DNA of 64,000 bases. Origin: an uncultured Chthonomonadaceae bacterium (GTDB lineage Bacteria > Armatimonadota > Chthonomonadetes > Chthonomonadales > Chthonomonadaceae). This document shows, one piece after another, positions 1 to 64,000 of the stretch. The stretch is taken from positions 1-64,000 of the forward strand of contig CAWIEK010000037.1 of the NCBI GenBank assembly GCA_963835065.1. The letters are read 5' to 3'. The notes under the pieces were generated by a model, which saw only the letters and a list, made by a program, of their open reading frames with translations, had not been told where the DNA came from and did not search any database. How positions within the stretch are numbered: the first letter of the stretch is position 1; each line of letters opens with the position of its first letter. The translations under genes and the position numbers were made by a program.

Positions 1-1343
<1,343 letters not shown>

Positions 1344-1523
1344 TGGAATGGGAAACATGTTGGGCGCAGAAGGTTATCGTTACTGCTCTTCGGAGCGGCA
1401 ATGCTTCGGCGCAATCAACTTCCCTCCTAGGTCGGTTCTTTGCTCAGAAGTCACATAAGTACGTAAGAAGCAAGCCTCAGAGTCCACACAAGACTACAAA
1501 CGTGATTGATAACGGTTCAAATT

Positions 1524-1575
1524 AAATACTGCCTGATGAAGAGTTCTCTTCATCAGGCAGTATTTGTTTTTGTTT
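1524..1575 (+). terminator. Intrinsic terminator ending the rRNA transcript
   Basis: Perfect 20-bp inverted repeat AAATACTGCCTGATGAAGAG-TT-CTCTTCATCAGGCAGTATTT followed by GTTTTTGTTT. Confidence 0.85.
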
Positions 1576-2309
1576 GCCGGAAGGCACAAAGTCATGTCGG
1601 AAGCAGTATACAAGGTAACTAAAATACAAGGTAACAAACTTTCCTATCGGCGGAAAAACTCATGCAAAACCGAACACAAACGTCGCCAGCGTATTGACCC
1701 CATCATGCCAACGCCACATGAGGAGCTTCTTTCTAGCATTGAATACGCCCTTGTCTTCAACAGCAACCACTTTCCTCGTCTGCAACAGCAGTGCTGAATG
1801 CCTTGATTTTGATGCAGGGGTTGGGAACAATGCTGAATGAAGGCATTTCGCTTGTTATAGAGGTTTATGAAGATGAGGAACAAACACAGCGCGTGTTTTC
1901 GCCACCTGGGACGTAGATAATGCAGGCGCGTGGGGCACTCTGCTGTACGAGTTTGTGTTTGCCAAATCGGAAGTGGCAGTGCGATGGTTCAGCAAATCTG
2001 TCGCGGCTAATCTGCCGGACACAGAAGAGCGCAAAGTCGAAGACAGCAAACGCTGTCTTGTGTTGTTCCAATGCTTTCTATACGGAAGTTTGAAATGCAA
2101 TTTACGAGGCCGCGTTCTTTGTACCGTTCGTGAGTATCACCATGAGGCTAGAGGGGCAAGGTTATGGTGTCAGTCTTTCTACCCTCAAGAAGCGCGGCAG
2201 TTTGTTCTTTGACGTAAACAGCGCTCTGGAGATCACAAAATTTGAATTCGCATAGATTGAGCGTAATTCTTGCAGTAGCTCAAATGGGATTGGATGTAAT
2301 AGAAGCTAA

Positions 2310-5300
2310 ATGGAAGAGGCACTAAAGGCGCAACATTGTTTGAATGAATTGGTGGGGAGCGGCGTCACGGAAGCCGATGTTGCCGCGTTGCTGCCGTTGT
2401 TGCTGAACGCCCTCCACGCCGCCCCTGACCCTGACCGCGCGCTTGCCGCGCTTGACCGCTGGCTTGCCGCCGCTGAAACGCCACGCGACTATCTGCCTCT
2501 GCTGATGCAGCCGGACGTACTCAACCGCTTTTGCCTTGTTACCGGCAGCAGCCAGTATTTTGCCGATCTGCTGGTTCGCAACCCTGACGACTTTCGTGTC
2601 CTCGTTCATCCCGAACGCTATGGCGAACGGGAAACGCCTGCCCGCCGTTATCTGGAAATCTCCCGCTTGACTGAAGGCTGTGACACGCCCGAACAGCAGC
2701 GCGACGTTCTACGTACCTGGAAAACCCGCGAAATGCTGCAAATCGGCGTCCGCGATCTGCTCGGCCTGGACGATATGCCCACCGTCGCCCGCGAGTTCTC
2801 CAATCTTGCCGACGCCTGCGTTCAGATGGCGCTGGAGATTGCGTATGCGAGCATAGGGGTCAGGGGTCAGGGGTCAGGGGTCAGGGAGGAAGAAGAGAAG
2901 AAGAGAAGAAAAGAAGAAGAGAAGACAGCAGGACAGGGAACAGGGAACAGGGAACAGGGAACAGAAGGCATTCAATCGGCAATCAGCAATCGGCAATCGG
3001 CAATCTCTTCATCCTTCATCCTTCATCCTTCATCCCTTCCTGCTCCCCTCAACCTCCTTACCGTCTTCGCTTTAGGCAAGCACGGCGGGCAGGAACTCAA
3101 TTACAGCAGCGACATTGATCTGATTTTTGTTCATGCGGACGGGCTGCCCGCGCAGGTTGTTCTGGAAGACGGCAGGCGCATGGAAACGCCGGTTTATCTG
3201 GCGAAACTGGCGCAAACGCTGATTAACATTCTGAGCGAAGACAACGGGTATGGCAATGTGTTTCGCGTGGATATGCGGCTGCGCCCGGAGGGACGGTACG
3301 GGGCTTTATCGCGTTCGCTCACCGGATATAGAGTGTATTACGAAAAGTGGGCGGAAAACTGGGAGCGGCAGGCGCTGCTGAAAGCCCGCTTTGTGGCCGG
3401 AAACCGCGCGCTTGGCGACGCTTTTATGGCTATGATCGCGCCCTTTGTATACCGCCGCCAAATTTCGAGCGCGTTCCTCAACGATATTCGGGTCAACAAG
3501 CGGCGCATTGAGCAGACCTGCGCCAAAAAAGGGGAAACCGACACTAACATCAAAACAGGGTGGGGCGGAATCCGCGACATTGAATTCATCGCGCAGTTAC
3601 TACAACTTGAGTTCGGGTTTGCGCATCCGCGCCTGCGCACTCCCAACACGCTGACTGCGCTGCAACGCTTGAATGAAGCCAGTTTCCTGACCGATAGACA
3701 GGCGGAAGAGCTGGAAGACGATTACAAATGGCTGCGGACGCTGGAACACCGCCTGCAACTGCTGCACAATGCGCAAACCCAAACCCTCCCGGATGAATCA
3801 AACACAATTGAACGCGCGTATCTGAGCCGTCGAATGGGTTGCGCGGATCTAAACGAATTTGAAACGGAATTAAAAACCCGCCGGACGCGTGTTCGCGGTT
3901 ATTTGGACACGCTGTTTTACGATCAGGAACGCCGTTTTTTTCCCGCTCTGCCTGAAACTGTTGATCCGCTCTGGCAGGATGTTGGCGCGTTGATTGCCGA
4001 TCTGAATACAGAGGAAGCGCAAGCCGACCTGCGCGCTAAACTGACAACAACGGGTTTTCAAGACGTGCCTAACGCTTTGCGCCTGCTGCAGCTTATGCGG
4101 CACAGTCAGGAGTTTCAGGACGCGCCCCCGCAGTTTTCCGAGCGTTTTCAAGCCCTTGCGCCCTATCTGCTGGAAACCGTTGCGCATAGCCCCGCCCCTG
4201 ACGCGGCATTAGCAGGTATTGAATCGCTTGCCGTGCCCTACCGTGACCCACTATACATGCTGTTTCAGGGCCGTCCCGACATCTTGTGGCGGCTTGTTCG
4301 GCTTGCCTGCGTACCCACTTTGATTAACAGCCTGGCAAAGCATCAGGAGTGGCTGTATCCGTTGCTTAACGAAGATGAAACGATCCCGGAAGTGCTGCGC
4401 GATACTGCCGGGGAGGAGGAAACAGGTACGCAGTTTTCTGCCCACTACGTGCAGGCATTGACGGCGCGCGTTGGCAAACTGCACAGCCCGGATGCCCGCT
4501 GGAAAATGATTGCTTTGTTTTATCAGCGCGAACGTCTGCGTATCGGGGCGCGCGATATTTGGGATGAGGCCGACGTTTCCGACGTGATGAAACGCCTGAC
4601 TCGGTTGGCAGAATCCACGCTGCAAATTCTGCTTACGCTGTGTATTGAGGCGCGCGCAACTACACATCCCCGCCCCCAATGGGCGCGAAGCGTTTTGGAA
4701 CGCGTTGCCGTTGTCGGTTTGGGGCGTTTGGGAAGCGCGGAACTGAGTTACAGCAGCGATTGGGACTTGCTGTTTGTGTACGAGACGGAACGGCCACGCA
4801 GCGAGGAAGCGCAGGCGGGCGAGCGTAACGCCCTCGCTTCGGGATTGGTACAGGACGTGCTTGCGGCAATTAAAGCCTTAAACCTGCACGGAACAGGCAT
4901 CGAAGCCGATCTGCGCCTGCGTCCGTGGGGCAGCAAAGGGAACCTGATTTACACCCTGCGCGGCTACCTTGACTACTTCCACGCCCACGCCGAAACATGG
5001 GAACGTCAGGCGGCGTTGAAAGCGCGTTTTATAGCCGGAAATCCAACCATCGGCAGGCGATTAGAACGAATTTTGCGGGGCGTCAGCGTCGGCAGGGGCA
5101 TTACGCCCAAAGAAGACGCCGCCATTCACGCCATGAAAACCCGCATTGAAACGGAACGCCTGAAATCGCAGGAACGCGCCACCGACCTGAAACTCGGTCA
5201 TGGCGGCCTGAGCGACATTGAATGGCTGGCGCAATTATTACAGCTGCGTCACGGTCCACAGCACCCCAACGTTCGCGTTGCGTCTACGCTTCGCGCCCTC

Positions 5301-5630
5301 GACGCGCTGGAAACCATTCACGCCCTGGACCGCTCCGAAGTCCACGTCCTTACGTCCGCGTACCGCCTGCTCACCCGCGTTCGCAATAGGATGACCCTGC
5401 TTGCCGGAACGCCGCAGGATGTCTTTCCCATTGACCTGCACCGCCGCCGCGTCCTCGCCCGCCTGCTCGGTTATGAAGACAGCCTTGTCGTCCGCGCCGA
5501 ACAGATGCTGCAAGAAGACGTGCAGGCGGATATGCACGAAGTCCGCCGCATCTTCACCCGCCGATTCGGAACGGATTTAACCACGGGGAACACGGGGGAC
5601 ACGGGGAGGCAAGGGGAAGAGCAGGGATAA
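2310..5630 (+). CDS. glnE: Bifunctional glutamine synthetase adenylyltransferase/deadenylylase
   Basis: Two NTase motifs (GKHGGQELNYSSDIDL; GRLGSAELSYSSDWDL), RVDMRLRPEG, WERQALLKAR, K.G.GGIRDIEF; carries a ~60-aa repeat-derived insertion. Confidence 0.95.
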   Translation: MEEALKAQHCLNELVGSGVTEADVAALLPLLLNALHAAPDPDRALAALDRWLAAAETPRDYLPLLMQPDVLNRFCLVTGSSQYFADLLVRNPDDFRVLVHPERYGERETPARRYLEISRLTEGCDTPEQQRDVLRTWKTREMLQIGVRDLLGLDDMPTVAREFSNLADACVQMALEIAYASIGVRGQGSGVREEEEKKRRKEEEKTAGQGTGNREQGTEGIQSAISNRQSAISSSFILHPSSLPAPLNLLTVFALGKHGGQELNYSSDIDLIFVHADGLPAQVVLEDGRRMETPVYLAKLAQTLINILSEDNGYGNVFRVDMRLRPEGRYGALSRSLTGYRVYYEKWAENWERQALLKARFVAGNRALGDAFMAMIAPFVYRRQISSAFLNDIRVNKRRIEQTCAKKGETDTNIKTGWGGIRDIEFIAQLLQLEFGFAHPRLRTPNTLTALQRLNEASFLTDRQAEELEDDYKWLRTLEHRLQLLHNAQTQTLPDESNTIERAYLSRRMGCADLNEFETELKTRRTRVRGYLDTLFYDQERRFFPALPETVDPLWQDVGALIADLNTEEAQADLRAKLTTTGFQDVPNALRLLQLMRHSQEFQDAPPQFSERFQALAPYLLETVAHSPAPDAALAGIESLAVPYRDPLYMLFQGRPDILWRLVRLACVPTLINSLAKHQEWLYPLLNEDETIPEVLRDTAGEEETGTQFSAHYVQALTARVGKLHSPDARWKMIALFYQRERLRIGARDIWDEADVSDVMKRLTRLAESTLQILLTLCIEARATTHPRPQWARSVLERVAVVGLGRLGSAELSYSSDWDLLFVYETERPRSEEAQAGERNALASGLVQDVLAAIKALNLHGTGIEADLRLRPWGSKGNLIYTLRGYLDYFHAHAETWERQAALKARFIAGNPTIGRRLERILRGVSVGRGITPKEDAAIHAMKTRIETERLKSQERATDLKLGHGGLSDIEWLAQLLQLRHGPQHPNVRVASTLRALDALETIHALDRSEVHVLTSAYRLLTRVRNRMTLLAGTPQDVFPIDLHRRRVLARLLGYEDSLVVRAEQMLQEDVQADMHEVRRIFTRRFGTDLTTGNTGDTGRQGEEQG
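2856..3038 (+). repeat. Composite short-period tandem repeat inserted in frame in glnE
   Basis: (GGGGTCA)4, ~(AAGAAGAG)n, (GGGAACA)4, (CAATCGG)4-like and (CTTCATC)4 in series. Confidence 0.95.
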
Positions 5631-5720
5631 ACCACGGACGACACGGACAACACGGAGAAAACGGAGATAAGAGCAAATCGTATTTTCCTCTCCCCGTGTT
5701 CCCCGTGTTCCCCGTGGTTT
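5577..5720. repeat. 9-nt-period inverted repeat module between convergent genes (probable bidirectional terminator)
   Basis: AACCACGGGGAACACGGGGGACACGGGGAG ... CTCCCCGTGTTCCCCGTGTTCCCCGTGGTT, with a second ACCACGGACGACACGGACAACACGG arm inside. Confidence 0.85.
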
Positions 5721-5724
5721 ATCC

Positions 5725-8451
5725 TTATTTCAGTTCGATCAAGGCGGCTTGTTCCGGTTGCAGTTTCAGCGTGAGAATGGCGACATTGGCGGCGCGGTTG
5801 ATAGGTACTTCCGTGTTGGTGAGCAGGTTCGTGGCGCGAAGAGTTGCAGTTGGCAGGTTCAGGGCGCGGGTGTCTATGGTGAGCGTGGTTTCCTTTGCGG
5901 TTGGGCTGTCGTTGAACAGGGTGAACAGGCGCGTGCCGTAGCGTTCTGCGTACACAGTGGCGTCGTTGGTATGGGCGTGGGTGACAGTCTGCCATCCCGC
6001 TGCGGACAGGCGTTTGATAATGGGAACGTACTTTTGGAAGAGCGGGCGGTCACGATTGTACCAATCGGGCGTTTCCCAATAGGGATGCGTGGCGGCGTCC
6101 GCGCTGAACATGCTTGGAAACACGCCGTAGAACAGGCTGCGCTGGAAATACTTTTCTACGAGCGCGGGCGTCAGGCGGTTAAAATCCGTGTTCATCAGCA
6201 GCAGATAGGGTTTTTGATTGCTCATGGTACGGCGGAAGTTGAAGATTTCATCGCTGTCAGGCTGCCATTTGCCGTCACTCGTCAGCCAGTTCACCTCAAT
6301 GCCCATAACATCGAGCAGGGGCGCGAAAATGGCAAAGCGGACGGGAACCGTGTTCGCCATCAGCAGCCGATTGCGGTTGTGCAAGTCCTGCGACACGAAG
6401 CGGGTAAACGTATGCGTGGAGTACCACTGCGGCACAACAGGCTGCCGGTCATCTGTATCAAACGGAAGCGGATAGGGTGAAGACGCGAGGCTTAACGGAC
6501 GATAATCCAGCACGTCGGCCCATCCTTCGAGAGAATCCAGATACTCGCCGTCCAGTTCGCCCCGTTCCTTATTGCGGGCGGCATTGTCGTAAGTTTGGGC
6601 GGCGCGTTCCAGAGTGTAGTTTAAGAAGGCTTTGGTCGGCTTATCCTGTGTGGCAGGCAGTTCCGGGTTCGGGTTCAGGGTAAACACCGCGCCATTCGCC
6701 CAGGGCTGATTTTGAAATTCCAGATTAAACCGTCCGTTCGCATCCTGTGTGCCGCTGTTCAGAACGGCGCGGGCATTTTCGATTTTCGATTTTCGATTTT
6801 CGATTGCCGATTGCGTTCCTTCTGTTCCCTGTTCCCTGTTCCCTGTTCCCTGTCCTGTCTTCTCGTTCCCTTTCGCCTGCTCCTCAATCAGCGCCATCGC
6901 GTTCTCATACGTTCGGGGCAAAGACGGCGGCATGGGCAGCCAGTAGGTCATGGGTTCGGAGTAGTGGAAACTGAGCAGGCCGAGCGCGTCGTCAGTTTTC
7001 ACGCTGTTGTCGCCCTCATGGTAGGCGAACCCGAAGTCGGCAGGGTTTTTGATGGTTTTCGGGTCGGTGAACGGCAGCCACAAGCCGTCGGCTTTGGCGC
7101 GGCGGTCAAAAGCATGGGGGTTCAGGGCGTAGAAGCGCTGCGTGGCGGCGCGGAAACATCCATCGGCCCTCCCCGGAGGCAGGCGAAACAGCGTACAGCG
7201 AAAGCGGGCGTTTCCGGCAGGCCAGTTGGCGGTTTTGCGGGTCAGCGCCACATCCCACGCGATCACGAACTGTTTGGCTGAAGCGTTGTAGAAGATGCGG
7301 AATACGCTCGGCCAGTCCATCTGGCTGGCAATGCCGATTCCGCCCTGCGCGTTGGCGATACAGCCGTAGGGATACAGAGATAAGCCGCCCGTCGCGCCGA
7401 CATTGACGCGGGTTAGATGCGAGTACTCGCCGCTTGCTTCAATCGTTTGCGCGTGGCGAATATCGTGCCCCCACTGCCAGCCGAGCGCGTTGACGGGCAG
7501 GGCAAGATAAACCGTAAGAGCGCGATCCGTTTTGGTCAGGTCGGTCAGTTCGCCGTCCACGCTGATGCTGTCACTCTCCGCAGACAGGTGGGCATTGAAA
7601 CTGACCCGGATATTGGGTACATTAAAACCGATGTTGACGCCGCCGGTTTTGCGCGGAGCGGCAATCCCGCGCATGGGCACGAGCGAACCGTCCCTGCCTA
7701 CGTCGCGCAGATAGAATCCGCCTGCGCTGCCGCTTACAGGCTGCCCGTTCAGGCGGACGGCGCTGATTGCGCCTTTAGGGTCAACGTCCAATGCGAGGCC
7801 GTCCTTGCCGGCAACGCGCAGGCGCGGCCCCTCGGAAGGCGCAAACGCGGGAACGGCAAGCGGCTGGCTGTCGAAAATGCCGCTGCCTTGCAGGGCGTGG
7901 GCGGAGAAATCATCGAACCAGGCCGTGCCGGAGTGCCGCCGAAAAAGCGCGATGATGGTCATGGATTTGAGCGGCTTGGCGGGAACGACGAGAACTTGCT
8001 TGCGCTGCCAGTCGTGGGTTTCGGAACGGAACGGAGCAATCTGCCCCCATAACGGCGTCCCGTCCATATACTCCGCGTCAATGTAAATGGCGTAATCGTT
8101 GGCGTTGAGGCCGCGCGCCTGCTCGGATTTGCTCCAGCCGGCAACCATAATGGGAATCGGCCGTTTCTGGTTCAGCGCGACCTTGATTTGCGCGCCCCGT
8201 TCCCGATTGGCGTTGAGGCTGTCACAGCGAATGGATTGGTCGCCGTCATGGTGAATCTGGCGGTCAACATCGTAGCCCGCGCCGAACGGCTCCCATTCCG
8301 GCACACCGCCGCCCCTGCCGTCCGGCCCGCCGCCGCCTTCAAATGCGCCATTGCGGATCAGTTCGGCGGGACGCTGCTGCGCGGGCAGAGTCGAGGGCAA
8401 AAGCATCAGCAAGCCACAGAAAACACGCAGAAGAATGAAAAAACGGGGCAT
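5725..8451 (-). CDS. Secreted carbohydrate-binding-domain protein with putative glycoside-hydrolase-like barrel
   Basis: Signal peptide; CBM4/9-like N-terminus (ELIRNGAFE...AWFDDFS); LDGEYLDS motif; 900-aa ORF. Confidence 0.6.
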   Translation of the reverse strand: MPRFFILLRVFCGLLMLLPSTLPAQQRPAELIRNGAFEGGGGPDGRGGGVPEWEPFGAGYDVDRQIHHDGDQSIRCDSLNANRERGAQIKVALNQKRPIPIMVAGWSKSEQARGLNANDYAIYIDAEYMDGTPLWGQIAPFRSETHDWQRKQVLVVPAKPLKSMTIIALFRRHSGTAWFDDFSAHALQGSGIFDSQPLAVPAFAPSEGPRLRVAGKDGLALDVDPKGAISAVRLNGQPVSGSAGGFYLRDVGRDGSLVPMRGIAAPRKTGGVNIGFNVPNIRVSFNAHLSAESDSISVDGELTDLTKTDRALTVYLALPVNALGWQWGHDIRHAQTIEASGEYSHLTRVNVGATGGLSLYPYGCIANAQGGIGIASQMDWPSVFRIFYNASAKQFVIAWDVALTRKTANWPAGNARFRCTLFRLPPGRADGCFRAATQRFYALNPHAFDRRAKADGLWLPFTDPKTIKNPADFGFAYHEGDNSVKTDDALGLLSFHYSEPMTYWLPMPPSLPRTYENAMALIEEQAKGNEKTGQGTGNREQGTEGTQSAIENRKSKIENARAVLNSGTQDANGRFNLEFQNQPWANGAVFTLNPNPELPATQDKPTKAFLNYTLERAAQTYDNAARNKERGELDGEYLDSLEGWADVLDYRPLSLASSPYPLPFDTDDRQPVVPQWYSTHTFTRFVSQDLHNRNRLLMANTVPVRFAIFAPLLDVMGIEVNWLTSDGKWQPDSDEIFNFRRTMSNQKPYLLLMNTDFNRLTPALVEKYFQRSLFYGVFPSMFSADAATHPYWETPDWYNRDRPLFQKYVPIIKRLSAAGWQTVTHAHTNDATVYAERYGTRLFTLFNDSPTAKETTLTIDTRALNLPTATLRATNLLTNTEVPINRAANVAILTLKLQPEQAALIELK
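6775..6864 (-). repeat. Composite heptamer insertion, near-identical to part of the glnE insertion
   Basis: Minus strand GAGAAGACAGGACA(GGGAACA)4GAAGGAACGCAATCGGCAATC followed by (GAAAATC)n. Confidence 0.92.
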
Positions 8452-8828
8452 TGGAACTTTCCTTACCGGGAACATCAGTATAAATGTTAAGAAGAATTAA
8501 GAACAAAAGTGCGAACTTTTCGCTTGTCTTCCGAAACTAAAGGGTATAGGGCAGAATTATGGGAACATTCGGCAACAAAAATTTGTTTGAATCAGTATCC
8601 ATAAGTAGAACAATTGTCGTCTTATAGAGTGAGTGGCTGCTTTTGGACGGCATTTTCCCTAGTTCGTAGGCGCAGCAAAGCCGATGCTGTCGTTGTTCCC
8701 GGTTGCGAATGCAGTGGCGTTCGCGCTGCCGCTCTGATGAATACGAAATCAAATAAGAAATACTCTTCAACGCTTGTGCCTGAAACAAGGAAACTCGCGG
8801 GCCGGCGTGGAGATTGAAGGCGGGGGTT

Positions 8829-9611
8829 ATGGCAGGATTCAATACGCATCATTACACCGAAGAACAGCCGCAGGTCAGTTCTCTGGAAGACCAACTGCGC
8901 CTGCGCGAAGAGATCGAGCGCCAGTTGGAAGTGGAGCGCGAATCCGCGTATGCGATGGCGCAGGACAAACTGGCGCAGGAACAGCGGAAGCGACAGGCGA
9001 TGGCGCGCGCCTTGCAGCAGGAGGAAGAGCTGCGGCAGTTCCAGACGTCTTCCACGCAAACGTCGCAGCGCCGGCAAAACCGCCGGTCGTATGGCATGGA
9101 CGCGCTGCTGCTGTGCGCCGTGACGTTGGGTATGGGAGCGCTGCTGGGGCCAATCGTGCGTCCCGCGCCGCCGATGTATTATCCCATGGTGGCGTCTGGG
9201 CCAATTACTCCCATGCCGGCGATGGGCTTGATGCGCGCTCCCTTTGAATGGAGCGATAAATCTATAGACGTCGGCGGCAATGACTGGAGCGGCAGCCGCA
9301 TGACGTTTGACCGGGAAGTAACCATGTCCAACGGACGCGCGTATGTGGAAGGCCACGCGGATTGGAATATGAGCGGGGAATACGTCGGCTCCGAACAGTT
9401 CAGTGGGTCGTATGACCCCGCGACAGGCAAGCTGGATGTGGTCGGCACCAGCATCGAACAGCCCAATCTCGGCATGCCTGCCCGCCTTGTTCCCGGTGAA
9501 TATACCGCCACTATCGGCGCGGACGGCCAGATGGTGAATGGCTACATGCAAGGCGCTCCGGGCGTGTCTGCCATACCCGGTCCCTTCGGCGGCAGCCAGA
9601 TGGCTCCGTGA
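8829..9611 (+). CDS. Hypothetical membrane-anchored protein (coiled coil, TM segment, beta-rich C-terminus)
   Basis: ORF with EQ-rich coiled coil and hydrophobic ALLLCAVTLGMGALLG. Confidence 0.7.
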   Translation: MAGFNTHHYTEEQPQVSSLEDQLRLREEIERQLEVERESAYAMAQDKLAQEQRKRQAMARALQQEEELRQFQTSSTQTSQRRQNRRSYGMDALLLCAVTLGMGALLGPIVRPAPPMYYPMVASGPITPMPAMGLMRAPFEWSDKSIDVGGNDWSGSRMTFDREVTMSNGRAYVEGHADWNMSGEYVGSEQFSGSYDPATGKLDVVGTSIEQPNLGMPARLVPGEYTATIGADGQMVNGYMQGAPGVSAIPGPFGGSQMAP

Positions 9612-9788
9612 TTGCCTCACCGGGCGTCCACTTGTGGACATACCCCTCTCCTTGCCGCGCAATTAAAATGAGCGCGCTGTAAGCGAAGCAAACGCGCTTC
9701 CTTACGCCAGGGGAGGGGCTATTTTGTTGCTCTCACGCCCGCTCCTGCACACTAAATTGAGGTAACAATCTCTTGGACGGGCGCGGCT

Positions 9789-10346
9789 TCAGGGCGTTTG
9801 CAGCGGCTCGGCCTGCACGATGGCGTATAGCGCCCGGCCTGTCGGCAAGTCCACCGCTACTTCTTCGCCCACGAACTTGCCCAGCAATGCGCCACCCAAC
9901 GGCGACGCCGGACTGCACACCCACACGTCTTCCGGTAAATCCGGCAAGGGCCGGAAGCAGCAGGTAATCTCCTCCCCCTTAGCCACATCCCGGATGGTCA
10001 CGAGGCAAACCGGCGTCACTTCGGGGCGGCCTTCCGCCAGCATGGTGGACACTAACTCCGTATGTACTCGTTTGGTGATTTCCTTCTCGACGGCTTGCCA
10101 GCAGCGCGTACAGCGTCGGCTTTGCGGCAGGCGGTGCAGCGTTCGTAACGCCTCGTCGTCATGCCACTTCCTGATGGCAATGCCGGGTACGCCGTTACCC
10201 GCTTCCTGCCACGCCTGCCCGTCCCACCGAAAGTACCAGGGCGGATTGCGGAGGCCGCAGGCGAGTAAGGCGTCGGTTTCCTGCGAGATGTAGTGCCACA
10301 GTCCATAGCCCTCGGCGTTCCTGCCTACAATGTCCACCAGCCACAT
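9789..10346 (-). CDS. GreA/GreB C-terminal-domain protein with atypical N-terminus
   Basis: C-terminal SPASPLGGALLGKFVGEEVAVDLPTG matches the GreA_GreB C-domain; no N-terminal coiled coil. Confidence 0.7.
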   Translation of the reverse strand: MWLVDIVGRNAEGYGLWHYISQETDALLACGLRNPPWYFRWDGQAWQEAGNGVPGIAIRKWHDDEALRTLHRLPQSRRCTRCWQAVEKEITKRVHTELVSTMLAEGRPEVTPVCLVTIRDVAKGEEITCCFRPLPDLPEDVWVCSPASPLGGALLGKFVGEEVAVDLPTGRALYAIVQAEPLQTP

Positions 10347-10401
10347 AGCGCCTCCAACGCGCGATTATAAATTACATCTTCCAAATGAAATTCGGGACTT
10401 C

Positions 10402-10608
10402 TCAAACCAACCAATCTTCACAGTCGGCGTTACGCCACTCTTGTCCGAGCCGAACGGCCTCCTCAAAATGAGGATTGTTGGCATCAATTCCGACAAACCA
10501 CCGCCAGCCGCGCTTCTTCGCGGCAGGCTGCCGCGCCAACTGCTCCTGCACTTCCTGAACAGTATTTTCCAGCTTTTGTACGCGCTCTTCTAACGTTTCG
10601 GCTGCCAT
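10402..10608 (-). CDS. Small antitoxin-like protein (orphan)
   Basis: LEERVQKLE...WFVG...NPHFEEAVRLGQEWR pattern typical of small proteins preceding PIN toxins; AGGAG RBS. Confidence 0.55.
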   Translation of the reverse strand: MAAETLEERVQKLENTVQEVQEQLARQPAAKKRGWRWFVGIDANNPHFEEAVRLGQEWRNADCEDWLV

Positions 10609-10747
10609 GTTATAGACGGCTCCTTTCCTACGAATATCCGAATTATACCATCTTTAATTTTTCGTCCAATCGGCGGAACGCCTAGCGAACTAGCATCTGA
10701 TATATCGGTTCCAACACGACATTTTAGATGCGCCAACCCTGCGCCCC

Positions 10748-10776
10748 TTGACAACGCTTTTGATTGTCGGTACAGT
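10748..10776 (+). promoter_or_regulatory. sigma70-type promoter
   Basis: TTGACA-N17-TACAGT upstream of 10837. Confidence 0.6.
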
Positions 10777-10836
10777 AACTTCATAATACACATCAATTTC
10801 CCGCGTTATCACGCGGAAACGGGAACAAGGTTCGCC

Positions 10837-11058
10837 ATGTCTACAAAGGCTCAACAAATTCTGGAAGAATCGTTCACGCTGCCGCCTCTTGAACGTGCGG
10901 CTATTGCCGAGAAACTGCTTTCCAGCCTTGACCGACCTGACCCGCAGATAGATGCGCTCTGGGCTGCCGAAGCGGAGGCGCGGCTGACTGCTTACGAAGC
11001 TGGACATATCAAGGCTATTCCCGCCGAAGAGGTTTTTGCGGAGTTAGATGAATCGTAA
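10837..11058 (+). CDS. Addiction-module antitoxin (TIGR02574-like), no adjacent toxin
   Basis: LPPLERAAIAEKLLSSLD...IDALWAAEAEARL.AY..G...AIPAEEVF. Confidence 0.85.
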   Translation: MSTKAQQILEESFTLPPLERAAIAEKLLSSLDRPDPQIDALWAAEAEARLTAYEAGHIKAIPAEEVFAELDES

Positions 11059-11096
11059 CCGTCAAATTAGTCGTTGTACCGCAACTAACGAAAGCC

Positions 11097-11131
11097 GAAA
11101 CCCCGCAAGCTACTGCCTGTGGGGTTTTTCG
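11097..11131 (+). terminator. Intrinsic terminator
   Basis: GAAACCCCGCAAGC-TACT-GCCTGTGGGGTTTTTC. Confidence 0.7.
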
Positions 11132-11294
11132 ACGAGTGCGCCGGGAACTGAGACGGTGTATTTCACTCAACGTGAGAGGGTGGCGGAACGGCTGTACCAT
11201 AAGCAGACTCCCATAAGAGCAACTGTGGTATTGCAACAGAGATAAGATATGAATGTTCTTTCCCGCCGTTCCCTATACGAGAGGTTCACAGGCG

Positions 11295-11392
11295 GCAGAA
11301 CGATTGAGTTGAGCGACAAGCCGCCTCGGCTGTTTGCCCGTGCTACCGTTTTAACTTTCTGGCGGCTTGTCCGCTTGAATGACGGGTTCGGC
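11295..11392 (-). mobile_element. Integron attC recombination site (solitary)
   Basis: Minus strand R'' GCCGAAC, 5-nt spacer, L'' ATTCAAGC, GGACAAGCCGCC...GGCGGCTTGTC, L' GCTCAAC, spacer, R' GTTCTGC. Confidence 0.8.
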
Positions 11393-12112
11393 GGCTTTGT
11401 CTGCGGCAGGTTGTTGAGCAACCTCTTTCTTTCGCTTCCACAGCCAGCCGCCTATTGGAATAAATAGTGCAGTGCAGAGCCATTGCCAGTTTGTCGCAGC
11501 AAACTGGGATAGTCGCTGCTTTAATGGCACTTCAATGACGATTTCCTCAGAGAAGGTTTGTACTGCTACTGCGGTTGGATCGCCATCTACTTTTATGATA
11601 GCATTCAAGCGCAAAAACAAATGCTGTTTACCGGCTTCGGTAGGCTTTATACTCCATTGCCATTCGGTATTGCCGGACGTGCGGACGGCTTGGCGCATCG
11701 GCGTGATCGGAGTGATTTTGAAGCTTTCACTCGTTAAGTCCGCCTCCATGCGATCAGCATATTGAACTTGATGAAATTCAAGTTTTCCTGTCTCTCTGAT
11801 TGCCTTTTTAAGTTGTTCAGCCGGATCGCTCGGAGAGAGTACAAGGTGGACTACCTCAGCCTCATCCATCCGCATCGTTTTTGGTGTATTGAAAACAATA
11901 TTTCCCCACTTCATGTGGTTGATAAGTTCGTCAATATGCGAACGTAGATGCAAGTCATAATTAGGAATTCCTCTTGTAAGAGGCATATGATATTCAGTTA
12001 TCATATTTCTAGCCTCTATAAACGCTGTAATGGATATTAATATGCCCACAGAGGCGGCAATCACTGTAAAAATACCCACAGATCGAGAATTGTTTTCAGA
12101 ATTTTCGGGCAT
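11351..12112 (-). CDS. AT-rich hypothetical membrane protein; probable integron gene cassette
   Basis: N- and C-terminal TM segments (NWQWLCTALFIPIGGWLW); stop lies inside the attC. Confidence 0.75.
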   Translation of the reverse strand: MPENSENNSRSVGIFTVIAASVGILISITAFIEARNMITEYHMPLTRGIPNYDLHLRSHIDELINHMKWGNIVFNTPKTMRMDEAEVVHLVLSPSDPAEQLKKAIRETGKLEFHQVQYADRMEADLTSESFKITPITPMRQAVRTSGNTEWQWSIKPTEAGKQHLFLRLNAIIKVDGDPTAVAVQTFSEEIVIEVPLKQRLSQFAATNWQWLCTALFIPIGGWLWKRKKEVAQQPAADKAAEPVIQADKPPES

Positions 12113-12457
12113 AACCTTTATTCCTCACACTGTCTATATAACAGTGTGCGAACTCATATAAATATTCAATCTTGCAACCAGACTTTATCTGGTAAATGCC
12201 GAGTAATCAGGTTCATAGATGGATGAGTCGAGAAGCAGAAGGTGTTTGTCTGTGTTCGACACTGCAAATATACTGCTATCAAACCATTATAACGGAGCCT
12301 GTATAAAATGTCAATGCGTTTTCAAAAACTTTTATGTGGGTGCGGAAAAGCCCGTTTATTCCACCTCATGTTGGAATTTAAGTTGTGTGCAGGCAGCGAA
12401 TTGTTTCCTCCTGATGCGTGGGCGAACCATTATTGCAGAACGCGCCGGGTTGAAACC

Positions 12458-12655
12458 TTACGTGTCCTGTTCGTACATGCGTTTAATCTGCGCCACAATG
12501 TGGGGAGTGAGACGCGGGTTTGCCGCGACGATTTGTTCGGATGTTTCGCCCGCGCCTAATCTTTCCAGAAGAGATTTAACGGTGATACGTGTGCCAGCAA
12601 TGACGGGTTTCGCCATCATTATTTGTGGATGCGATTGAATGAATGTAGTGTCCAT
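12458..12655 (-). pseudogene. DUF433 antitoxin, C-terminally truncated or degenerate
   Basis: IQSHPQIMMAKPVIAGTRITVKSLLERLGAGETSEQIVAANPRLT; normal C-terminal helix and intact DUF5615 partner missing. Confidence 0.7.
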
Positions 12656-12695
12656 GTTTGCCTCCTGTTCCCATTATAATGGGAGGAGTGTATTG

Positions 12696-13049
12696 TTACC
12701 CTCGCTCCAATTTCACTTCCGCAGCCGGAAAGTCAATCAGGAGGCGATAGTCAATCAGAAGGTGTGTGCCTATCAGGATTTCGTCACCGGAGACAAACGT
12801 AGCCAAGGCGCGAATGACCCTGCCATCGAATGGGAAGTCCACAAAGTAGTGTTCTTCCTCAAGGCTTTGTCCTCCCGCCAGATGTGACAGCCCCCGGCCA
12901 AAGAATTGCGGGTTTACATGCGGGCCAAGCGCATACGGTAACTCCAGATCGCCGTTAAATCCTGTGTCAATAGTCGCTTTCCATTCCTGTCCGGCAATCA
13001 ACAGAGTGACAACAGGAAGGCCCTTCTCATCTACAACGCCTTCAAGCAT
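12696..13049 (-). CDS. Clan AA aspartic protease (AF_0612-like)
   Basis: ATIDTGFNGDL catalytic motif and ILIGT..L. Confidence 0.9.
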   Translation of the reverse strand: MLEGVVDEKGLPVVTLLIAGQEWKATIDTGFNGDLELPYALGPHVNPQFFGRGLSHLAGGQSLEEEHYFVDFPFDGRVIRALATFVSGDEILIGTHLLIDYRLLIDFPAAEVKLERG

Positions 13050-13294
13050 CGGTGTCCTTTCCGTAAGAAATGGTCTGAACCCACGCGAATCAGGTACACA
13101 GGCGCGTCTACTCCTTCGGCTTGCATTTGTTGAGCGGCATCCCCCCCGGAATCACCGATCCAAACACGTTCGCTTTGCGGGTCAATAGCGGCGACTTTGC
13201 CATGCCGGTCAGAGAGATCATGCTGCTGCTGATAGATCTCCCAAATCTGTTGGGCGCGCGTCGTATACTCCGGTTTCCATGCTGCTGCCGTCAT
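13031..13294 (-). CDS. Small DUF5678-like protein coupled to the aspartic protease
   Basis: HGKVAAIDPQSERVWIG...YLIRVG; overlaps the protease start. Confidence 0.65.
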   Translation of the reverse strand: MTAAAWKPEYTTRAQQIWEIYQQQHDLSDRHGKVAAIDPQSERVWIGDSGGDAAQQMQAEGVDAPVYLIRVGSDHFLRKGHRCLKAL

Positions 13295-13363
13295 TTCGTT
13301 TGCCTTGCCTTTGTCTGCCAATAGTTCATACAACTTGCCTCCTGCTCCATTATAACATAGCAT

Positions 13364-15610
13364 TTACTGAATTTGAATGTCGTGGCCTTGCGCGGCGTTG
13401 GGGAAGCGGAGCAGGAGCGTTTGCGTGTTCGGGTCCCACTGCTGCGCGTCGGCGGGGAGTGGCTGGCTGTCAAGTGTGACGCTTTTGGCGGGTTGTGGCA
13501 GGCGGACGCGGACGACGGCGTTGATTTTGTCGGGAGCGACGGCGTGGAAGCGCAGGCCGGTTTGGGTCGGGCGAACGTCCGTGATACGGCATGCGCCTGC
13601 CAGTACCTGCGCCTGCGTTTTGGGCAGGGCGTCAAGGTCAACGAGAAGATGGCGGCTGCCGGGTGTGAGCGTGATGCTGTTGCGGATAGTCAGGTCGGCG
13701 TCGAACAGGTCAAGGAAACGCCCACTCAAGACATGCGGCGCGTCGGGCAGGGACTCGTCCAAACCTGCCGCAACCACGTAAGGACCGCGCCGCAGCACAA
13801 GGTAATTGGTTTCATGGTACGCCAGTTTCGCCGCCTGACACGCTTTCTTGACCCACTCCTGCACGATCTCACTGCCATTGTTCATGCCCGAAAGCGCGGC
13901 AGGACTGACCGCATAAGTAAACACCGTTCCCCTCCCATAACGAACCCCTTCTGTTTGCCCTATTTCTCCTCCCCCTCTCCTCCCCGTGTCCCCCGTATTC
14001 CCCGTGGTTAATGTCTTCATGGTTTTGTCGGGTTTGCCGAGCGTTTCGTACAAATGGCGCAGGGGCGTTTTGTACTGGTTCGGGGCCGTGTTCCACCATG
14101 CGCGGACAGCGTTGTACGGGTCGCGCTCATCGTCCGCAACGATCAGGACGCCGCCGCCGCGTACCCATTTCGCCAGGGCGGTATGCACGTCGGGCGTCAT
14201 GGGCTTCATGCCTTCGTAGGTCAGCAGCAGGATTTTATACGGGGCAAGGGCGTTGGGCAGAGTGGCGTTTTCCAATTGCACGGGTTCTACGGGCATGCCA
14301 TGCTTGACAAGGGGCAGGGCGAGGCCATAAAACGAACCTAAATGCGTATCGGAAGACAACGGCTCGCCGCGCTGAAACATCATGGTATCCGACACGATAA
14401 CGCCAAGTCCGCGTGTGCCGCAATCCCAACTGACATTTTTTTGCTGCATGTCGTTGAGAGCGTTGAGAACCGTCATCAGTTCCGTGCCATACGCGGCGGG
14501 AAGCGGAACGCGGACAACGGGTTCGCCGGGCTTGCGCTGCGAGCGGTCAACGGTCGGGTACTTGCCGCCGAAAATCCGTTCCGGCCAGGGCATCACTTCA
14601 TAATCCGACACCTGCGGCCAGAGCAGGGAAGCCGTGAGCGTACTTTCCCAATTCGTTCGGTAGTCCGTCCAACTGTGGTCGGGATTGTCTTCAATCGGGT
14701 CGTTGAGGAACCACACGCGCCCATTGGTCGCCCGCACGACGTTCATCATCGCGCCGTATTCCAGAAACGCGGTTTCAAACGTCCGTTCGCGCAATTGTCC
14801 CCGGTAGTTGTTAGGCGTCCGCGCCGTGCCCGTCCAGACTTGCGCGATATAGCCGTCCGCGCCCACTTGCAGCAGGCTGCTTTCGGGGCTGACGATGTTC
14901 CAATGCGCGTAATTGATCAGGCTATGCGTGGGCACGTAGCAGCGCACATGCTTGCCGGTCTGCTTGTTGTAATCGTGAACAAAGTCGAATATCTGCTTTA
15001 GGGCGCGGCGGTACAGGTAGTATTTCAACTGCGAGGCGCGAAACTGCGCGTCCGGGCTGGAATGGGGCGGCTGCCAATCCTCATGGTAGTACGCCTTCCA
15101 CTCGCGCTTGAAGCCTGCCGAATACCCCGCCCGCACCCAGAACTCCGGCTCTTCCAGATAAATGGCTTCAGCTCCCGCGTCAATGGCCCGCTTCACGCCA
15201 ACCGACAAAAACTTGCCGTAGTTTTCGCTCGGACACATGTAGTACACGTCGCCGCCATGCCCGATGACATTGCCGTTGCGATCCGTCTGCGCCTCGTCCA
15301 CGTGGTTTACGCCGTCAAAGCGCCCGTACAGAAAGTCCTGATACTCTCCCCACGCCACGCCGGTCATCACCTGCGGAATATAGCCCTGCGCTTTCCACTG
15401 CCCGATCCGCTCGCCCACACTGGCATCTATGCCGTAGCACATCGCCACATCGGAACCGATTTGTATATTCGGGTCCCATTTCGCGTGGGTTTGAAAACTG
15501 GTGTGCTGTTCTTTGTTCGGGCGAACCGGGGCGGTGGCAGGCGCAACGCGCGCATGGGCGGCAGCCAACAAACTCAACCCGCCAAGCAAAGCAAAGTGAA
15601 AGGAACGCAT
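13364..15610 (-). CDS. Secreted glycoside-hydrolase-like protein with beta-galactosidase trimerisation (GATase-like) domain
   Basis: Signal peptide; GAEAIYLEEPEFW; YKILLL...LAKWVRGGGVLI; in-frame 9-mer insertion TTGNTGDTGRRG. Confidence 0.65.
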   Translation of the reverse strand: MRSFHFALLGGLSLLAAAHARVAPATAPVRPNKEQHTSFQTHAKWDPNIQIGSDVAMCYGIDASVGERIGQWKAQGYIPQVMTGVAWGEYQDFLYGRFDGVNHVDEAQTDRNGNVIGHGGDVYYMCPSENYGKFLSVGVKRAIDAGAEAIYLEEPEFWVRAGYSAGFKREWKAYYHEDWQPPHSSPDAQFRASQLKYYLYRRALKQIFDFVHDYNKQTGKHVRCYVPTHSLINYAHWNIVSPESSLLQVGADGYIAQVWTGTARTPNNYRGQLRERTFETAFLEYGAMMNVVRATNGRVWFLNDPIEDNPDHSWTDYRTNWESTLTASLLWPQVSDYEVMPWPERIFGGKYPTVDRSQRKPGEPVVRVPLPAAYGTELMTVLNALNDMQQKNVSWDCGTRGLGVIVSDTMMFQRGEPLSSDTHLGSFYGLALPLVKHGMPVEPVQLENATLPNALAPYKILLLTYEGMKPMTPDVHTALAKWVRGGGVLIVADDERDPYNAVRAWWNTAPNQYKTPLRHLYETLGKPDKTMKTLTTGNTGDTGRRGGGEIGQTEGVRYGRGTVFTYAVSPAALSGMNNGSEIVQEWVKKACQAAKLAYHETNYLVLRRGPYVVAAGLDESLPDAPHVLSGRFLDLFDADLTIRNSITLTPGSRHLLVDLDALPKTQAQVLAGACRITDVRPTQTGLRFHAVAPDKINAVVRVRLPQPAKSVTLDSQPLPADAQQWDPNTQTLLLRFPNAAQGHDIQIQ

Positions 15611-15641
15611 AGAGTTCTCCTGATGAATACAATTGGCAATC

Positions 15642-15834
15642 GAACTGCAAAGCGGCAAAAGGGCACAAAGAAAAACAAACAACTTACCACGGATGAAACG
15701 GATGAAACCGATTGACACGGATCAAGAGCTTATTTCTGATCCGTGTTCATCCGTTTCATCTGTTTCATCCGTGGTAAGTTGTTTTCCTGCTCTATCTTTG
15801 CCTTTCCTTTGCGTTCTTTGCTCTTTTGCGGTTC
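15642..15834. repeat. Nested 9-nt-period inverted repeats
   Basis: Inner ~47-bp stem AACTTACCACGGATGAAAC.GATGAAAC...CACGGATCA and its complement (15678-15785), inside an outer GAAC.GCAAA...TTTGCGGTTC pair. Confidence 0.88.
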
Positions 15835-16790
15835 ATAGCCTCTTTTTCAGCACAGCGTAGCGGCGGGTTTCGCGGAAGCCGACGGGTTTGTACAGGCGTT
15901 CGGCAGTGCGGTCGTCTGTCCAGAGGAACCAGGCGTTGTGTAGGCCGCGCCGCCGCATCCCGTCGAGAGTTTCGTACAGCAGCATTGCGCCCAATCCCTT
16001 GCCGCGCCATTCGCGGGCAACGCCGAACGGCCCGAACCGCTCGCCTTCCGATTGGGCAAATCCAATAACGCGCCCGGTAGAACGATTTCCGGCAAACAGC
16101 AGGCGCAGTTCTTCTTTAGGGACGCCTGCCCGCTGTAATATCGAGCATGGTTTCGCGGACATAGCGCTGCCAGTCGCCGGGAAACTCGGCGCGTAAAAAC
16201 TCCGTCACCTGTCCGGCGTGGGCGGGAAAGAAGTAGCTGAAGGCCATTCCCTGCGCCGTGATTTCCGCCATGCGCGGATTGACCCACGCGGGCGGCTGCC
16301 AGCCGACAAGCGATATATCCATGCTGAGGGGGCGGTACGCTGTCGTATAGCCGCGTTTTTGGAGGAAGGCAAGCCCGACCTTGCAGGCGTTTTCATCCAC
16401 GCCCGGTGTCCAGTAGTTCGGGGCGTAGGGAGAAATCCAGACTTCGCGGCGGTTTTGCTGCCGGAGCCAGGTTTCCGCCGCATGGAGCAGGGCAGTTCCG
16501 ATCCCGTGACGCTGCGCGGAAGGGGTAACGGCAAAAAGGGTTATCCAACCCCGTTCGCTGTCATCCGGCGCGTCTTCCAAAGGGCGCTTGCGCGTGATCG
16601 CCAGCAGAAAACCGAGCAGGCCGTTGGGACTGCGCGCCACGAAAGCGCCGTTCGCGTCAAAGTTCGGGTCAAGCAGAACTTTACGGGCGAACAACTCCTG
16701 CGACATCGGCTCACCGGGCAGGGCTTCCATGAGCAGGCCGACAACGGGCATCAAATCGCTGTGCTGATAGGTGGAAATGGTGACGGGCAA
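15833..16790 (-). CDS. Tandem GNAT acetyltransferase (frameshift near 16120)
   Basis: AVTPSAQRHGIGTALL and GPFGVAREWRGKGLGAMLL motifs lie in two ORFs (16116-16868; 15833-16162). Confidence 0.85.
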
Positions 16791-16926
16791 GGCCAAAGCA
16801 TTTTCTCGACTTTTGCACGTGAACATCTGCGTGTGTACAATGCGTGTGTACAAGATGTTCCTGAACATACGCAGTCAACTCCGGCATCGTTGCTGCAATA
16901 CCTTGTAAAGATTTGTGCGGGGAACA

Positions 16927-16977
16927 CGTAAAAGCTGCATAACCCGCCTACACTTCCATGTAAGCGGGTTATGCAGC
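16927..16977 (-). terminator. Intrinsic terminator after the lipoprotein gene
   Basis: GCTGCATAACCCGC...GCGGGTTATGCAGC 14-bp stem followed by TTTT on the minus strand. Confidence 0.75.
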
Positions 16978-17025
16978 CGTTTGTTTGCACGGCAGCGCCT
17001 CTGGCAGCCACGCAAAAGCAGGAAG

Positions 17026-17301
17026 TCAGCGCGTACCGGCTGGAAACGGAGCGTTGCTCATTCCGGCCCCACCCTGCATTGGCCCGCCCTGTGCTGCACC
17101 GGCGGGCGCAGAAACGCCGTTTGCTTTATTGGGGTCCAGCTTCGGGTCTTTCTGCATGTTCTGCATCATTTGCTGCTTGTTCGTTTCCATCTCCGCTTGC
17201 GCGGTTGAGGAAGGCGCGTTTTTAGAGTCTTCCTGCGAATGACACCCGCTGCACAGCAAGAGCGTGAGCAGGAACCCGCAAGCTAACGTAAGATTTCGCA
17301 T
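17026..17301 (-). CDS. Small lipoprotein accompanying the DUF1559 protein
   Basis: MRNLTLACGFLLTLLLCSGC lipobox; low-complexity body. Confidence 0.8.
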   Translation of the reverse strand: MRNLTLACGFLLTLLLCSGCHSQEDSKNAPSSTAQAEMETNKQQMMQNMQKDPKLDPNKANGVSAPAGAAQGGPMQGGAGMSNAPFPAGTR

Positions 17302-17419
17302 GAAGTTTCCTTTTGGCAGTATCTTTGCACTTCTTCACGTTTTGAGATGTAAGCAAACGGACAGGCAACGGTACTTTCCTATCTCATTCTTCAAAAAGTG
17401 CAAAGATACCGCTTTTGGT

Positions 17420-18259
17420 TTAGCCATCAACATCCGGGTTGTAAAACGCTTTGCCGGGGCCGTAGGTTTTGCCGTCGAAGGGACTGTTGCCGTTTTGGAG
17501 AACGCCTCGGTCACGCACACGTGAGGGCTGAACGAAACTGGCATGTCCATCGGCAAAGATGTAATTGCTTCCTTCCGAGTGCCGGCCTTTGACCACCGGG
17601 CGGTTGTTACAGGCCGGGTTGCCTTCCTCATGCGACCCGCACAACGGCCCGACAATGCCGGAACCTGTCGCGTAAGTGACCGCTCCCGGCGTGTTGGCCC
17701 AAGCGCAGCAGGTCCAAACATCATTCTGGTCTGAATACACCAGGTTGTCGGAAAGGTCAACGGCGGACTTGCGAATGCCTCCGGCTTCGTTGGGAGAAAG
17801 CAAATTCGTCAAAGCGCCCTGCGTTTCCGAAACCATGATGGTGCTTGCGGGGCTTTGCTCACTCGGCAGCGTGTAAAACACCACGCGATAGTTCATAGAG
17901 TATGATACGGGGTACAGCTGAACCGAATTGACGACCGCAGGCTGATTCTGATCGTTGGGGCAGCGAAAAACGCCTGTGTTCTTCACGTAGGGATACAGTT
18001 CTCCCGCCCACCCCACGCCGGTCCAGGGATTGTTGATCGTATTGCCCGGCAGATTGCGAATTCCATAAGGGAACGCTTCATCGTAGTCCGTGGCATACAT
18101 GTGCATGGACGTGCCGAGTTGTCGGCAGTTGGAAAGACAGGAAATGGCGCGCGCTTTTTCCCGCGCCTGCGCGAAAACGGGGAACAGTATAGCCGCGAGG
18201 ATAGCGATAATAGCAATGACGACGAGCAGTTCAATCAGCGTAAACGCTTTGCGATTCAT
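17420..18259 (-). CDS. DUF1559 prepilin-type N-methylation / H-X9-DG domain protein
   Basis: [52 protein letters not shown]. Confidence 0.95.
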
Positions 18260-18380
18260 GTGACCTCCTTGTTTGGAAGAACGTTCCGAAGAACCTCTTC
18301 CACATACGGACACTCTGCATTGAGCAAACAAGTGAATCAGAAACCGACGGGAACGGACATCACCTCCTGACGAGAAGGGA

Positions 18381-18472
18381 AGATAAGAGATAAGAGATAT
18401 GAGGCATCTGAAACCTACGAGACGATGAAAACATGAGCGTACAGGAAGCATCCCTACTCTTATCTCTTATCT
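18381..18472. repeat. Inverted heptamer repeats (AGATAAG)n...(CTTATCT)n
   Basis: AGATAAGAGATAAGAGATATGAG ... CTCTTATCTCTTATCT between the regulator and the DUF1559 gene. Confidence 0.75.
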
Positions 18473-18478
18473 GTATTG

Positions 18479-19651
18479 CTAAGTCGCGCCATCAAGTTCA
18501 TCCCAGGCAGTGGCAAGGGCTTCGGGCGATTGAGGCGCGTGTGGTTCCCGCCAGATAGTGGGAACCGAGTGATAATAGATGCGCGGCTGTGTCCAGCGAT
18601 TTGCCAACATGTCGGCCAGCGTGTCTACGGCGGCTTCGCCTAAACGCGCAAAATCAGGCTTGGACGTGGGGAATAAAGGCCGAAACAGGCGCGTCACCAT
18701 CGGGTCATTGTCAAAGCCTGTGACCCGTACCTCTTCCGGCACTTTCACGCCCCGGTTGTTGAGCGCCTGCGTGATGTGCGCGGCCACAACGTCGTTCCAG
18801 GCAATCAGGGCATCCGGGCGCGGGCGCAGGTTCAGCAGTTCTGCGACGAAAGCGGCGTAATCGGCCTGAGCAGGCGCGAACTTGGGCGTCGGGAGCACAA
18901 AACCGGGCGTGGTGGGAACCGGGCGCTGATTGTAGCTGTCGGGTATGTCCATGCCCGCCTCGCGCATGGCCGCGCGCCATCCCTTTTCACGGTCGAGAAT
19001 GGAAGAGTGGAGATAGCCGGGCTGAATGTGCATAAAGGCGATATGGCGATGCTTGTGCCGAAGCAGATGCTGCGTCATGTCATAGCCAAGCCGGTAGTTG
19101 TCGAACTGCACCCGCGAACAATTCCATTCCTCGCAGCCAATGTCGAGCGTGACAAGCGGCGTGGCATGGGACCATTGTCGCAGATAGTCGTACTCCAGTT
19201 GTTCCTGGGTTCGCGTCACGGGATACAGCACAATGCCCTGCACTCCGGCGCGTACTTGCTGCTCCACCATCTCTTGTTCGTGCGCAATCCCGAATTCCGA
19301 ACTTCCCAACAGCATTTGAAAGCCGTGCTGACGCGCCCGCCGCTCCACGCCCCGACAGGCCGCGACAATGACCGTCGCGTACAGGTTGGGAACGATAATA
19401 CCGATACGTCCCGTTTCGGCTACGCGGGGCAATGGGTCGGACACATACACCCCACTTCCCTGCTGCGAGTGGATGTAGCCTTCAGCCATCAGCTTGGACA
19501 GCGCGCGAATGATCGTGGAGCGGCTGACTCCAAACCGGGTTGTCAATTCTTCCTGCGTGGGCAGTTTCTGTCCCGCGCCGATTTCGTCGCTGATCAGGCA
19601 CTCGGTTTTGATGCGTTCTGCAATGCGTATGTAGGCAGGCGTAGAACTCAA
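18479..19651 (-). CDS. GntR-HTH / LacI-type sensor transcriptional regulator (AraR-like)
   Basis: KLPTQEEL..RFGVSRSTI..AL...G.GVYV; periplasmic-binding-like domain with VPEEVRVTGFDN. Confidence 0.92.
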   Translation of the reverse strand: MSSTPAYIRIAERIKTECLISDEIGAGQKLPTQEELTTRFGVSRSTIIRALSKLMAEGYIHSQQGSGVYVSDPLPRVAETGRIGIIVPNLYATVIVAACRGVERRARQHGFQMLLGSSEFGIAHEQEMVEQQVRAGVQGIVLYPVTRTQEQLEYDYLRQWSHATPLVTLDIGCEEWNCSRVQFDNYRLGYDMTQHLLRHKHRHIAFMHIQPGYLHSSILDREKGWRAAMREAGMDIPDSYNQRPVPTTPGFVLPTPKFAPAQADYAAFVAELLNLRPRPDALIAWNDVVAAHITQALNNRGVKVPEEVRVTGFDNDPMVTRLFRPLFPTSKPDFARLGEAAVDTLADMLANRWTQPRIYYHSVPTIWREPHAPQSPEALATAWDELDGAT

Positions 19652-20057
19652 AAGCTGACCTCGCGCAAAAAGAAGACCGGCACAGATTTGTTGGACATAT
19701 TATAAAGATGTCTGTGTAAACTCAAACAACTGCTGCAAGTTCTTAGGGTCTCAAGAGCGGACACATATTTTAAGAATAGCCGCGCTGGTTTTGTTTAATA
19801 GTGGGGAAATCAGTACTGCCAGACCAATATAAACCTCATAAACGCCTGACAAGCATCGTCTAAACTCGTTTGGGTGTCAAATATCTCGCCTGATAGCTTT
19901 GTTCTTGCATAAGGTTGCTAAATTTTAACATGGATGGATGAATAAGTCAATAGCTTGGCGCAAAATTTGTCATGACAAATTTTGCGCGGACACAATGTGG
20001 GTAGAAAAATCTTACCGTAGTCAGGAAATTGGGAATGTTTTAGAAAGCGGCGGGGGG

Positions 20058-21638
20058 CTAAGCGCGGCGGGTGTAGCGGTGCTTGACGCCCAGGGGAAAG
20101 TACGCAACGTCGCCGTGTAGGGTAAGGGTGACATCCGGCGTTTGGTAAACAGGGGGAACGTAGTTGGCGAATTCACTGTTGAGGCGCAGCAAATGCGCGC
20201 GTACCGATACGGCAACGGCTTCCCGGCGAACTTCCGATACTTCGATATTGGGAGCCAGTTCGACAACGACGGACAGGCGGCGATTGCGGTCCGCGTCTTC
20301 CAGAACTTGCAGCACGAATTTGCCCGTGACCCAGGGCGCAATATCGGGCTGCTCCAAACCAACCGTGATGTTTTCCGGGTAGATGTTCGCGCCGAAATAC
20401 GATACGGTAAAATCGCTGCGCCCGAACACAAACACAAACGGCAGAGCGCGCGCGCCCCGTTCCCAATCCGTACCCGCCTGTTCTTTCAAGGCCGCAACGG
20501 GATCGAAGCCGTAACCGTTCAGAAAGGCAAGCATATCTTCGTAAGGCACAATGCCGCCCTGATCCAGAATGTTGTAGCGAATGAGCGGGATGCCATTGTC
20601 GCCGGAAAACAGCAGTTGACCACGTAGTATAGGAGGGTGTTGGGTGTTGGGTGTTAGGTGTTGAGAATTATCTTCTGTAAAAGGTTGTACCTCAAAGTAG
20701 CGGCTGAGGGGATCGTATTGTACGAGGGTAGGGAGGCGTGACTCGCCGAATAGAGTTTTGGCAATTTCGGGATGAGCGGAAAGGAAGCGGCGAATACAGA
20801 TGGAAAGCGGGGTTTCATTGCCCAACACGCCCGCGTCCGCCGTGCCGTAGAGAGAAGCCGAGTCGTAGCAGGGATTGTTCGAGCCGACCCGCGCCCCGAC
20901 CAGATCGCGCCACTCCTCGCTGAACACTTCGCCCGCCATGACCATTTTGACGTGATAGCGCGGCCAATCCATGCCCTTTGCCAGCCCGGTATCAATGACA
21001 TCTTTTAGAAACGGAGGATAGCCGCACAACACAACCTGATCGTAAAACCCGCCCAACTCCTGTACCACGCGCAAAATTTCGTCCTTGTTGCTGCCCGGCG
21101 TAATCGTGGTTATCGGGTAGCCTTTGGCGGCAAGGTGACGGCAGCACGACGCGGTATACATGCCGCCCACCCACGTTCCCAGCGCGAAGCAGATAACCGC
21201 CAGCGTGGCACGCTCGTCCGCGCGAAAACTGTCATGAAAAATCTGCTCGAAGCGCCAGGCGATTTGCAGTTCATCGGTGACAAAGCGGGGCCAGAAGCAG
21301 GGCGTTCCCGTAGAACCCGACGACACGGCGATCATATCGCAGGCTTCCAGCTTCCCATTGCGGCACAAATCGGGGAGGGGATACTTGCGCAGATAGTTGT
21401 CTTTGGTCAGGGGTGGCAGTTGCTGAATGTCTGCAAAGGCGTGGACCGAATTTGGAGCGACGTTGTGTTCCGCAAGAAAGGCTTGATACGCAGGGACGTG
21501 AGCGGCAGTCGCATAAAACAGGGCGCGAACCGCTTCCTGAGGATTGGAGGCCAAACTCTGCTGAATCCGCGCCTCCAGAGGCGTAGACAGGAAGTACCGT
21601 AGAACATTAAAGGCATCATCGCGCTTGTTTGTGTTCAT
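20058..21638 (-). CDS. Phenylacetate-CoA ligase family (adenylate-forming) protein
   Basis: SSGSTGTP, YGTADAG, PLIRYNILD, GRSD motifs; heptamer insertion SQHLTPNTQHP (20636-20665). Confidence 0.88.
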   Translation of the reverse strand: MNTNKRDDAFNVLRYFLSTPLEARIQQSLASNPQEAVRALFYATAAHVPAYQAFLAEHNVAPNSVHAFADIQQLPPLTKDNYLRKYPLPDLCRNGKLEACDMIAVSSGSTGTPCFWPRFVTDELQIAWRFEQIFHDSFRADERATLAVICFALGTWVGGMYTASCCRHLAAKGYPITTITPGSNKDEILRVVQELGGFYDQVVLCGYPPFLKDVIDTGLAKGMDWPRYHVKMVMAGEVFSEEWRDLVGARVGSNNPCYDSASLYGTADAGVLGNETPLSICIRRFLSAHPEIAKTLFGESRLPTLVQYDPLSRYFEVQPFTEDNSQHLTPNTQHPPILRGQLLFSGDNGIPLIRYNILDQGGIVPYEDMLAFLNGYGFDPVAALKEQAGTDWERGARALPFVFVFGRSDFTVSYFGANIYPENITVGLEQPDIAPWVTGKFVLQVLEDADRNRRLSVVVELAPNIEVSEVRREAVAVSVRAHLLRLNSEFANYVPPVYQTPDVTLTLHGDVAYFPLGVKHRYTRRA

Positions 21639-21793
21639 GCTTCCTGTCCTTTCGCGGGTTTTACCTGGTATACTGCGGCGTAAGCCCGTCAGCGGGAACC
21701 AGCATATAAAATGCCGGTTATCCAGGCCTACGGCCAATTGTCCTGCGGACGAAAATCCGCGCGTATTTAAGCCGATGTGTGCTGAATTGTGTT

Positions 21794-22717
21794 CTATTCC
21801 AACTTACGGCACGGAAACTTCGTTTTCCAGCCTATGGCCTCCAGAACGGTTTCAATTTTTTTCAGGTACTCGTCGTTTTCGGCTTTGACAAATACCATAA
21901 GCTTCTGCGCGTCGCTTGCAATGAGCGTTGCATACTCTCTATCATTTGAAAGCGCATAATTGATGTAGATACCGGAACTGCCATTGCCGGACTTATGATG
22001 CAAGTGAAACTGTGCGTCTTGTTCGCGGTGGGGCAATGCCCGATGTATCAGCAAGCGTTCAACAAAGTTAAAGTCGTCATTGTGCGGCAGGGCTTGATGC
22101 GCATATCTTGCCGGAATTTTATGTACGGTTGAGATATACGGGAACAATTCGGCTTTATGATGGTACAAAAGAGGGCTGACAACAAAGCCTCTTCGCCTTT
22201 CCGCTTCGATCTGCTTTAGCGGAACCTGCGCGTTTTGCGGACACAGCAGAATGCCTTGAAATGTGGCGCTCAACCCGAATGGAAAATGGGCCGTAAACTC
22301 CTCTCGAAGCCTGTCGCGCAGGTAAAGCATCTGCTCAATGCCGTGTTCCAAACCGTTTTCGGTTCTGCCCTTCATTTCAATGATGGTAAAAATGCAGTCG
22401 CGGCTCGTTTTGTAGAAGACAAGATAGTCCGGGCGGGGCTTGCTTTTGTCCGTGACAAGCGCGTCGGGGATACGGTCAATCTGAAATAGAATACAGAGCC
22501 TATCTGCGCGGGCTTCCCGGCTGATGCCGAACTGGACGCCACTTTCCGCCGGTACGCTCAACTGCTTCATGGGGCAAAACACAAGCAGGTTTTCCAGAAA
22601 GTTGAACGTCGTCCAGTCGAGTTTGTCCGGCTTGTTTTCCGCAAGTTCAAGGTAACTCGCTGCCTGCTTTTTGCGCTTTGCCACGCCGCGTGGTTCTCCC
22701 CTTTTCCGCGATTTCAA
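21794..22717 (-). CDS. Hypothetical protein with PD-(D/E)xK-like motif, partner of the AAA ATPase
   Basis: PRPDYLVFYK...IIEMKG...GIEQ; overlaps the ATPase 3' end. Confidence 0.65.
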   Translation of the reverse strand: MKSRKRGEPRGVAKRKKQAASYLELAENKPDKLDWTTFNFLENLLVFCPMKQLSVPAESGVQFGISREARADRLCILFQIDRIPDALVTDKSKPRPDYLVFYKTSRDCIFTIIEMKGRTENGLEHGIEQMLYLRDRLREEFTAHFPFGLSATFQGILLCPQNAQVPLKQIEAERRRGFVVSPLLYHHKAELFPYISTVHKIPARYAHQALPHNDDFNFVERLLIHRALPHREQDAQFHLHHKSGNGSSGIYINYALSNDREYATLIASDAQKLMVFVKAENDEYLKKIETVLEAIGWKTKFPCRKLE

Positions 22718-24118
22718 AATACTTTTGCTGCACGTCTACGGACACGTCGCTCAACGTGTCATAGCGTATTCCGAACTCTGCATCTTTCAGCGAGTGCAGG
22801 TAATGCTCCTGCTTCTCATTCGCGCGCATCTCATACGCGCTGACCTGATCCTCGCTTAAAAAAGCGCGCGGGTCTTTCAGGTACAGCGAGGTCGCCTGCT
22901 TCTTCTTCACGCTGTCGGAATGTTGTTCGCCCACAACCAGATTGTTCAGGTGCGACATGAAGTAAGGGCTGTGCGTCGTCAGCATCACGCGAACGCCCGC
23001 GTTCACCAGTATCGCCAGTATCTCCAGCAATTTCACCTGCGACTTCAGGATGCAGGTTCATTTCCGGCTCATCAATAATCAGCAGGTCGTTTTCCGCCGC
23101 CCGATAGCGCAGGTACAGCAACAGGGGCGCAAGCTGCTTGATGGAAGACGAGGCATTGTACAAATCAATAGACAACGCCTTGCTCACATGCACCATCAGT
23201 TCACTGCCGCCCAACGTCGTAGGCCGAAAAGCCGTCTGGTTGCCGCTCCTGAATATACCTTTCTATCTGACGCGCAACATCCGCAAAGTTGTCTTTTGCG
23301 CCCGTGCCATTCCGCCCGTTGCTAGAGGTAGATTTCGGCACTACTACTTTGCCATGTGAGAGTTCAATATCCGACAGCATCTCCAAAAAGTCTTCAATAG
23401 GCTGAGGATAGCGAATATCGCCTTGTTCTTGCAGCAGCCTCATTTGTAACTGCTGATTTTCGCGTTTACCAAAAAGTTCACGATCCCTATCTCGCAATAA
23501 ACTGAAGCGTTTGTTAAGAAGCATCTTGTACGTCAGTATGAAAGCATTTCGTTCAGCGGGAAGAACAACAGGACGTGAAAAAATAGTTTCGAGGAATTCA
23601 AAATGAAAACTGAACTGTAGGCCAAATAAATCTACTGCGCCGCTGTTTTCACCATCAGGGTTAATGACTTGGAAAGTAAGGTCATTGTCCTTGTAAGATG
23701 TTAGATAATTTGCTCCGTGAAAGTCTGTAAGATGCTTACCGTCAAAAGAGTTGAGATGTTGCCTTACTTCATCAGTTTGCATAGATAATTCGAAGGATGT
23801 GTCAGAAAACAGCTTACGACTTGAATCCTGATAAAATACCCCTAAATCGTTTCTAAACTGTGTGCAACCCTTTTTGCAAATGGCTGTGACAAGTTCGAAA
23901 AAATGTTCGTTCACTTCCATTACAGCATTGTCTCCTCTTTGCTGAAAGGGAAGAGAGGAAACTCTGTCTATTGCAATATTGGCTTGTTGCATTAAGCCAT
24001 AAACGGAGTAGGCAATATACGTCTTATTCGAGTTGTTGGGGCCGATGATGACGGTCAACGGCCTCAAATCCAACTCGGTTTCCTTGATCGTTCCCAAATT
24101 GTAGAATTTGATCTTCAA
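22647..24118 (-). CDS. ABC-type AAA_15/AAA_21 ATPase (two frameshifts, near 23210 and 23040)
   Basis: Walker A GPNNSNKT; LPAER; signature ASSSIKQL; IIDEPEMNLHP; TTHSPY spread across three ORFs. Confidence 0.88.
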
Positions 24119-24237
24119 ACGCGCTCTTCTCCCTTACGAATTGTTCCTCCGCGCCGAGTCGTGAACGACCCGTCTCATGGGTGTGCGGCCAGCCGGTCTG
24201 CGACCGGAAAACCCAGTTTCTTGAAAGCCCCTGATTC

Positions 24238-24310
24238 CTCCCCGTGTCCCCCGTGTTCCCCGTGGTTACTTTTCTTTGTCTCTCCGTGTTCTCCGTGCCC
24301 TCTGTGGTTC
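24238..24310 (-). repeat. 9-nt-period repeat module downstream of glcF
   Basis: Minus strand TAACCACGGGGAACACGGGGGACACGGGGAGG, identical to the glnE 3' copy. Confidence 0.85.
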
Positions 24311-25637
24311 ATCCCCGGTACGCCTCGTCCAGCAGTTCGACGGGGTGGCAGATGCGGACGTTGATGCCCGCGTCCTGCGCTCCCTGCTGTATCCACGCGA
24401 GACAGCCGGGATTGCCGGTTGCGATGATGGTCGCGCCGGTTTCGCGCAGGTTGGCGATTTTGCGGTCCAGCAGTTCGCGCGCCATTTTGGGCTGCGTGAT
24501 GTTGTACACGCCCGCGCTGCCGCAGCAGGTATCGGACTCGTCCATTTCCACGAACTTCACGCCGGGGATTTGCTGTAACAATTGGCGCGGCTGCAAGCGG
24601 ATTTTCTGGCCGTGCGCGAGATGGCAGGCGTCGTGGTAGGAAACCGTTGCGTTCAGGCTTTTGGTTGGCGGCACGATCCCGATTTTCATCAGCCACTCGC
24701 TCACGTCACAGCACTTGGCGGCAAACCGGCGGGCTTTTTCCGCGTACTCCACATCGTTTCGGAACAGGTCGCCGTACTCCTTCATCGTGGAACCGCACCC
24801 GGCGGAATTGATAATGATGGCGTCCAGTTCGTTCAGGTAGGGGGCGAAAGCGTCAATCAGCTTGCGGGCGCGGGCAAGGCCGTCGTCGTGGAAACCCGTG
24901 TGCAGGTGCAGCGCGCCGCAGCAGCCCGCCACTGTGGGCGCGACAACCTCGCAGCCATTGGCCTGCAAGACACGAATCGTCGCCTCGTTCGTCGTGCCGA
25001 AAAGGACGCGCATCACACACCCGGCGAGGATGCCAACCGTATAGCGCTTGGTTCCACTCGCGGGACTGCGTTCCGGAAGGTTATAAATTTTCACCTCGCC
25101 CTGCGGCTTCGGCAGGCTCACGGCTGCATCGGACGAACCCGACAGCAGTTTTGCCATGAAACCGGGCATTTTGCCGCCCGTCAATTTGCCGAGCAATCCA
25201 CCGACTGTCAGGGAAGCGAGCAGCCGCCTCGGATTGGTAAGCATGTTGAGGAACTGTTGGCGAGCGATGGACTGCGAACGGGGCCGTTTATGATCCTGCT
25301 CAATATGGGTTCGCGCCATTTCCAGTATCGAGCCGTATTCCACGCCGGACGGACAGGCGGTTTCGCAGGCGCGGCAGCCCAGGCACGAATCCAGCGCTTC
25401 CACGACATCGCTGTCGAACTGTATCACGCCTTCGCGCCATGACCGGACCAGATAAATGCGCCCGCGCGGGCTTTTGGTTTCCTGCCCGGTCAGGCGAAAC
25501 GTCGGGCAGGCATCCAGGCAAAACCCGCACCGGATGCACTTCATGGTTTTGTCTTCCAGCGCGTTGTCGTCCACCGCGTTGTGGCCGGTTCCGTTTGTCG
25601 CGGAGGGAGCGAAATGAGATTTGGTTTCAGTAGTCAT
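24309..25637 (-). CDS. glcF: Glycolate oxidase iron-sulfur subunit
   Basis: CIRCGFCLDACPT, SPRGRI, CLGCRACETACPSGV and two CCG domains (GCCGA; CCGSAGVYN). Confidence 0.9.
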   Translation of the reverse strand: MTTETKSHFAPSATNGTGHNAVDDNALEDKTMKCIRCGFCLDACPTFRLTGQETKSPRGRIYLVRSWREGVIQFDSDVVEALDSCLGCRACETACPSGVEYGSILEMARTHIEQDHKRPRSQSIARQQFLNMLTNPRRLLASLTVGGLLGKLTGGKMPGFMAKLLSGSSDAAVSLPKPQGEVKIYNLPERSPASGTKRYTVGILAGCVMRVLFGTTNEATIRVLQANGCEVVAPTVAGCCGALHLHTGFHDDGLARARKLIDAFAPYLNELDAIIINSAGCGSTMKEYGDLFRNDVEYAEKARRFAAKCCDVSEWLMKIGIVPPTKSLNATVSYHDACHLAHGQKIRLQPRQLLQQIPGVKFVEMDESDTCCGSAGVYNITQPKMARELLDRKIANLRETGATIIATGNPGCLAWIQQGAQDAGINVRICHPVELLDEAYRG

Positions 25638-25693
25638 GTTTTATTGTACCAGAGATAGAAACGGTTGGGTAATGTGGTTCGATGCGCCATTTT

Positions 25694-27637
25694 TTATGCC
25701 GCACACAAGCGTTCGACAATTTCCGCCGCAATAATGCGGACTTCTGGCGATAATTTTTCAAGTTCTGTTCTCTTACCTGTTAATACAGTATCCAAAGCAT
25801 AAGTCAGTGGAAGAAAAATATGTTCCATACCGGAGCTAGCAATTAATTCTCGAGCAAATTGAATTTTGCCGTTAAGGGCGACATGGAGCAGTACCTGAGT
25901 AGCTGTCGTATGCCAATCATCTCCCTCACCTTTTATTGTTAAAAAGCGTTGCCAGTCGTAAGCCATTTCCTGCGTATCATCTAAGTCTGCATCTACAAAT
26001 AGCCTGCAAAGGTAGATCATTTTCAGAGGAGCGGACAAACTACTCGGACTGCTTGCAAGCATAATGGCACAATCAAGTTCTTCTCTAGCTTGTTGATACT
26101 GTTCTTCCCCAATCAATGCAAATGCTCTCTGAAGCCTGACATGTGGGGCCATCAAAGCAGACACATCTTCTTGTTCAATACAGACTTTGGACTTATGAAC
26201 AAGTTGCTTCGGCAGGCGTTCATCTTTGAAATTGGACAACGCTGCCGCCAAAACGTCTATTTTTGTAACCTCCTTGTCGTTTATTTCAAGAAAGTCCGCA
26301 AGGATGCTGTTCATTTCGTGATTACAGGCGGGTTCACTCATTGCCTCTGCAACGTAAAAGCGTTGTTCAAGAATTTGACGCGCATTGCGAATCTGGTCGG
26401 ACCGCAAACAGGCATGAAAACGCGCTTTCAAACGTTTGCTCTCCGCCCCTAGTTCCGTTGCGTCATACCAGCTCTTAAGGAAGTTGACGAGCCACTGCAT
26501 TTTTTGACGGGCATTACGGCCAAACCGCATCTGATGCCAGATGGCATAGAGAGGTTCGGACAGGGTATAGAAAGCATTGCGCCCACGCAAGTTTGCGCTC
26601 CGCACATAGCTTTGCTCGGATAAACGTTTCAACTGGGTGCTGACTGCGTTTGGAGTTAGGCGAGTGGCTTCAGCGATTTGAGCAGGGGTTAAACCCTCGT
26701 GGGTTTCGCCACTAATTTTAGCGATGTAATCAAGGATTTTGCGCTGTTGTGGCGGCAGCCCTTCTAGCTTTGCTTTGTAGTAAGGTGTGACCTGATCAAG
26801 CAACTGTTCCAGTCCACGCTTCACATCCACCACTTCGGAACTGCTGATGATGCGGTACAGCATCAGGACAAGACGCGGATTGCCACCAGTAAAATATTCA
26901 AGGACCTTTAGGCGTGTCGGATTAGTCCGAAGAGTTTCTTCGAAATTCGGCATGGCGTCCAGTTCGGCGCGTTGCCGCAGCAGGTTCTGCATCTCCTCGA
27001 ATTTCAGGTTGTCAAGATGAATGATTTTGAAGAAGTTGTACAGCGGTTGGTTGTAGGCGCGGGCTTCGCGGAAAAACGTGGTCGCGCCGCCAATCAGCAT
27101 GAGCGTACCGTCGTTCATCAGGACGTTGCGCAGGCGCGCGTTTTCCTGCTCATCGTTGATCTGATTCAAAATCATGTCGAAGTTGTCCACCAGCAGCGCC
27201 AAACGCTTGCCATGCTGATGACACCAATCTTTGAGCAGAGCAAAGGCGGCTTCCTGAAGCTCGTCGTCCTTGCGAAACTCCCGCGCCAGTTCCTCGGCCT
27301 GCGCCTGCAATTGCGGCTCTTCGATCTCCTCGGCAAGCAGATGTAGGGTTTGCAGCCAGAAATCCGCAAGCGTGGTGATGCCATACGACTCTTCGGCAAA
27401 GCGCACCGTTTGCCAACCCGACGACAGGCCGCGATCCCGAACCGCAAACTGCATCATCAGCAGTATGGTTGTTTTGCCCATGCCACGCGGCGCGACAATT
27501 ACGACATGCTGAACGCCCGCGCCCTGTGGCTGACGCTCGACAAGCGCCATCAACTCGTCAATCACCTTTTGGCGAGCAACAAAGGTACGCTTAATTTCTT
27601 CTTCCGTCATATTGTCGGGGTTGTACAAATGTTCCAT
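25694..27637 (-). CDS. P-loop (STAND-like) ATPase with winged helix and helical/TPR-like C-terminus
   Basis: APRGMGKT, LLVDNFD, TGGNPRL, HTH (TPAQIAEATRL...STQLKRL), terminal LEKLSPEVR. Confidence 0.82.
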   Translation of the reverse strand: MEHLYNPDNMTEEEIKRTFVARQKVIDELMALVERQPQGAGVQHVVIVAPRGMGKTTILLMMQFAVRDRGLSSGWQTVRFAEESYGITTLADFWLQTLHLLAEEIEEPQLQAQAEELAREFRKDDELQEAAFALLKDWCHQHGKRLALLVDNFDMILNQINDEQENARLRNVLMNDGTLMLIGGATTFFREARAYNQPLYNFFKIIHLDNLKFEEMQNLLRQRAELDAMPNFEETLRTNPTRLKVLEYFTGGNPRLVLMLYRIISSSEVVDVKRGLEQLLDQVTPYYKAKLEGLPPQQRKILDYIAKISGETHEGLTPAQIAEATRLTPNAVSTQLKRLSEQSYVRSANLRGRNAFYTLSEPLYAIWHQMRFGRNARQKMQWLVNFLKSWYDATELGAESKRLKARFHACLRSDQIRNARQILEQRFYVAEAMSEPACNHEMNSILADFLEINDKEVTKIDVLAAALSNFKDERLPKQLVHKSKVCIEQEDVSALMAPHVRLQRAFALIGEEQYQQAREELDCAIMLASSPSSLSAPLKMIYLCRLFVDADLDDTQEMAYDWQRFLTIKGEGDDWHTTATQVLLHVALNGKIQFARELIASSGMEHIFLPLTYALDTVLTGKRTELEKLSPEVRIIAAEIVERLCAA

Positions 27638-27643
27638 TGCGCG

Positions 27644-28868
27644 CTATAAGAGCCTCAGTTTCCGATTTCCAGCGCATAATGCCGCAGCCACCAGTCCCGC
27701 AGCAGCTTGCAGGCGAACTCGTATTGCTGTGTGTTCGTCCTTGAAGGCAATATAAAAGTCGTTTTCCAGATTGGTCATCAGGATGTTAAACGCTTCTATG
27801 TCGGCCTGTTCGCCAAGTTCGGTACGGTAAAGGTGGTACACAGCGTCGCGCTTGAGCAGTACTGGTGACAGCAAGTTCGCGCAATAGGCGCTTGATGGCC
27901 TTTTCCTCATGGGGGCGGTAATAATCGCGCAGGCGGCCATAATAGTGATCGAAATACGTTTTGCAGTCCACGCCAAGCACTTTGTTCCGATAGATGCGCT
28001 CGATACTTTCCGGCGTAACAGGCTCTTCCTCCTGTACATACGTCTTATAAATTTCTGAAAACAGAATTTGGATGAAGTAAGGTACAAGCGTTCCCAACAG
28101 GTGCAGTATCTTTTCCTGACACTCTTCCGACAGTTCCATCTTGTGCCGTTCCGACAACGCGGCCAGAAACTGCCTTGCCGTTTTGGGCGTGAACGGTTCC
28201 AAACGCAACTGCTCAAAATCGTTGATAGAGGCTATTTCACCTAAATCGTTCAGCACTTGCCCGATGCCGATGGAACCCGCAATCAGAAAATGTACGTTTT
28301 TGATGTCCGGTGACAGGCGCAGTTTTCGCAGCCAGCGCAGCAGGGTTTTCGCTTCTTCCCGGTGTGTTTCCGAACGAGCCATGCGGTCAATCATCATCGG
28401 AAACTCGTCCAGTATGAACAGGACCGGATGAGACTGCGCGCTGAGTTTCTTGAACAAGTCCTCGCCCGCGCTTTGCCAATCCTGCTTCAGTTCGTCCCGC
28501 AACTTGATTTTGAATTTGAACGCTTCCAACTCAGAAAAGTTGGTCCGAAAAGCAGACCAGAGGTTTTTACGCAATCCACTCAGGCCACGTGCTATCTGCG
28601 TAAAGCGGCTATCATTCGCCAGTTGCACAACAAGTTCGGTCAGAAAGGTGGCGGCATCCGTAAGCGCTTCCAAATCCGCGTGGACGATCTTGTAATTATC
28701 GCGTGGCGCATCCATCAGGCGGTACATAACGCTTGTTTTGCCGAACCGTCGGGGCGCGGCAAGCAGCACATGCCCTGCCGCAACCTTCTGCCACACCAAC
28801 TCCACAAAACGTTCTCGCCCAAAACAATCCTTGCCCCGGACAGGCGTTCCAACGCGATTTTCAGCCAT
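27644..28868 (-). CDS. Archaeal-ATPase-like P-loop protein (frameshifts near the 3' end)
   Basis: CFGRE, APRRFGKT, FILDEFP, GSIG, PYFIQ; C-terminus continues in other frames (ILMTNLENDFY). Confidence 0.82.
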
Positions 28869-29007
28869 GCTTTCACCTCCTCTGATATACGACAGATTTG
28901 TTGTACAACAATCTTGTCGTATATGTCAAGCCTGAAACCGTTTACAGGCATATACGTAATAGCAGTGAAGACAAAGGCACGTCGAAAAACAAGGAGAACT
29001 CACGCTG

Positions 29008-29797
29008 TTGCCCATCATTGCCCTGCTTGCTATTCCGCTTACGAGCGTAAAAGGAGTTGCCGCGTTAGCGAACGACAAGCAGGCGCTCCATCGTCTTGAT
29101 GCCACATTGAACCCGCTATCGGACAAAAAAGCGTGGTTCGCAAAAGTGGAGCGGCAACTGCCGCCATCGCAAATACCCCTCTGGCAGCGATTGCAAAAGC
29201 AAGTTTCCGTCAACAGCAAGGCGTATGCCGAACTCAGCTTTATTCTCGCTTACTACGGCGTGGATTACGAGGCCAACTTGCGCCGCATCATGCGCCCCTA
29301 CCGCTTCTGGCAGCAAAATAGCGGGCGCGGCAAAGACTATCGTAAATACACGAAAGAGTATCCCGGCTACCCTGACGCCAATTGGGTTTCATGGGGCGGC
29401 ACGTGGTATGAATTGAGATCTGCTGTACCTCAAACGTCACGACCTCAAATCATTGAGCGTATGGCTGGAGCAAGGGCTGGATGGCTGCCCGAAAGAGGAC
29501 AGCGACGATGAATTGGGCGAACTCTGGAAGCGCCATAAGACCGATATGCTGCGGGCGGCGTATGGTTCCGATTTGCGCCTGAATGGACTGGCGGAGGCGC
29601 TTACCTTTAATTATGTCGGCAGCAGCGTGGTGACGGAAGACAGAAAAGCCGAACACCTGTTGCTGGCTGAACTTAATGGGTTGGAACATGCCAACGATCC
29701 AAAGGTTGCCTCTGCCGCGCATCAATTATATGGCAAAGTGAAAGCAAACGCTGACCAATGGATACGTCAGGTATCGGGCTGGAAACACAACAAGTAG
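29008..29797 (+). CDS. Secreted hypothetical protein (frameshift near 29420)
   Basis: Signal-like N-terminus; ORFs 29008-29511 and 29453-29797 are contiguous. Confidence 0.55.
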
Positions 29798-29816
29798 CCG
29801 TCTTCCGCTTTGCTGT

Positions 29817-30578
29817 TTATTTTGCTGACAGATTTGCTTTCACCGCCGCCTGTACGCCGACTGCCATTGCCGACGACAGGCGGTTTTGGCCGTCTTCGGA
29901 AGCGATTAACGCTTCGTCCTTGCGGTTGTCAAGGACGCACATTTCCACCAGAATCACCGGCACTTCCGCATAAATAGACCCTTCCAATGCGCCGCCGAGT
30001 TTGCCTCCAACGGCGGTTTGCGCGTCCGTGCGTACCCCGCGATTGTGCAGCGCGCCATGCAGGGATCGGATCAGAGCCGCGTGGAAAGCGCGGGCGCAGC
30101 GTCGGCTTGCGGCAATCACGTCCTCGCTCGGCCCCGTTTTACCCCGTATCGTGCCCTGTGCCGCCGGGTAAAACGTCGCAATCCCATTGTCGCCGCCCGA
30201 ATCGCAATGCAGCCGGATGAACAGGTCGGCATGGGCGCGGTTGGCAATCCGGGCGCGTTCGTCGTTGCCGACATTCGCGTTTTCGTCGTCCTTAGTCAAA
30301 ATCACCGTGTCGCCTTTCGCCTCCAACTCGGCTTTTAATTTTCCTGCCATCTGCCAGCACACCTGATACTCCCGCAAATGCAGGACTTTGCCCGACGCCC
30401 CGACTGTTTGCTTCGAGTGTCCCGGATCAATGCAGATCGTGTATTTCCCCTTGTTTGACTTTTCAGAGGATGAATTTGTCGGTTCATCGGCGCTTTGGCG
30501 CAGCGTATGCATTGCCGGCGCGGCCAATTGTAAACACAGCAATAACAGACAAGCGGGCAAATAATTGCGATATGGCAT
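29817..30578 (-). CDS. N-acetylmuramoyl-L-alanine amidase (Amidase_3)
   Basis: ICIDPGH, E, ERARIAN..ADLFIRLHCD, PVILVEM; signal peptide. Confidence 0.92.
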   Translation of the reverse strand: MPYRNYLPACLLLLCLQLAAPAMHTLRQSADEPTNSSSEKSNKGKYTICIDPGHSKQTVGASGKVLHLREYQVCWQMAGKLKAELEAKGDTVILTKDDENANVGNDERARIANRAHADLFIRLHCDSGGDNGIATFYPAAQGTIRGKTGPSEDVIAASRRCARAFHAALIRSLHGALHNRGVRTDAQTAVGGKLGGALEGSIYAEVPVILVEMCVLDNRKDEALIASEDGQNRLSSAMAVGVQAAVKANLSAK

Positions 30579-30704
30579 GATTGTTCCTTGAATACTTCGG
30601 ACACGATGTTTTCACGATTTCGGACACGCTTTCGGACATAGCCGAACGGTTATCCTGTATTAGCGTTCGAGTTTGTCTTTGATGCAGTGAAGGGAAGTGT
30701 GCGA

Positions 30705-31364
30705 ATGCGATTTCAACGAGCGGCGTGGGTGGCAATATGCCTTTCGTTTCTGTCTGCGCTGGCGTGTACGCCGATTGGGGCGCGTGAAGAAACTTCCTTT
30801 GAACGCTGGAAACACCTGGACGCGCGGGCGCAGGACGAAATACTGCGGCTTGCGCGGCGGGCGTTCGATGCCTACATTACCCAACGCGCTATCATTGCGC
30901 CATCGGACGCTGTATCTCCTTCCTCCCCCCTGCTGCAGCAGCGTACCGGCGTGTTCGTCAGCGCGATGCGACAGGGCGCTCCCCGTTGCTGCATGGGAAC
31001 ACTGTACCCGATGCAGCCCAACGCGGCTCTGGAAATCATCGAAAATGCCGTTGCCGCCGCGGGGCGTGACCGTCGTTTCGCGCCCATCAAACCGGGTGAA
31101 GCGAAATCCCTGACCCTTATTGTCAGCATCGTTGGCAAACCCGTTCCTATTTCCGCAAGCGAAGCCGCCAATTTAGACCCGACGCGCGAAGGTTTGGTCG
31201 TGAAAGCGGGAGACAGGCAGGGCGTCGTCTTGTCCGGCGAAACCGGGGAAGCCGCGCGGATGCTGCAATGGGGCCGAATACGCGCAGGCGCTCACGCCAA
31301 TTCCTCCGTCGAGTTGTTCCGGCTGGAAGATGTGCGCTTTGTCGAGCCGCAAAAAGTTAGGTGA
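30705..31364 (+). CDS. AMMECR1-domain protein with export signal
   Basis: ILRLARRA...GVFVS...PRCCMGT...AAAGRDRRFAPI...GLVVK; hydrophobic N-terminus ending LAC. Confidence 0.8.
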   Translation: MRFQRAAWVAICLSFLSALACTPIGAREETSFERWKHLDARAQDEILRLARRAFDAYITQRAIIAPSDAVSPSSPLLQQRTGVFVSAMRQGAPRCCMGTLYPMQPNAALEIIENAVAAAGRDRRFAPIKPGEAKSLTLIVSIVGKPVPISASEAANLDPTREGLVVKAGDRQGVVLSGETGEAARMLQWGRIRAGAHANSSVELFRLEDVRFVEPQKVR

Positions 31365-31501
31365 GCAGAGTTTCAGGGTGTTAGGTTTGTAGGTGGATAA
31401 GTTGCAATGGGGTTTGGCTTTGTATGTATTATTTGCGTTTATTCGCGTGTATTCGCGGCTAAATCCTCTTCTGTTCCCGATTTGCAGGCAAGGAGTTTGT
31501 T

Positions 31502-34500
31502 ATGGTGACTCGTTCGGGGTGGCGCGTGTTTGTACTGCTGACGCTGTTTTTCGGCGTTTTGCCCGGCTGGGCGCAAACGCCCGCGCAGCAGGTGAAGAAA
31601 CCGAATTTTGATGTTCATATCTATCGCCGCGCCGGTACGCCGGATGAAAAGATCACGCTGAACCTGAGCGCGTTCAACGAGAAGACCATTGCGTTCAGCG
31701 TGTATCGGCTGGCGCTGCCGCCTCTCGTGCCGACAAGCAAGGCGCTGGAAAACTTCGGCAAACAAATTCAGGCCGTCAATGTGGCGCGACTGCCTGCCGT
31801 CAAGTCATGGACATTCGGCATGGGCAAAATCTATCCCGATCAGTGGACGGAGCGGCAGGTTGCGGTTCCGCATTTGCCGCCGGGAACGTATTTGGTACGG
31901 GCCAAATCAGGCAATGTGGAAAAACGCACATGGTTTGCCGTGACTACCATCGCCCTGCTTGCCAAGCGCTCGCGGCAGGAATTGCTTGTTTACGCCACCA
32001 ATGCCCATTCCGGGCAGCCTGTTTCCGGCTTGCAGTTGGACACGACGGATGCGGGCGGCAGGCGGGCCATGAACCGAACGGATCGGCAGGGCATCTGCCG
32101 CTTTCCCTGCGAAGCGGCGCAGGCGAACACCTGGGTGTATGGCGAACGCAATGGCTCGCCCGCGTTCGTGCTGTCGGGCGCTCCCCCGCCGCCCGAACCC
32201 TATGCCGTTTATGTTGTTACCGACCGTCCGGTCTATCGCCCCGGTCACAAAGCGCAGTTCAAGGGAACCGTTCGGCAGCGTTTCGAGGGGGATGCGCCCG
32301 GCGGGTTTACCTACAGCGTGTTTGCCAACAAAGCCTTGAACGTCGAAATACGCGACGCGACGGACGCCCTGCTGTCGCGCCAAACCGTCACGACAAACGC
32401 GAATGGTTCCTTTGACGGCAATTTTCAACTGGCAAGTGAGCCGACACTGGGCAACTGGCAGATATGTATCGCCATCGGCGCGTACCGGGCGTATGGCGCG
32501 TTCAGCGTCGAAGCGTACCGCAAGCCGGAATTCACGACGGAAATAAAATTCGCGCAGCCGCACTATTTGGGCGGCACAAAAGTTCCCGTCACCATTGACA
32601 CAAGGTACTATTTCGGCCAGCCGGTCAATGGCGCGTCCGTCGCGTACACCATTCAATTTCAGCCCGAATACAGCGGCGGCATGGGCAGTGAGGGAACGCC
32701 CGCGATCCCGGAGCCGCCGTTCAACGGGCAGGGCATTACGGACGCGCAGGGACAACTGAAACTGGAAATCCAAACCCAACGGCTTCCGCTCAATCGCCGC
32801 CTGCTGATTCACGCCACCGTCACCGACCTGAGCCGGCGTTCGCAGCAGGCGGACGGCAGCGCATTGGTGACGGGCGGCATGTTCCACTTGCGGCTGGAAA
32901 CGGACAAGAGCGTGTACCGCGCCGGTGAGCGCCTGACTGTCACCGTTCATGCCGAAGATTACGACGGCAAGCCTGTTGCCACGCCCGCCCGTGTCCATCT
33001 GATCGAAACCAAGTATGACCGCAGCCACCGCCCTTACAAGGAAACAACCACGCGCCCGGTCGCCACCAATGCAGGCGGCGTCGGCGCAACGGAGTTTACG
33101 CCGCCCCGTCCCGGCTATCTGCTGCTGTCCATAGAAACGTTCGACACCGACCACAACAAAATCCAAGCGCAATTGTACGTCTGGATCGCCGGCGACGAAG
33201 CCGAAACCTACGATTACCCCACGCTCAACGTCCTGCCCGACAAAACAACCTACAAACCGGGCGAAACGGCAACACTGCTGCTCAACACGTCCCTAATCAC
33301 GCCAAAAACAGCAACGATCCAAACGGCAAACGCAACCCAACCCAACGCCCAACGCCGCCAACCTAATCGCCGCCGCCGCCAATCACCAATCCCCAATCGA
33401 AAATCGAAAATCGAGAATCGCCAGGCCTGGGCTTTGGTCACAGTGGAAGGCGAACGCCTGTATGCCGCCCGCGTGGTTCCCATTTCCAGTCGCTCCACCA
33501 TGCTTCAGGTTCCGCTTGCGGGCAATTACTTTCCCTCCGTTGAAGTAAACGTCATGCTCATTCAGGAAAAGCAAACCTATCAGCAGCAGGTGCGGCTGAC
33601 CGTGCAGCGTGACGCGCAAAAACTGAATGTACAGGTGACACCCGACAAGCCGCGCTATCAGCCGGGCGAAACCGCCACCTATACCATTATGACGCGCAAT
33701 TCTGTGGGCGCTCCGGTTCCCGCCGAGATCGGGTTCGGGGTTGTGGACGCCAGCATTTATGCCATTCAGCCGGATCGCGCGCCCAACATCGAAGGGTTTT
33801 TCTACGCGGGGCAGCAGGTACGCATCCAGACTGACTTTTCCTTTGCCGCGCAGTACAGCGGCGGCGCGTTTCAGACCGTGCCGCAGGCCGCGCCCGGTAC
33901 GCCAACCCGCGCCAGTTCAAATATCCGGGTACGGCGGCAGTTTGCGGATACCGCCTATTGGAATCCGTTTGTCGCAACGGACGCGGGCGGCAGGGCGCAA
34001 GTGTCGTTCGTGATGCCTGACAATCTGACGACATGGCGGGCGACGGCGCGGGGAATCACGTCCCAAACCCTCGTCGGCACGGCAACGCAGGACGTGACCG
34101 CAACTATGCCCCTGCTCGTTCGCCTCACCCTGCCTCGCTTTTACGTGCAGGGCGATCAGGCGACCGTATCGGCTATTGTCCACAACTACACGGGTACGGA
34201 GCGCGAAGTCCGGGCGCGTATCGAAACAACCGGAGCCGACCTGGAAGGAGCAGGCGAACGAACCTTGCGCCTTGCCTCGAACAGCGAGCAACGGCTGGAC
34301 TGGACAGCGCACATCCGCAAAACAGCGGGCAGCGCTTCCACTCCCATCCGGTTTCTCGTCACCGCGGATGGCGGCACAGGCGCTCAGGACGCGATGGAAC
34401 TGACCCTGCCCGCGCAGGAAGATGGCGTAAAGCAGGTCGAGTCGAAAGCCGACGCGCTGGACGATACCGGCGAAGTGTACGCCAAAGACCTGTCGCAATT

Positions 34501-36106
34501 GCCGCCCAACGCAACTGTAACCCTGACGCTTGCGCCCTCCATTGCCGCCGCCACGCTGGACGCGCTGGACTATCTGACTTCCTATCCTTACGGCTGCGCC
34601 GAGCAAACGATGAGTTCGTTCCTGCCCGATGTGATCGTGTCCCGCGCATTAAAGCGGCTGGGTTCCACGCGCGCCACGCATCCTAATCTGGCGCAGTGGG
34701 TCAATCTGGGCCTGCAAAAACTGTACCGCTATCAGCACCCGGACGGCGGCTGGAACTGGTGGGAGTTCGACCAGACGGACGGCGATATGACCGCGTATGT
34801 GCTGTGGGGATTGGTACAGGCAAGGGATGCGGGGTACATCGTGGACGAGCAGCGCATTTTGCGCGGCACGGAAGCGCTATTGCGCCTGCTGAACGGCGAA
34901 CAGGAATGGAACAAACGCGCCGACTGGCTGCTCACCCTGTCGTATGCCGCCCCAACCCGAATTATCGCGCCCCTGACCAACCTGTACGACAACCGCGAAA
35001 AATTGGACACGTACAGCCTCGCGTCCCTGTGCCTAGCGCTGTCGCAGGAAAACGGTGTTACGCTGAACAATCCCGGCGCTGCCAACAACCCAGGCCTGCT
35101 TCCCGGCGCGGTTCTGCCCAATTTCCGCATGATTGCCGGGGGCGTCGCGCAGGAATTGGAAAGCAAAGTGATGGAGCAGGGCACAACCGCGCATTGGCCG
35201 GCGGCAGTCGGCGGGTACACGTGGCGCAACGATGACGTGGAAGTGACGGCGCGGGTTGTACGGGCATTGCTGACAGCCCGCCCGCGCAGTCCTTTACTGC
35301 CCAAAGCCATCCGCTGGCTGATGGGCAATCGCGTGGGCAAAGCATGGGGTTCCACGCGCAGCAGCGCGGAAGCGGTTTTCGCGCTGGCGCAATGGATGGA
35401 GCAATCCAATGAACTGCATCCCGCGTTTCAAGCGACGGTAAAACTCGACGGGCAGGCATTACAGCAATTCGCGCCCACAAACGCGCAGGTTTTCGACGCG
35501 CCCCTGACCGTCACGCTCACGCCCGCCCAATACGCCGGGAAGAGGACGCTGACGATTGACAAGCAGGGCGCGGGCAGGCTGTATGTCACGACAACCATAA
35601 CTCATGCCGTGCCTTCCGAAGAAGCGCGTCCGCTTGCGCGGGGCATCGGGGTGCATCGCTCGTACCGCATACAGGCCGAAGACCCGTCACAGGCGGGCAG
35701 CGTAGCCTCCGGGGAAACGATTGAGGTTCAGGTGGAGATTACCGCTGAGGCCGATTACCGCTATGCAATGGTGGAAGAGCCGCTTCCCGCCGGCTGCGAA
35801 GTGGAACCCGGCGACGAGCAGTTCCGGCCTGCCGGCCTTGTTTATGAGGGGAGTGGCGGTGGCTATGGCAGCTACGGCAACGGTTATGGGAGCAACGGCG
35901 GTGGTTATGCGCGGCAGGAAACCCATGACAACCGCGTTGTCTTCTTCTTCGACGCGCTGCCCAAAGGCAAAACGCGCCTGACCTATCGCCTTCACGCCGA
36001 AACGCCCGGCCTGTACCGCATTTTGCCCGGCATCGCGTCCTTAGTCTACTTCCCCGAAGTGCGCGGGAATGGCCTGCCCGTCCACGCCCGCATCACGGAA
36101 AGGTAA
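31502..36106 (+). CDS. Bacterial alpha-2-macroglobulin family protein
   Basis: TDRPVYRPG, YRKPEF, RRQFADTAYW, MPDNLTTW, thioester YPYGCAEQT, YQHPDGGW, YFPEVRG. Confidence 0.95.
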   Translation: MVTRSGWRVFVLLTLFFGVLPGWAQTPAQQVKKPNFDVHIYRRAGTPDEKITLNLSAFNEKTIAFSVYRLALPPLVPTSKALENFGKQIQAVNVARLPAVKSWTFGMGKIYPDQWTERQVAVPHLPPGTYLVRAKSGNVEKRTWFAVTTIALLAKRSRQELLVYATNAHSGQPVSGLQLDTTDAGGRRAMNRTDRQGICRFPCEAAQANTWVYGERNGSPAFVLSGAPPPPEPYAVYVVTDRPVYRPGHKAQFKGTVRQRFEGDAPGGFTYSVFANKALNVEIRDATDALLSRQTVTTNANGSFDGNFQLASEPTLGNWQICIAIGAYRAYGAFSVEAYRKPEFTTEIKFAQPHYLGGTKVPVTIDTRYYFGQPVNGASVAYTIQFQPEYSGGMGSEGTPAIPEPPFNGQGITDAQGQLKLEIQTQRLPLNRRLLIHATVTDLSRRSQQADGSALVTGGMFHLRLETDKSVYRAGERLTVTVHAEDYDGKPVATPARVHLIETKYDRSHRPYKETTTRPVATNAGGVGATEFTPPRPGYLLLSIETFDTDHNKIQAQLYVWIAGDEAETYDYPTLNVLPDKTTYKPGETATLLLNTSLITPKTATIQTANATQPNAQRRQPNRRRRQSPIPNRKSKIENRQAWALVTVEGERLYAARVVPISSRSTMLQVPLAGNYFPSVEVNVMLIQEKQTYQQQVRLTVQRDAQKLNVQVTPDKPRYQPGETATYTIMTRNSVGAPVPAEIGFGVVDASIYAIQPDRAPNIEGFFYAGQQVRIQTDFSFAAQYSGGAFQTVPQAAPGTPTRASSNIRVRRQFADTAYWNPFVATDAGGRAQVSFVMPDNLTTWRATARGITSQTLVGTATQDVTATMPLLVRLTLPRFYVQGDQATVSAIVHNYTGTEREVRARIETTGADLEGAGERTLRLASNSEQRLDWTAHIRKTAGSASTPIRFLVTADGGTGAQDAMELTLPAQEDGVKQVESKADALDDTGEVYAKDLSQLPPNATVTLTLAPSIAAATLDALDYLTSYPYGCAEQTMSSFLPDVIVSRALKRLGSTRATHPNLAQWVNLGLQKLYRYQHPDGGWNWWEFDQTDGDMTAYVLWGLVQARDAGYIVDEQRILRGTEALLRLLNGEQEWNKRADWLLTLSYAAPTRIIAPLTNLYDNREKLDTYSLASLCLALSQENGVTLNNPGAANNPGLLPGAVLPNFRMIAGGVAQELESKVMEQGTTAHWPAAVGGYTWRNDDVEVTARVVRALLTARPRSPLLPKAIRWLMGNRVGKAWGSTRSSAEAVFALAQWMEQSNELHPAFQATVKLDGQALQQFAPTNAQVFDAPLTVTLTPAQYAGKRTLTIDKQGAGRLYVTTTITHAVPSEEARPLARGIGVHRSYRIQAEDPSQAGSVASGETIEVQVEITAEADYRYAMVEEPLPAGCEVEPGDEQFRPAGLVYEGSGGGYGSYGNGYGSNGGGYARQETHDNRVVFFFDALPKGKTRLTYRLHAETPGLYRILPGIASLVYFPEVRGNGLPVHARITER

Positions 36107-36132
36107 CGGCACAGCATAGAAAGGAAGAACAA

Positions 36133-36684
36133 ATGAAATGGCAAGGTTTCGCCTGTGTGGGAATATTGACTGCGCTTTTAGGCTGCGCTCCACTTCACGC
36201 GGCGGAAACGGAAGCGGCTGTCAATGTCGGCAGCATTGCGCCCCTGTTTACCCTCCCGGATGTGAAGGGCAAAACGTTCGAATTGCAGGCGCAGCGGGGT
36301 GAGATCGTTGTGCTGAATTTTTGGGCGTTCTGGTGCGACACATGGAAGGCGGAACTGCCGCATTTGAAAACCCTGTCGGCGCGGCAGAAAGAAATGGGTT
36401 TCCGGCTGATTGCCCTGAGCGTGGATGGAACGCGCCTGCGCGAGTTTATGAACATCACGGGCGGCAATCTGCCGTTTCCCGTATTGCTCGATCCGGGCGG
36501 CAGTATCAGCCGCCAATACCAGATCGCGCATGTCCCAACGGTGATTATTCTGGATAAGGAGGGTAAAATACGGTATCGAACGTTCGGCTATCCCGGCAAC
36601 GATGCCGTTCTGCACGAAATTACCCGCATTACGAGTGACGGCGTTTCCCGGCAGGCGAGCAAAATCAAGGTACGTAGCAAGTAG
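36133..36684 (+). CDS. Exported TlpA/redoxin-family protein (CxxW)
   Basis: APLFTLPD, LNFWAFWCDTWKAELP, VPTVIILDKEG. Confidence 0.88.
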   Translation: MKWQGFACVGILTALLGCAPLHAAETEAAVNVGSIAPLFTLPDVKGKTFELQAQRGEIVVLNFWAFWCDTWKAELPHLKTLSARQKEMGFRLIALSVDGTRLREFMNITGGNLPFPVLLDPGGSISRQYQIAHVPTVIILDKEGKIRYRTFGYPGNDAVLHEITRITSDGVSRQASKIKVRSK

Positions 36685-36698
36685 GTAAGGAGAAACGT

Positions 36699-37379
36699 AT
36701 GCGCAATGTTCCACAAAGCCACAAGGCTGGATTTCTGTTTGTACTGTTGATGGTTGTGGCGGGGGCTGTCACGGCACAAACGGCAGCGGGGCATCATCGC
36801 CCCCTTGTGGTCGGCTGGCATGATGAGTTCAACATGCTGGATAATTGGGCGCCCTGGACGGCCTTCGGAAGTTTCGACATCCTGCGCGGCGACGTGGGCA
36901 AGCTGACCGTCGTGATGGGAAAAACGGCGATGCGCGATGCCAATTTCAACAACTACCGCGCCGGTGTGTATCAGGATTTCGATGTTGATTTGGCGAAGTA
37001 CCCGGTTGTCGCCATCCATGTGCTTCGGATGCAGAATGCGGCGACCTGGGATGCGCAAGTAGGCGAGTATCGGGATGAAGCATTACCGGAGGCACATGAT
37101 ACGTCTCATGGAGGAGGCGTGGCGCGTCCGGGAAATCCGAAACAGTTGGTTATGGACTCTATCGGGGATTGCGGCGCACAGCAAAAGCCCGGCTTAGTTT
37201 TTATTTCTTTGTCTCCAACGTCTTACGGCAGCAAAGGCAGACAGCATGTTCGCCTGTTGCTCAATGCGAACGGTCCGCGCCAGAGTTACGTTGATTTTGC
37301 CTGGGTGCGGTTTATTCGGCGGGAAGACGTGGCGCATTTGCGCTCACATCCTGAAACTGCGCTTGTTGTTACACCCTGA
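36699..37379 (+). CDS. Secreted hypothetical protein
   Basis: AGGAG RBS, signal peptide, continues the operon. Confidence 0.7.
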   Translation: MRNVPQSHKAGFLFVLLMVVAGAVTAQTAAGHHRPLVVGWHDEFNMLDNWAPWTAFGSFDILRGDVGKLTVVMGKTAMRDANFNNYRAGVYQDFDVDLAKYPVVAIHVLRMQNAATWDAQVGEYRDEALPEAHDTSHGGGVARPGNPKQLVMDSIGDCGAQQKPGLVFISLSPTSYGSKGRQHVRLLLNANGPRQSYVDFAWVRFIRREDVAHLRSHPETALVVTP

Positions 37380-37439
37380 AGGGCATCCTGCGCTTCACTG
37401 ACGATGAAATAAATGGATATATGAAAGGAGTGTTTCGCC

Positions 37440-38099
37440 ATGATTGCAGAAGCTGTCGCTCTAGCCCCTGTGCCGCTTGCCGTTCCTGCGCCGACTGTTG
37501 CCTCCTTGCCGCCTGCTCCAAAGATAACGGTGCAGCAATATTTGGAAATGGAGCGCAAATCGGAAGTTCGGCACGAATATGTGAATGGAAAGATTATCGA
37601 AATGGCAGGCGAGTCCCCCACGCACAACCGTATTGCTGGAAACATATATCGTCATCTTGGCAACCGATTTGAAGATCAACCCTGTGACGTGTTTATCGAA
37701 GGCATCCGTGTACGGGTTACGCCGACGCAGTACCGCTATCCTGATGTGGTTGCATTATGCGGCGAGGCGCAATTCGACGCCACAAGGCCACCCGCCCTGC
37801 TCAACCCCGGCGTTATTTTTGAAGTGCTGTCGCCAACAACCGAGCAAGAAGACCGTGACGAAAAGTGGACGGAGTACCAACAACTGCCGAGCGTAACGGA
37901 CTATGTTCTGGTTTCGCAGAATGTCGTTCAGGTAATCCATTACGTCCGTGTTTCCGATACACATTGGACAATTACGATCTACCACGACCTGCAAAATGCG
38001 CTGACGCTGGCTTCGCTGAACACCACTTTGCCCCTTGCCGACGTTTACCGCAAGATTGTTTTCCCCACAGTGGAAGCGCCCGCTGCAACAGACGGGTAA
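37440..38099 (+). CDS. Uma2 (DUF820) family endonuclease
   Basis: RHEYVNG..EMAG.SP.HN, YPDVV, FEVLSPTT..DR.EK..YQQLPS..YVLVSQ. Confidence 0.95.
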   Translation: MIAEAVALAPVPLAVPAPTVASLPPAPKITVQQYLEMERKSEVRHEYVNGKIIEMAGESPTHNRIAGNIYRHLGNRFEDQPCDVFIEGIRVRVTPTQYRYPDVVALCGEAQFDATRPPALLNPGVIFEVLSPTTEQEDRDEKWTEYQQLPSVTDYVLVSQNVVQVIHYVRVSDTHWTITIYHDLQNALTLASLNTTLPLADVYRKIVFPTVEAPAATDG

Positions 38100-38123
38100 A
38101 CGTTCCTGCATCGTATGAAAATG

Positions 38124-38185
38124 CCTGAACACCCAATACCGAATACCCAATACCGAATACCGGAACACAGGAACACCTGAACACC
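38124..38185. repeat. Heptamer/octamer repeat tract between convergent genes
   Basis: CCTGAACACCCAATACCGAATACCCAATACCGAATACCGGAACACAGGAACACCTGAACACC. Confidence 0.75.
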
Positions 38186-38200
38186 GGTTTTTAGATTCGG

Positions 38201-39920
38201 CTATTTCCGTTCGTGCGCGCCGATGTCGTACTCCCTGCCGTTGGGCAGATGGTCGCCGAAAAAGTCCTCTTCGCCAACATGGATGCCGTAATAAATAGGA
38301 AGATGAACCCCGGCGTTGATGAGGGGCGATTTGGCCGTAAGCCGGTAAGCGTCGAGTTTATGGAGAATATCTGCGTTGTTGAGCGTGGGAGCCATGCCGG
38401 GATGGACGAGCAGCGGGTCTACTTCCAAGCCAACGGCCTTATCTGCGCCTTCTCTTTCACTACCTCTGTTATCGCCGCTTGTCTTGTCACCGCTTATCTT
38501 GTCACCACTGGCCTTGCTGCTGTTCCGCGCTGATTTGCCTTCCTGTCGCGTGGCGAGTTGAAAAGCGTTCAGACTGCCATACGTAACGCCGTTCCACGTC
38601 AGTTGAAACCGGTCGCCGCTGCTCCAATACGCATTGCCGCGCAGCAGAACGTCCGCCTCCCTGCTTTTCTCCAGCAATGGTACACCGCCCGTCGTCAGCA
38701 GAATGTTGTTGAAACAGCGAATGTTTCTGCCGCCGCTGACAATCAGGGCGCAGGGAGATGCGCCGGACATGGAATTGGCGGCAGGGCTGGTAAACAGCGT
38801 GTTGTTGTAAACGTTGACATCGCGTACATCGCCGCCAACGAAAATACCGCTGTAATGGTGTTTGCGCCCATCGTTCTGGCTGATATTGTAGCGGACGGTG
38901 TTGGCGCGAAACGTGTACGGCGCGTCGGGGTAGGTGTAAATCAGGTAGCCCGCGCCCTCATTGTCGTGGGAATAGTTGTATTGCAGAGTGGAGTTGGTGA
39001 CGCCGCCATCGAAATCGAAGCCGCCGCCATCAAGGGATTGGTCACTTGTCCGGTTGTGGTGGGACTCGCAATGCTGTATGGTGATGTTGTTACAGGCCGC
39101 CGCCCAAATCCCAATCGGCCCGCCAAGTTTGCACGGACACAAGGCTCCATTATCATGCGCCACGCAGCGGTCAATCAGGCCGCCATCTACAAATTCCAAA
39201 AAAATGCCGCTCCCGGAATGGTTGGCGATAAATTTCGGGTCGCCGGGATTGTCATAGGCCACGCAATGGTCAACGATCACATTCGCGTTGGCATAGCGCG
39301 TGGCATGGGTATCAAACACGCCGGTCACGTAAATGCCCGTATAAGCATTGTCATGCGCGACGCAGCGAAGGAGGCGAACGTCGCCGTACCCGCTCTGGCT
39401 TTTGTCGGACGCCGCGCCTTCTATTAAAATGCCGTGCCTGCCGAAACCCTGCGCTTCCACATTCGTCGCGCGAACGTAGGCCAGGCGCTTATTCCCTGGC
39501 AGTTCGTTGCGAAAAACCAATCCACTGCCCCGGTTGGCTTCCCGCCCCGCGCCCATGATAACAAGATTGCTGACGCTCCATCCGCCCGCGTTGCGAATCA
39601 AAACGCCCGTGCCGTTCCCGGCGTTGATGACGGCGCGGCCTTTGCCATAGGAGGTAAGCGCAATCGGCTTTAGCTTCGGTTCCCGCCCCATGCAGTTCCA
39701 TACCCCCCGGAAACGTGTCACCCCCATGCAGCAGGACGCGATCCCCGGCCTGAAACGTCTGCCTGCTGACCTGCGCCAATGTTTGCCACGCCCGCCCCGG
39801 CGCGGTTCCCGCTTCCGTATCGCTGCCGTTCGCGCTGACATAGTAATCCGCCGCCCCCGCTCCAACACTTACTCCCAAAGCCCACCACAACCCAAGTACA
39901 ATCGCCCAAATCCTGCGCAT
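38201..39920 (-). CDS. Secreted right-handed parallel beta-helix protein (frameshift near 39670)
   Basis: YYVSANGSD...PGRAWQTL, DGGGFDFDGGVTNSTLQYNYSHDNEG, SPLINAG, DIGAHE. Confidence 0.88.
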
Positions 39921-40166
39921 GTTTCCGGCTCCTCTGCATTGATATTCTGCTATGGAGAACCAAAAACCTCTTTTGCAGGCAAGTTTTCACGCTCCAATTG
40001 ATTCTTCTCATCCAATGAGGGGCACAAATTAGATTCGTTAGCCGTCGCTCACTTGACATCAATACCAAAAGTCTGTAATATATTCCATAGCGCATTTTGT
40101 AATTCCATGCGTCTCCTGTATCCGCCTCTGATGTTCCGAGAGGCGTTAAAATGCAAAGGTACAAAC

Positions 40167-40433
40167 ATGACCTTGACGATTGACTTGCCCGATGAACTGG
40201 CCTCTCGACTAAGTGCGCTTCTGCCCGCAGAAGAGCGTGGACGCTTTGCCGTTTCCGCAATTGCCGATGCGCTTCTCGCTCAAGAGCGTGACTCCGCCGA
40301 ATGTATTGCCGCAGTCGAGGAGGCATTTATTGATGTAGATAAGGGCCGCACCATCTCCTTTGAAGAAGAAGAAGCGCGTTGGCAGCTGCAAAAGACCGCG
40401 TTGCTGACGAAGACTGGCGTTCATGTGGCATGA
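40167..40433 (+). CDS. ParD-like antitoxin
   Basis: MTLTIDLPDEL...AFIDVDKGRTISFEE; ATGA overlap with the toxin. Confidence 0.8.
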   Translation: MTLTIDLPDELASRLSALLPAEERGRFAVSAIADALLAQERDSAECIAAVEEAFIDVDKGRTISFEEEEARWQLQKTALLTKTGVHVA

Positions 40434-40828
40434 GCGATACAGAAGACAAAGACGAACCAACGCGGACTTATGCGTTGCGTGTTACCCAACGCGCTCAACG
40501 TGATCTGGACGCGGCAACCGTTTATTTCGCTGAAACCGCTTCACCGGAGATTGCTGTCATGTGGCGTGAAGGGATATACGCGGAGTTGGCTTCGCTTGCC
40601 ACATTTCCGCGCCGTTGTCCGCGTGTACCGGAGCAATTCCATCGTGAGGTGCGCCAACTTTTGTACCGCCGCTCTGGAAGTCAGACAGCCTATCGTATCC
40701 TGTTTGCTATTGCCGGCGAAGAGGAAACATCACCGGATGCGCCGACTGTAATTATTCTTCATGTCCGTCACACCGCCGCTCGTCCCATAACACGAACACA
40801 AGTTCGTATAATCGAGGCAGAGCAATAA
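40430..40828 (+). CDS. ParE/RelE-family toxin
   Basis: RVTQRAQRDL...SLATFPRRCP...YRILF...VIILHVRH. Confidence 0.88.
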   Translation: MSDTEDKDEPTRTYALRVTQRAQRDLDAATVYFAETASPEIAVMWREGIYAELASLATFPRRCPRVPEQFHREVRQLLYRRSGSQTAYRILFAIAGEEETSPDAPTVIILHVRHTAARPITRTQVRIIEAEQ

Positions 40829-40913
40829 ATGAGACGTGCTGATGCAGGCCACATAAAGCAAAACCAACTGCCATTAGAGTGGGATATTCAGGCAAAGGAA
40901 AGGACCGGTCAGT

Positions 40914-41264
40914 ATGCGTAACAATCACCGATGGAATGAAAACGATGAAATCATAGGTTTGTACCTATACCGATTTGGAGACAAAAGCCTTTCCTACTCT
41001 AAAGAGGAACTAGCAGATAACATCGGCATGGGCTGGGGCAGTATGAGTATGAAGATCTCCAACTTTCGTTATTTAGACGGACAGGGAGGTTTATCAGAAT
41101 ACTCACGCCAATGTGAAAACATCTATTTGCGTTACAAAAATATGCCCAATTCCGAGTTTGCGAAAATCGGAATTGAAGCGGTAGTCAAAGCAATTGGAGA
41201 GTATTGCGAACGTCTCCAATCTTTGTTGTCGCCAACCGCAAAAGCAACGCAGCCAACGGCTTAA
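40914..41264 (+). CDS. AT-rich protein resembling the N-terminal helical domain of McrA-like HNH nucleases
   Basis: W.ENDEIIGLYLY...SMSMKISNFRYLDG..GLSEYS; no HNH motif. Confidence 0.6.
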   Translation: MRNNHRWNENDEIIGLYLYRFGDKSLSYSKEELADNIGMGWGSMSMKISNFRYLDGQGGLSEYSRQCENIYLRYKNMPNSEFAKIGIEAVVKAIGEYCERLQSLLSPTAKATQPTA

Positions 41265-41393
41265 CAATGCTTTACAACTGGCGTGTCGTGCTGAGTAGCA
41301 GATATTCAGAGCCGGAGGAGGCTTCCATGCAATACGTGACACAGGATAAAGACAAAGCAACACACACTTACGTGCAGCGCTTCGAGGTATGAT

Positions 41394-41663
41394 ATGACCT
41401 TTACCATTGACTTAACGGCCTCGGAGGAGGCGTACTTGGTGGCAGCAGCAAAACAGCGAGGGATTGCGCCAGACGAGTTTCTCAAGCAACTTGTAACGAA
41501 CTGCCTGCCGAAACGTGCGGACGCGACCTTTGCAGAAATTTTAGCGCCGGTTCACGAGTACAGCCGAGAACACGGGTATACCGAGGAAGAATTGGACGAG
41601 TTCGTAGAAGCCGAAGTTGCCGCGTATCGTGCCGAACGCCTCCACTGCTGCTGTTTTCAGTAG
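41394..41663 (+). CDS. Antitoxin of a PIN module, 3' end interrupted by an insertion
   Basis: MTFTIDL...AAKQRGI...TFAEILAPV; original tail RAKQKSNAHE* found at 44184-44215. Confidence 0.75.
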   Translation: MTFTIDLTASEEAYLVAAAKQRGIAPDEFLKQLVTNCLPKRADATFAEILAPVHEYSREHGYTEEELDEFVEAEVAAYRAERLHCCCFQ

Positions 41664-41971
41664 CCGCCTTCCAGCCACGAGACGTACAAGTCGTAATAGT
41701 GGGCGAAGTCTTCGGGCAATCCTTCCTCATCTAAATCTTCTACGCCAATCCAGCGCTCTTTGCCTTTTGCCTGCACCTTGCATTGCAGCGTGTCACTGGC
41801 GCCGACTTGAAAGCCGAGGACTTGCACGGGGCTGCCAAGCAGGTTGGCGCGAAACGGCGTTTCCACTTGCTCCAAAAACGTGTTTTCCCACGCGCTCATC
41901 TGCTCGTACTCGCCGTAAGCGTCCGTCAGTATCTCGTCAATCTCGTCGCGCTTTTCGGATGGTTCCGCCAT
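41657..41971 (-). CDS. CcbP-like (calcium-binding family) protein, copy 1
   Basis: EILTDAYGEYEQMSAW...LE...PF.A; acidic; Y..W C-terminus. Confidence 0.65.
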   Translation of the reverse strand: MAEPSEKRDEIDEILTDAYGEYEQMSAWENTFLEQVETPFRANLLGSPVQVLGFQVGASDTLQCKVQAKGKERWIGVEDLDEEGLPEDFAHYYDLYVSWLEGGY

Positions 41972-42036
41972 TTTGCCTCCTGTCCTGTGTTGTTGCCTTG
42001 CGTAGGTGTTTCGTTTATCGGTGTGTACCGGTGGAA

Positions 42037-43281
42037 TTAGCCGCAGCACTGCTTGTACTTTTTGCCGCTGCCGCAGGGGCAGGGTTCATTACGGCCCGGC
42101 TTCTTTCCGCTAAACGGGGCGGGCGGGGCCGGCGTTTTCAGGGCTTCCACCAGGCGCTCGCTCAGGGGGATTGTGCCGGGAAGCGCCCTGTTGTCGTAAT
42201 CCGGGCGGTAACTGCGCAGCAGAATTTCGCCGTCCCGCTGCCACTCGAAATCAGGGAGCGAAAACAGGCTGCGGATCACCTGGGTGGCGCGTTCCGGGTC
42301 GCGCTCGGCCAGCATGCGTACCGGGATCAAAGACATATCGGGGTCTTGAATATACTCGCTCACGATAGCCCGGTAGGGTTTCGACTTGACCTTTTTGGGA
42401 TCGGCAAATGCTTCCGCAACCAGTCCCAGATCGGGATGAAACTCCATGCCTTCCCGCTCATCAAAGGTCACGCCGACGCTTTTCACGTCGTCCTCCCAAT
42501 CTATTTGCGAGTATTGCAGGTGCTTGGGCAGGGTTTGTATCGGGGGCGACTCTGTTTCGCCCGTCGCAAGGGCGGCTGCGGCGTTTGTTTTCTGAACGCG
42601 ATGCAGCATGTAGGCGTTCATGCGCGTGACGAACTCCCCTACCGGCCACACAACCAAATCCGAGCCGAAGAAGGCGACGAAATCCGGCTTTTCCGCGCGC
42701 TGTAGTTCGATAGCCTCTTCCCTCTTCGCCGGGTTGCGAAACATCAGGGCGGGCGACTTCTGAATGGCTTCCGCCGCCCCGCGCAGCACCTCGTTTTTGC
42801 CGGAAGGCGGATACAGACTGATCGCCCCACTCAGCATCCAGCCGTCGCCCATCGGCACAATCCGCGCCTTGATAAAGTGGCCGGGCAGCATCTTATCGAA
42901 ATACGCGCGTCCCATGTTGGAGCGGACGCGGTACACAAGGTCATCCAACAGGTTGTCGAACACCAATACATCGCCCTCGTGCCGCAAAATCTCAAACAAC
43001 CCTTCCACGACGTTCTTCCAGCCCAGCATGATTTCCTGGTCCGCTTCGGGCAGGTCGGGGTGGTCGCTTACAAAATGGTCTACCACCGTCAGGCCGTCTT
43101 CCAGCCGATATTGAAGCAGAAAATAGTCCATAAAACTGACATACTGCGGGTTACTCACCGGTTCCGGGGTGTCAAAATAGTGGATTTGCGCTTCCACCAG
43201 ATCGCCGGCAAACCGCTTGTCCTCGCCGAATCGCACCAGTTGCCGCTTCAACGCGCCCGCGTGTTCCATCAAATCCATCAT
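42037..43281 (-). CDS. SEC-C metal-binding domain protein, copy 1
   Basis: C-terminal [19 protein letters not shown]. Confidence 0.88.
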
Positions 43282-43506
43282 GCTCGCGCTTCCTCCAAAA
43301 CCCGCGCCTCTTAATAAATGAGACTTGCTGCCCGCCCTCAATCATCACTTCAAACATACGTTTTCTGCTGTCATTTTATCGCCATAGTCCGAAAACAGAA
43401 ATAAGCCGAAGAACAGAATCAGGCAGGAACTAAAGTGTGCCGCGATGAATAGGATGTAGACAAGATTGCACAGAACCACCCATATCAGGGTCAGGGAGTG
43501 TCCAGA

Positions 43507-43875
43507 ATGAAGCGATGCATACAAGTAGCGGTTGGTCCTGGAATATTCTCATGTGAGCGATCAGCCTCATTCACAGTAAACGACAAATACTACACCCTGC
43601 TTGCAGACGCTTCTTTCTTCGACGGCGATCTCATGCAGGTGCGGGTTATCGCCATACAAGGCGACCAATGCTTGATTGACCTGCCCAATGAGACGTTCAC
43701 AACCGGCAACCGCATGTACGTGCCAACAGTCATGCTTCTGGATATGTCAACAGCCCTACAAACTGAGGAGCCATCCGCAAAAGAGATCGCAAAGTTGGCA
43801 ATGGCTGGCGGCGCGTTTGACTGGCTTGCCGATGAACCTGATCTGTATGATGATACTTGCGGCGAAAGCGCTTAA
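43507..43875 (+). CDS. Hypothetical protein with antitoxin-like acidic tail, copy 1
   Basis: Conserved in both copies; tail AFDWLADEPDLY. Confidence 0.65.
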   Translation: MKRCIQVAVGPGIFSCERSASFTVNDKYYTLLADASFFDGDLMQVRVIAIQGDQCLIDLPNETFTTGNRMYVPTVMLLDMSTALQTEEPSAKEIAKLAMAGGAFDWLADEPDLYDDTCGESA

Positions 43876-43900
43876 AATAGAAAGAAAAAGAGGCGCAGCC

Positions 43901-43929
43901 TTGTATTTATTCGTCAATAGACGTATAAT
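43901..43929 (+). promoter_or_regulatory. sigma70 promoter facing the 3' end of the small peptide gene (antisense RNA), copy 1
   Basis: TTGTAT-N17-TATAAT; conserved at 47042-47070. Confidence 0.7.
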
Positions 43930-43983
43930 AGGAGGTATCCAGCCAACGTTGGTAGCGCTGACTGGACACGCGCCTAGCCTACG

Positions 43984-44094
43984 CTAGTGGCGGTTTTTAC
44001 ACCGGTCACTAAGCATCAGCCAGAGCGCGACCGCGTAATACGCCGTACCAACGACGTAGAACGCGGCGGCAAGCACATGGTTCAGAGTTTCCAT
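43984..44094 (-). CDS. 36-aa hydrophobic peptide, type I toxin-like, copy 1
   Basis: AAAGGAGGAGG RBS; METLNHVLAAAFYVVGTAYYAVALWLMLSDRCKNRH. Confidence 0.7.
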   Translation of the reverse strand: METLNHVLAAAFYVVGTAYYAVALWLMLSDRCKNRH

Positions 44095-44207
44095 GCTTTG
44101 CCTCCTCCTTTCTATGGGCAGCGGGTTGTGTGTCGGCGGTTGCGCGAACAACCCCGGCGGCTTGCATAGTCCGGCCGAACGCCGCGCCAAGCAAAAATCG
44201 AACGCGC

Positions 44208-44677
44208 ATGAATAAACCGGAGGAACGCGAGAAAGCGGTCTTCGATACCGGTGTTGTCCTTCAGGCGGCCCTGTCAGAAAGCGGGCCGTCTTTTGGCTCG
44301 TTTCATCTGATGGAAGAAGACAAAATTATTGTTGTACTTAGTCCACAAGTGCGCGAAGAGTACGAAGATGTTCCACGCGCCCTGCAATTCGGCAGAAGAA
44401 CCCATTGCTTACTGAAGAATACGTTCAGGCATTTTTGGCCCGACTGGACGCCAAAACACAATTGGTAACGGTGATACGGCCTTACCTACAGTATCCGCGT
44501 GATCCTAATGATGAGTTGATACTTAATCTGGCAATCCAAGAGCAGGTAGATTATCTTGTGACCCGCGACAAAGATTTGCTCACTTTGAACAGGAGCAGCG
44601 ATTTTCGGCTGTTATATCCCTACATTCGCGTCGTTGATCCACTTACCTTTGTGATTGCGGTGACGCCGAAGCCGTAG
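44208..44677 (+). pseudogene. PIN-domain toxin (TIGR00305-like), 1-nt frameshift near 44373
   Basis: AVFDTGVV; RDPNDELILNLA....DYLVTRDKDLL in another frame. Confidence 0.8.
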
Positions 44678-44798
44678 AAATAGGGCTTTGATGCCATCAA
44701 GATAACCTATGCTGCCAATCTATTCAGCGCCCTGCTGCGGTTCTCCATACGCCAGTTGCCGCAGCAGTTCATCTCCTGATATAGCTCCTCTGCTGTTT

Positions 44799-45113
44799 TC
44801 AATAGCCGCCTTCCAGCCACGAGACGTACAAGTCGTAATAGTGGGCGAAGTCTTCGGGCAATCCTTCCTCATCTAAATCTTCTACGCCAATCCAGCGCTC
44901 TTTGCCTTTTGCCTGCACCTTGCATTGCAGCGTGTCACTGGCGCCGACTTGAAAGCCGAGGACTTGCACGGGGCTGCCAAGCAGGTTGGCGCGAAACGGC
45001 GTTTCCACTTGCTCCAAAAACGTGTTTTCCCACGCGCTCATCTGCTCGTACTCGCCGTAAGCGTCCGTCAGTATCTCGTCAATCTCGTCGCGCTTTTCGG
45101 ATGGTTCCGCCAT
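44799..45113 (-). CDS. CcbP-like protein, copy 2
   Basis: Protein identical to copy 1. Confidence 0.65.
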   Translation of the reverse strand: MAEPSEKRDEIDEILTDAYGEYEQMSAWENTFLEQVETPFRANLLGSPVQVLGFQVGASDTLQCKVQAKGKERWIGVEDLDEEGLPEDFAHYYDLYVSWLEGGY

Positions 45114-45179
45114 TTTCGCCTCCTGTCCTGTGTTGTTGCCTTGCGTAGGTGTTTCGTTTATCGGTGTGTACCGGTGGAA

Positions 45180-46424
45180 TTAGCCGCAGCACTGCTTGTA
45201 CTTTTTGCCGCTGCCGCAGGGGCAGGGTTCATTACGGCCCGGCTTCTTTCCGCTAAACGGGGCGGGCGGGGCCGGCGTTTTCAGGGCTTCCACCAGGCGC
45301 TCGCTCAGGGGGATTGTGCCGGGAAGCGCCCTGGTGTCGTAATCCGGGCGGTAACTGCGCAGCAGAATTTCGCCGTCCCGCTGCCACTCGAAATCAGGGA
45401 GCGAAAACAGGCTGCGGATCACCTGGGTGGCGTGTTCCGGGTCGCGCTCGGCCAGCATGCGTACCGGGATCAAAGACATATCGGGGTCTTGAATATACTC
45501 GCTCACGATAGCCCGGTAGGGTTTCGACTTGACCTTTTTGGGATCGGCAAATGCTTCCGCAACCAGTCCCAGATCGGGATGAAACTCCATGCCTTCCCGC
45601 TCATCAAAGGTCACGCCGACGCTTTTCACGTCGTCCTCCCAATCTATTTGCGAGTATTGCAGGTGCTTGGGCAGGGTTTGTATCGGGGGCGACTCTGTTT
45701 CGCCCGTCGCAAGGGCGGCTGCGGCGTTTGTTTTCTGAACGCGATGCAGCATGTAGGCGTTCATGCGCGTGACGAACTCCCCTACCGGCCACACAACCAA
45801 ATCCGAGCCGAAGAAGGCGACGAAATCCGGCTTTTCCGCGCGCTGTAGTTCGATAGCCTCTTCCCGCTTGGCAGGATTGCGAAACATCAGGGCGGGCGAC
45901 TTCTGAATGGCTTCCGCCGCCCCGCGCAGCACCTCGTTTTTGCCGGAAGGCGGATACAGACTGATCGCCCCACTCAGCATCCAGCCGTCGCCCATCGGCA
46001 CAATCCGCGCCTTGATAAAGTGGCCGGGCAGCATCTGATCGAAATACGCGCGTCCCATGTTGGAGCGAACGCGGTACACAAGGTCATCCAACAGGTTGTC
46101 GAACACCAATACATCGCCCTCGTGCCGCAAAATCTCAAACAACCCTTCCACGACGTTCTTCCAGCCCAGCATGATTTCCTGGTCCGCTTCGGGCAGGTCG
46201 GGGTGGTCGCTTACAAAATGGTCTACCACCGTCAGGCCGTCTTCCAGCCGATATTGAAGCAGAAAATAGTCCATAAAACTGACATACTGCGGGTTACTCA
46301 CCGGTTCCGGGGTGTCAAAATAGTGGATTTGCGCTTCCACCAGATCGCCGGCAAACCGCTTGTCCTCGCCAAATCGCACCAGTTGCCGCTTCAACGCGCC
46401 CGCGTGTTCCATCAAATCCATCAT
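45180..46424 (-). CDS. SEC-C metal-binding domain protein, copy 2
   Basis: Three visible substitutions vs copy 1 (K/Q, R/H, N/T). Confidence 0.88.
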
Positions 46425-46647
46425 GCTCGCGCTTCCTCCCAAACCCGCGTACTGTAACGAATCAATACTTGCTGCCCACCCTCAACCATCACTCCAAACA
46501 TACGTCTTCCGCTGTCATTATATCGCCACACTCCGAAAACAGAAGAAGCTGAAAAGCAGAAGCAGGCAGGAACTAAAGTGTGCCGCGATGAATAGGATGT
46601 AGACAAGATTGAACAGCATCACCTATATTACGGCAGGGAGTATCAGA

Positions 46648-47016
46648 ATGAAACGACATATACAAGTCACGGCTGGTCCCGGAATCTTCTCGTGTGAGCG
46701 ATCAGCCTCATTCACAGTAAACGACAAATACTACACCCTGCTTGCAGACGCTTCTTTCTTCGACGGCGATCTCATGCAGGTGCGGGTTATCGCCATACAA
46801 GGCGACCAATGTTTGATTGACCTGCCCAATGAGACGTTCACAACCGGCAACCGCATGTACGTGCCAACGGCTATGCTTCTGGATATGTCAATAGCCGTAC
46901 AAACCGATGAGCCATCAGCAGAAGAGATCGCAAAGTTGGCAATGGCTGGCGGCGCGTTTGACTGGCTTGCCAATGAACCTGATCTGTATGATGATACTTG
47001 CGGCGAAAGCGCTTGA
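46648..47016 (+). CDS. Hypothetical protein, copy 2
   Basis: Homolog of 43507-43875. Confidence 0.65.
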   Translation: MKRHIQVTAGPGIFSCERSASFTVNDKYYTLLADASFFDGDLMQVRVIAIQGDQCLIDLPNETFTTGNRMYVPTAMLLDMSIAVQTDEPSAEEIAKLAMAGGAFDWLANEPDLYDDTCGESA

Positions 47017-47126
47017 AATATAAAGAAAAAGCGGCGCAGCCTTGTATTTATTCGTCAATAGGCGTATAATAGGAGGTGTCCAGCCAGAAGTTCTCAGGCG
47101 CTGACTGGACACGCGCCTAACCTACG

Positions 47127-47237
47127 CTAGTGGCGGTTTTTACACCGGTCACTAAGCATCAGCCAGAGCGCAACCGCGTAGTACGCCGTACCAACGACGT
47201 AGAACGCGGCGGCAAGCACATGGTTCACAGTTTCCAT
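47127..47237 (-). CDS. 36-aa hydrophobic peptide, type I toxin-like, copy 2
   Basis: METVNHVLAAAFYVVGTAYYAVALWLMLSDRCKNRH; one L/V change plus synonymous changes vs copy 1. Confidence 0.72.
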   Translation of the reverse strand: METVNHVLAAAFYVVGTAYYAVALWLMLSDRCKNRH

Positions 47238-47351
47238 GCTTTGCCTCCTCCTTTCTATGGGCAGCGGGTTGTGTGTCGGCGGTTGCGCGAACAACCCCGG
47301 CGGCTTGCATAAACCGCTGCCCAAGAGTTCACAAGCCGGAACACAAGTCAC

Positions 47352-47381
47352 ATTGTTGCACACTTTATGTGCAGGTGTCAA
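47352..47381 (-). promoter_or_regulatory. Promoter with palindromic operator upstream of the peptide gene
   Basis: TTGACA-N18-AACAAT containing TGCACA-N5-TGTGCA (47357-47373). Confidence 0.6.
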
Positions 47382-47387
47382 GGCCAT

Positions 47388-47849
47388 TTACATCACAGTA
47401 ATCAGTTCACAAACCAAGCGCTGTTTCTCCCTTGAAAGGCTTAGAAATTTTTTCTGAGTTTCCACAGGCATAATCTCGTAGTTCAAAAACACGGGAGTCT
47501 CTAACAACTTACCATCCAATGTATCGAAACCTGCTTGTGCGTACACAATTTCAGGACGCATTTTTAAGCCAGCAGCCACTTGAAGACAAGTTTTACGCTG
47601 AACTGTGTAACCTGCCTGCCGTCGCCGTTCTACCTGCCCCCACGCCCAATGTGAGTAAGTACGTTCTGATTTATCTTCAGATAGTTGCTTGCCACCCTCT
47701 TCCTTACCTATTTGATGCAGTTGTTCTTCCGGGAGAGATTGCAGCCAGTCTTCAACACGTTTTGCACATTGCTTTCGAGTCAGACCTTGCTTCTCTCGCT
47801 CCTCTTTAACCCATTGTCCAAAACGTATGCGTAAATTCTCAGTTTCCAT
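47388..47849 (-). CDS. XRE-family HTH regulator with an insertion inside the HTH
   Basis: FGQWVKEEREKQGLTRKQCAKRV...WGQVERRR...LQVAAGL....VYAQAG. Confidence 0.75.
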   Translation of the reverse strand: METENLRIRFGQWVKEEREKQGLTRKQCAKRVEDWLQSLPEEQLHQIGKEEGGKQLSEDKSERTYSHWAWGQVERRRQAGYTVQRKTCLQVAAGLKMRPEIVYAQAGFDTLDGKLLETPVFLNYEIMPVETQKKFLSLSREKQRLVCELITVM

Positions 47850-48011
47850 TGATCGCTCCATCATTTTCAAGAGAACCGTTGAATAGATTGAGTATACCAG
47901 CATGTGACATATTTGTGCAAGGAATGACTGTAATGAAGTTGCGTATAAAAACGAGTTTGGCGCAACAGTGAGCCACTGTTGCGCCACGAAGTTGAGAAAC
48001 AGGTGAAGAAA

Positions 48012-49658
48012 CTTACTCGACGCCGACGGGGGCATGGGCGCGGGGTGGCGGGGGCGTCCAGGTGGGGTCGTCGTTGGCGAGCAGGTGCAGGCCTAGGAAC
48101 TCGCCTAGTTCTTCATTGGCGTGGCGGTCTACCCACTGTCCGAAGTTTTCTTCCCGCGAACGGCTGCGTTTTGAACTGCCGCAGCAGGTTTTCCAGCGCG
48201 TACTTCACCTTGTCGGCGGGCACTTTGCGCGAAATGGGACGCACGAACTTGGCGTCCGCGCCCAGCCGCCCGCCCAGACACACGTCATACGCTTCCACCT
48301 GCGTCGCCGTCGTTCAAACGCGCCAGACAGCCCTGCAAGCCGATGTCGCCGATGTGATGCTGGCCGCAACTGTTGGGGCAGCCGTTGAGATGGATGCGGA
48401 TCGGCTCGTCCCACAGCAATTGCGCTTCCAGATGCGCCACGATCTCGCGCAGGCGGGCTTTGGTTTCCGTAATCGCCAGATTGCAGAACTCGTTGCCCGT
48501 ACACGAGACCGCGCCCCGATGGAACTCCGATACGTCCCACAGAAAGCCCGCATTGCGCAATTCCTGTTTCGCCGCTTCCAACCGGTCGGCGTCAATGTGC
48601 GGGAACAGATAGTTTTGCTGATTGGTCGTGCGCAGGTTGCCCTCGCAGTATCGGTCGGCAATGTCGGCAGCCGCGAACATCTGCTCCGTCGTCAGCCGCC
48701 CCGTAATCACGGATACGCCGATCCAGAATTTCCCTGCCTGCTTTTGCGGATGGATGCCCAAATGATCCTGCTGCACGGTTCCCATCGGCTCGGCAACCGG
48801 TTCGGCGGGTTCCGGCGTCCAGCCCAATCGCTGAATCAGCGCTTCCCGAAACTTCTCCGCGCCCCAATCCGCCACGAGGAACTTCAGGCGCGTATGGTTG
48901 CGGCGCTTGCGGTAGCCGTCATCGCGGAAAATTTCGGTCACGGCCCGGCATACGTCCAAAACCTGCTCCGGCTTGACGAAAATCTCCAACTGCTGCGCGA
49001 AGTACGGCTGCGTACTCAATCCGCCGCCCACGCGCACATGGAAGCCGATTTCCTCTTTGCCGTCCCGAACGCGCTTCACGGCCTGTATGCCCAAATCGTT
49101 GATTTCCGGCTGATTGCAATGGATGGGACAGCCCGAAATAGAGATTTTGTACTTGCGCGGCAGGTCGGAGAAGTCTTTGTTATCCAAAAAGTAATTGGTC
49201 ACGTCCTGCACGATCTGGCGCGTGTCGTACAATTCGTTAGGGTCCACGCCCGCCACCGGGCAGCCGCACACATTGCGCGTAATGTCGCCGCAAGCGCCCG
49301 TCGTGGTCAGGCCCACCGCGCGCAGTTTTTCAATGGCAAGCGGCAGGGTGTGGATGGTCAGCCAGTGGAATTGAAAATTCTGGCGCGTGGTGATGTCGGA
49401 AATGTTGTTGCCGTACTCCCGCGCCACTTCCGCAACCGCGCGCATCTGCGCGGAACTCATGTCGCCGCTGGGAATCTTGACGCGCAGCATGAAATGCCCC
49501 ACGTTCGGCTGCTGCTGATAAATGCCGTACCAGCGCATACGCGGGAAATCATCGGGAGCTATGGTCTCGAAACCGGTCTGAGCGTAGCGCAGCACATCGT
49601 CCCACACGTCCAGCCCGTCTTTCGCCTTCTTTATCGCTTCTACATCCGCCTTGGACAT
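48012..49658 (-). CDS. Ferredoxin-dependent sulfite/nitrite reductase (frameshifts near 48300 and 48150)
   Basis: RWYGIY, ITTRQNFQ, LPRKYKIS, SCTGNEFC, GCPNSCGQHHIGDIGL siroheme/4Fe-4S motifs. Confidence 0.92.
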
Positions 49659-49699
49659 CTCAAAAACTCCTTACCATCCGCCACCAACAGCAGGAGGGG

Positions 49700-49893
49700 G
49701 AACCGCGAAACACGCGAACCAAAACGAAAAAAGGAAAAACAAAAAGAACCGCAAAGAGGCAAAAGAGGGCAAAGAGGAGAAGTCACTTCGCCGGAGTTGG
49801 TTGGCGCTTTCCCTGCTATTTTTGGTTCTTTTTTCGTTTACTTCGCGTGTTTCGCGGTTCCCTCTCCTGCCTTCTCTGCTTCTTTGCGGTTCC
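49700..49893. repeat. Interleaved 9-nt-period inverted repeats in the reductase leader
   Basis: GAACCGCGAAACACGCGAA...TTCGCGTGTTTCGCGGTTC and GAACCGCAAAGA...TCTTTGCGGTTC. Confidence 0.8.
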
Positions 49894-49906
49894 TCTTACG
49901 GCGAGA

Positions 49907-49971
49907 ATGGTTACTAAATCAGTCAACATAGTAGAGTATCCATTATACTAGCCGCGTGGCGTCGGTGTCAA
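49907..49971 (-). promoter_or_regulatory. sigma70 promoter plus Rrf2 (IscR/CymR)-like site for the reductase
   Basis: TTGACA-N18-TATAAT (49971-49942) followed by ATGTTGACTGATTTAGTAACCAT. Confidence 0.55.
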
Positions 49972-50013
49972 GCCAAAGTGAGGTTTCAGAACCGTTCAAG
50001 AGCGTACCCGAAC

Positions 50014-50042
50014 TTGACAAGCCCTGACCGGAAAGGTACACT
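50014..50042 (+). promoter_or_regulatory. sigma70 promoter of the tRNA
   Basis: TTGACA-N17-TACACT. Confidence 0.8.
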
Positions 50043-50061
50043 GTAGGTGTTGTAAGCATGC

Positions 50062-50414
50062 GGGCCCATAGCTCAATGGCAGAGCGCCCGGCTCAAGATA
50101 GTTTCTCTAAATTCAGGCCGTTAATACCTGAACATGAGGGACTGAAGAGGGCCTCTACCGTCGAAAGTCGGTAGATGTAACCTGTCAAATTCGGGGAAGC
50201 CTATGTTGTTCCCAATACGGTAATCCCGAGCCAAGCGCGTTTAGCACAGGAAAACTGTTGTAAGCGCGAAGGTGTAGAGACTCGACGGCAGGCATCCTTG
50301 TTTCACAAAACAGTGGATGAAGAGAGAGTCCAGACTGCAAACCCGAAAGGGGCGGCGAAAGCCGTAGCGGTACGCATAACTGGTTGGTTGTAGGTTCGAC
50401 TCCTGCTGGGCCCA
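50062..50414 (+). tRNA. tRNA(CAU), most likely tRNA-Ile2; exons 50062-50093 and 50375-50414; CCA not encoded
   Basis: Spliced GGGCCCATAGCTCAATGGCAGAGCGCCCGGCT|CATAACTGGTTGGTTGTAGGTTCGACTCCTGCTGGGCCCA; G1-C72, C4-G69, C5-G68. Confidence 0.92.
50094..50374 (+). ncRNA. Group I self-splicing intron (IC3-like), 281 nt, no ORF
   Basis: 5' exon ends in U and intron ends in G; IGS GGCCG (50116-50120); P AAATTCGGGGAA, Q AATCCCGAGCCAAG, R GTAGAGACTCGA, S AAGAGAGAGTCC; GAAA tetraloops. Confidence 0.95.
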
Positions 50415-50428
50415 TATTCCGCTTGCGC

Positions 50429-50466
50429 ACAGGCTGGACAACATACTTGTTGTCCAGCCTGTTGTA
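50429..50466 (+). terminator. Hairpin terminator after the tRNA
   Basis: ACAGGCTGGACAACA-TACT-TGTTGTCCAGCCTGT. Confidence 0.75.
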
Positions 50467-50657
50467 CTGTAATCCCTGATAAGTAAGTATATCCTGCGCA
50501 GGCACAAATAGAAAGCCCGCTTGTCAGGGCAAGGGTGAAACTGCTATAATGTAGTGGCAGGCTGACTTGTAGGATATTCCTATGTGTCGGCTCAAATTTA
50601 TCGAGTATAATTTTGGCAGCGACTTTCCGCAACCCGCGCGCCGGCAGGAGGTTAAAA

Positions 50658-50948
50658 GTGGTGACAGTAATGACTTACATCGGCAAGGTTCAGGAGAATG
50701 GAACGGTTATCGTGTCGAAAGACGCACAGGAACAGTTGGGATTGCAGCCGGGCGATGAAGTGCGGGTAAGCCTGAATCGCAGCGTTGTAGAACCGCAGCC
50801 TGTCACGCCCAATGAAAAAGCGCTGGCGGCTCTGCGCAGGGTTGCCGCATTACAAGAGGGAATGCGCTGCACGGATGGTTCGCACACGAACGAAATTATT
50901 CATGAAGGCCGCGACGGAGGAATGTACAGTGACGAATGCGCCGAGTAG
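50658..50948 (+). CDS. AbrB/MazE-like antitoxin (VapB)
   Basis: KVQENGTVIVSKDAQEQLGLQPGDEV. Confidence 0.85.
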   Translation: MVTVMTYIGKVQENGTVIVSKDAQEQLGLQPGDEVRVSLNRSVVEPQPVTPNEKALAALRRVAALQEGMRCTDGSHTNEIIHEGRDGGMYSDECAE

Positions 50949-51414
50949 CCCTCTTCCGGGCGCGGTAATTGTAGACGCCAACATTGCCGTTGCGATTGCT
51001 GCAAAGGAGACGGGGCGTGAGGCGTTAGCAACGGCGGAACTTAGCAGTTATGCTGCACAAGGGTATGAATGGTACGCGCCCGGAGCAATCACAACAGAAA
51101 CTCTTTATGCGCTGTGCCAAAAGTTTCATGCCGGACTGCTCACATTGGTGGAGTACGAAAAAGCGATCAGCAGTCTGGAAGCGTTGATAAGCAGTCTTTT
51201 GCCGCCTCCTGATGGTGACAGCGCCCTGATTCATCGCGCCTATGACATTGCGAAAAGTTATGGCTGCAGCCGTTCTGCGGATGCTGTCTATATTGCATTA
51301 GCAGAGGAGTTGGCTAAAACGCGGACAACCGTGCTGCTGACGTTCGATCAAGACCTTCCTAAACAAGCGGCCAAACACGCGCCGACAGTAACCGCGCGAT
51401 TGTTGACAATATAG
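50929..51414 (+). CDS. PIN-domain toxin (VapC)
   Basis: VIVDANIAV...E...ADAVYIALAE...LLTFDQ. Confidence 0.85.
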   Translation: MTNAPSSPLPGAVIVDANIAVAIAAKETGREALATAELSSYAAQGYEWYAPGAITTETLYALCQKFHAGLLTLVEYEKAISSLEALISSLLPPPDGDSALIHRAYDIAKSYGCSRSADAVYIALAEELAKTRTTVLLTFDQDLPKQAAKHAPTVTARLLTI

Positions 51415-51456
51415 TATCGGCGCTATCTGCTACAGTATAGAGGATAAGAGGATTTC

Positions 51457-52707
51457 ATGGCGCGTTCGGTTCGCGTGATGCACTTTGCCGATACCCATTT
51501 CGGCGTGGAATTGTATGGGCGGCTGGACCCGGATACCGGCCTGAATTCCCGATTAAAGGATTTCAAGCAGTCGCTGCTGAAGGCCATTGACCTGGCATTG
51601 GAAGCCGAGATTGATCTGGCGGTCTTTGCCGGGGATGCGTACAAAACCCGTGACCCGCGCCAGACCGATCAGCGCGAATTTGCGGATTGTATTCGACGGT
51701 TGACGACCAACAACATTCCCGTCGTGATGATCGCGGGCAACCACGACATGCCGGCGGTGCGCGGGCGCGCGAACGCGGTGGAGATTTACCATACGCTGGG
51801 CGTGGAAAACGTGCATGTGCTGCGCAAGCCGGAAACCCTTCTGGTGCATACCCGCGCCGGGCAGGTTCGCGTGGCCGCGATGCCGTACCTGATTAAAGGC
51901 TACTCCGTTGCCCGCGACGAGTTTCAGAACAAGACCATTGATGAAACCCGCCTCCTGCTGGAACAAAAGTACGCCGACTATCTGCAATTGCTTGCCGATG
52001 AAGTGCGCGAAGCCAACGACGCGATACCCACGATTCTGCTTGGACACTTTTGGGCGAATGGCGCGAAACTGTCCACCTGGCAGGAGGGCTATTTTACGAT
52101 GGGCGAGCCGAAGGTGGCGCTTGCCAGCCTGACCGACCCTGCTTTCGATTACGTCGCGCTTGGGCATATTCACAAGCATCAGGACTTGAATAAGAACGGC
52201 CAGCCGCATGTCGTGTATTCCGGCAGCCCGGACCGCATTGATTTTGGCGAAAAGGACGAGCGCAAGGGCTTTGTGCTGGTAGACTTGTATAAGGGCGGCG
52301 CGGATTACAAGTTTATCCCCGTAGACGAGGGGCGCGAACTGCTTGAAATCGAAGTGGATTGCGAGGGCGACGAGCCGACCGAAAAAATCATTGCCGAAGT
52401 TAAGAAACACGCGCTGCGCAACAACATCGTCAAGCTGACCTACAAAATTGACCATGCCAAACTGCCGCAAATCCGCGAACGCGACATCCGCGATGCCCTC
52501 GCTCCCGCTTTTATGGTGGTTTCCATCAACCGCAAGGTGCAGCGCCAGGATCGGGAACGGGGCCGCGCCTTCACGGAAAGCATCAGCCCCCGCGAAGCCC
52601 TGAACCTGTTCATAGACGCCAACGACAAACTCAAGCCCCGCAAAGACGACCTTCTCACCTACGCCGAACCGCTGTTTAAGGAGTTGGCGGAGGAGGAAGG
52701 ATACTGA
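51457..52707 (+). CDS. sbcD: Exonuclease SbcCD subunit D
   Basis: HFADTHFG, AGDAY, AGNHD, DYVALGHIH, YSGS..RIDFGE. Confidence 0.93.
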   Translation: MARSVRVMHFADTHFGVELYGRLDPDTGLNSRLKDFKQSLLKAIDLALEAEIDLAVFAGDAYKTRDPRQTDQREFADCIRRLTTNNIPVVMIAGNHDMPAVRGRANAVEIYHTLGVENVHVLRKPETLLVHTRAGQVRVAAMPYLIKGYSVARDEFQNKTIDETRLLLEQKYADYLQLLADEVREANDAIPTILLGHFWANGAKLSTWQEGYFTMGEPKVALASLTDPAFDYVALGHIHKHQDLNKNGQPHVVYSGSPDRIDFGEKDERKGFVLVDLYKGGADYKFIPVDEGRELLEIEVDCEGDEPTEKIIAEVKKHALRNNIVKLTYKIDHAKLPQIRERDIRDALAPAFMVVSINRKVQRQDRERGRAFTESISPREALNLFIDANDKLKPRKDDLLTYAEPLFKELAEEEGY

Positions 52708-52711
52708 GGAG

Positions 52712-52831
52712 AGTAGTCAGTAGCCAGTAGTCAGTAGTCAGTAGAACGTCTCTATTGGCAGCCGTGTGCAAACATGCAACACAGAGAAAACAGCATTTCT
52801 ACTGGCTACTGACTACTGGCTACTGACTACT
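52712..52831. repeat. Inverted heptamer repeat (AGTAGTC)5...(GACTACT)5 between sbcD and sbcC
   Basis: 35-bp arms 52712-52746 and 52797-52831 with one mismatch. Confidence 0.92.
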
Positions 52832-52837
52832 TCTATT

Positions 52838-55397
52838 ATGATTCCTACCAAACTGACCCTGAAAAACTTCATGAGCTATGGAGCCGAGCCGGTGACGCTG
52901 CCGTTTGAGGGGCTGCATGTCGCCTGCCTGTCGGGGGACAACGGCAACGGCAAGTCCGCCATTCTGGACGCGATTACGTGGGCGCTGTGGGACAAAACAC
53001 GCGCCCCAAGCAAGGATGACGTGATTCGCGTGGGCGCGGACGAAGTAGAGGTTCAGTTCGAGTTTGACCTGAATGAGCAGCATTACCGCGTGATTAAGAA
53101 GCGGCGGCGGGGCAAGGCGACGGGCAGCGAGTGGCAGCTTGCGCAGCGCGACAGCCTGGGCAATTATACGCCTGTCGGCGGCAGCAATCAGCGCGAAGTG
53201 GGCAGGCAGATCGTGCAGCTGCTGAGTATGGAGTACGAGACGTTTCTCAATTCCGCGTATTTGCAGCAGGGCCATGCCGATGAGTTTACGCGGCAATCGC
53301 CCGACAAGCGCAAGCAGATTTTGGGCGAGATTTTGGGATTGGAGCGTTATGCGCGCTTAGAAGAAAAAGCGCGCGAACGCATGAAGGAGCGCAAGGAAGC
53401 CGTCGAAGAACTGGAAATGCAGATACGGCTGCTCGAACTCGGAAGTCGCCAATTTGCCTTCGTATGAAGAGCAGTTAGAGCAGACGCGGCTGCGATTGGG
53501 CGAAACGGCATCGCTTGTGGAAAAGCAGGAGGCTGTCACCACGAACCTGCGCGAACGCAAGGCGCAACTGGACGCGCTTGCCGGGCAGGTGGAGCAGGCG
53601 CGGGGTGTTGTGCAGCGCATTGTGGAAGACATCAAACTGCGCGAGGCCGAGCGGTGCAATCAGCTTGCGCAGTTGGAAAAGCTGCAAAAAACAGTTGCGC
53701 AGAAGGAAGCCATTGCAGGCGATTACGCCCAATTGCAAAACGCTTACAAGCGGCGCGATATTTTGGAGCCGGAAATTGAAGCGTTCAACAAGGCCAACAA
53801 GGATTTAAGCACGGTCATCGGCACAATTGACGGCCTGGAAAAAGAACTGCGCGGCGAAATCCGCCTGTTTGAAAACAAAGCGCAGACAGCCGAGGAGCGG
53901 AACCGGGAACGCGCCAAGCTGGAAACGCAGATTGCCACGCTGCGCGACGGCCTGACAGACAGCAAGAGCGTGGAAGCCGAACTCGCCCGCGTCCTTATTC
54001 TGCAGGAAGAAACGCAGCAATCTTTTGCCGACCTGAGCGCGCGCAATAAGGAATTGACAGCCGCGCTTGCCGAACTGGACGAAGTGTTGGAACTGCTGAA
54101 AGGGCCTCACGCTTCCTGCCCGGTTTGCGAAAGCGATTTGAGCGGCAAAAAGCACGAGGCGGTACTGGCGCGGCAGCAGGCCAAGAAAACGCAGATGCAG
54201 CAGGAGCAGAAACAGGTTCGGCAGGACGGCGCGGCGAAAAAGCAATCTCTGACGCAGGTTCAGGAGCAGGCCGCAATGCTGACAAAGCAGCGCGACGAGC
54301 AGACCGCCCGCGCCAATCGTCTGCGCGACCTGACCGCCCGACTGGAAACTTATGCGCAAGCCGCGTCGGAACTGGAAGCCGCGCGTAAGAACCTGAGCGT
54401 CCTGCAAACGCGGCTGAATACGAACGATTACGCGGCTCCGCAGCGCCTGCAGCGGCAACGCCTGGAGCGCGAACTGGATCGGCTGAAACTGGCGCGTCAG
54501 GAATACGAAGTTGTAAGACAGCAAATTACGCGCCTGGAGCCCAGCAGCAAGCGTATCCATGAACTGCAGCAGGCGGAAGACGCCTTGCCGCAAGCCCTTG
54601 CGGAAAAAGCGCGGCTGGAACAAGTCCTAATCGGCAAAAACAAGGAACGGCAGGAAGCGGAAGACCGTCGAAACCAATTACAAGAGCGGTTGGGACAGTA
54701 CGAGGAAATCAAGCGGCAGGCGGCGGTTGCGGAAGCGGATTTTGCCCGGCTGCGAGAGGAATTCAATAGCCTGAAAATTAGGGAAGGCAGTTTTGTTAAG
54801 TATATTGCTGACTGCGCGGGCGCGGCCATTCAGAAAAAAGACCGGGAAAAGGAACGCGCCAAAGCCGATGATGAGAAACGGCTGTACACCGCGCTGGCAA
54901 ATGCGTTCGGCAGAAAAGGCGTACAGGCGCTGATTATCGAAAACGCCATTCCCGAATTGCAGGACGAAGCCAATACGCTTCTGGCGCGGATTACCGATAA
55001 TGCCATGCAGGTGATGTTCCATACCACCAAAATCCTGAAATCGTCCAAAGAAGAAGCGGAAACGCTGGACATTGAAGTAATGGACGACCTGGGTTCGCGC
55101 CCGTATGAAATGTTCAGCGGGGGCGAAGCGTTCCGCGTCAATTTCGCCATTCGCATTGCCCTGTCGCGCCTGCTGGCCCGTCGTTCGGGGGCGCGTCTGC
55201 AAACCCTGATACTGGACGAAGGTTTCGGCTCACAGGACGGCAAAGGACGCGAAAAATTAATCGAAGCGATAGACGGCATCAAGGAAGATTTCGAGAAAAT
55301 CTTAGTCATTACGCACGTGGACGAGCTAAAAGATGCGTTCTCGCAGCGTATTGAAGTGACAAAAGACGCCAACGGCTCCCACATTCACGTCATGTAG
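52838..55397 (+). CDS. sbcC: SMC-like ATPase SbcC (1-nt frameshift near 53440)
   Basis: LKNFMSY, GDNGNGKS, zinc hook CPVC, FSGGE, LILDEGFG, VITH. Confidence 0.93.
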
Positions 55398-55463
55398 TTA
55401 GGGTTTTATGGTTTTAGGGTTCTATGGCGCACTACTAAAACAAATTTTGAATGTTCTAAGATA

Positions 55464-55778
55464 ATGGGGGGTATGTCAATGGCAGAAGCGCCAGTAACTT
55501 CAGCTGCGGCAGAAGAACTTCGTCTTCCTACTGGAACTGACAATACGGAAGATACGGCTAATGCTCGACAGGCGTTACATGAGTCTTGCAATTTGTCTGC
55601 CTGCGTTGAAAGCGATACAAACGCCTGCGCCTCGCGCTTTTACGAGTTAGTAGATAAAGAGTTTCTTAGTATCTTAACTTCGGAAGAAATTAAGGAACTT
55701 GACGTTTTAACAAAGTGGCGCGATGACCAGAAATCTGCCTTTTACAGAAGCGTAGTTCTGGAACAGACAATGGAGTAG
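55464..55778 (+). CDS. Hypothetical protein upstream of the HNH nuclease
   Basis: AT-richer ORF ending 9 nt before the HNH start. Confidence 0.55.
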   Translation: MGGMSMAEAPVTSAAAEELRLPTGTDNTEDTANARQALHESCNLSACVESDTNACASRFYELVDKEFLSILTSEEIKELDVLTKWRDDQKSAFYRSVVLEQTME

Positions 55779-55787
55779 TAGACGTAT

Positions 55788-56289
55788 ATGGGACGCTTTG
55801 AACGCGCGAGGCCCGCCCCTGATGTTGACGGAACGAAGTATGACCGCTTTCAAGAATTTGTCCGCGCCGATTTTGAGCAATGTTGCGCTTATTGTTACTT
55901 GCACGAAGATCATATCGGCGGGCAACGGCATTTTGAAATAGATCATTTTTGCCCACGTAAACCTTGCCCGGATAAAGTAGACGATTATTACAATCTATAC
56001 TGGTGCTGTCACGGGTGTAATAAAGCCCGGTTGTAAACACGCGCACTGGCCCAGCGCGGAACTCATTGCGTTAGGCTACGGCTTTGTTGATTTGTGCGAA
56101 GACCATTTTGAAGACCATTACTCTCTCCTGCCGGATGGCACACTAAATGCTCTTACCAAAAAAGCAGAGTACACCATCCGGCATATAGGCTTAAACTGTA
56201 GCGACTTGAAACGCCTCCGCGCTCGTTTACAGCAGCAGAAGCAACGCATGGATGCCGGGTACATCCTTCGCCAACAGCCAGATGAGTGA
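55788..56289 (+). CDS. HNH endonuclease (frameshifted near 56030)
   Basis: CAYC, EIDHFCP, YYNLYWCCHGCN; tail AEYTIRHIGLN..LKRLR in the next ORF. Confidence 0.85.
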
Positions 56290-56411
56290 TGAATTGCGAA
56301 GGCACTGACAGGTTTTGTGCTGAGTAACTACTCATAAGCAACCGGATATACATTCCGGTGAGTACCAAACGACAACATTCCACAGTTTATCTTTTACAGT
56401 GAGGTTGACAG

Positions 56412-56723
56412 ATGAGTACAGCAACAATGGCCCCGGAGCGTACCACGACGATTTTGCCCGAACGGGAAGATCGGCGGCTGGACGATTATAACGGCAGCGG
56501 CTATATCGTGATCGTGTATGACAACGACACCAACAAGGTGGATGAGGTCATCAGCATTTTGATGCAGGCGACGGCCTGTACGCAGGAAGAAGCGGAAATC
56601 GAAACGTGGGAAGTGGACACGCTCGGCAAGTCAGTCGTGCATCATGGCAGTGAGCCGGAGTGCGAGCGGGCGGCAAGCATCATTCGCACCATCGGTATTC
56701 GCGTCGAAGTGGTCGAGGAGTGA
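56412..56723 (+). CDS. clpS: ATP-dependent Clp protease adaptor ClpS
   Basis: YIVIVYDNDTN..DEVI..L...EEA...WEVD..GKSVV. Confidence 0.85.
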   Translation: MSTATMAPERTTTILPEREDRRLDDYNGSGYIVIVYDNDTNKVDEVISILMQATACTQEEAEIETWEVDTLGKSVVHHGSEPECERAASIIRTIGIRVEVVEE

Positions 56724-56738
56724 ACGCGCAGCGCGCCT

Positions 56739-59552
56739 ATGTTTTCCATACCTCGTTTGCCCAACCCTTACCTGAGCGCGTTTGCCGCCCTGCGGACTAG
56801 CGCGGACATTGCCGACTGCCTGCACTTCGAGCGGAACAAGCTGCTGGACACGTTGCGGCAGCCATCCGCTCTGGCATCTGCTATGGACAGGAAAGGGGAA
56901 GTTCCGCATCAGGAGGCACGGGGACTGGCCTTCTGCCATGCCCTGAGCGACCTGATGGACGCTTTTTTGCTGCGCCTGCTGACACTTGCCTGTGAGCGCG
57001 TGGGCGTGGATTGGTGTTCGCTGTCGCTGTCGCTGATTGCGACGGGCGGGTATGGCCGGCGCGAACTCTGCCCCTTTTCCGATATTGACATTACGTTTAT
57101 CCCTCTCCGTGACGCCGACCCCCGCATTGACAAACTGATACGCGACCTGTTTACCCAAATAATGGACGTTTGCATCGGCAAATGCGGCCTGAAAGTTGGC
57201 TACGGCTACCGGCTGTTGGATGACTGCGCCAATTTAGACCATCAAACCGCAAGCGGCCTGCTGGATGCCCGCTTGATTGCCGGAAGCGAGCGCTTGTTCA
57301 TTCAGTTTGAAGATGCGTTTTGGACGGGTTTCAATTCCGCCGATTTTATTTTTGCCAAGCTGGCCGAACGGCGGCAAATGCTGGCGAAATGGGGGGATTT
57401 GCCGCGCGTTGTGGAGCCGCAGCTGAAGGAGGGCGCGGGAGGGCTGCGCGACATTCATACCGCCCTGTGGCTGGCGCAGGCGCGCGAGAATTTTGCCGCT
57501 GCGCGGATGCGCGGAACGCGCGGGCTGGAAATGCTGCAGCGCGAACAGTATCTCAGCGCGGAAGAAGCGCAGCGGCTTGGACTGGCGCGCGAAAAATTGC
57601 TGCAATGCCGGAACCTGCTGCATGTGTTGAGCGGGGGAGCGCGCGACCTGCTGGCGCGTACCCGGCAGGAAGATATTGCCGAGCATCTGGGATATGACCG
57701 GGCAGACTTAAACCGGGAGTCGCCGCCTGTGGAGCGGTTCATGGCGGATTTGTACCCGCATCTGGCGTTTGCGCGGCGCATGGCGGAGCATGTGATGCAG
57801 CGCGTGGAAAACAGCCGCCTGATGTTGGGTATCGGGCTGGATTGCCGCCGCCGCCGCATCGTGCCCGCAAACGGCGCATTGGAAACGGATGATCCGACGT
57901 GGCTGCTGTGGGCGTGCGAACTGGCGCAAAAATACGACCTGGCCTTCCATTACCGATTGGAACAAGCCTGCGCCGAATTGCTGGACATCCACCCGGAAGT
58001 GGCCGACCCGCTGACGGCGGCGCAGATGTTTACCCGCATCCTGAGCAAAACCGGCAAGGTTGCGCCCATTGTGCAGCGCATGGCGGAATTGGGCATCTTG
58101 GGCTGGTTTGTACCGGAATTTGGCCGAATCATGGACTTAATTCCGTATGACCCGTCTCACGAATACACGGTTGGACAGCATACCCTCCGGCTTCTGCACT
58201 ACCTGGATCAGTTGACCGACGAGCGCGAAAACAACTCCTTAACGCGGCAGGCGGGCGAGGAATGGCCGGACATGCGGCAAGTGCTGCGGCAACTGGGCCA
58301 CCCGGAGCAGTTGGCGCTTGCCATTCTGCTGCACGACTGCGGCAAGTCGCTGCCGGGCGGAACGCACATGGATGTGGGCGCGGAAATCGCCGAGCGCATA
58401 TGCCGGCGTTTGGGATGGGAGGCGACAGCAACCGCGAATGTCGTGTTTCTTGTCCGTCACCATTTGCTGATGGCCGAAACCTCGCGCTGGCGCGATTTGA
58501 ATTTGGAAGAAACCCTTCAGGATTTTGTACGCATTGTGGACGATCCTGACCGTCTGGACATGCTGTACCTGCTGACGTATGTGGATACGCGGGCGGTTGG
58601 CGAAAACGTGTGGTCGCAGGTGAATGGCCGGTTTCTGAACGAACTTTGGCGGCGAGCGGCGGAAATCCTGAACGCGCAGGCGGCTGTCGCGCCCGAAGCG
58701 GAGCGGGTGGCGCGGGCGCGTACGCGCATGGTTAAAAACCTGAAACTGGAGAACCTGCCCGAAGCGGAAGTGACGGAACACGTTCAGTTGATGCCGCCGC
58801 ACTATCTGCTCAATCAGAGTCAAGAGCGGATTGCCCTGCACATTGGCATGGTGCGGCGGGCGCGGCAGGGCGAGTGCGTGGTTGATTTTTATGATGCGCG
58901 GGACGCCACGTACTCGGAACTGACCGTTTGTACGATTGACGACCCGCAGCCGGGCCTGCTTGCCAAAATCGCCGCCGTGCTGTACGCGGGTGAACTGACG
59001 GTACACAGCGCGCAGGTGTTTACCCGCGCGGATGCGCGGGATCGAATCGCGCTGGATACGCTGTGGGTGGATTTTCGCGGGCGGCAATTGTCGCCGGGAA
59101 AGCAGGGCGAGATTACGGGCTGGCTGCAAAGCGTCATAAAGGGAAAGTTGTCCATCCCGGATGTGTTGAAAAAGCGACGGGTAATAGGCCGAGCGTCCGG
59201 TACGCCGCCTGCCGGGTTGCTGAAATCGGCTGCCGCGTTGGGAACAGCCGAATCGCCGACCTCGGTATTGGCAAACGAGCCAGAGATGGGACGTGCGACC
59301 AGCGTCCTGAGCGTTCACCATGATCTCGCGGGCGCGCTGACCTTTGTGGAAACCGAGGACACGGACATGATGGGCGGGCTGTTTTGGACGAGTCAGGCAT
59401 TGGCAAATCTCGGTTGGGATATTCAAAGCGCCCGCGTCAGCGTGTGGCATGGCATGGCGCGCGCTTCTTTTTACGTTGCGGGCGCGCGGGCGCTGTCGGA
59501 AACCGAAACGCGCCATCTGCTCACGCAGGCGTTATCCAACCCGATCCCTTGA
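56739..59552 (+). CDS. glnD: [Protein-PII] uridylyltransferase
   Basis: ATGGYGRRELCPFSDIDI, EPQLKEGAGGLRDI, HEYTVGQH, LLHDCGK, ACT domain (DQPGLL-like). Confidence 0.93.
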   Translation: MFSIPRLPNPYLSAFAALRTSADIADCLHFERNKLLDTLRQPSALASAMDRKGEVPHQEARGLAFCHALSDLMDAFLLRLLTLACERVGVDWCSLSLSLIATGGYGRRELCPFSDIDITFIPLRDADPRIDKLIRDLFTQIMDVCIGKCGLKVGYGYRLLDDCANLDHQTASGLLDARLIAGSERLFIQFEDAFWTGFNSADFIFAKLAERRQMLAKWGDLPRVVEPQLKEGAGGLRDIHTALWLAQARENFAAARMRGTRGLEMLQREQYLSAEEAQRLGLAREKLLQCRNLLHVLSGGARDLLARTRQEDIAEHLGYDRADLNRESPPVERFMADLYPHLAFARRMAEHVMQRVENSRLMLGIGLDCRRRRIVPANGALETDDPTWLLWACELAQKYDLAFHYRLEQACAELLDIHPEVADPLTAAQMFTRILSKTGKVAPIVQRMAELGILGWFVPEFGRIMDLIPYDPSHEYTVGQHTLRLLHYLDQLTDERENNSLTRQAGEEWPDMRQVLRQLGHPEQLALAILLHDCGKSLPGGTHMDVGAEIAERICRRLGWEATATANVVFLVRHHLLMAETSRWRDLNLEETLQDFVRIVDDPDRLDMLYLLTYVDTRAVGENVWSQVNGRFLNELWRRAAEILNAQAAVAPEAERVARARTRMVKNLKLENLPEAEVTEHVQLMPPHYLLNQSQERIALHIGMVRRARQGECVVDFYDARDATYSELTVCTIDDPQPGLLAKIAAVLYAGELTVHSAQVFTRADARDRIALDTLWVDFRGRQLSPGKQGEITGWLQSVIKGKLSIPDVLKKRRVIGRASGTPPAGLLKSAAALGTAESPTSVLANEPEMGRATSVLSVHHDLAGALTFVETEDTDMMGGLFWTSQALANLGWDIQSARVSVWHGMARASFYVAGARALSETETRHLLTQALSNPIP

Positions 59553-59577
59553 CAGCAGGGGAAATGGGTATTATACT
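59549..59577 (+). promoter_or_regulatory. sigma70 promoter overlapping the glnD stop
   Basis: TTGACA-N17-TATACT. Confidence 0.7.
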
Positions 59578-59721
59578 GAACATAGGGACAGGCTGCTCTT
59601 GCGGTGTCCTGTTCCTATAGAAAGCCCTTGCGATGCGCGGTGATTCGCTCTGGCTTGTCCTTCATTCCCATTCATTTTGCTGCGATGATGCAGAAGGTTT
59701 GTTCTCAGGAGGTTTGTGATT

Positions 59722-60195
59722 ATGAAGCGAGGTTACAGTGCTTCGACGTTTATTCTCGTCGCGATGCTGCTGGGCGTTCTGGTGTGGATTGGCAGCAAGG
59801 TAAATCCCCCGCCTGCGGGCGGGCATGACGATCATGATGAGGCGAAGGCAGCAGCGGCTTCGCAGCCGCCGGAGCCTAAAATGGCTCCCATGCCCAAGAA
59901 TATAGACCAGAAATCCGGCAAAAAGGTGCTGCCTGTAGAAGCCGCTCCGACTTCAGCGGGCCTTGCGTCGGCAGGATCGCCGACGGCTGTGGGTACGCCA
60001 ACATCGGGCGGCGCTCCGACTTCCGGGGCAACCACGACGATGCCGGCTTCCTCGAAAGAATACATGGACAAAATGAAGGCGCACATGCCTATGTCGTCTG
60101 GCGCGGCTCGCAAGCCCGACGGCATGGACGCAACGTTCTGGCGCGAACATGACATGGGCACGGTCACGCCCGCTCCCGACCCGAAACCGCATTAA
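59722..60195 (+). CDS. Membrane-anchored low-complexity hypothetical protein
   Basis: AGGAGG RBS; N-terminal TM; Pro/Ala/Thr-rich. Confidence 0.7.
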   Translation: MKRGYSASTFILVAMLLGVLVWIGSKVNPPPAGGHDDHDEAKAAAASQPPEPKMAPMPKNIDQKSGKKVLPVEAAPTSAGLASAGSPTAVGTPTSGGAPTSGATTTMPASSKEYMDKMKAHMPMSSGAARKPDGMDATFWREHDMGTVTPAPDPKPH

Positions 60196-60212
60196 GCGCC
60201 TATCTCGAATGG

Positions 60213-60255
60213 CCCTCAACCCCTGGCCCCTTCTCCCAACTTTGGGAGAAGGGGA
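60213..60255 (+). repeat. REP-like palindromic element
   Basis: CCCTCAACCCCTGGCCCCTTCTCCCAA-C-TTTGGGAGAAGGGG. Confidence 0.7.
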
Positions 60256-60389
60256 ATTTATTGGAAATAGGTTCTAATCCTTCCGCGCTAAATGCAGGTC
60301 AGCCCTCGTCTATACTCTTGTAGGCGAGGGCTATATTTGGGGCGGAAGAATCTTTTTCACGGATAATACTTGTTTTTTGCGAATCCTAC

Positions 60390-60418
60390 TTGACAAGCCA
60401 ATGAGATTATGCTAGGAT
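60390..60418 (+). promoter_or_regulatory. sigma70 promoter (extended -10)
   Basis: TTGACA-N17-TAGGAT with TG at the extended position. Confidence 0.65.
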
Positions 60419-60661
60419 ATTCCAACTACCACAAATCCACATTTTCACGCAACATCTATACCTCACCTTGCTGTCAGGTCGCATTGGAACTACCCTGAGT
60501 ATCATTGCTGTATGCAGCCGACGCCGCGTTACTATCGCGCCGAGGCTTTCCTTCTGAATCTCACAATTTTGTAGTGGCCGGACGCCTGCTTTCCCCTGCG
60601 CTGGAAGCAACGCCGGTGAAGTTTGGGCATTTCACTTTCCGTTATATTTCAAGGAGGCGAC

Positions 60662-62416
60662 ATGAAGAGAATGGCTTGCGCGCTCGCGCTGACTGCGGGC
60701 GTGAGCCTCGGAGCAGGCATGACCGCTACGGCGGCGCTTGCGGAAACGATTGTCACGCCGGCTGCCAGTGGCCTGGCGCTGACCGTCAACACCGTCGGAA
60801 CCCTGCCCTCGGATGCTCCGTTCGCGCTGGACGTGCGGTTCGAGGGCGGCAGCCTGCGGCAGGTGGAACTGCTGATTGATGGCGTGACCGTCAAGAAGAA
60901 GAGCCTTTCCACGCGGGGCAGCCGGGGACATCTGGAATTCCAGATGGAAGCCGGCCTGCTCAGCGAAGGCGCGCACGACATTCTCATCAAAGCACAGGAC
61001 GCGGACGGCAATACGGCCACAGCAACCACGCAGATCAAGATCACGGCGGGCGCGTCGGGAATGGTGAAGTTCCAGTTCCCGAAAAACAAGGCGATGGTGC
61101 AGGGCGTCGTCCCTATCGAAATCAAACTGGACCCGTCCATTCACAATCCCTACGTCAGTTTCTTCATTGACGACGTGTTTCTTTCCCTGACCAACTACGC
61201 GCCCTTCAGCGTGAACTGGGACAGCAGCCGCGTCACCAACGGCCAGCATACGGTGGCCGTAGAAGTGTACGATGGCGATACGCTTGCGAAAGTAAAAGCC
61301 ACGAGCCTGCAAATCACGGTGAACAATCCGGGCGGCTTGACCAATCGCCAGAAAGACACGCCGGATTTGGGTAAGCCGCAGTCTGCCGACCCCTCCCGCG
61401 CGAAAATCAACGGCGTCACGGAAGCCATAGACGCCAGCCGCTACAGCGCCGCTCCTCATTCCAATCTGGCGTTTACCGCGCCCGATTCCATGGTGTCGCG
61501 CCTGATGGCTGCGCCCGCCGATACCACCCTGCTGCGCTCCTCCGAATCCCGCCCAGCGTCCGCGCTGGGAAACCGCCTCAACACCGCGCCCCCGGCCATG
61601 CCGAAAGTGACGCCGCTTACGCCGCAAGGCAAGGCCGACAATCTGCTGCCGATTCCTGCTATGCCGGGTGAAACCTCCGTCGCAAAGCCGAACGCGCTTG
61701 CCAACATTGACCGCAGTGATGCCAGAGCCGACAATGCCCGCGTCAAAGTGAACAAGCCCGGCCTGATGGGAATGGTTGCCACGCCGAGCGAGTTTGCGGG
61801 CTTCCGCGCTCCCATGCCCATGACTTCGCGCCTGGCTCCCACCGCCCTGCGCCCGCGTCGCGCCGGCAACATGGCCGCCCGCCCCGCATTCACAATGGAC
61901 AACGCGCCTGCAAGCGCGCCCGCCCTTTTCCCAACGCCCCGCATGGCCGCTGTTCGCCCGCTTGCGCCTGCCGCAGACAAAACTGTTACGCGCATTGCGC
62001 CAATCAAAATCGCGCGCAGCACACCGGCTCTGATCGGACCGGGCGCAATTCGGGGCAAGGGACGCACCATGCAGATCGCGTTCGACAATACGCGCATCGC
62101 CTTCGACGTGCAGCCCCGCGTGGAGCATGGCATGCCGCTTGCGCCGTTCCGCCAGATATTCGAGCATACGGGCGGCACGATCCAGTGGTTCAACCAGTCC
62201 AAAACCCTCCGCGCCTTCAGCAGCACCCGCGAGATCGAGTTCAAAGTGGGCGAGGACAAGGCGAAAGTGAACAACCAGACGGTCAAGATGGAGGCGAAAA
62301 CGTACCTCGAAAAAGGCCGCACGATTGTCCCGCTCTCGTTCGTCCGCGACGCGATGGACGTGAACGTGTCCTATGACGCCACCACCGGCCATCTGCGCAT
62401 CGAAAGCAAGAAGTAA
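60662..62416 (+). CDS. Secreted Ig-like (Big_7-like) plus copper amine oxidase N-terminal (stalk) domain protein
   Basis: AAGGAGG RBS, signal peptide, APFSVNWDSSRVTNGQHT, PFRQIFEHTGGTIQW, GRTIVPLSFV. Confidence 0.85.
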   Translation: MKRMACALALTAGVSLGAGMTATAALAETIVTPAASGLALTVNTVGTLPSDAPFALDVRFEGGSLRQVELLIDGVTVKKKSLSTRGSRGHLEFQMEAGLLSEGAHDILIKAQDADGNTATATTQIKITAGASGMVKFQFPKNKAMVQGVVPIEIKLDPSIHNPYVSFFIDDVFLSLTNYAPFSVNWDSSRVTNGQHTVAVEVYDGDTLAKVKATSLQITVNNPGGLTNRQKDTPDLGKPQSADPSRAKINGVTEAIDASRYSAAPHSNLAFTAPDSMVSRLMAAPADTTLLRSSESRPASALGNRLNTAPPAMPKVTPLTPQGKADNLLPIPAMPGETSVAKPNALANIDRSDARADNARVKVNKPGLMGMVATPSEFAGFRAPMPMTSRLAPTALRPRRAGNMAARPAFTMDNAPASAPALFPTPRMAAVRPLAPAADKTVTRIAPIKIARSTPALIGPGAIRGKGRTMQIAFDNTRIAFDVQPRVEHGMPLAPFRQIFEHTGGTIQWFNQSKTLRAFSSTREIEFKVGEDKAKVNNQTVKMEAKTYLEKGRTIVPLSFVRDAMDVNVSYDATTGHLRIESKK

Positions 62417-62444
62417 CCGTTTACAACAGTTACTGCCTCACTTC

Positions 62445-62490
62445 AGCCCCTCTTCTGACCGCGCAACGCAGTCGGAAGAGGGGCTTTTGC
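62445..62490 (+). terminator. Intrinsic terminator
   Basis: AGCCCCTCTTCTGAC...GTCGGAAGAGGGGCTTTT. Confidence 0.8.
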
Positions 62491-62700
62491 CTGGTTTCTT
62501 TATCAAAAAAAATCAGCCTGTTGAATATCTTTACACTACTAACGTATGAAATCTCAAAGGTTAGTGTATAATAAAGACATTCGCGCAGAAGGATTGTGTT
62601 GCCGTAAGCAATGTATGTACATATCCGTACACATTCGTATACGCAAGCCAAGGCGCTAATCGGGATTGCATGACCAGACGGGTTTGGAGGGAGGACCGTT

Positions 62701-63306
62701 TTGCTTAAAACGCTCGAAAAATTTATTCTGGATCTCCTGGCGTTGCTTACTTACATTCTTAACTACTTTCGGGGGCGAAAGCCTCAAGATGCCCCATGCG
62801 GCGCCTGTCCTCCCGCCTTGCGCAAGCCGGACCCGCTTCTCTACTGCCAGTATTATCTGCTAAGTTTGGGTTTTCCCGTGACGTGGGACAATCCCGACAT
62901 CTACGTTTTCGAGGGTAATGTACTCGTTGACCCCCATGATCTCAAGGCCAACACCGCGTACACCATTGTCGCGCGAATCTGGAATAACTCCACGGACATT
63001 CCCGTCGTCAATTTGAAGGTCAACTTTTCCTACCTGTCATTCGGCATAGGCACAATGTCGCACCTTATCGGCGCGAGTACGACTGACTTGAGCGTGAAGG
63101 GCCTGCCCGGCTGCCCGGCCTTCGCGTCTATCCCCTGGACAACGCCCGCGCAAGAGGGACATTACTGCATTCAAGTGCTGCTGGAGCCGCCCGACGACAG
63201 CAACTGGCTGAACAATCTGGGCCAGCGCAATATACAGGTCGCGCAGCCGCAAAGTCCCGCAGTGCAACGAGCGCGATGCAAAAGTTCCCGGTCCCGGACA
63301 AAGTGA
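62701..63306 (+). CDS. Hypothetical Ig-like protein, 3' end probably frameshifted
   Basis: GGAGG RBS; TWDNPDI, IVARIWNNS, GHYCIQV, NNLGQRN. Confidence 0.65.
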   Translation: MLKTLEKFILDLLALLTYILNYFRGRKPQDAPCGACPPALRKPDPLLYCQYYLLSLGFPVTWDNPDIYVFEGNVLVDPHDLKANTAYTIVARIWNNSTDIPVVNLKVNFSYLSFGIGTMSHLIGASTTDLSVKGLPGCPAFASIPWTTPAQEGHYCIQVLLEPPDDSNWLNNLGQRNIQVAQPQSPAVQRARCKSSRSRTK

Positions 63307-64000
63307 GCAAAACTGGCCGGTTCACCGTCGAATGCGTACTATCCCGCCGAGACAGCTCGCTCCCGGCGAGGAGAAGCAGGTTCAGGCGGAAATCACGCCG
63401 CCCTCCTGGTTCTCCGGGAAGATGCCGATTAACATCACCGCCTGGGATGCACACGGGCCGATTGGCGGCGTGACGCTGACTGTCGAAGTACTTTAAGATG
63501 CCAACCTGGTTTCCTTCTTACACGCAAAGGAACCGAGCGGCTGGTACAAGGTTCCTGTAGTGGCTGTCGTCGCTATCGGCATTGTCGGCGCGGCGTCCTT
63601 CGCAGTTCTCGCCGTTGCCGGGGGCTGGCTCTCAGCCGCAGCGGTATTTCTCGCTGATGCCTGTCTCGGCGGGATTCTGTTTTGCACGTGGCTGAACGTT
63701 CGGCTGATCTGTCTTGGTGACGAGCGTGACGGCGCTGATATACAATTTGGAACCGCCGGACCCTGGTTTCAACGCCTTTCATGTCACCAAATATGACACC
63801 GATTACAGCTTCAATCTGCTGCTCTGCCCGTTTGTTCCGCGCGAAATTGAATTGCCGAGCAATGGTCGCCTGAGCGCGACGTTCTCAACTTGTCACCGAT
63901 TGGCCTACGCTATTTCCCTCCATTGCTTTTTCTGATGTAGCGACACAGGTCGCGCTGATCCTGCCTCAACAGACAATGGCAAGTCTCAGCCTTAGATTTG

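Follow-up and report, generated by a model that had tools for sequence, protein, structure and literature searches.

Few interruptions of a gene raise as many questions as an insert inside the anticodon loop of a transfer RNA: what the insert is and exactly where it lies, which tRNA it splits, whether the reading of a codon hangs on its removal, and where it came from. The window analysed here, a stretch of 64,000 nucleotides from an uncultured Chthonomonadaceae bacterium, holds such a gene at positions 50062-50414 of the plus strand, split by an intron of 281 nt (50094-50374). The reading that we favour, at a probability of about 85%, is that a group I intron, expected from its structure to splice itself out, sits at U33/C34 in the one CAU gene of Ile2 type in this genome, and that it likely is a copy, stripped of the homing-endonuclease gene, from a mobile family of Ile2-site introns that is widespread.

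Group I splicing proceeds through a U.G pair in P1, attack by a free guanosine and ligation at a terminal guanosine, omega-G (Williams 2020, bioRxiv 10.1101/2020.01.27.920355; PMC13168695, available part). A group I intron had been proposed for this locus from the letters of the sequence, and RF00028 bears this out, matching 50134-50355 over model positions 1-253 with 70.1 bits (E 9.4e-16), where the gathering score is 50. Three registers of the insert were compared, all of which give an identical spliced tRNA because CA is repeated at the start of the insert and of the 3' exon. The cut between U33 and C34, together with the terminal G that had been claimed for it, is the sole register that provides both U(-1) and omega-G; the registers 34/35 and 35/36 lack them and were rejected. 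Omega-G is G50374, which is invariant in alignment A1, where the scan pattern itself required a G. The joined exons form a cloverleaf of 72 nt with the anticodon CAU, and the parts of the locus are these:

50014-50042, plus strand: sigma-70-type promoter-like site, 10 of 12 matches to the consensus (the consensus match being its evidence), 20 nt upstream of the tRNA
50062-50093, plus strand: 5' exon of tRNA-Ile2(CAU), G1 to U33, identical to the intronless genes at loci L011 and L012
50094-50374, plus strand: group I intron of 281 nt without an endonuclease gene (RF00028, register, aligned pairs, tblastn)
50099-50144, plus strand: hairpin in the P1 loop, its internal loop presumably resembling an 11-nt GNRA-tetraloop receptor; the place of an antisense HNH gene in relatives (fold, aligned pairs)
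50116-50120, plus strand: GGCCG, the guide of the original prediction, at most a decoy pairing (not conserved)
50149-50153, plus strand: internal guide sequence GGGCC; G50150 wobbles with U33 (50093) and G50149 pairs with intron position +1 (fold, alignment)
50155-50174, plus strand: P2 hairpin with a GAAA-type loop, 5 of 6 pairs changed on both sides
50181-50331, plus strand: catalytic core P3-P8 (RF00028, aligned pairs)
50277-50283 with 50326-50331, plus strand: P7, in which a bulged A50278 precedes G50279-C50330 (aligned pairs)
50334-50374, plus strand: P9-region helices with two GAAA loops, ending in omega-G at 50374 (register, aligned pairs)
50375-50414, plus strand: 3' exon, C34 to A73, CCA not encoded (cloverleaf, intronless relatives)

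The intron had been described as free of open reading frames, and tblastn found no endonuclease homologue inside it. It had also been expected that standard annotation would miss the gene. ARAGORN in its default mode indeed found no tRNA in the window and, with introns allowed, named the split gene Leu(CAA), while tRNAscan-SE 2.0, according to the available part of PMC8450103, is not designed for detecting tRNA genes split by group I introns. Since default tools miss or misname the gene, genomes of this kind look as if they had no Ile2.

The identity of the host follows from the body of the tRNA. Its acceptor stem reads G1-C72, G2-C71, G3-C70, C4-G69, C5-G68, C6-G67 and A7-U66, followed by A73, and the marks of an initiator are absent, as seen in G1-C72, C11-G24 and an anticodon stem CCCGG/CUGGU in place of GGG/CCC. 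In the available part of PMC1635315, A11-U24 is given as a mark of fMet, G3 and C70 as discriminating against Met and fMet, and C4-G69/C5-G68 as a combination that occurs very often in Ile(CAT) and is needed by the TilS of E. coli; the Ile2 determinants are not universal there, and the call between Met and Ile2 requires a profile comparison. With G3-C70 rather than C3-G70, C4-G69 and C5-G68, the host is best assigned by its sequence to Ile2, in line with the claim that it is not fMet, and the genome carries a separate intronless fMet and a separate elongator-type Met with C3-G70, both on contig C45. A tilS gene is present as well (TIGR02432, 178.5 bits against 93.6). A search by blastn-short found no second full copy of either exon, which fits a sole Ile2 gene; the assembly of the window's own genome (G000) is 91.9% complete, so a second one could be missing. 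Relaxed ARAGORN gave three further CAT calls, two noise-like by eye and one a possible pseudogene with C3-G70, all set aside along with a spurious-looking intron-allowing CAT call on C3. A sub-threshold CAU tRNA on the minus strand of C51 (118996-119066), an ARAGORN possible pseudogene with C3-G70 and an initiator-like look, lies between tRNA-Ile(GAU) and tRNA-Ala(UGC) in the spacer past the end of a 16S gene.

The guide sequence is where the original prediction has to be corrected. It had taken GGCCG (50116-50120) as the internal guide, which we reject: over 16 Ile2-site introns this pairing is formed in 47.3% of 55 cells, in a loop region that aligns poorly, and the fold buries half of GGCCG in a hairpin stem, whereas P1 formed with GGGCC at 50149-50153 is paired in 97.5% of cells, with U33.G in all 16 aligned introns. 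Whether a 116-nt piece or the whole precursor is folded, the minimum-energy structure contains the 50149-50153 pairing, and a GGY(Y) guide lies 34-37 nt before P3 in most Ile2-site introns. As a decoy, GGCCG makes five contiguous pairs with the exon and could compete with P1.

The pairing table covers 16 of the 21 short Ile2-site introns, two duplicates and loci L042, L119 and L143 being omitted. The 67-pair structure is paired in 93.7% of 1063 cells and 35 of the 67 pairs are changed on both sides, no shuffle out of 500 reaching this level and slid controls giving 37-47%; these statistics lean toward the structure because it was drawn on the window's sequence and because related sequences can beat shuffles. 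P3 and P7 are paired throughout (100%), the closing pair of P7 being CG in 8, AU in 6 and GC in 2 introns, and G50279-C50330 would by analogy be the guanosine-binding pair. The precursor fold has a z of -4.67, with none of 100 shuffles equally stable. Inspection places P2, finds P5 short and makes out no P10 pairing of more than one base. The P1 loop spans 54 nt and is filled by the hairpin, whose outer stem is poorly aligned (63.9% paired). Its internal loop contains what we take to be a likeness of the 11-nt GNRA-tetraloop receptor motif; a loose pattern for the 5' half of the receptor occurs in 23 of 32 Ile2-site and 7 of 76 fMet-site introns, and the hairpin may have a docking role. The invariant core positions and helices are all intact, so that the intron looks sound and is predicted from its structure to be competent for splicing.

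The following course of events would be consistent with this architecture. The end of the 5' exon would pair with the guide at 50149-50153, U33 wobbling with G50150; a free guanosine bound at P7 would cleave after U33; omega-G 50374 would then fill the same site, and U33 would attack the bond between G and C34, joining the anticodon loop. TilS could then turn C34 into lysidine, giving charging with isoleucine and the reading of AUA. With C34 opening the 3' exon, the intron should have to be spliced out before lysidine can form.

Such a requirement is not new, as splicing must also precede anticodon maturation for the intron of the Azoarcus BH72 tRNA-Ile(CAU), the Ile2.5Ug class, which shares with the window's intron the isotype and the form of a compact anticodon-loop ribozyme without an open reading frame. 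The two differ in site, 36/37 in Azoarcus and 33/34 here, where shifts of +3 or more fail to restore the anticodon loop, and in size: 205 nt in Azoarcus (PMC13168695, available part) against 281 nt, with a P1 loop of 54 nt and branching in the P9 region, in the window. Leu.3Ug, Arg.5Ug, fMet.2Ug and Ile2.5Ug are the four classical tRNA classes, all IC3, and Williams 2020 (bioRxiv 10.1101/2020.01.27.920355) counted 21 host/site cases, 17 of them new, without listing the new ones in the text. By its numbering of sites from 0 to 7, the window's gene would be Ile2.2Ug: Ile2 host, site 2, U(-1) and omega-G. That name occurs zero times in the text of Williams 2020, of which Table 1 and Fig. 3 are images and to which the supplement is external, and the text, which says of gene content only that genes may be present in introns longer than about 400 bp, mentions neither an HNH gene nor a hairpin in the P1 loop. 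The pair of host and site is nevertheless very probably already catalogued there, an estimate that rests on the size of the class and on the method of Williams 2020. Our literature search, whose coverage leaves most subscription journals outside, found no paper naming an Ile2 intron at 33/34, and the available part of PMC3984707 adds nothing on this site. Group I introns in the tRNAs of Patescibacteria have reportedly been surveyed recently.

The combination of Ile2 with 33/34 had been put forward as one not recognised before, and this does not hold. A pattern scan of GTDB, for a core followed by G|CAUAA, gave at least 120 loci, the total being estimated at about 1300 stretches; as the pattern required the G|CAUAA site, the scan informs on 33/34 only. 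In silico splicing produced a CAU tRNA at 33/34 in 102 of the 120 loci among the matches listed. Of the 18 left uncalled, 16 fall among the 40 listed loci with short flanks, which hide long introns. The 102 called among the matches listed divide into 75 of the fMet type and 27 non-initiators, after three mis-sorted rows had been reassigned to fMet by eye. Among these matches, every one of the 27 non-initiator hosts has G3 or A3 and 16 show C4-C5; nine named phyla are represented, led by Chloroflexota (8), Saccharimonadota (5) and Armatimonadota (4). In IMG/VR, 14 of 16 matches could be called, and 13 of the 14 lie in non-initiator tRNAs, Ile2 and Met pooled. Roughly one in four of the 33/34 CAU introns sampled is of the Ile2 type, and the window's copy is a real and fairly ordinary member of a widespread, probably catalogued class.

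Closer to home, the intron is patchy. A DNA search covering 60 related genomes gave matches in 33 of the 36 from the same family and in none of the 24 from two other families. The intron sits at the same junction of the same tRNA in G001, G002, G011, G015, G021 and G024; G019 matched solely through a related intron in its fMet gene; and the other 26 matched as two exon halves, with all 22 loci that were read having an uninterrupted gene with this junction, two of which match the window's spliced exon in every base, and the remaining four intronless by coordinates only. Thus, where an Ile2 gene was recovered, the intron is present in 6 of 32 other genomes, or in 7 of 33 with the window's counted, and the exon of G001 shows a few changes. 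One genome (G017, contig C212, locus L157) has a second, 5'-truncated Ile2 copy, like the remnant of an element integrating at this tRNA. A locus labelled Janthinobacterium (L127) has an Ile2 tRNA and an intron that group with Armatimonadota copies, by misbinning or transfer.

The relatives hold what the window has apparently lost. In G001, of the same genus, and in G011 the introns are 641 and 630 nt long and carry in the P1 loop an antisense open reading frame of about 123-128 codons. The two proteins, 63% identical, match HNH families of PHROGs (E 1.4e-20 and 8.2e-18) and HNH-named clusters of the ESM Atlas at 0.96-0.97, have 329 relatives at E <= 0.001 and gave no match above the cut-off in Pfam. 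By tblastn against 110 introns, this HNH occurs in 13 of 34 Ile2-site rows, these being all the rows over 500 nt, with every gene antisense and about three of the 13 broken, and in none of the 76 fMet-site rows. The fMet-site rows have a sense PD-(D/E)XK gene (PF11645) instead, in 22 of 76, with none in the 34 Ile2-site rows; two long fMet-site introns (L081, 730 nt; L105, 722 nt) match neither family. The fMet intron of Synechocystis encodes such a PD-(D/E)XK enzyme, I-Ssp6803I (PMC1995217, available part).

It is likely that the window's copy has lost its HNH. Read in antisense, the start of its intron gives LNLEKLS-stop against LNLENLL-stop in G011, which fits a deletion of the gene and may instead reflect a conserved RNA stem. 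The stop, formed by U33 and the first two intron bases, recurs in all 34 Ile2-site rows; we discount it as evidence of gene descent, given that +1 is constrained by P1 and that some fMet-site introns start with CA. The window's genome has four free-standing relatives of the HNH, 41-48% identical over 56-77 aa and three of them beside tRNA genes, located by tblastn:

contig C11, 127654-128283: free-standing HNH relative
contig C27, 2351-2851: free-standing HNH relative
contig C29, 11250-11750: free-standing HNH relative
contig C33, 3-467: free-standing HNH relative

One of them lies between tRNA-Arg(CCU) and tRNA-Ser(CGA), and two others, nearly identical and each interrupted by an in-frame stop, reach into the opening bases of tRNA-Thr(UGU) and end there. 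On contig C44 (22763-23191) the PD-(D/E)XK gene of fMet introns has a weak homologue (E 7e-4), whose end falls immediately ahead of tRNA-Pro(GGG).

Under the proposed mechanism, the Ile2-site family would spread by homing through a Zn-ribbon HNH encoded on the opposite strand of the P1 loop, and deletion of the HNH in the window's lineage would have left the flanking hairpin; with the HNH gone, the window's copy would now be inherited vertically. A more specific picture, which we offer tentatively and at somewhat less than even odds, is that the window's intron represents an as yet undescribed family of 33/34 tRNA-Ile2 introns in its endonuclease-deleted form; these introns would home by this antisense HNH, captured from free-standing HNH genes next to tRNAs, and the last HNH codons would double as the tetraloop-receptor-like hairpin, kept for structure after the loss of the gene. 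No description of an antisense HNH in Ile2-site introns was found in the literature search, most subscription journals being outside its coverage. This less ordinary feature is one of the relatives and lies outside the window. G001, with its HNH, and its congeners without one, the window and G002, form a natural pair for endonuclease loss and for the role of the leftover hairpin.

Where the intron came from is bound up with its fMet-site counterparts. The window's intron resembles fMet.2Ug of Synechocystis PCC 6803, the class of I-Ssp6803I, in its site at 33/34, its GGCU^CAUAAC context and a related core, and the endonuclease gene of the fMet-site matches found here is likewise near the 5' end of the intron. 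It differs in its host, Ile2 and not the initiator, the genome's own fMet on C45 being intronless, and in the endonuclease: sense PD-(D/E)XK in fMet.2Ug (PMC1995217, available part), antisense HNH in the Ile2-site family, and no open reading frame in the window's copy. The cores of Ile2-site and fMet-site introns are up to 76.5% identical, and the two kinds of intron are related. The original prediction of an fMet-site intron moved into Ile2 was right about this kinship, seen in site, context and core; a recent jump is disfavoured by the clustering of the Ile2-site introns, weakly supported as it is, and by their own HNH.

The tree comprises 107 cores with a single Leu outgroup, two duplicates, L057 and L143 being omitted, and its bootstrap had not fully settled. 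The Ile2 label needs one change on it against a mean of 27.2 for shuffled labels; the monophyly of Ile2-site introns has a support of 33/0 and is recovered in 37% of bootstrap trees. Together with those of G001 and G002 (100/94), the window's intron falls inside a group of ten introns at the Ile2 site (98/98), apart from the fMet intron of the same family at L010; named Armatimonadota records lie in the clade of the window's intron, which makes this the probable phylum of the host. The best surviving alternative, an unlikely one, is that an fMet-site intron was retargeted to tRNA-Ile2 recently, in the window's lineage, through the shared context GGCU^CAUAAC. The identity of the site and of ten bases around it would allow this, G019 and G011 of the same family have related fMet-site introns, the Ile2 cluster of the free tree lies among fMet rows, and a topology that unites the family's Ile2 introns with the fMet intron of G019 is not rejected by the AU test (p = 0.155). 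Against a recent retargeting, the ten nearest cores to that of the window all belong to Ile2-site introns, several of them from other phyla, the Ile2 label takes a single change, and the endonuclease families exclude each other between the two sites. An ancient move, in either direction, may have taken place, as fMet monophyly is not rejected (AU test, p = 0.077) and the root rests on one Leu intron. Two intron lineages that share one insertion context and carry unrelated endonucleases make a testable case of homing specificity dividing isoacceptors. Introns without an open reading frame at 33/34 of tRNA-fMet occur in the same family at L010 (G019) and L156/L175 (G011), and in G011 an fMet-site intron exists alongside an Ile2-site intron that bears the HNH.

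Whether AUA decoding depends on the ribozyme, as had been suggested, is a separate matter. In a crude set of open reading frames that includes non-genes, AUA makes up 7,776 of 66,264 Ile codons and occurs in 2,572 of 2,926 long frames. The genome also has a gene for tRNA-Ile(UAU), with G4-C69 and G1.U72, in a tRNA array on C49, and its presence weakens strict dependence of AUA on splicing; a 92%-identical match exists in G001, and none was found in four of the five intron-bearing relatives searched, which are 79-97% complete. The dependence on splicing is plausible and, on account of this gene, weakened. The array counts 16 genes (C49, 430274-432286; L154), and a related one in G001 (L158) counts at least 20, including a CAT tRNA without a match in G000. 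It would be a further step, and a very improbable one, to suppose that the intron is inactive or misfolded, that the Ile2 gene is effectively dead and that the reading of AUA falls to the tRNA-Ile(UAU) of the array. The array tRNA and its copy in the congener G001, the decoy guide GGCCG and the few changes in the exon of G001 could all be fitted to such a view; the intact core positions and helices, an exon identical to intronless orthologues, the retention of a promoter-like site and of tilS, the lack of a UAU match in those four relatives, and the G4-C69 and G1.U72 of the UAU tRNA go against it.

Hardly any weight falls on the remaining possibility, that the host is an elongator tRNA-Met and its intron of a Met-site class unrelated to AUA decoding, for while ARAGORN calls the host Met from its anticodon and the separation of Met from Ile2 requires profile comparison, G3-C70 discriminates against Met and fMet and C4-G69/C5-G68 is typical of Ile(CAT) (all three in PMC1635315, available part), an elongator-type tRNA with C3-G70 exists separately on C45, and the acceptor stem equals that of the genome's Ile(GAU) at pairs 1-4 and 7, with an alignment score of 24 against 11 for Met, the only E. 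coli blastn matches, six at E = 2 to annotated tRNA-Ile, being uninformative.

The host is thus best kept as Ile2, and its surroundings add a few observations. Elsewhere in the genome, a second group I intron of 227 nt (contig C9, 116923-117230; L002; RF00028, 53.4 bits) lies in tRNA-Leu(UAA). In the window itself, a long imperfect inverted repeat at 49690-49872, with a purine-rich and then a pyrimidine-rich arm by eye, precedes an open reading frame at 49658-48285. A site with 12 of 12 matches to the sigma-70 consensus at 49971-49942 of the minus strand is directed away from the tRNA and faces a 457-aa open reading frame that by eye looks like a nitrite/sulfite reductase. Downstream of the tRNA, at 50613-55397 of the plus strand, the open reading frames resemble by eye an AbrB-type and PIN-domain pair followed by SbcD/SbcC-like genes.
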